Under the pieces are notes generated by a model. That model was not told the DNA's origin. It did not search any database and saw nothing but the letters and a program-made list of their open reading frames with translations. Shown piece after piece: positions 1 to 24,505 of a stretch of 24,505 bases of DNA. Origin of the DNA: Candidatus Hermodarchaeota archaeon (GTDB lineage: Archaea; Asgardarchaeota; Lokiarchaeia; Sigyniarchaeales; SOKP01); the NCBI GenBank assembly GCA_048885535.1, contig JBHLLO010000041.1, positions 1 through 24,505 of the forward strand, written 5' to 3'. Within the stretch, counting starts at the first letter, position 1. The number at the start of each line of letters is the position of its first letter. Position numbers and translations under genes: made by a program.

Positions 1-1042
1 CTGGTTCTAATATTACTTTCAAGGAATTTTTTGCTTCACAGACAACCTTAAAAGCTTCATCTGCTTTACTTAAAGGATATCTGTGAGTTATTAAATCTTC
101 TACATTAATTCTTTTCGCTAAAATCCATGTGTAGGCTTCTTGTAAATCATCAGGAGCGGCTCCATAAGAGGTCATAATTGTAATCTCATTTCTCCAATAA
201 TCATTGATAGGAATTTCTAATTTGATATCTGGTTCTGGTACAGCAAAAAATATGATAATTCCACCTGGAGCTACACATTCTAAAGCTTGTTTTGCTGCTG
301 AAATTGCTCCTGTACATACAATTACAACATCAGCTAAGTAGTGATTGTTAAATTCTTTAATTTTTGAAGGAATGTCATCATAGGTAGCATGAAATATAAT
401 ATCAGCCCCAAACTTTTTAGCCATATTTAATCTAAAATCATCCAAATCTGTAGCAAAAATTTTTTCTGCTCCTCTCAATTTAGCTAATTGAATATTAAGA
501 ATTCCTGAAACTCCAGCACCTAAAACTAGAATAGTCAAACCTTTTCTTATATTAGCTAGCCTTTGAGCACGACAAACACATCCTAATGGTTCAATAAATA
601 CTGCTTCTTCGTATGATATTGATGTATCTAAAATGTAAACTCCTTTGTTTTCAATATTAATTTTAGGTATTCTTACGTATTCAGCAAAACCACCTGGATC
701 AAAATTGGTATTATGTAATAGATTGCATGCCGTATGATGTCCTTGATTACAATAATGACAATCAAAACAAGGTACATGATGAGAAACAAATACACGATCT
801 CCTACTTTAAATTTTTTTACCCCTTCTCCAACTTCAACAATATCACCAGCAATTTCGTGACCGAGAATTAAACTATCAACCCCAAGTTTTTTCATTTTTG
901 CGAACCTATAATATTCTAAAATATCAGAACCACAAATTCCTGATTTTTTTATTTTTACTAATAGTTCTCCAGGACCAATAGTTGGTTTTGGAATTTCATC
1001 TTGTCTTATATCATCATTACTATAATATCTTGCTATTTTCAT
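1..1042 (-). CDS. Zinc-dependent medium-chain alcohol/sugar dehydrogenase (threonine/sorbitol DH-like), 3' end outside the window
   Basis: Not in the ORF track because there is no stop in the window. Manual translation from ATG 1042: MKIARYYSNDDIRQDEIPKPTIGPGELLVK...GICGSD...LILGHEIAG...VGDRV...CFDCHYC...C (structural Zn), LGAGVSG Rossmann motif, ending ...SLKVILEP at the window edge. Confidence 0.93.
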   Translation of the reverse strand, partial: MKIARYYSNDDIRQDEIPKPTIGPGELLVKIKKSGICGSDILEYYRFAKMKKLGVDSLILGHEIAGDIVEVGEGVKKFKVGDRVFVSHHVPCFDCHYCNQGHHTACNLLHNTNFDPGGFAEYVRIPKINIENKGVYILDTSISYEEAVFIEPLGCVCRAQRLANIRKGLTILVLGAGVSGILNIQLAKLRGAEKIFATDLDDFRLNMAKKFGADIIFHATYDDIPSKIKEFNNHYLADVVIVCTGAISAAKQALECVAPGGIIIFFAVPEPDIKLEIPINDYWRNEITIMTSYGAAPDDLQEAYTWILAKRINVEDLITHRYPLSKADEAFKVVCEAKNSLKVILEP

Positions 1043-1163
1043 TATTCCATCAAAAAGTAATCACAATTCATATCTTAAAGATATTATGATGTGAAGTTAT
1101 TTATATATTAAGAAGAAATTATTCTATCTAATAAAAACAAAAAATATAGGACCAAAAAGAAAA

Positions 1164-1628
1164 ATGGTGGAAGTAAAAGAAGAACTTTTAGCTCCTTGCG
1201 GGTTGTACTGTGGAGTATGTTCGATTTATATAGCCCATAGAGATAATAATGAGAAGTTTAAGCAAGTTTTATTGCCCGTGTATAAATCTTTTGCCAAAAC
1301 CGTTGAAGATATAGCTTGTACGGGTTGTTTATCTTCTGGTGTTGTTTTTCCTGTATGTCGGGCATGTCAAATTAAGAAATGTAATGCAAATAAAGGGATT
1401 AAAGGCTGTTATCAATGTAATGATTTTCCATGTAAGTTTATCGATAATTTCCCTATCCCTGTTGCCAAGAAAGTTATATTACGTACCATTCCATTTTGGA
1501 AAGAATATGGTACAGAAAAATTTGTGGAGGAAGAAGAAAAGAGGTATACTTGTCCTGAATGTGGAAATTCTCTATTTCGTGGTGTAAAGAAATGTAATAA
1601 ATGTGGACTATTAGTTAATTTGGATTAA
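1164..1628 (+). CDS. DUF3795-family Cys-rich putative metal-binding protein with C-terminal zinc ribbon
   Basis: APCGLYCGVC, CTGC, CxxCxIxxC, GCYQCxDFPC pattern; C-terminal CPECG...CNKCG. Confidence 0.85.
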   Translation: MVEVKEELLAPCGLYCGVCSIYIAHRDNNEKFKQVLLPVYKSFAKTVEDIACTGCLSSGVVFPVCRACQIKKCNANKGIKGCYQCNDFPCKFIDNFPIPVAKKVILRTIPFWKEYGTEKFVEEEEKRYTCPECGNSLFRGVKKCNKCGLLVNLD

Positions 1629-1662
1629 AATCCTTAAAAAATTAAAAAATAAAAATAGTTTT

Positions 1663-1872
1663 TTACTTGTTATTTAAGCTACTTCGTAAGAGTATTTTAA
1701 ATGATGTATCTTCTAAATTCTTATACATTTCCAGCTCATCTTTTAAGAAATCTCTTAAAGCAATTCTAATAGCTTCACTTCTTGACGGATATACTCCTAA
1801 GTCATTTAAAGTTTGAATTGCTGCTAAATACTTTTCTGGTAGATTTATTGTTATGATCTTCAACTTTTTCAA
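1663..1872 (-). CDS. Ribbon-helix-helix (CopG/NikR-like) transcription regulator
   Basis: KIITINLPEKYL...G.YPSRSEAIR.ALRDFL is a typical RHH signature. TTG start at 1872 or 1863. Confidence 0.88.
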   Translation of the reverse strand: MKKLKIITINLPEKYLAAIQTLNDLGVYPSRSEAIRIALRDFLKDELEMYKNLEDTSFKILLRSSLNNK

Positions 1873-2043
1873 CCCTTAATTAATAAAACATGGAATTATT
1901 GTATGGGATTAAGTTAATTAATAATTATATTTTGTCGGATGATATATAAATCAATTCTATTAATCCTTTAATGGTGTTAATGACTTAATTTATAACGAAT
2001 ATGAAAGAAAAAAGGTATTTGATAAATTTTTATTTTTTTTGAC

Positions 2044-2796
2044 TTAATAGAGTCTTTCAAAAGATTTTACTCTTAAGACTAAAGAATATGCTGATTTATA
2101 TAATTCTGAATGACTAACTTCTTTAATATCTGTTAGAAATTTGATTGTATGATCTTCCTCGCGCTTTATATAAGTAATACCTCTCGTTTTATATTCATAA
2201 TCTAAGTAAACGTCAATTTTTAAAACGTTTTCATCTAATTTGCTAGGTAGCTGAGGCATCATATTAAATGTAAAGATTAAATCTGGCTCAGATTTACTTT
2301 TGGCATTTATTACAAATACTATGTTAGGTTGCAAATATGAAGTAAAAGATTCTATAGAATGGAAGAGATCATCAACTTTAATGGTTAATATAGAATTATC
2401 TAAAGCGCTACAATCGCTAATTAAGGGAAGAGAAAATTTTTCTTTACCTCGAAAAGCTAAAGCCATCTCATTGGAATTCAGATATTTTTTAAAAATTTCA
2501 TGTTCTTTTTCTAAGAGAAATTTATCAGAAATAGGATCGTTTTTACAATAAATTATCATAGTACCGGCAGAAAACAAATTTATTTTTTGAAAATATATTT
2601 TATGTATGGGACTGTAGGGTAAATTAATAATCTCTTTACTCCCCCCTAATCCAAGTTGTGCCATAACATCCATAGACACTTGACTAGTAAGGGTAAATAG
2701 AAGGAAGGATCTGAAATCTGTCACTTCAATAAAATTGGTAAAATTTGAGAAATAATTGTTAACTACTTCAATGTTTTCTTTAAGTTTCTGGGACAT
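2044..2796 (-). CDS. Hypothetical protein (250 aa)
   Basis: Long ATG-started ORF in AT-rich DNA, 59 nt downstream of the co-oriented DtxR-like gene; no motif recognised. Confidence 0.75.
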   Translation of the reverse strand: MSQKLKENIEVVNNYFSNFTNFIEVTDFRSFLLFTLTSQVSMDVMAQLGLGGSKEIINLPYSPIHKIYFQKINLFSAGTMIIYCKNDPISDKFLLEKEHEIFKKYLNSNEMALAFRGKEKFSLPLISDCSALDNSILTIKVDDLFHSIESFTSYLQPNIVFVINAKSKSEPDLIFTFNMMPQLPSKLDENVLKIDVYLDYEYKTRGITYIKREEDHTIKFLTDIKEVSHSELYKSAYSLVLRVKSFERLY

Positions 2797-2855
2797 TTTA
2801 AATCAATATAAGAATTTGATATTTGAGAATTTTGAAGGAATAATATTAATTAAGT

Positions 2856-3275
2856 TTATTCTATATAATTAGAAAGAAATTTCTTAAGAGAATTTTTTAT
2901 ATCTTGAGTAATATGATGTTCAATTTCATGGGTTATTTTTTCAACAACTTGATCATCTTCAATTTTTAATACTTCTTTAAAGAAAATTCTTAGGAGCTCG
3001 TGAATTTCATCTAGCTGAATAGCGATTTTTTTTCCCTCTTCAGTAAGTCGTATTGCTTTTCTAGGTTCCCATCTTATGTAGCCTCTCTTTTTCAGTTTTT
3101 CAAGCATACCAGATACAGAAGCAGGTTCAACTTCAAGAGTTTCAGCAATTTCTTTATTTGAGACCCAACCTCCTTTTTTTTTTTTAGAGATTTGAAAAAT
3201 AACATCTAAATATCTCTGGAAACTTTCTCTAACATCTAATATATCAGAGTCTTCAAATTGAGTATTGTTTTTCAT
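2856..3275 (-). CDS. DtxR/MntR-family metal-dependent transcriptional regulator
   Basis: YLDVIFQI...VSNKEIAETLEVEPASVSGMLEKLKKRGYI...IRLTEEG winged HTH, plus H..L..FF..VL...HEIEHH metal/dimerisation domain. Start placed at MKNNTQ (3275) rather than 3317. Confidence 0.9.
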   Translation of the reverse strand: MKNNTQFEDSDILDVRESFQRYLDVIFQISKKKKGGWVSNKEIAETLEVEPASVSGMLEKLKKRGYIRWEPRKAIRLTEEGKKIAIQLDEIHELLRIFFKEVLKIEDDQVVEKITHEIEHHITQDIKNSLKKFLSNYIE

Positions 3276-3387
3276 AATAAGGGATGATCTTAAAATTAAT
3301 ACTATGTATAATATCAATAACTATTAATAAATCTCTTATTATTTTTTCTAGTTAAGATAGAATTAATTCCCATGAAAGATAGAGATT

Positions 3388-3951
3388 ATGAGAAAAAAAT
3401 TCAAAGGAACTTTATTTTTAGTAGTTGGTAATTCTGGTTCAGGGAAAGATTCAATTATTCAAGGAGCTATTGAAAGATACCCTACTAGTTTAAAAAAGTT
3501 ATATGCTCCAAAAAGATATATAACACGCCCTCCCTCAGAAACAGAAGATAATATTTCCGTTTCACCTGAAGAATTTCAAGTTTTATCCCAAGAGGGAAAG
3601 TTCGCTTTAGAATGGCATATTTATGGATTGGATTATGGAGTTCCTATTGAAATTGATGATTTATTACAAAAGGGTCATCCTGTAGCTATAAATGTAAGCA
3701 GAAAGATTGTGTCAAAAGCAAGAGAGACTTATGAAAACATTAAAGTTATATTTATAGAAGTGCCACTTGAAATTACTTTAAAGCGTCTGAGAAAACGTGC
3801 CAGAGAGACTGGAAATCGATTGAATGAGAGGATAGAAAGAGCAAAAAATAATCAAAATTATCCAGAGGCTGACTTTACTATTGATAACACTGGTCACCTT
3901 GAAGATGCTGTTAATATGTTTTTAAACTATATTTTAAAACAAAATATATAG
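3388..3951 (+). CDS. phnN: Ribose 1,5-bisphosphate phosphokinase PhnN-like (guanylate-kinase fold)
   Basis: VVGNSGSGKDS Walker A, RYITRP, FALEWHIYGLDYGVP and NVSR motifs match PhnN. Confidence 0.82.
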   Translation: MRKKFKGTLFLVVGNSGSGKDSIIQGAIERYPTSLKKLYAPKRYITRPPSETEDNISVSPEEFQVLSQEGKFALEWHIYGLDYGVPIEIDDLLQKGHPVAINVSRKIVSKARETYENIKVIFIEVPLEITLKRLRKRARETGNRLNERIERAKNNQNYPEADFTIDNTGHLEDAVNMFLNYILKQNI

Positions 3952-3968
3952 TCTTTATTAATACTTTT

Positions 3969-6026
3969 TTAGTGGTTTTGCTTTCTTACTTGTTTTCGCT
4001 TAAATTTCAAGGTGATTAGATAAATTGAAATTCCAACCAATATGCAAGAGATAAAAGACAAATAGTAATTTACTATAATCCATGGATTACTACTAAAATT
4101 TAGAATTTCTAAACCATCTTCCCCATCAGCGAAATATACATAATTCCCCAAAACAAATAGATTCTCGGCATCTCCCCCATCATCAAATTGTCCTACTTTA
4201 AACGGAAATTTAGGATTGGAAATGTCTATAATCTGTAATCCATTATAATAATTAGTTACAAAGGCATAAAACTCAGAGACATGAACACCATATATTCCGC
4301 CCACTCTACAACTCCCTATCAGTTTGGGTGAAGATGGAACAGAAATATCGATAATTTCTAACCCAGAAAGGCCAGTTCCTACATAAGCATACTTACCAGA
4401 CACATAGATATCATTTAAACGATTGTGGGAAGCAAAAGCATAATCTCCTACCTTTTGAGGCCTGGATGGAAAAAAGATGTCGATAATTTCAAATCCTTCA
4501 TCATACTGACCAACAAAAGCGTATTTATCAGATAGAGATATATGAGCCGCATGTCTTGTATAATATTGCCCTACTAAGAACGGTTCAAAACAATCATGAA
4601 CATTAATGATCCGTAAACCATAATTCCCAACTGTGTAAGCATATTGTTTACCACGTTTGTAATCAATAACATGAATATCAGAGATATGTGCAGAATTATT
4701 CTGATATAACAATGTTGGTGTGTAAGGGTTAGAAATATTAATAATTGCAAAACCTTGATCTCCAGCAGCTATATAAGCAAAACCACGATCCACAAATACT
4801 TTCTGAGCATCACCAGTTTCACATCCTCCAATAAATTTTGGTGTTGATGGATTGGAAATATTAATAATACGCAATCCTCTTCCTAACGCTGCCAAATAAG
4901 CATAATCACCAGATACATAAACATCATTTATAAAACTAATATCATCATATTGGTTAACTTTAGCAAGTGAGGATGAATTAGAAACGTTAATTATTGCTAA
5001 ACCGTCTCGCCCTTGGGCAACATAGGCATAATTTCCTGAAAAAAATATTCCTTTAGCATAATTACCATCGTTATATTGACCTATTTTGGTTAGAAAGTAA
5101 GGGTTAGAGATATTAATAATTTCTAAACCATCCATTCCATCTGCAATATAAGCAATAGATTCATTGATAATAATATCATTTGCTCGCCCCATTCCTCCTT
5201 CAATATACTCTCCAGCTTTTACTGGGGCTGAAGGATTGGTAATATCGATAATTTCAATACCCTCACCCCCAAAAGCCGTTTCTAAAGCTAGATAAGCAAA
5301 AGATCCAGAAACACAAACTGCAGCAGGTAAACTCCCATCATAATATTGCCCGATCTCTTGGGGGGAAATGGGGTTGGAAATATCAATTATTTTTAAACCA
5401 TAAAAATTAATTGTTAGATAAGCATAATGTCCAGAGATATAAATTCCTGTCGCACTTTCCCACATTCCAACAATATCCATTTGTGCAACTTTTTTCGGTG
5501 CGGAAGGATTAGATACATCAATAATTTTGAATCCTTCAGGTCCATTTACAAGATACGCATAAGGTCCATTAACAACTACATCATTGGCGTAACTCTCATC
5601 ATAATATACCCCAATTTCATTTGGAGAAAATGGATCAGAGATATCGATTATCTTTAGTCCAAAGTTTTTAATTGTTAGATACGCATGGTTCCCCGAAATG
5701 CTAATCCCTGTTATATATCCGCCCTTATCATATTCGGAAATCTTGGTTAAATTATAAACATCTGTTATATTAATTATCTTAAGACCTCCAGGTCCTGCCG
5801 CACAATAAGCTAAATTATCTATTACAATTAAGTCTTCTAGATTTCCGTCCAAAATATCAGCAATTTTTATAATTTCCACTGATCTTGTCATTGGATTTAA
5901 ATTCTCAAATGCATTAGGACGAATATTTTTATACTTATAACCCTCTACATTAATGAGAGAAAATTGGCTAATTGTTATAATGCAAATTAATAAGCCATGA
6001 AAATATGGTATAAACTTAGCTTTCAA
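3969..6026 (-). CDS. Membrane-anchored LVIVD-repeat beta-propeller surface protein
   Basis: 14 counted repeats of [DI.V.G.YAY.A.G..GL.IIDIS.P..P]; N-terminal hydrophobic signal; C-terminal TM helix followed by a basic tail (KFKRKQVRK). TTG start. Confidence 0.92.
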   Translation of the reverse strand: MKAKFIPYFHGLLICIITISQFSLINVEGYKYKNIRPNAFENLNPMTRSVEIIKIADILDGNLEDLIVIDNLAYCAAGPGGLKIINITDVYNLTKISEYDKGGYITGISISGNHAYLTIKNFGLKIIDISDPFSPNEIGVYYDESYANDVVVNGPYAYLVNGPEGFKIIDVSNPSAPKKVAQMDIVGMWESATGIYISGHYAYLTINFYGLKIIDISNPISPQEIGQYYDGSLPAAVCVSGSFAYLALETAFGGEGIEIIDITNPSAPVKAGEYIEGGMGRANDIIINESIAYIADGMDGLEIINISNPYFLTKIGQYNDGNYAKGIFFSGNYAYVAQGRDGLAIINVSNSSSLAKVNQYDDISFINDVYVSGDYAYLAALGRGLRIINISNPSTPKFIGGCETGDAQKVFVDRGFAYIAAGDQGFAIINISNPYTPTLLYQNNSAHISDIHVIDYKRGKQYAYTVGNYGLRIINVHDCFEPFLVGQYYTRHAAHISLSDKYAFVGQYDEGFEIIDIFFPSRPQKVGDYAFASHNRLNDIYVSGKYAYVGTGLSGLEIIDISVPSSPKLIGSCRVGGIYGVHVSEFYAFVTNYYNGLQIIDISNPKFPFKVGQFDDGGDAENLFVLGNYVYFADGEDGLEILNFSSNPWIIVNYYLSFISCILVGISIYLITLKFKRKQVRKQNH

Positions 6027-6255
6027 CTGAATATTTTTCTTGGTTATTATTGAATTTGATGTTAATTAAATATTCTTTATTCAATGCTACTTTATTAATT
6101 TATTCTACTTATCCGCTGTAAATAGGTAAATTATGATATTTAGAAAAAGGAAGAATTCTAATAAACAATAAATTTTTTTTCTAGTAATAATTATTGTTCA
6201 TACCCTAAATTTTTTCTTTAATGGCTCGGTTCGTATAGTGGTTAGTATTGGGGAC

Positions 6256-6286
6256 AAATATGGAAAAAATTTCCATAACGCCCTAA
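6256..6286 (+). other. tRNA intron 1 (31 nt, position 32/33)
   Basis: Central helix GGGG/CCCT, bulges AC|A and AA|T, internal hairpin TATGGAAA-AAA-TTTCCATA (6259-6277). Confidence 0.82.
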
Positions 6287-6299
6287 TGTGAATCCTTAG

Positions 6300-6330
6300 A
6301 GAATGAGAGAATTCCTCTCTTTTCGAGGAG
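6300..6330 (+). other. tRNA intron 2 (31 nt, variable loop, position 45/46)
   Basis: Central helix CCTT/GAGG, bulges AG|A and AG|A, inner stem GAA/TTC plus GAGAG-AATTC-CTCTC. Confidence 0.82.
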
Positions 6331-6461
6331 ACGGGGGTTCGATTCCCCCACCGAGCCCTATAAGCTTTACAAGGTTACTTTTCATTAAACTTTCGCAAAA
6401 TGGAAGATTAAAAACTCTTTAACTATTTTTATTATTATTGTAATCATCTTTTATTTAAATT

Positions 6462-6917
6462 ATGGGGAAATTAGATCGAAAAAAAATCAGAGATATTCCA
6501 GGGTGGGAAAAGAACGCCCCAATTCATATATGTATGGGTGCTGACTATCGTGGGTTAACATTTTGTTGCAAACCAGGGCACTCTCTGGCATTCGAGTTTA
6601 AATGTAAGAGAGATGAAACTCTTCGAGAGATTGGGTTATCTTCGAAAGACTTTATTAAAATAAAAGAGGCATTTTCAAAAGAAAACCAATGGGATAGCGA
6701 TTTAGTGTGTTTTGGGTCACTTTCTTACTGTTGTATGAGGAGGGGTGGATGTGAAAGGAGGGATCCAGCCTTAGAACTGAGATATCCCAATAAATCTAAG
6801 GATGAAAGGATGGAAATATATTTCAGAAAAAAGAAAGAGTTATCTAAAAAAATTTTAGAAGCTGTTTCAGATCCAAAAGGAAAAAAGAAAGTTAAACCAT
6901 ATTTAAAATATTTTTAA
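6462..6917 (+). CDS. Methanogenesis marker 9 domain-containing Cys-rich protein
   Basis: W..AP.HIC.G.D.RGL.FCC.P...C..D..L..IGLS..F..IK..F...CFGSL.YCC...C..RD pattern. Confidence 0.8.
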   Translation: MGKLDRKKIRDIPGWEKNAPIHICMGADYRGLTFCCKPGHSLAFEFKCKRDETLREIGLSSKDFIKIKEAFSKENQWDSDLVCFGSLSYCCMRRGGCERRDPALELRYPNKSKDERMEIYFRKKKELSKKILEAVSDPKGKKKVKPYLKYF

Positions 6918-6940
6918 GAATGTAATTTGCGAAAACTAAT

Positions 6941-7897
6941 ATGATTATTTCAATAACTCATGAGCATGATTTAGACGGAATAGCATCTCAAGCAATTATA
7001 AAAAGATTTTTTAATTTATTTCCTCAGAAAGATACCCATATATTTAAACAATTCTTTGCTCATTATTTAGATTTTGTTGATAAAGTTAAAAATGTCTTAA
7101 AATTGGGTTCTACCCCACACAAATTAATAATAACAGATATTGGTTTTAATAAGGATTTTCTAGAACTATTTCCTATATTTGAAGAACTTAAAAAAAAAGG
7201 TTGTAAATTATTTTGGTTTGACCACCATATAGTTAATAAGAAAATTAAAGACAGGATTAAGAATGTTACAAATCTTTATGTAAATGACCCTTTAAAGTGT
7301 GCTGCCGAAATAGTTAAAGATCATTACTTACCTAATGATTCTGTAGCATTAAAGCTTGCTGAATTAGCTAGGGACTCTGATTTTAAAAATAATAAGTATC
7401 CATTTGCAAATGAGTTACAATTAATTATTGGATATAATAGGGGAGAAAACAAATATCAAGAGAAGATTAAGTTAGTTTCACTACTATCGAAAGGAAGTTT
7501 TCAAAATCGATGGTATAGAACACAATTAGAGGAATTACAATCTTGGTTTAAAGAAGAATCAGCTTCCGCTTTAAAACGTGCTGAGATTATAACTATTGAG
7601 GATTTTGGAAATATAGCAATTTCATTTTCAAAAATAAGTGGAGGAAAAGTTACTGATTTACTTAAGAATCAATATCCAGATATAAAAGTTTATATTGGAA
7701 TTGACACAAGGTTTAATGAAATTATTATTTCTAGTAATTATATCAACTGTAGGGATTTTGCAACCGAATTTGGTGGAGGAGGTCATAATGCTAGAGCAGG
7801 ATTTAAATATAATAACATTTTTGTGGAAAAAGAAAATATAAACCCACAATTTATTAAGGACCTCAAGGAAAAATTCAGAAGATTTCATATTAACTGA
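6941..7897 (+). CDS. DHH/DHHA1-family phosphoesterase (nanoRNase/RecJ-like)
   Basis: THEHDLDG, IITDIG, WFDHH and C-terminal FGGGGHNARAG motifs. Confidence 0.9.
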   Translation: MIISITHEHDLDGIASQAIIKRFFNLFPQKDTHIFKQFFAHYLDFVDKVKNVLKLGSTPHKLIITDIGFNKDFLELFPIFEELKKKGCKLFWFDHHIVNKKIKDRIKNVTNLYVNDPLKCAAEIVKDHYLPNDSVALKLAELARDSDFKNNKYPFANELQLIIGYNRGENKYQEKIKLVSLLSKGSFQNRWYRTQLEELQSWFKEESASALKRAEIITIEDFGNIAISFSKISGGKVTDLLKNQYPDIKVYIGIDTRFNEIIISSNYINCRDFATEFGGGGHNARAGFKYNNIFVEKENINPQFIKDLKEKFRRFHIN

Positions 7898-8232
7898 TTA
7901 ATATTGAATAGAATAATATGTAAATAGTACACCAATATAGCGAATTAGACGTGAAATTGGCGTTTCACGAAGATCAAAAAGATCTAAAAGCCTAATACTT
8001 ATATCCTAAAAGTTTTTACTTTTTTGATAATCATTTAAATTGTCAAGTAATCACCAACAGAATTTAGTTTTGAAACTAAAAGTCTAAATATCTTAATTAG
8101 AGCTAAAGATATTAACATTTTCGTTTTAAATTTAGCTTTTTTTAGTAAAACATCTTGTTGAAATTATGTTCCCTTTTTTCGAATGAAAAAACGAAAATTT
8201 TTTTAATATCAAAGGTTACATCTAAAATTAAC

Positions 8233-8382
8233 ATGGATTGGGAAAAAGTTATTTCACACGGACAAAGAGAAGAGCTATATATCTATAAAGTTCTAACACC
8301 ACATGATAAGATAGAAGAGGCCGACAAAAACATTTTGAAAAGTATACTCTTAGAAGAAGTCGCAAAAGAGGAAGAAGAGTAA
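8233..8382 (+). CDS. Small acidic hypothetical protein (~49 aa)
   Basis: The ATG at 8233 (MDWEKVISHG...EEVAKEEEE) begins the purine-rich, coding-like part of ORF 8155-8382; an AT-rich TATA-like tract lies ~25-30 nt upstream. Confidence 0.5.
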   Translation: MDWEKVISHGQREELYIYKVLTPHDKIEEADKNILKSILLEEVAKEEEE

Positions 8383-8409
8383 CTTTTTTTGTAGTTCTTA
8401 ATTGTCGTG

Positions 8410-9075
8410 TTAATCAATTTTTATATTAGTTTTCTTCTCATCAATCTTTTTTAACTTTATTTCAAGTATACCATTAACATAACGCGCTTTAGCGTAATCA
8501 GAATTGATTGCAGTAGGTAATTTTACTTCTTTAAAGTATTTTCTATTTGAGTCTGGTTTAGTTGATATGGTTAAAGAGCGCGTTGTTGCTTTTAATTCTA
8601 TATCATCCCTAGTAACTCCTGGCATCTCTGCCACAACTATGATTTGATTTGCATCCTCGCTAACTTCTACTAATGGCTCTCTTTCTTTTTTTACCTTCGT
8701 TTTCCCAGTGAAGGTTTCGGGTTTTATTGTACCAAAAGAATCAATAATTGGCTTTCCATCAGGTCCAGAGGTAATATTGAAGCCATACATTATTGGTCCT
8801 TTAAAATATTTATGTCGATTCTTCCAAATCTCTCTTGTAATTTCCTCTGGAGACATGTTTTGAAAATCTTTTGGCAAATCTTTCATAATTTGTTTGAAAA
8901 CTTCCTTGAATATCTGTTGAAATTGCTCCGGATTAAAGAATTGTCCAATATCGAAATTCTTAAAAATCTTTTCTGGATCTCCAAACTTTTTAAAAATATT
9001 AAATGGATCTTCAGATTCATCCTCATCCTCTTCATCTTCATCTCTTTCTTCTGGTGGCATGAATTCACTTCTCAC
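8410..9075 (-). CDS. hsp20: Archaeal small heat-shock protein Hsp20
   Basis: GPIMYGFNITSGPDGKP...FG, EREPLVEV...VVAEMPGV...AKARYVNGILEI alpha-crystallin domain. Confidence 0.93.
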   Translation of the reverse strand: MRSEFMPPEERDEDEEDEDESEDPFNIFKKFGDPEKIFKNFDIGQFFNPEQFQQIFKEVFKQIMKDLPKDFQNMSPEEITREIWKNRHKYFKGPIMYGFNITSGPDGKPIIDSFGTIKPETFTGKTKVKKEREPLVEVSEDANQIIVVAEMPGVTRDDIELKATTRSLTISTKPDSNRKYFKEVKLPTAINSDYAKARYVNGILEIKLKKIDEKKTNIKID

Positions 9076-9256
9076 CTAATAATTATTTGCTTGAATAAAT
9101 TTTTAAATTTGAATTTTAATATAAATACATAAAAGCTAAAAAACTAACAGCTTATATTCTAGAAAAAATTGAATAGATTAATAAATTTATTCCAAATAAA
9201 AGTTTTGAAATTTAATATTAATAATGGTTAGAAAAAAGTAAACGGGATAGAATTTT

Positions 9257-11074
9257 ATGTATGATTCGCTTTCAGAAGATGACAAAGAAATGTATCTAGA
9301 TGTTTTACGAGAAGCACCAATCCTACCCTTCTCAAATTTCGTCTCAAGGGGAGATATCCCCGATCGTATCGATGTAGCTCGCCCTCGAAGTTACATAGAT
9401 AGAGAAGTGTATAGATTAGTTCGCCAAACTTATCGAGATCGAAGTAGTCGATTAATTCCAATCCTCGGAAGTGCTGGAACAGGTAAAACACATGCATACC
9501 ACTCCTTTAAGGATAAAGAACGTGAAAATAAGAAAAAGATGGAACAAACTGAAGAGGAAGAGGAAATCGAAGTAAGTCAGATGGAACCAGTAGATTGGAA
9601 CATAGTCTATGTACCTAGCCCTCCAGCAAGTATTAGGGTTTTACTTCATGTATATACATGCCTGATTGAAGAATTAGGTGCTGAAATTCTTGATAAAGTC
9701 TCAGAAAAGTTAGTAAGAGAGAAATGGGGTGGAAAAAAAGGGGGCATTTTTCAAAAACCCAAAGTTGACGAAGTAATCCAAAAGGGAATAAGAGAATTCC
9801 CTGGTGTTTTCGCAGATTGTGTTAAAGCCTTAGTCCTATACCAACTTGACAAAAGTAAGAAAGCTTTAGCAGAACGATGGCTACTTGGCGAGGATTTAGA
9901 GGATGAAGAGCTAACTGAACTAGGAATTAATAGCGTCGTCGAGGAGGATGATGTGTGCCTAGCTATGATTAAAATTATTACAGAGAATTTGGATACTGTT
10001 CTTATTTTATATTTTGATGAATTAGAATCTCCATATCGTATGCTTGGTGAAGCTGCTGAACAAAAATTTCTTGAAATATTAAAGAGATTATATAATGAAG
10101 TAAAAGGCTTAGTTATTATTGTTGCGGTTTTGAAGGAGATTTGGCCTCGTATTCTAGAAATAGCAGACCAACCTCTACGCTCACGAATGGAACCTGAGCA
10201 AGATCTAAAGCCATTCAGTCTTAATGATCTAAAAATATTTTATTCAAGAACAATGGAGACTTTTTGGGATGATAATAATTTGAATCCTCCTCTCTATCCA
10301 TTGTTCCCCTTAAATGAAAAAATAATTGAAATGATTTATGAAAAAACTCAAGGAAATCCAAGGGGTTCTATTAAACTCTGCAGAAGGTTCATCGAAAAAA
10401 TTGTAATGGAAGAGATGAGTGTAGAAGAACTAATGGAGGTTGGAGCTGAAATAGTTGCATCTCCAAAACCGCCTACAATTGAGGAGGAAGAAATTGTTGA
10501 TTTTTCAAAACCTCGAGAGGTTATAAAGAAAACGATTGAAGAAATTCTAGCAGAAGAAGAGTATGCCATAGATGTGAACCCATCTTCTGTAGCTGGAGCA
10601 ACTTTAAAGAGTATTATCAAGATTGGTGAAGAAAAAGGCAAGAAGTTTAAAACACAGATGGAATATAAGTTCATGTTGGGTAAAAGAAGTCAGACATTAG
10701 CGGCTTTAGTTGAAGTTGGTGATAAGAAATGGGGTCTTGAAATACCTTCAATAAAAACATTTGATCGAAGTGCAGGAGTCGCAGGGTATTATGCTGCCAA
10801 ACGCTTAAAGGATGCTATCGACACAGATGCAATTGATGCCGCTATACTAATAGTCCCAACAGGAAGTGCTGGAGCGAAATTTGAATTGATATTGGAAAAT
10901 AATCCAAATATTCACAAATTCGAGCTTGATAATAAGACAGGTGAAGAATTAATCTCTAATGCGCTTACTTATCCTAGTAAAGAAGGTTGGAATATCGCAA
11001 AGATTTTATTCCCAGATATAGGAGAATATAAACCTCCTGAGGAGGAAGCCCCTTCTGAGGATTTAGAAAGTTAA
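9257..11074 (+). CDS. Large P-loop/AAA+-like ATPase with uncharacterised C-terminal alpha/beta domain
   Basis: Walker A GSAGTGKT, Walker B LILYFDELE, Arg-finger-like LRSRM, GNPR sensor motif after LFPL. Confidence 0.85.
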   Translation: MYDSLSEDDKEMYLDVLREAPILPFSNFVSRGDIPDRIDVARPRSYIDREVYRLVRQTYRDRSSRLIPILGSAGTGKTHAYHSFKDKERENKKKMEQTEEEEEIEVSQMEPVDWNIVYVPSPPASIRVLLHVYTCLIEELGAEILDKVSEKLVREKWGGKKGGIFQKPKVDEVIQKGIREFPGVFADCVKALVLYQLDKSKKALAERWLLGEDLEDEELTELGINSVVEEDDVCLAMIKIITENLDTVLILYFDELESPYRMLGEAAEQKFLEILKRLYNEVKGLVIIVAVLKEIWPRILEIADQPLRSRMEPEQDLKPFSLNDLKIFYSRTMETFWDDNNLNPPLYPLFPLNEKIIEMIYEKTQGNPRGSIKLCRRFIEKIVMEEMSVEELMEVGAEIVASPKPPTIEEEEIVDFSKPREVIKKTIEEILAEEEYAIDVNPSSVAGATLKSIIKIGEEKGKKFKTQMEYKFMLGKRSQTLAALVEVGDKKWGLEIPSIKTFDRSAGVAGYYAAKRLKDAIDTDAIDAAILIVPTGSAGAKFELILENNPNIHKFELDNKTGEELISNALTYPSKEGWNIAKILFPDIGEYKPPEEEAPSEDLES

Positions 11075-11103
11075 AATCATGTTATATTTGGGTTTTTTAC
11101 TAT

Positions 11104-12036
11104 TTATTTTTGAAAATTTTGGAAATAATCTTTAAATTTCTTATCCAAACTGAATAATTCTTTCGCTAGTTGATCAGCTCTTTTAATATCATCAGAAATT
11201 TTAGACAAAGATTCAGATATACCTGGTTCTTCAAAAGAATTTGATATGTTGATTAATCTATTTACTGGTTTTATCATTTCATGGTATAAATGGAGCTTAT
11301 TTTGATGGAACAGTTCTATTAGCCTTTCAACCTCTTTTAGCATTAAATCACGCTCTTTGATTAATTCGGGAAATGCATCAACTTGTTCCGCTTTACTTTC
11401 CAAAAAAGATTGTATTTCTAACTCTTGAATAGTTCCCGCTAATTCTGCTGCTTTTAAAAAGCTTTTTTTAGCTTTTTTGTACATTTTTTCATTAAGAAGT
11501 TGTTCAGCAAGTACAACTTCTTCTGATAATTTTTCAGGTACCTCTTCACCAAGGGCAATCAATTCTCTTGCTTCTTGTAGTTTACCGTTGTCTAGCATTT
11601 TTTTAGTTTTCTCATTTATGGTATCTTTAATTAAAGTAGGCTCTTTTAATCTTTCTATCAATGAAAAAATCGAATTCAATTCGCTCTTTAATAAATCTTC
11701 CATTCGGGTTCTATCTTTAGAAAAGTTTTGGATTATTTTACCTGCAATCTGCTTTATCACGCTTTTCATTGACACTAGATCTTCTTCTTCTTTTAGAATA
11801 AATGCTATGTATAGATTATCTTTTTCAATAGTTTTTGCATCAACCTTGCTAGAAAAATACCTTAATTCATTTTTTCGCACGGAAACATTCAGAAATTCCT
11901 TCTCAATATGATTTTCTATAAATTCCTTTAAAATTTCAGCTGATATTTTGTTACTTTCGGTTAAGTAATATTCCGCACGGATATTAGGTCCAAAAGATTC
12001 ATCTATTTCATAAAGAACAATTCCAACTGGTGACAT
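11104..12036 (-). CDS. Putative uDENN/longin-like domain protein with helical (TPR/coiled-coil-like) C-terminus
   Basis: N-terminal GIVLYEIDESFGPNI (hhhh.FD...GP-like motif) in an ~130-aa alpha/beta region, followed by an all-helical charged region. Confidence 0.6.
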   Translation of the reverse strand: MSPVGIVLYEIDESFGPNIRAEYYLTESNKISAEILKEFIENHIEKEFLNVSVRKNELRYFSSKVDAKTIEKDNLYIAFILKEEEDLVSMKSVIKQIAGKIIQNFSKDRTRMEDLLKSELNSIFSLIERLKEPTLIKDTINEKTKKMLDNGKLQEARELIALGEEVPEKLSEEVVLAEQLLNEKMYKKAKKSFLKAAELAGTIQELEIQSFLESKAEQVDAFPELIKERDLMLKEVERLIELFHQNKLHLYHEMIKPVNRLINISNSFEEPGISESLSKISDDIKRADQLAKELFSLDKKFKDYFQNFQK

Positions 12037-12182
12037 TTTAACTAACTCATTATCATTTATTTATTAAAACTAAATATAATTAATAGTTAAATTGCATTTA
12101 ATTTTAAAATTTGTTTCCTTCTTAATTTCTCATTATTAAAAATAAATTGAGAGCCATAGTTTATCTAATTGAAGATCTTTCT

Positions 12183-12866
12183 TTACTTCTTGTATTTAAA
12201 AACTTCTTCTCCTTTCATGGAATTAATAGAAAGTCCATTTTTATATCTTGCATATTTCTCGTATTTCTCTTCAAAAACGTGATCTATTTCTTCTAAAGGT
12301 AAATCAGCATAAATTCCTCTATCTTTTATATATTCCCCAAAAAGATTACCTTCATCATCATAGGGGGGGAAAACCGCATCAGATTCACCATCAAATTCCA
12401 CCATCGGAAGGAAACCTCCTTTTTTAGCAGTTGCAGTATCGAAAGACGGTGTTAACTTTAACCATTTCCCATCTAAATAAAATTCACTATATCCATGGTA
12501 ATACATAACATTATGGCCCATGAAATCAATAACCCTTTGAGAAACTTTATGATTTATTAAATCAGCTAAATGAATACGAGCAGGAATTTCAATAGCTCTT
12601 GCAAAGGAAGATAATAAAATAGATTTAGACACACAAAAACCGTTTCTTCTTCGTAAAGTAACACTTGCCTTGAAATTAGATTTTGAATTGGGTAAATATG
12701 TTGCCATATTGTATTTAATTTCATTTCTTACCCAATAAAATAATGCAATAGCTTTTTCTTTGACGGTTTCTAACCCTTTAACGATATCATTTACTTGGTT
12801 TTTTACGATTCTTTTGTCAAAGTCAAAGAATTCCGTAGGTTGCAGATAAATTGAAAAATCCTCCAT
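12183..12866 (-). CDS. Transglutaminase-like cysteine protease domain protein
   Basis: YLQPTEFFD, LFYWVRNEIKY, GFCVSKSILL..FARA..IPAR (Cys), YHGYSE (His), W...TP.FD. Confidence 0.88.
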   Translation of the reverse strand: MEDFSIYLQPTEFFDFDKRIVKNQVNDIVKGLETVKEKAIALFYWVRNEIKYNMATYLPNSKSNFKASVTLRRRNGFCVSKSILLSSFARAIEIPARIHLADLINHKVSQRVIDFMGHNVMYYHGYSEFYLDGKWLKLTPSFDTATAKKGGFLPMVEFDGESDAVFPPYDDEGNLFGEYIKDRGIYADLPLEEIDHVFEEKYEKYARYKNGLSINSMKGEEVFKYKK

Positions 12867-12983
12867 GATAAAATAAAATCGAGATCCTTTTATAATATTT
12901 TTATTCTCTTTAAAGTATTAGCTAAAATTTCTTTATTAAGAGAACTTGATTAATGATAATACCGATTTGAGAAAATAAAAAAA

Positions 12984-14402
12984 TTAGAGAGATTTTAAGG
13001 CTTCTATTAGAGATTTTTCAAATAGTTCGCATACCTTATCAGTTTCTTCGTCATTTATAACAAGTGGGGGTTTTATTTTTAAAGTGTTTTGGATGTAATA
13101 GCCCGCTGTAGACATAATCTGCATCTGTTCACCAAAAAAGATTCCATTTTTCCACCCAATGTGAATCATCTTGTTTAATAACTCATTATGAGGTTCACGA
13201 GATTCAACATCTTTTATAAACTCAACTCCAATAAATAACCCAGGTCCCCTGATATCACCAATCTGTGGAAGTTCTTCTGAGAGATCCTTGATAAATGAGG
13301 AGATTTTACTACCCTGCTTTGCAGCATTTTCAGGTATCTTATGTTTTAGTAAAATTTCAATGTTTATTAAACATGAGGCCATTGCTAATGGAGGTGAGGA
13401 AAAAGTTGAATGTTCTTCAAATTCTGTCAATCCACGTAATTTAGGTGAAGCTATAGTAATTCCTATTGGAACTCCCGCTGCTGCAGCTTTAGTTAACGTC
13501 ATAATATCTGGAGAAACGTCTTTATTATAAGTTGATTCATACCATTCCGTTGCAAACATTTTTCCAGTACGTCCAAATCCAGTTTGAGCCTCATCATATA
13601 TCAATAAAATGTTATTCTTTTTACATAATTCTTTTAAACCCATTAAAAAATCTACTGGAGCAGGAATTTGCCCTCCTGGACCTTGCATTGGTTCAATGAT
13701 ACACCCAATTGGAGTGCCGTTTGCATACATCTCTATTTTTTGGCGAACCATTTCTAAACATTCAAGGTTACATGATTTATCGCGTAATCCCCTATAACCT
13801 TCTTGATAATTCCAGGGGCATCGATAACAATATGGATAAAAAACTCGCATCCAGTGTTCACGTCCAAAACCAGAAAACCTCATGGGTAAACGCTGAGAAG
13901 CACCCATCATTACTAAACTTGAACCGTGATAAGCCCTTCTAAAAACGATAAACTGATCTCCTCTCTTATTATTGATCATTGCTACTCTCAATGAACACTC
14001 AAGAGCCCACCCACCTCCGGAGTTGTTAACACTCACCCTACCACCTTTTAATTGACCAGGGGCGATCTCTGCTATCTTATTAGTGAATCTTATTCTAACT
14101 GGAGTTAAAAAATAGGACCATGTATGAGTATTTATTTGAGATTGCAAACCTAAAGTATAACTAATATCTGGATTGTTATGTCCTAAATTGAATACCCAAG
14201 CCTGAGATGTACAGTCTAAAATCTCACGACCTTCTTTAGTTTTGAAATATATCGATCCTGGTTCAGTACTCCCCGTAACTATATGCTCTCGAACGTTTAC
14301 TAAGAGATGATTTTTGCTACATTTATTAATTTCATCTTCAGTTAAAGGAGCTGTTAATAAATTGTGTATCTCTTCTTCTGTTAAATACTTCGGTTTATGC
14401 AT
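12984..14402 (-). CDS. Class III PLP-dependent aminotransferase (GabT/ArgD-like)
   Basis: NLGHNNP, AYHGSS, IEPMQGPGG, DEAQTGFGRTG, PDIMTLTK (PLP lysine), RGPGLFIGVE, IKPPL. Confidence 0.93.
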   Translation of the reverse strand: MHKPKYLTEEEIHNLLTAPLTEDEINKCSKNHLLVNVREHIVTGSTEPGSIYFKTKEGREILDCTSQAWVFNLGHNNPDISYTLGLQSQINTHTWSYFLTPVRIRFTNKIAEIAPGQLKGGRVSVNNSGGGWALECSLRVAMINNKRGDQFIVFRRAYHGSSLVMMGASQRLPMRFSGFGREHWMRVFYPYCYRCPWNYQEGYRGLRDKSCNLECLEMVRQKIEMYANGTPIGCIIEPMQGPGGQIPAPVDFLMGLKELCKKNNILLIYDEAQTGFGRTGKMFATEWYESTYNKDVSPDIMTLTKAAAAGVPIGITIASPKLRGLTEFEEHSTFSSPPLAMASCLINIEILLKHKIPENAAKQGSKISSFIKDLSEELPQIGDIRGPGLFIGVEFIKDVESREPHNELLNKMIHIGWKNGIFFGEQMQIMSTAGYYIQNTLKIKPPLVINDEETDKVCELFEKSLIEALKSL

Positions 14403-14680
14403 TTAACTTCAACAAATTTGTAATGTAAAATTTTTTTTAAAAAATATATAGAACTTCATGATATATAATACTTCTCTGAGGTAATTTTATACAGGAAAAA
14501 GGAGAATCTCGAGTTTTAAATTTATAAAATCAAAGATTTAATGTGAAAACAATGAATTTTTATAAAGAAAAATCAAAAAGGAGATAATTTTTTAAATAGG
14601 TATTTTTAAAAGATTGGTTTTAGAATGTATTTATTGGAATTAGGAGTACTAAATAATAATTATACATGGTGGTCATAAAT

Positions 14681-14878
14681 ATGAAAAAAAGTCTTAAAAG
14701 TATAAAATCCAGAATATATGATGATTCGGTTCTAATAAAAGCAAATGAATTGAATGAACTTGATCATTATAAAAAGGAATTAATAGAAGAGGAAAAAGAT
14801 TGGGATGAAGAATTTAAAGAAGAAGAAGAAAGGGGATACAATGATTATAATTGGCATGAAGGAGATTATGATTCTTAG
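14681..14878 (+). CDS. Small, very acidic hypothetical protein
   Basis: ORF 14666-14878 (likely start MKKSLK at 14681); basic N-terminus, D/E-rich C-terminus; its stop overlaps the convergent gene's stop (14875-14878). Confidence 0.6.
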   Translation: MKKSLKSIKSRIYDDSVLIKANELNELDHYKKELIEEEKDWDEEFKEEEERGYNDYNWHEGDYDS

Positions 14879-16140
14879 ATTTTGGAAGCAACAAAATCAA
14901 TAATGTCCATTATTTTTATCTTATTTTCAGCTGCCTGATTCATCTCTCTAAGGGAGTCATTTAAATTCCCGATGCAAAACGGACAACTGGTTAACAGTAC
15001 TTGGGCACCAGAGTCAATTGCTTCTTGAACCCTTTCCATTGATATTTTAATTGCCAAGTCAGAAAACTGGCTTTTTACCCCTCCCCCTGCTCCGCAACAC
15101 CATGCATTTTTTCTATTTCTTTTCATTTCAATTAGCTCTATTCCAGGGATCATTTTTATTACTTCTCTTGGAACATCATATAAATTCATATGGCGCCCTA
15201 AGTGACAAGGATCATGATATGTGACCTTAACTTTATCTCCAAATTCGCTTTTAAATGCAATTTGTTTGTTTCTAAGCAAGTCTATTAATATCTCTGTTAT
15301 ATGTTTTACTTCAAATGGCAATTTATCACCAATTATTTCGGGATAATCTTTTTTCCATGTTCGATAACATCCCGCACAGGCAGTAAATAAAGTTTTAGTC
15401 CCCTTACTTTTAAAGACATTAACATTATGCTTAATTAATTCAGATAAAGATTTTTCGTCACCAATCCGTAGGGCTATAGATCCACAGCACCATTCATCCC
15501 TAGATATGGCAATATTTTTTCCTGCTGTTGTTAAAATCTTCATCATATTCTTCAAAGTAGTTACTTGTCTCAAGGGCATTGTACACCCACCAAAAAACAT
15601 CAATTCTCCAGCTCCCTTAAGTTCAGGAAATTGATTTATCCAGTCGAGTTTTTTCTTTTTCTCCTCTCCATATGGATTCCTCATCTTATCTTCATTCATA
15701 TATTCAAGCAAACTATCATGTCGTACAAGAGGTGCAAAGCCAGCTTCGACTAAATCTTTCCTTAATGCCTCCCATACTTTAACATGATCAATCCAGTTAC
15801 AGGTAGGAAGTATTATGTTTTCATTTTGAGTCATATGGCAAACTTCAGTGCAATTTTTACACTCACTACACTGGTAAACCCATTCAGCCAATTCCTTACT
15901 CAGAGGAATCTGTCCCTGTAGAATGCTTTTAAGAACATTCATTCTACCTCGCGAAAAGTAGAGTTCGAATCCTTCATCTTCCTTTGCTTCTTTAACGGGA
16001 CAAGTTAAATATCTTCCAACGGCAGTTCTAATGGCATAACCACAATCTCCGCATCCCATCTGCACACTTTAGTAAATCTAAAGTCTTATACATGAGAAGA
16101 TTGCTTTCCATTCTTTCCTTAAATATTTTAATTCACTCAT
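14875..16140 (-). CDS. (Fe-S)-binding oxidoreductase, GlcF/HdrD-like (2x[4Fe-4S] plus two CCG domains), interrupted by a 30-nt candidate intron; ~411 aa if spliced
   Basis: In-frame ATG at 16140 gives MSELKYLRKEWKAIFSCI-RL*IY*SVQM-GCGDCGYA...TCPV. Second cluster CSECKNCTEVC. CCG domains FFGGC...WCCG...TACAGC and YHDPCHLGR...WCCGAGGG...TSCPFC. Confidence 0.85.
16058..16087 (-). other. Candidate 30-nt bulge-helix-bulge-like mRNA intron (boundaries uncertain by a few nt)
   Basis: Contains in-frame TAG (16078-16080) and TAA (16069-16071) and a perfect 7-bp hairpin ACTTTAG-ATTTA-CTAAAGT; removal restores CxxCxxC. Confidence 0.65.
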
Positions 16141-16157
16141 TTTGTTTAATATTAATA

Positions 16158-17003
16158 TTATTTTTTTATATTAACCAACTTTTGACTAATCTCCCACAGT
16201 TTATATTGTAGAGATTCTTCATATGTTAATTTATGTGATTTTACAGGTTTACAATTCTTGAAATATTTGCCAGTGACTCCTTCTACTTCAGGTGATGAAG
16301 CGAGATATACTGACGTTTTTGCTGCTTCTTCTGGGCTTTTTATCATTGGCGACATTAAGGATAAAAAGATTTTGGAAATTTTTTTGGTTGGAATTGTCAT
16401 TTTTGTTCTCGCATGACCAGGATGAAGTGCATTAACAGTTACACCTGTCCCATTTAATCTACGAGCTAATTCATAAGTGAATAATACTAGCGCAAATTTA
16501 GCATTTGCATATGCTTTTTGAGAAGAATATTTTTTTTCAGACATTAAATCATCAAAATTTATTTTAAAATAAAGATGAATATTAGATGACACATTTATAA
16601 TTCGGGAAGGGGCGCTGCTCTTAATTATATTAAGTAATAGATTTGTTAGTAAGAAATGTGCCAAATAATCGATGGCAAAAGTACACTCATATCCGTCTTC
16701 AGTCTCTTTTCGAGTTCTATTGAACACTCCTGCATTGTTTATTAGAACATGTAAGCATTCATATTTTTGTATATATTCTTTAGCTACATTTTCTACTGAT
16801 TTTAAAGATGCGAGGTCACCAATTAAAAGATCGATATTTTGATTTTTTGTTTTTTCCTTTATTTCAGTTTGGACAAATTCTGTTTTCTCTTGATTTCGAC
16901 ATATCATTACTATATAATATCCCATCCTTGCTAGTTGTAAGGCTGTTTCTTTACCAATCCCTGAAGTAGCTCCTGTGATTACACAAATCTTATTCCTATT
17001 CAT
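16158..17003 (-). CDS. Short-chain dehydrogenase/reductase (retinol-DH/WWOX-like subfamily)
   Basis: VITGATSGIG, LINNAG, RIINVSS, YANAK (YxxxK), NALHPG. Start placed at MNRNK (17003). Confidence 0.93.
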   Translation of the reverse strand: MNRNKICVITGATSGIGKETALQLARMGYYIVMICRNQEKTEFVQTEIKEKTKNQNIDLLIGDLASLKSVENVAKEYIQKYECLHVLINNAGVFNRTRKETEDGYECTFAIDYLAHFLLTNLLLNIIKSSAPSRIINVSSNIHLYFKINFDDLMSEKKYSSQKAYANAKFALVLFTYELARRLNGTGVTVNALHPGHARTKMTIPTKKISKIFLSLMSPMIKSPEEAAKTSVYLASSPEVEGVTGKYFKNCKPVKSHKLTYEESLQYKLWEISQKLVNIKK

Positions 17004-17035
17004 GATTCTTGTATTATTTATATTAATTATCACCT

Positions 17036-18547
17036 TTAACCCCAAAAGTTAAATTTTCCTCTACTTAAAATCATATTCGGATCTAATAATTTTTTAATAG
17101 ATTTCATTAAGTTGTAATAATCTTCTGAATAGGCTCCAATATCAACCATCAAACGAGACATATAATCTCCCATCATATACCATTGCACTCCATATTTAGT
17201 AACCCTTTCTAATAATGATCTCCATAGCTTAAAATTTAACTCTTCAATAATTTTGTGTATTTTTCCATCGTAATAACTCCAAAAACTTGTAAATCCGCAA
17301 GTTATTTCTACATTGTTTCCATCTATTAACATTATTGGTCCACTTCCTGATATTGGGCGAATATTCGTGATTTCAAATATTTTTCTCATATCCGGATCGT
17401 GTTCTATGTCCCATTGGTCAATATCATCTAAAATTTTAGGATAAATATCGATTGGCGCGAAACATTCTGCGGATAAAGGCTGCATTGTTGGAAAAATACC
17501 CCACAAATTATGATAGAATTGCCAATGACCTTGTTCGGTATAATGCCACTTTGCAATATTCCCATCAGAAATTTCAGGACCTAGCGGTTCAGTTTTGTTG
17601 TTTTCCATAATTCTGTCTAACTTTTTAACTTCTTGCTTTAATTCTTCTTCTGAATTGGCTTCAATCGTATAGAAAATTATTCCTCTTTTTTTCTTTAAGT
17701 GGTCCCATAGTGGCATAAATTTTTCTTGTGCTCCAATTCTTAGAAAAAGATCCATCATATACATTAGATCATAGACATCTATCCCTTTTTGTCTAACCTG
17801 CTTCATAATATTGGCAGAGATTTCCCTTTCCTTCCTTGGGAGTTGAAACGATTTGTAGGCAGCATATTCTGGTTTAGGAAATATTTGTAAAGAAATTTTT
17901 GTTTTCACGCCAAAAATGCCGTTATCTCCACAAAATAGCCCAGCTAAGTCAGGCCCATTTCCAAATCTATTAAAAGGGTATTTTGAATGCTTATTTGCTT
18001 GAGACCCTGTCTCGATAATTTCACCAGTAGGTAGAACGACCTCTAATGAAACTAATTGATTAGTACAAGCGCCATACTTGGCACAACCTCCTCCTCCAAC
18101 AGAATGATGAGAAATTCCTCCTCCCACTGAGGCAGACAATCCAGATCCAGGTCCCATGCATCCTGTGTAAAGTCCATATTGGCATAAATATTCATTTAAT
18201 TTTCCCCATGAAATACCAGCTTCAACAGTAACTATTAAATTATCATGATCTAATGTAATTACATTATTCATCCTTTTCATATCTAAAACAATACCATTGT
18301 TTCCAATCGGCTTACTACCGCCAAATTCACATATTCCAGCCCCACGGGGTATAACAGGAATATTTTCTTCATTCGCAACTTTTAAAATTTCTGAGATTTC
18401 TTTAGAATCTTTAGGTCTTATTACTACATCAGGTATACCTTGCAGTACTAAGTCTACATTTCTCGAATAAGCATGTCTTACGTAAATACTATTTGAGATA
18501 TTTTTTGCAGAAACAATTTTTTCCAATTTTTGATATATTTCTGTCAT
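17036..18547 (-). CDS. FAD-binding oxidoreductase, GlcD/D-lactate dehydrogenase (VAO/PCMH) family
   Basis: PDVVIRP, IPRGAG, IVLDMKRMN, VEAG, SVGG, LEVVLPTGE, GPDLAGLFCGDNGIFGV, C-terminal LDPNMIL..GK. Confidence 0.9.
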   Translation of the reverse strand: MTEIYQKLEKIVSAKNISNSIYVRHAYSRNVDLVLQGIPDVVIRPKDSKEISEILKVANEENIPVIPRGAGICEFGGSKPIGNNGIVLDMKRMNNVITLDHDNLIVTVEAGISWGKLNEYLCQYGLYTGCMGPGSGLSASVGGGISHHSVGGGGCAKYGACTNQLVSLEVVLPTGEIIETGSQANKHSKYPFNRFGNGPDLAGLFCGDNGIFGVKTKISLQIFPKPEYAAYKSFQLPRKEREISANIMKQVRQKGIDVYDLMYMMDLFLRIGAQEKFMPLWDHLKKKRGIIFYTIEANSEEELKQEVKKLDRIMENNKTEPLGPEISDGNIAKWHYTEQGHWQFYHNLWGIFPTMQPLSAECFAPIDIYPKILDDIDQWDIEHDPDMRKIFEITNIRPISGSGPIMLIDGNNVEITCGFTSFWSYYDGKIHKIIEELNFKLWRSLLERVTKYGVQWYMMGDYMSRLMVDIGAYSEDYYNLMKSIKKLLDPNMILSRGKFNFWG

Positions 18548-18702
18548 ATTTTTGACTCAAATGGCTAATTTAACGATCTATCTTACTTTAATTAATTAAG
18601 ATTAATCTTTTTAATATTTATAACTTGACCAGTAAAAATTTTCATATTAGATGTATTATTATTGATTAAACACTAAGAGTTTCCAAAAAGGTTTAAGCGG
18701 AT

Positions 18703-19296
18703 TTGAATAAGAAAATAAAGTATATAACTATTCTTTTCATATTTTTACTACTAACAATTCCAGTTTATTTTGGTATATTTATAGACTTCTTTCTCGTAGG
18801 AGAATTTAATCTAATAGTAGTTCTGATTCTTATATTTGGATACTTATTCCTTTTTGGACTAGGAAAAATTATTGAAATTTATGGTTATAATACAGAAATT
18901 ATCGAAATAATGAAAAAGCATGATGTCATTAATTCTTTTATAGAAAATAATAATAAGCTTGTGAGATGGCTAGGTTTTCTAATAATTATGACTATTGAAG
19001 AATTAATCTTTAGATATTATCTAATGGGTATGTTTAATCATTTATATCGGGAAAAGATAATTATAATCTTTATTTCAAGTTTAATCTTTGCAGTTTATCA
19101 TCTCCATACATGGTTTTCTTATAAGAATTTAAGAATTGTATCTATCTTCTTTTGTTATTCTCTTTGTTTAGGTCTTTATACTGGATACCTTTTATTTACT
19201 CTAGGGATTATTCCATGTATTTTTGTTCATTATAGTTTAGCCATTGTGTCATATTATGGAATTTTTGTCCGATATTTTAAAGAAAGAACAAAATAA
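18703..19296 (+). CDS. CPBP-family (Abi/CAAX type II) intramembrane metalloprotease
   Basis: Multiple TM segments; EELIFR, FAVYH and C-terminal H motifs. Confidence 0.85.
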   Translation: MNKKIKYITILFIFLLLTIPVYFGIFIDFFLVGEFNLIVVLILIFGYLFLFGLGKIIEIYGYNTEIIEIMKKHDVINSFIENNNKLVRWLGFLIIMTIEELIFRYYLMGMFNHLYREKIIIIFISSLIFAVYHLHTWFSYKNLRIVSIFFCYSLCLGLYTGYLLFTLGIIPCIFVHYSLAIVSYYGIFVRYFKERTK

Positions 19297-19309
19297 AGGA
19301 GGGTGAGGT

Positions 19310-20182
19310 TTGGATTTATATTTTAGGGAACTAGATTATGATGACATTCCACAGATATTGGAAATAACTAAAGATATATGGGAAGGGGAAGATTACATCC
19401 CAAATATTATTGAGCCATGGTTAAAAGATACGAATTGCATGAATTATGGAGGTTTTAAAGATAAAGCTAAAACTCAATTAATAGGATTCGGTCGTGTTAA
19501 AATTTTTCCAAGTAGAATGGCATGGTTACAAGGTGGGAGAGTTAAGGTTGATCTACAGAAAAAGGGAGTTGGGAAAGCTTTAATGAAATATGCAATAGAT
19601 TATGCCAAAAAAGTTGGAGCCAAAGTCGCTCAATATGATACTTCTTCAGAAAATGTTGCATCTTTAGCACTTGCTAAATATTTTGGGTTCAAAGAAAAAA
19701 AGAGCATGGAAATTTTGGAATCTAAATCTGAAAACTTGATCATTTATGAGAGAGAGATTAAAGGTGTTAATGAATTTTCTCTCAATAAGGCAAAGGAAAT
19801 ATATAAAAGGTTAAATATTGGTCCAGGGAATGAAATTTGTATTGGTTGGTCATTTGTACCGTTGGATTATCTTAGAGAAGAAAATTCAAATTGGTTTGTT
19901 AAAGATGATGCAATTTTACAAAAAATTAAATTAAAACAACCCAGCACCCAAGAGGGACCAATTAGTAAAGAATTATGGATGATAACTTATGGAAATGAAC
20001 TAAATGTTAAAGAATTAATTGAATTTACTCTTTTAAATGAGGTTAAAGCTAAAGAGAATGAAATATTTGTGATTTTTTGTAAACCCGAAATTGTGGAATT
20101 TGTAAAAAAATTAGGTTTTTCTTACCCTCATTGGGAAAATAAACCTCTTCGTGTTAAATTGTTTGAAAAAATATTGAACTAA
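19310..20182 (+). CDS. GNAT-family N-acetyltransferase
   Basis: IWEGEDYIP, WLQGGRV...QKKGVG (acetyl-CoA motif A), N.ASL.LA...GF. SD-like GGAGG/GAGG upstream of the TTG. Confidence 0.88.
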   Translation: MDLYFRELDYDDIPQILEITKDIWEGEDYIPNIIEPWLKDTNCMNYGGFKDKAKTQLIGFGRVKIFPSRMAWLQGGRVKVDLQKKGVGKALMKYAIDYAKKVGAKVAQYDTSSENVASLALAKYFGFKEKKSMEILESKSENLIIYEREIKGVNEFSLNKAKEIYKRLNIGPGNEICIGWSFVPLDYLREENSNWFVKDDAILQKIKLKQPSTQEGPISKELWMITYGNELNVKELIEFTLLNEVKAKENEIFVIFCKPEIVEFVKKLGFSYPHWENKPLRVKLFEKILN

Positions 20183-20251
20183 GTATTGAAACTAATATTA
20201 GCTTCTGGGAGAAAGATCTTATATGTTTTCTTGATTTAAGGATATTTTGAA

Positions 20252-21562
20252 ATGATAACAAAAAATAGTGAAACCCTAGCAATTAGCCCTAGGATATCAA
20301 GACTTAGAGATGAAATTAGGCTTACAGGGGAAGAGGCCGTTTCAAACTTTTGGAAAGAGATTGAAGAAAGTGGAACACCTATCTTTGAAAGAATTGAAGG
20401 AGATGATAAAAATAACATCATTACTTTCCTAGTTCGAGAAAAAGAGGAAGTAGCAAATATTATTTGTTATAATTTATTTGTTATTGAAAATATAAAAGAG
20501 GGCTTCCTTGAAAGAATTGAAGATACAGACATATATTTCAAATCATATAAAATTCTTAAAGGAATACGAGATACATATTGCTTAAGCAAAAATAATCCAC
20601 TTGAACCAAAAAACCCAATTGAAAATATTTTTAAGTATGGAAACTTGGTTTTTTCTGACCCTTTTAATTCCAAACTATACCAATTTAAGGTAGATGGCTT
20701 CCAGTTTCCATTGAATGAATTCGAATCTCCAGATGCACCCACCCAGCTTTGGTATGGGGAAAGAATTAATATTGATCATGGTAAAGTAGAAAAGTTTATA
20801 TCCCACAGTGAAATATTAAATAAAAAACGGCAAATCCTAGTCTATACACCCCCAAATTATTCTGAGAAGCATTCTCCTTACCATTTTCTTTTATTATTTG
20901 ATGGACTAATATTTGAAGAAATAGCAAAAACATCCTCGACTCTTGATAATCTCATAGCTGATAACAAAATTCCTCCAGTAGTTGCTATTATGGTAGAAAA
21001 TTTCCTACCTATAAATATTGCTCAAAGAGCTGCCGAATTGCCCCCGAACCCAAAATTCATGAACTACATTATTAAAGAATTAGTACCATGGATTCGAGAA
21101 AATTTCAATGTTACAACAAATCCATCTCAGTCTACTATTGCTGGAGCTAGTTATGGAGGGATCGCTTCTACATATATAGCATTTAAACATCCAGAGATAT
21201 TTGGTAATATCTTATCTATGTCAGGAACTTATTCTTGGTATCCGGGTGCAGAATTTTGGGTTCAACAAATAAAAGATCTTGATGGTATCGAGCATTGGTG
21301 GACAAAGCAGGATGAAAAGAAGCCAGAATGGCTTGTTCGTCAATTTGCTCAAAGTGAGAAATTGCATTTAAAAATTTATCTTGATGTAGGCGTTCTTGAG
21401 GAAACAAGTGATGTAGATTTATTTAATTCTAACCGGAATTTCCGTACAACATTACGAGCTAAAGGATATCCTGTTCATTACGTAGAATTTTTGGGGGGGC
21501 ATGACATGATATGTTGGCGAGGTTCAATAGCAGATGGATTAATTTATCTAATAGGAAAATAA
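20252..21562 (+). CDS. Enterochelin esterase (Fes)-like alpha/beta hydrolase with N-terminal domain
   Basis: FW......GTP...DP.N N-terminal domain; VYTPP.Y, LLLFDG, LDNLIA...IPP, GASYGG nucleophile elbow, GGHD...WR. Confidence 0.85.
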   Translation: MITKNSETLAISPRISRLRDEIRLTGEEAVSNFWKEIEESGTPIFERIEGDDKNNIITFLVREKEEVANIICYNLFVIENIKEGFLERIEDTDIYFKSYKILKGIRDTYCLSKNNPLEPKNPIENIFKYGNLVFSDPFNSKLYQFKVDGFQFPLNEFESPDAPTQLWYGERINIDHGKVEKFISHSEILNKKRQILVYTPPNYSEKHSPYHFLLLFDGLIFEEIAKTSSTLDNLIADNKIPPVVAIMVENFLPINIAQRAAELPPNPKFMNYIIKELVPWIRENFNVTTNPSQSTIAGASYGGIASTYIAFKHPEIFGNILSMSGTYSWYPGAEFWVQQIKDLDGIEHWWTKQDEKKPEWLVRQFAQSEKLHLKIYLDVGVLEETSDVDLFNSNRNFRTTLRAKGYPVHYVEFLGGHDMICWRGSIADGLIYLIGK

Positions 21563-21634
21563 AGATTATTAGGATTTAAATTATCAAGAAAAACTCAATG
21601 ATCTTACGATATTAAATGATTTAAAAAAAAAAGA

Positions 21635-22162
21635 TCAATATTGTTCCATTTCAATCATATTAATCTTAAATCCTTTACCGCATAAGGCACAATAAGCAAT
21701 TCCTCTTTCAATTAGTTGTTGATGCATTCTCTCTGAAAATTCAGAACCACAAGCAGTACAATAAGCAGCTCTAGGGTTAACTATATCAAGTTCTTCTTCT
21801 AATAGCTCTTTTTTCTTAATCTCAGATTCATTATGTAATTGAGGGGTTACTTCTTGCTCTACTGATTTTTGTTCAATGGAGCAGCAAGGCTTTCCAGAAA
21901 TTGCATAATAAATTGTTTTAAATAGCTTGTAGAATAGAAGACCAATACTTTTCAGAAGTAAGTATACTCCTTTTAGTATATAATAAATCAAATATACCAC
22001 ACCTTTTAGTAAATAGTACACTCCAATAGCAGTTAGAACTAAAACAGCAGCAATTCCAATAACTACTAAAATTTGAACATAGAGAGGAATACTAAGAAAC
22101 CATTCCATAAATTCCTGCAAATAGTACAGGGCCGTTTCAGCAACGAGATTCCAATCAACCAT
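21635..22162 (-). CDS. Membrane protein with C-terminal zinc ribbon
   Basis: Long hydrophobic/amphipathic N-terminal half; YCTACG...YCALCG. Confidence 0.8.
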   Translation of the reverse strand: MVDWNLVAETALYYLQEFMEWFLSIPLYVQILVVIGIAAVLVLTAIGVYYLLKGVVYLIYYILKGVYLLLKSIGLLFYKLFKTIYYAISGKPCCSIEQKSVEQEVTPQLHNESEIKKKELLEEELDIVNPRAAYCTACGSEFSERMHQQLIERGIAYCALCGKGFKINMIEMEQY

Positions 22163-22230
22163 CTATTATCACCTTTATTTAGAATTTTAACTTTTAATTC
22201 TTAATAAAAAGTGTTTATGGTAGATTAAAA

Positions 22231-22251
22231 AAAAATTGGAGTCCAATTTTT
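22231..22251. promoter_or_regulatory. Perfect 10-1-10 inverted repeat, putative operator
   Basis: AAAAATTGGA-G-TCCAATTTTT in the intergenic region between divergent genes. Confidence 0.45.
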
Positions 22252-22258
22252 AACACTA

Positions 22259-22276
22259 ACCAGTGTAAGCACTGGT
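22259..22276. promoter_or_regulatory. Perfect 7-4-7 inverted repeat, putative operator/hairpin
   Basis: ACCAGTG-TAAG-CACTGGT, GC-rich relative to its surroundings. Confidence 0.45.
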
Positions 22277-22369
22277 AAATCACTTTTTATTCGGACTATT
22301 TAACTTTTTATTGATAAATTTATTTATGGGTAAATTTGAGTATTAAATAATTTATTTTAGGTAGTAATT

Positions 22370-22768
22370 TTGAATGTTAATATTATCTGTCCTACATGCA
22401 AAAATTCGAAAGATATAGCAATTCCCCAATATAAAAGTACTCATCTAATTACCGTATCAATACCAAAAGGGATGGTTTGTGAACACCATTTTCAAGCATT
22501 TATTGATAAAAATTATGTAATTAGAGGATATCAGAAAGTAGATATAGATTTGAAAGAGCAAGATATTGAACAAGATAATGAGAAAATTCTTTCATTAAAA
22601 GATATTTATAATGAATTTTGGGAATTTATTGATAATGATAACGCATTGTTTGCCGATTTTATAAAAAATGATGAAAGAAGAACATCGAATGAAAATAGGA
22701 TTGAAAATGTGAAAATAAAAGATTTCATTTCAAATCTCGAGAATGAAATTCTAAGTGATAATTCTTAA
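22370..22768 (+). CDS. Hypothetical protein with N-terminal Zn-binding CxxC...CxH domain
   Basis: CPTCK...IPKGMVCEHHFQAFIDKNYVIRGYQKVD; TTG start. Confidence 0.75.
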   Translation: MNVNIICPTCKNSKDIAIPQYKSTHLITVSIPKGMVCEHHFQAFIDKNYVIRGYQKVDIDLKEQDIEQDNEKILSLKDIYNEFWEFIDNDNALFADFIKNDERRTSNENRIENVKIKDFISNLENEILSDNS

Positions 22769-22820
22769 AAGCACTTTGAACATTTTTCTCCTTTTAAAGG
22801 GTTTTACTTTTTAAACTATT

Positions 22821-24461
22821 TTATTTTAAATCTGGCAGAAAATTTTGATAATCTTCTCTAGAGGCTCGTTTAAGAGTATTTTTCTCACCACACCTCTCAC
22901 AATACTCCCTTAAAGTGTTTGCAAATTCATGACAATTACTACAAATATATCTGAAGGTTTTCATATAATCCGTTGTCCTTTTTTCTAATTTTCTTCTCGC
23001 AATTTTTTGTGGATCACGTTTATATCTGATGTAAAGTATCATTACTAGTGAAATAACTCCTATAATTACTGTGGTTAAGACTATTAACACGAGTTCTAAG
23101 GGAAATCGAGACGGTACATAAGTAAGTCCATAGGAATAAAATATGTCCATTTCATTATTTCGAGCATCAGACCAAGCTATATGTGGGATATTATTATTAT
23201 CTAGTTGAATAGAAAAATATTCTCCTGGTCTAGAAAAAGTGCTAGCAGTAAAACTCTGGGCGATCGCAAGTTCTTCAGAAAATACTGTTTCATTTCGATC
23301 AACTCCCGTGAAATTTAAGGTGCGGTAATATGGTCTGTAGCTACCTCCTTGTTCGCTGTAATATACAATATGGAGCTTTCCTGACTCATCAATTGCAATA
23401 TCAGGGTTCCATTGATTTCCTGTAATTAAAGGATTGATTCTTATTCGATCACTCCAACTTGCTCCAAAATCATCCGAATATCTTAGATAGACATCCCATG
23501 TATCTCCTATTTGATCGAATTTATCAGCCCAAAGAACATAAAGCCTGTTATTTTGATCAAATTCAAGGACAGGTAAAGTAGCTTTGCTAGCAAATCCACC
23601 AATACTTTCAAACGTGCAATAATTACCATCTTGATTTATAAGTTTTGGAATATCAAAAGTCAAGCCACCATCTGAACTTCTGGTAAAATAAAGGTTACCT
23701 CCTGCTACAGGAGCCCATGTCCATGCAATAAAAAGATCTCCTGTTTTATTTAAAGTAATATATGGACCAACAAAGTAAAAATCTTCTCCCAAACTTGAGT
23801 TATCTTGATAAATGATTCCCCCATCTAATGATCTACTCACTCTAACAGTTGCATTCCCCGTTGGACTGATATCTGCATCATCATATGCAACATAAATTTT
23901 ACTTTTTTCACCAACTACAAATGTTTCTTTATCTGCAAAGTAATTTCCATTTGTAGCATTAACAGGTGTCCATGTCTCTCCATCATCATCACTTTTTGCC
24001 ACTGTAATCTGAGTAAGGTACCCTCCCTCAGGATCTACAAGATATTCACTTTCAAATTCTAAATATGCATAATATATTGTACCATTATACCAATAAAGCC
24101 ATGGATCTGATTGACGAGTAAATCGTCCTTCAAACATTGGCATATCATATGGATGGGTCCAAGTTTCTCCTCCATCAAGAGATTTTACTATACTAACTCT
24201 CGCTCCACCACCATTATGGGTTTCAGAGTTCTTCCATCCTACAAAAATTATTCCAGTATCACTTATTGCCATTGAGACCTCTACATGATGAGGATACACG
24301 CTATCATCAATCGATAAAAGTCTATCTTCTGAAAATGCTTGTATCATAGGATAAACTTCTTGAGTCCTAACAATTCTAAAGCTCGCTAAAAAGGGCAATA
24401 ATAATGTAACTCCAAATAAAATAAATATAAGAAGTTGTTTTTTGAATTGATTTGTTATCAT
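22821..24461 (-). CDS. Single-pass membrane protein: BNR/Asp-box (sialidase-like) beta-propeller plus C-terminal zinc ribbon
   Basis: Signal/TM at N-terminus; Asp boxes SLDGGETW, SDDDGETW, SLDGGIIY, SSDGGLTF, SDDFGASW; TM LELVLIVLTTVIIGVISLVMILYI; CSNC...CERC. Confidence 0.88.
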   Translation of the reverse strand: MITNQFKKQLLIFILFGVTLLLPFLASFRIVRTQEVYPMIQAFSEDRLLSIDDSVYPHHVEVSMAISDTGIIFVGWKNSETHNGGGARVSIVKSLDGGETWTHPYDMPMFEGRFTRQSDPWLYWYNGTIYYAYLEFESEYLVDPEGGYLTQITVAKSDDDGETWTPVNATNGNYFADKETFVVGEKSKIYVAYDDADISPTGNATVRVSRSLDGGIIYQDNSSLGEDFYFVGPYITLNKTGDLFIAWTWAPVAGGNLYFTRSSDGGLTFDIPKLINQDGNYCTFESIGGFASKATLPVLEFDQNNRLYVLWADKFDQIGDTWDVYLRYSDDFGASWSDRIRINPLITGNQWNPDIAIDESGKLHIVYYSEQGGSYRPYYRTLNFTGVDRNETVFSEELAIAQSFTASTFSRPGEYFSIQLDNNNIPHIAWSDARNNEMDIFYSYGLTYVPSRFPLELVLIVLTTVIIGVISLVMILYIRYKRDPQKIARRKLEKRTTDYMKTFRYICSNCHEFANTLREYCERCGEKNTLKRASREDYQNFLPDLK

Positions 24462-24505
24462 ATCCTTTAGATATAAACTTGGTCAACTTATATTTTTTAT
24501 GTACA

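What the first reader, a model, noticed from the sequence alone, without database searches (positions are those of the whole stretch)
16042..16140. Candidate BHB-type intron in a protein-coding gene (Fe-S oxidoreductase), likely of an Asgard archaeon
Seen: the ORF-track start (GTG 16065) lacks the first Cys of a ferredoxin motif. An in-frame ATG at 16140, only 17 nt after the SDR stop, gives MSELKYLRKEWKAIFSC; the mRNA then reads tgt ata aga ctt TAG att tac TAA agt gtg cag atg gga tgc gga gat tgt. Deleting exactly 30 nt removes both stops and yields CxxCGDC...CP (CMGC if 16058-16087 is removed, CIGC for 16057-16086, CIRC for 16056-16085). The insert is structured: a 7-bp inner hairpin ACUUUAG/CUAAAGU and a central exon-intron helix UGUAU/GUGCA. 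The flanking exons can also pair (GCAAUCUUCUCAU/AUGCGGAGAUUGU, 12 of 13 incl. G-U), in the register fitting the CIRC junction. For the 16058-16087 cut, both sites fall after the 2nd nt of 3-nt bulges (AU|A, AU|G) in register with the inner hairpin, with one A-G mismatch in the 4-bp helix. Caveat: the best-paired 4-bp registers would excise 26 or 28 nt, which is out of frame, so the motif is relaxed. Established: the archaeal endonuclease EndA plus RtcB splice BHB introns, and mRNA examples are rare (crenarchaeal cbf5). Inference: this metabolic gene needs RNA splicing to be expressed, possibly as a regulatory switch.
Basis: partly seen in the sequence, partly recalled or inferred. Interest (0 to 1): 0.92.

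Follow-up and report, generated by a model that had tools for sequence, protein, structure and literature searches.

The report
Mini-intron splits an Asgard Fe-S gene
A 30-base insert with two stop codons inside an iron-sulfur protein gene of an Asgard archaeon has the shape of an archaeal tRNA-type intron, so this messenger RNA very probably has to be spliced before translation, which was known before only for one gene of other archaea.

Summary
On the minus strand, ATG 16140 opens 17 codons ending in Cys. Ten in-frame codons with TAG and TAA follow, then MGCGDCG. Intronless orthologues read ...AIFSC|MGCGDCG, exactly the product of removing 16087..16058.

Of 91 orthologous loci whose site could be read, 28 carry an insert at this very site (29, 30, 31, 34 or 56-61 nt). 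A 29th was found later. In 21 of the 28 the length is not a multiple of three, so read-through is excluded. The inserts differ in sequence but keep one structure: 4-bp helix NUGY/GCRN between two 3-nt bulges, plus an inner hairpin. Pairing is 92-97% against 37-50% in slid controls, with many compensatory changes.

Cutting after the 2nd bulge nucleotide restores AUG GGN in 28 of 28. Both exons are under purifying selection (dN/dS 0.03-0.13). The genome encodes two EndA paralogues and RtcB.

The long inserts are two adjacent BHB introns. A ferredoxin-like gene in relatives carries similar introns beside Cys codons.

The parts
16088..16140 (-). 5' exon: ATG 16140, 17 codons (MSELKYLRKEWKAIFSC) plus the first two bases (AU) of codon 18
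   Evidence: The same 17-codon exon, with a start codon and no stop, is present in 28 of 28 intron-bearing loci. Its codon-position entropy pattern (0.63/0.18/0.78) matches that of intronless loci.
16058..16087 (-). 30-nt BHB intron holding in-frame TAG and TAA
   Evidence: Its removal gives CMGC, as in intronless orthologues. Model R2 matches 16055..16095 at E 1.4e-13. It is present in DNA contigs of 4 runs.
14875..16057 (-). 3' exon: G of codon 18, then GCGDCG... through two CCG domains to the stop codon
   Evidence: Pfam CCG (117 bits) and Fer4_8. dN/dS 0.025-0.095 against three relatives.
16090..16093 (-). 5' strand of the central 4-bp helix H (AUGU: last base of Ser codon 16 plus Cys codon 17; exon)
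   Evidence: Pairs with 16063..16060. In the window the first pair is A.G; 21 of 22 short-form loci have 4 of 4 pairs, and the first pair shows five pair types.
16060..16063 (-). 3' strand of helix H (GCAG; intron)
   Evidence: RNAalifold finds the same helix on an ungapped 6-sequence alignment.
16087..16089 (-). 5' bulge A U | A; predicted cut between 16088 and 16087
   Evidence: These three columns are invariant in alignment A1. The rule of cutting between the 2nd and 3rd bulge residue is from a passage of PMC2738675.
16057..16059 (-). 3' bulge A U | G; predicted cut between 16058 and 16057
   Evidence: relatives have AA|G, AU|G, UU|G, AG|G. The X4 strain variant reads AA|G.
16064..16086 (-). 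Inner helix h' (16086-16078 with 16072-16064, G.G mismatch at 16085/16065) and 5-nt loop 16077-16073
   Evidence: All nine model pairs of this stem show compensatory changes across loci.
16094..16095 (-). Outer helix h, 5' strand (UC of Ser codon 16), pairing with GG 16056-16055
   Evidence: Codon 16 is TCN in 28 of 28 intron-bearing loci but in only 34 of 53 intronless loci, where AGY occurs 18 times.
16055..16056 (-). Outer helix h, 3' strand (GG of the Gly codon)

Best explanation
Window 16087..16058 (minus strand) is a 30-nt bulge-helix-bulge (BHB) intron in the mRNA of an HdrD/GlcF-like iron-sulfur protein with two CCG domains. In the transcript, the last base of Ser codon 16 plus Cys codon 17 (AUGU) pairs with GCAG near the 3' end of the insert. 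This 4-bp helix lies between two 3-nt bulges (AU|A and AU|G). It is stacked on an inner intron hairpin and on a short exon-exon helix (UC/GG). The splicing endonuclease EndA, here a two-subunit enzyme, cuts after the second nucleotide of each bulge, and RtcB joins the exons. That rebuilds codon 18 (AU+G = Met) and the first ferredoxin-type motif CxxCxxC...CP; the 30-nt intron is released. Without splicing, translation from ATG 16140 stops after 20 codons, and any downstream start lacks the first cluster ligand. Shown: the anatomy, its conservation and covariation, the exact restoration of the gene, selection on both exons, and the presence of the enzymes. Inferred: that cleavage and ligation actually happen.
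For: 1. Junction. Intronless orthologues (63 of 91 readable loci) have exactly six bases between the two Cys codons: ATG NNN in 62 and ATC GGC in one.
2. Same-site inserts. 28 of 91 loci, in 27 genomes of 8 genera of one family, carry an insert of 29 (2 loci), 30 (6), 31 (13), 34 (1) or 56-61 nt (6). In 21 of 28 the length is not a multiple of 3, so the exons lie in different frames. A 29th locus turned up.
3. One rule fits all. Keeping two bases after Cys17 and starting the 3' exon four bases before the next Cys restores ...SC-M-G/N-CGDCG in 28 of 28, each with an intact 17-codon 5' exon.
4. Structure. The central helix has 4 of 4 pairs in 21 of 22 short forms. On the end-anchored MAFFT alignment 92.0% of cells pair, against 75.0% in shuffles (0 of 500 reach it) and 38-49% when slid, with 54 double-sided changes. 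On the model-fitted alignment the figures are 97.4% against 37-50%, and 10 of 15 pairs have compensatory changes. RNAalifold on an ungapped alignment finds the same two helices.
5. Exon bases are constrained by the structure. Ser16 is TCN in 28 of 28 intron alleles against 34 of 53 intronless alleles.
6. Not pseudogenes. dN/dS is 0.025-0.128 in 8 pairs, including intron-intron pairs.
7. Enzymes. Two EndA paralogues (TIGR00324 at 100.8 and 88.8 bits, cut-off 59.6) and RtcB (E 1.6e-168) are encoded. The best solved relatives are chains 3p1z_B, 3ajv_B, 2cv8_A and 2zyz_B, all named only 'tRNA-splicing endonuclease' there; that 3p1z, 3ajv and 2zyz are heterotetrameric crenarchaeal enzymes is recalled. 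A passage of PMC5829648 says Asgard archaea have the (alpha-beta)2 type with the L1 loop. ARAGORN predicts introns in 23 of 34 tRNA genes of this genome.
8. Real DNA.
9. The same kind of intron interrupts a second gene in relatives, again restoring a CxxCxxCxxxC motif.
Against: No transcript evidence: no RNA run holds this stretch, so splicing is inferred. The window's own motif is the least canonical of the 22 short forms: A.G at the first pair of the central helix and G.G in the inner stem. Its minimum-free-energy fold pairs UCUCAU with AUGGGA instead of forming the BHB. The outer helix h is only 2-3 bp. The genomes compared are kin, so the shuffle statistics overstate independence. Model R2 found no second convincing copy in the window's own genome (only 150 of about 6000 candidates were scored). 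Two crude genome-wide scans showed no excess of BHB-interrupted ORFs over decoy geometries.
Confidence: 0.88

Rival explanations
1. The insert is never removed. The functional protein starts downstream (GTG 16065 or ATG 16059) and works without the first Cys, or the gene is dead in this organism; the 17-codon upstream frame is a leftover.
For: Gene callers annotate it so (P0001, 394 aa, and many 393-400-aa homologues). The window's BHB has two mismatches.
Against: The 5' exon is intact, with a start codon, in 28 of 28 intron-bearing loci, and its codon-position pattern is that of a coding region. The in-frame codons just before GCGDCG vary among loci. The X4 strain variant changes ATG 16059 to AAG, though it also turns GTG 16065 into ATG. 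The 3' ORF is under purifying selection. The exon base at -6 covaries with an intron base, which a dead leftover would not keep.
Confidence: 0.05
2. Programmed translational bypassing, as in phage T4 gene 60: the ribosome takes off at or near Cys17, slides over the hairpin and lands before GGN.
For: A stop codon and a stable hairpin lie close behind the would-be take-off site. Insert length need not be a multiple of three.
Against: By reading the inserts listed, no matched take-off and landing codons are conserved: the codon before GGN is AAG, AUG, UUG, AGG or CUG. Bypassing does not predict a 4-bp exon-intron helix between two 3-nt bulges with compensatory changes, nor the nested second BHB of the long forms. 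That matched codons are required is recalled knowledge of gene 60.
Confidence: 0.02
3. A small DNA-level mobile element (MITE-like, with AT target duplication) that is merely tolerated, or an assembly artefact.
For: AT is repeated at both borders. Presence and absence are scattered on the gene tree: starred branches force at least 9-10 changes among 48 rows (quick tree).
Against: Four assemblies hold it. All 28 inserts sit at the same base of the same codon. The pairing that covaries is between host exon bases and insert bases, not between element ends. Host codon choice (TCN) is tied to its presence. The host genes stay under selection.
Confidence: 0.03

Closest known systems
cbf5 pre-mRNA intron of Crenarchaeota (Desulfurococcales, Sulfolobales), cut by hetero-oligomeric EndA (PMC2738675: abstract and passages read; Watanabe 2002 and Yoshinari 2006 seen only as references)
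   Same: A short BHB-type intron inside a protein-coding gene. The splice sites lie between the 2nd and 3rd bulge residues. Distribution among relatives is patchy, with gain and loss. The host has a two-subunit EndA, and gene callers mis-annotate the gene.
   Different: The host gene is different (an HdrD/GlcF-like Fe-S protein, not the pseudouridine synthase) and so is the lineage (Asgard, not Crenarchaeota). Most copies here have a canonical BHB, whereas the paper calls most cbf5 motifs unconventional. Tandem double introns occur here, and so does a second host gene. The cbf5 intron has cDNA proof; this one has none.
Archaeal tRNA and rRNA BHB introns (EndA plus RtcB pathway)
   Same: The same motif (3-nt bulge, 4-bp helix, 3-nt bulge) and the same enzymes are encoded in this genome. 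ARAGORN predicts introns in 23 of 34 of its tRNA genes. A 2026 preprint describes heavily interrupted Asgard tRNA genes (10.64898/2026.10.13.758758: abstract and one passage seen).
   Different: The substrate is an mRNA, and the exon halves of the motif are coding sequence (a Ser and a Cys codon). No tRNA-like body is nearby: ARAGORN finds no tRNA and Rfam no family in the window.
HAC1/XBP1 unconventional mRNA splicing (IRE1 endonuclease; RtcB ligase in animals). Recalled knowledge; RtcB's role in XBP-1 splicing was seen in the abstract of PMC8718801
   Same: A very small intron in an mRNA is removed by a protein endonuclease at structured sites and an RtcB-type ligase, and this changes the reading frame of the product.
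   Different: The endonuclease and the motif differ (twin stem-loops, not a BHB). That system is a stress-regulated switch; no regulation is shown here.
Phage T4 gene 60 translational bypass (recalled)
   Same: A short untranslated gap with a stop codon and a hairpin lies inside an ORF.
   Different: Here there are no conserved matching take-off and landing codons, and the conserved structure is a BHB that spans the exon-intron borders.

Membership tests
Archaeal BHB intron (EndA substrate) | Two 3-nt bulges on opposite strands, separated by a 4-bp helix | tested here: met
   Window: AUGU/GCAG with bulges AUA and AUG, 3 of 4 pairs (A.G at pair 1). Short-form loci: 21 of 22 (all but the window) have 4 of 4 pairs. 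Covariation.
Archaeal BHB intron (EndA substrate) | Flanking helices h (exon-exon) and h' (intron-intron) stacked on the bulges | tested here: met
   h' is 9 bp with one G.G mismatch in the window, and all its model pairs covary. h is only 2-3 bp (UC/GG), so that side is weak.
Archaeal BHB intron (EndA substrate) | Cutting between the 2nd and 3rd bulge residues and ligating gives the functional RNA | tested here: met
   In silico only: 28 of 28 loci give ...SC-M-G/N-CGDCG, the same as the 62 intronless loci with ATG. The rule is from a passage of PMC2738675.
Archaeal BHB intron (EndA substrate) | The host encodes the splicing endonuclease and an RtcB ligase | tested here: met
   two EndA paralogues of about 200 aa, and RtcB. 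By my reading one paralogue lacks the catalytic His; which residue that is, is recalled.
Archaeal BHB intron (EndA substrate) | Cleavage and ligation observed in RNA (junction reads, circular intron, in vitro cut) | not testable with these tools
cbf5 intron family of Crenarchaeota | Located in the cbf5 gene, in the codon of the catalytic Asp | tested here: not met
   The host is a CCG-domain Fe-S protein. This is an analogue, not a member.
Programmed translational bypass (gene 60 type) | Matched take-off and landing codons flanking the gap | tested here: not met
   By reading the 28 inserts, the codon before GGN varies (AAG, AUG, UUG, AGG, CUG) and does not match Cys17 or codon 18. The definition is recalled.
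HdrD/GlcF-like Fe-S protein (host gene) | N-terminal 2x[4Fe-4S]-type Cys motifs followed by two CCG domains | tested here: met
   Pfam CCG at 117 bits in 2 stretches and Fer4_8 at 21.8 bits, below its cut-off. All NCBIfam matches (TfrB, GlcF, GlpC) are below their cut-offs. The first motif is complete only after the insert is removed.

The most novel reading that the evidence does not exclude
These are not one odd intron but a family of 29-34-nt BHB mini-introns. On this reading they spread and are lost at Cys codons (UGY) of iron-sulfur motifs in protein-coding genes of one Asgard family. They occupy at least two genes and three sites, occur as tandem 'twin' introns that must be removed in order, and are gained or lost between near-identical alleles. 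That would mean an active pathway of intron mobility in mRNAs, for instance reverse EndA/RtcB reactions followed by reverse transcription, or recombination between alleles, in the closest prokaryotic relatives of eukaryotes.
Probability: 0.3. Interest if true: 0.92.

Novelty: new member of a known kind. Interest (0 to 1): 0.85.

Why it matters
According to the 2009 paper whose passages I read (PMC2738675), protein-coding BHB introns had been confirmed only for cbf5 of Crenarchaeota. Six full-text searches turned up no report of one in Asgard archaea.

Here an mRNA intron is conserved in structure across at least 28 genomes of 8 genera, and it has relatives in a second gene. This would show that Asgard archaea, whose tRNA genes are already known to be heavily interrupted, also depend on splicing to express metabolic proteins.

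It also gives a directly testable system for several open questions. How do such introns arise and vanish: sister alleles 97% identical differ by a clean 30-nt indel. Is the order of removal fixed in twin introns? Do endonuclease-ligase introns in mRNAs bear on the history of introns before eukaryotes?

There is a practical side. Many database entries for this protein are truncated (starting MGCGDC or MQKGCGDC), or begin with translated intron (P0008, P0009). Gene callers will miss such genes in Asgard genomes.

Tried and rejected
RNA evidence: the look-up of sequencing runs listed four DNA holders of one study and no RNA holder. Nothing can be said on expression.

Generic genome-wide scan of the own genome for BHB geometry that breaks a long ORF: 680 hits at the true geometry against 634-656 at four decoy offsets, so it has no power. 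A stricter scan that requires an in-frame Cys codon in the helix gave 121 hits against 264-274 at decoys. It recovers the window intron, but I saw no other convincing case by eye. Neither scan shows absence.

Weak R2 hits were read and judged to be chance or non-coding: own C97:1281-1316 (E 0.35), G197:C18, G263:C64, G178:C295 and G234:C27. G197:C18 lies in an uninterrupted ORF that splicing would break.

Sequence homology between introns of the two host genes: best identities are 0.75-0.78, against shuffled-best means of 0.63-0.64 and a maximum of 0.75. This is suggestive only.

The MFE folds of single sequences often do not show the 4-bp helix, so thermodynamics alone would not have found the motif.

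Rfam: no family in the window. ARAGORN: no tRNA in the window.

The careful tree did not finish in 288 s; the quick IQ-TREE tree was used. Rows left out of the tree: L007 (cut at the contig end) and L119 (partial).

Loci not evaluated for the site: L007 (truncated), and L049, L050, L097 and L100-L103 (motif not found in the stretch fetched; distant orthologues).

I did not search collections for the exon-exon junction, because that would have meant typing a joined sequence. Supplements of papers were not opened.
Full report
THE OBSERVATION. On the minus strand, ATG 16140 follows the stop of a short-chain dehydrogenase gene by 17 nt. It opens MSELKYLRKEWKAIFSC; ten in-frame codons follow (IRL*IY*SVQ, 16089..16060), then MGCGDCGYAIRTAVGRYLTCP and a 392-codon frame with two CCG domains. 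The ORF list starts the gene at GTG 16065, so the first Cys of the CxxCxxC...CP motif is missing. Contigs of four sequencing runs (four samples, one study; one may be the source of the window) cover the site without any gap. A strain variant in the fourth run differs at 16058 and 16065, both inside the insert. It is therefore not an assembly artefact.

WHAT HOMOLOGUES SHOW. A protein search returned close relatives (69-82% identity) from metagenome-assembled genomes that their depositors call Promethearchaeota, Lokiarchaeota, Heimdallarchaeota, Thorarchaeota or Hodarchaeota. They fall into two length classes. The ~411-aa class begins MSELKHLKEEWKAIFSC-MGCGDCG. The 393-400-aa class begins MGCGDC, MQKGCGDC, LQKGCGDC and the like.

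I then searched 400 genomes of the phylum. 102 have an orthologue at E<=1e-120, 94 of them in the window's own family counting the window's genome. I fetched the DNA around the gene start.

Of 91 loci where the site can be read, 63 have exactly six bases between the two Cys codons (ATG NNN in 62, ATC GGC in one). The other 28 have an insert at that very place: 29 nt (2 loci), 30 (6, including the window), 31 (13), 34 (1) and 56-61 (6). A 29th turned up later at a contig end. In 21 of the 28 the length is not a multiple of three, so the two exons lie in different frames. This excludes stop-codon read-through and any altered genetic code.

THE STRUCTURE. The inserts differ widely in sequence but share one anatomy, written 5' to 3' on the RNA:
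- UC;
- NUGY, which is the last base of the Ser codon plus the Cys codon;
- the bulge AU|A;
- a hairpin of about 9 bp with a 5-nt loop;
- GCRN;
- the bulge AN|G;
- GG.
NUGY pairs with GCRN. All four pairs form in 21 of 22 short forms; the window is the exception, with A.G at the first pair. That first pair occurs as U-A, C-G, U-G, G-U and G-C.

On a MAFFT alignment whose flanks are anchored by the exons, 92.0% of cells pair. Shuffles give 75.0% (0 of 500 reach the observed value) and slid partners give 38-49%; there are 54 double-sided changes. On an alignment fitted to a covariance model, 97.4% pair against 37-50% slid, and 10 of 15 pairs show compensatory changes; that alignment leans towards the structure. 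RNAalifold on an ungapped six-sequence alignment, which owes nothing to my model, finds the same two helices.

This is the archaeal bulge-helix-bulge motif: two 3-nt bulges separated by 4 bp. A passage in PMC2738675 states that cleavage falls between the second and third bulge residues. Applied here, the rule leaves AU at the end of the 5' exon and G at the start of the 3' exon. It restores ...SC-M-G/N-CGDCG in 28 of 28 loci, each with an intact 17-codon 5' exon. In the window the intron is 16087..16058.

THE EXONS ARE ALIVE AND FEEL THE STRUCTURE. dN/dS of the 3' exon is 0.025-0.128 in eight pairs, including intron-intron pairs. The 5' exon has the codon-position variability of coding sequence in intron-bearing loci (0.63/0.18/0.78), as it does in intronless ones (0.74/0.21/0.96). 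Ser16, whose U and C form the outer helix with GG, is always TCN in intron-bearing loci (28 of 28). In intronless loci it is TCN in 34 of 53 and AGY in 18. These genomes are kin, so such counts are not independent.

THE MACHINERY. The genome (3.09 Mb, 112 contigs, 91.6% complete) encodes two EndA paralogues of 200 and 205 aa, both above the TIGR00324 cut-off, and RtcB. The best solved relatives of the first paralogue are chains 3p1z_B, 3ajv_B, 2cv8_A and 2zyz_B, each named 'tRNA-splicing endonuclease' in the listing. That 3p1z, 3ajv and 2zyz are heterotetrameric crenarchaeal enzymes is my recollection. PMC5829648 (passages) says Asgard archaea carry the (alpha-beta)2 type with the L1 loop, which goes with broad substrate range. 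ARAGORN predicts introns in 23 of 34 tRNA genes of this genome. Its intron calls are approximate.

LONG FORMS ARE TWO INTRONS. In the six inserts of 56-61 nt, the first 29-30 nt are an ordinary copy of the intron, ending GCRG AA|A. The next 26-31 nt form a second BHB. Its central helix uses that same GCRG as its 5' strand, paired with CUGC or CCGC just before the 3' exon. This helix covaries: GCAG/CUGC, GCGG/CCGC and GCGG/CUGC. Four of four pairs form in five of the six, and the outer and inner helices reach 8 and 10 bp.

The two motifs share a strand and one cleavage site, so they exclude each other. Removing the 3' intron first regenerates a normal first intron. Removing the 5' intron first would leave a helix that cannot form (x||x). 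The order is my inference. The database proteins P0008 and P0009 begin with a translation of these introns.

HISTORY. On a quick maximum-likelihood tree of 48 genes, presence and absence are scattered; well-supported branches force at least 9-10 changes. Sister pairs such as L018/L021 (97% identical proteins), L031/L034, L010/L012 and L006/window differ by a clean indel. In L018/L021 the few extra substitutions cluster at the site. Frequent precise loss, or exchange between alleles, is the simplest reading. I cannot tell gain from loss.

A SECOND HOST GENE (outside the window). Model R2, built from 24 copies, matched only the window intron convincingly in the own genome. In 135 family genomes it matched all known loci and also G203:C31. 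There a 32-nt insert follows ...CNGCAFC in a 185-aa ferredoxin-like protein (HydN/DmsB-like, all matches below cut-offs). The motif is strong: helix CUGU/GCAG, 6-bp outer helix, 10-bp inner helix. All the uninterrupted orthologues visible (loci L163-L191; part of that output was cut) read CNGC[AG][FY]C[IV]RAC[DE]FG, which is the spliced product in G203. Three more genomes have an insert at that site (G183, G217, G182).

Three genomes (G183, G217, G165) have a 30- or 34-nt insert at a second site, CTGCE|TCES. There the central helix again uses a Cys codon (NUGC/GCRY), but the flanking helices are interrupted, so that site is a weaker candidate. Sequence likeness between introns of the two genes is only at the edge of chance.

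RIVALS. A downstream start or a dead gene, translational bypassing, and a DNA transposon are each contradicted by the exon-intron covariation, by the intact and selected exons, and by the variable codon before GGN. Together I give them about 0.1.

WHAT IS MISSING. There is no RNA evidence. The window's own motif has two mismatches, and its lowest-energy fold is not the BHB. Two crude genome-wide scans had no power.

NOVELTY. Six full-text searches found no report of a BHB intron in an Asgard protein-coding gene. The 2026 preprint on Asgard tRNA introns mentions protein-coding genes only as neighbours. The library lacks most subscription journals, and supplements were closed. I file this as a new member of a known kind, the archaeal mRNA BHB intron so far confirmed for cbf5. 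It has two features I have not seen described: tandem twin introns, and repeated placement at Cys codons of Fe-S motifs.

VERDICT. Confidence is 0.88 that this is a spliced BHB intron. Interest is 0.85.

Noticed in passing
L154/L162 (G203:C31:18954-18996, minus strand); also L192, L193, L194: A different gene, a 185-aa 4Fe-4S ferredoxin-like protein, carries a 32-nt BHB intron after CNGC[AG]FC in 4 genomes. The uninterrupted orthologues visible read CNGC[AG][FY]C[IV]RAC[DE]FG across the site, which equals the spliced product. The motif is strong (outer helix 6 of 6, central helix 3-4 of 4).
   Followed up: yes
L192 (G183:C14), L193 (G217:C29), L197 (G165:C53): The same ferredoxin-like gene has a second insert site inside CTGCE|TCESVC: 30 nt in frame without a stop in two genomes, 34 nt with a frameshift in one. 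The central helix again uses the Cys codon, but the flanking helices are interrupted, so this is a weaker intron candidate.
   Followed up: partly
L009, L011, L016, L023, L035, L058 (orthologous loci of relatives): The 56-61-nt inserts are two adjacent BHB introns that share one cleavage site and one helix strand (GCRG). The structures exclude each other, which implies an order of removal. P0008 and P0009 in the protein database start with translated intron.
   Followed up: yes
L158 (G183:C23:138264-138304, minus strand): An orphan copy of the 5' exon plus the first intron lies behind a second FAD-oxidase gene, with no CGDCG exon downstream. It looks like the remnant of a rearranged second gene pair.
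   Followed up: partly
own genome (G000), all contigs: ARAGORN with intron search predicts 34 tRNA genes, 23 of them with an intron, several at non-canonical positions. The calls are approximate.
   Followed up: no
window 16058 and 16065 (run X4): A strain variant changes two bases inside the intron (bulge AU|G to AA|G; the G.G mismatch to G.A) and none in the 5' exon. Two of the three differences in 378 nt fall within the 30-nt intron.
   Followed up: partly
L018 against L021, around the site: Two alleles about 97% identical in protein differ by the intron and by a cluster of substitutions right at the site (Ser AGC/TCG, Cys TGC/TGT, AAT/GGC). This may be a small conversion tract, or relaxed structural constraint after loss.
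   Followed up: partly
window 12984-18547, minus strand: Gene neighbourhood: FAD-binding oxidase (GlcD-like, 17036-18547), SDR (16158-17045), the Fe-S gene, and a class-III aminotransferase (12984-14402). In many relatives the FAD oxidase directly precedes the Fe-S gene, without the SDR.
   Followed up: no
L021 (genus g12) and L055 (genus g1): These two introns look alike (GGUUCUAGA stem, UU|G bulge) although their host genes sit in different clades of the gene tree. That hints at exchange of the intron-bearing segment, or at old polymorphism.
   Followed up: no
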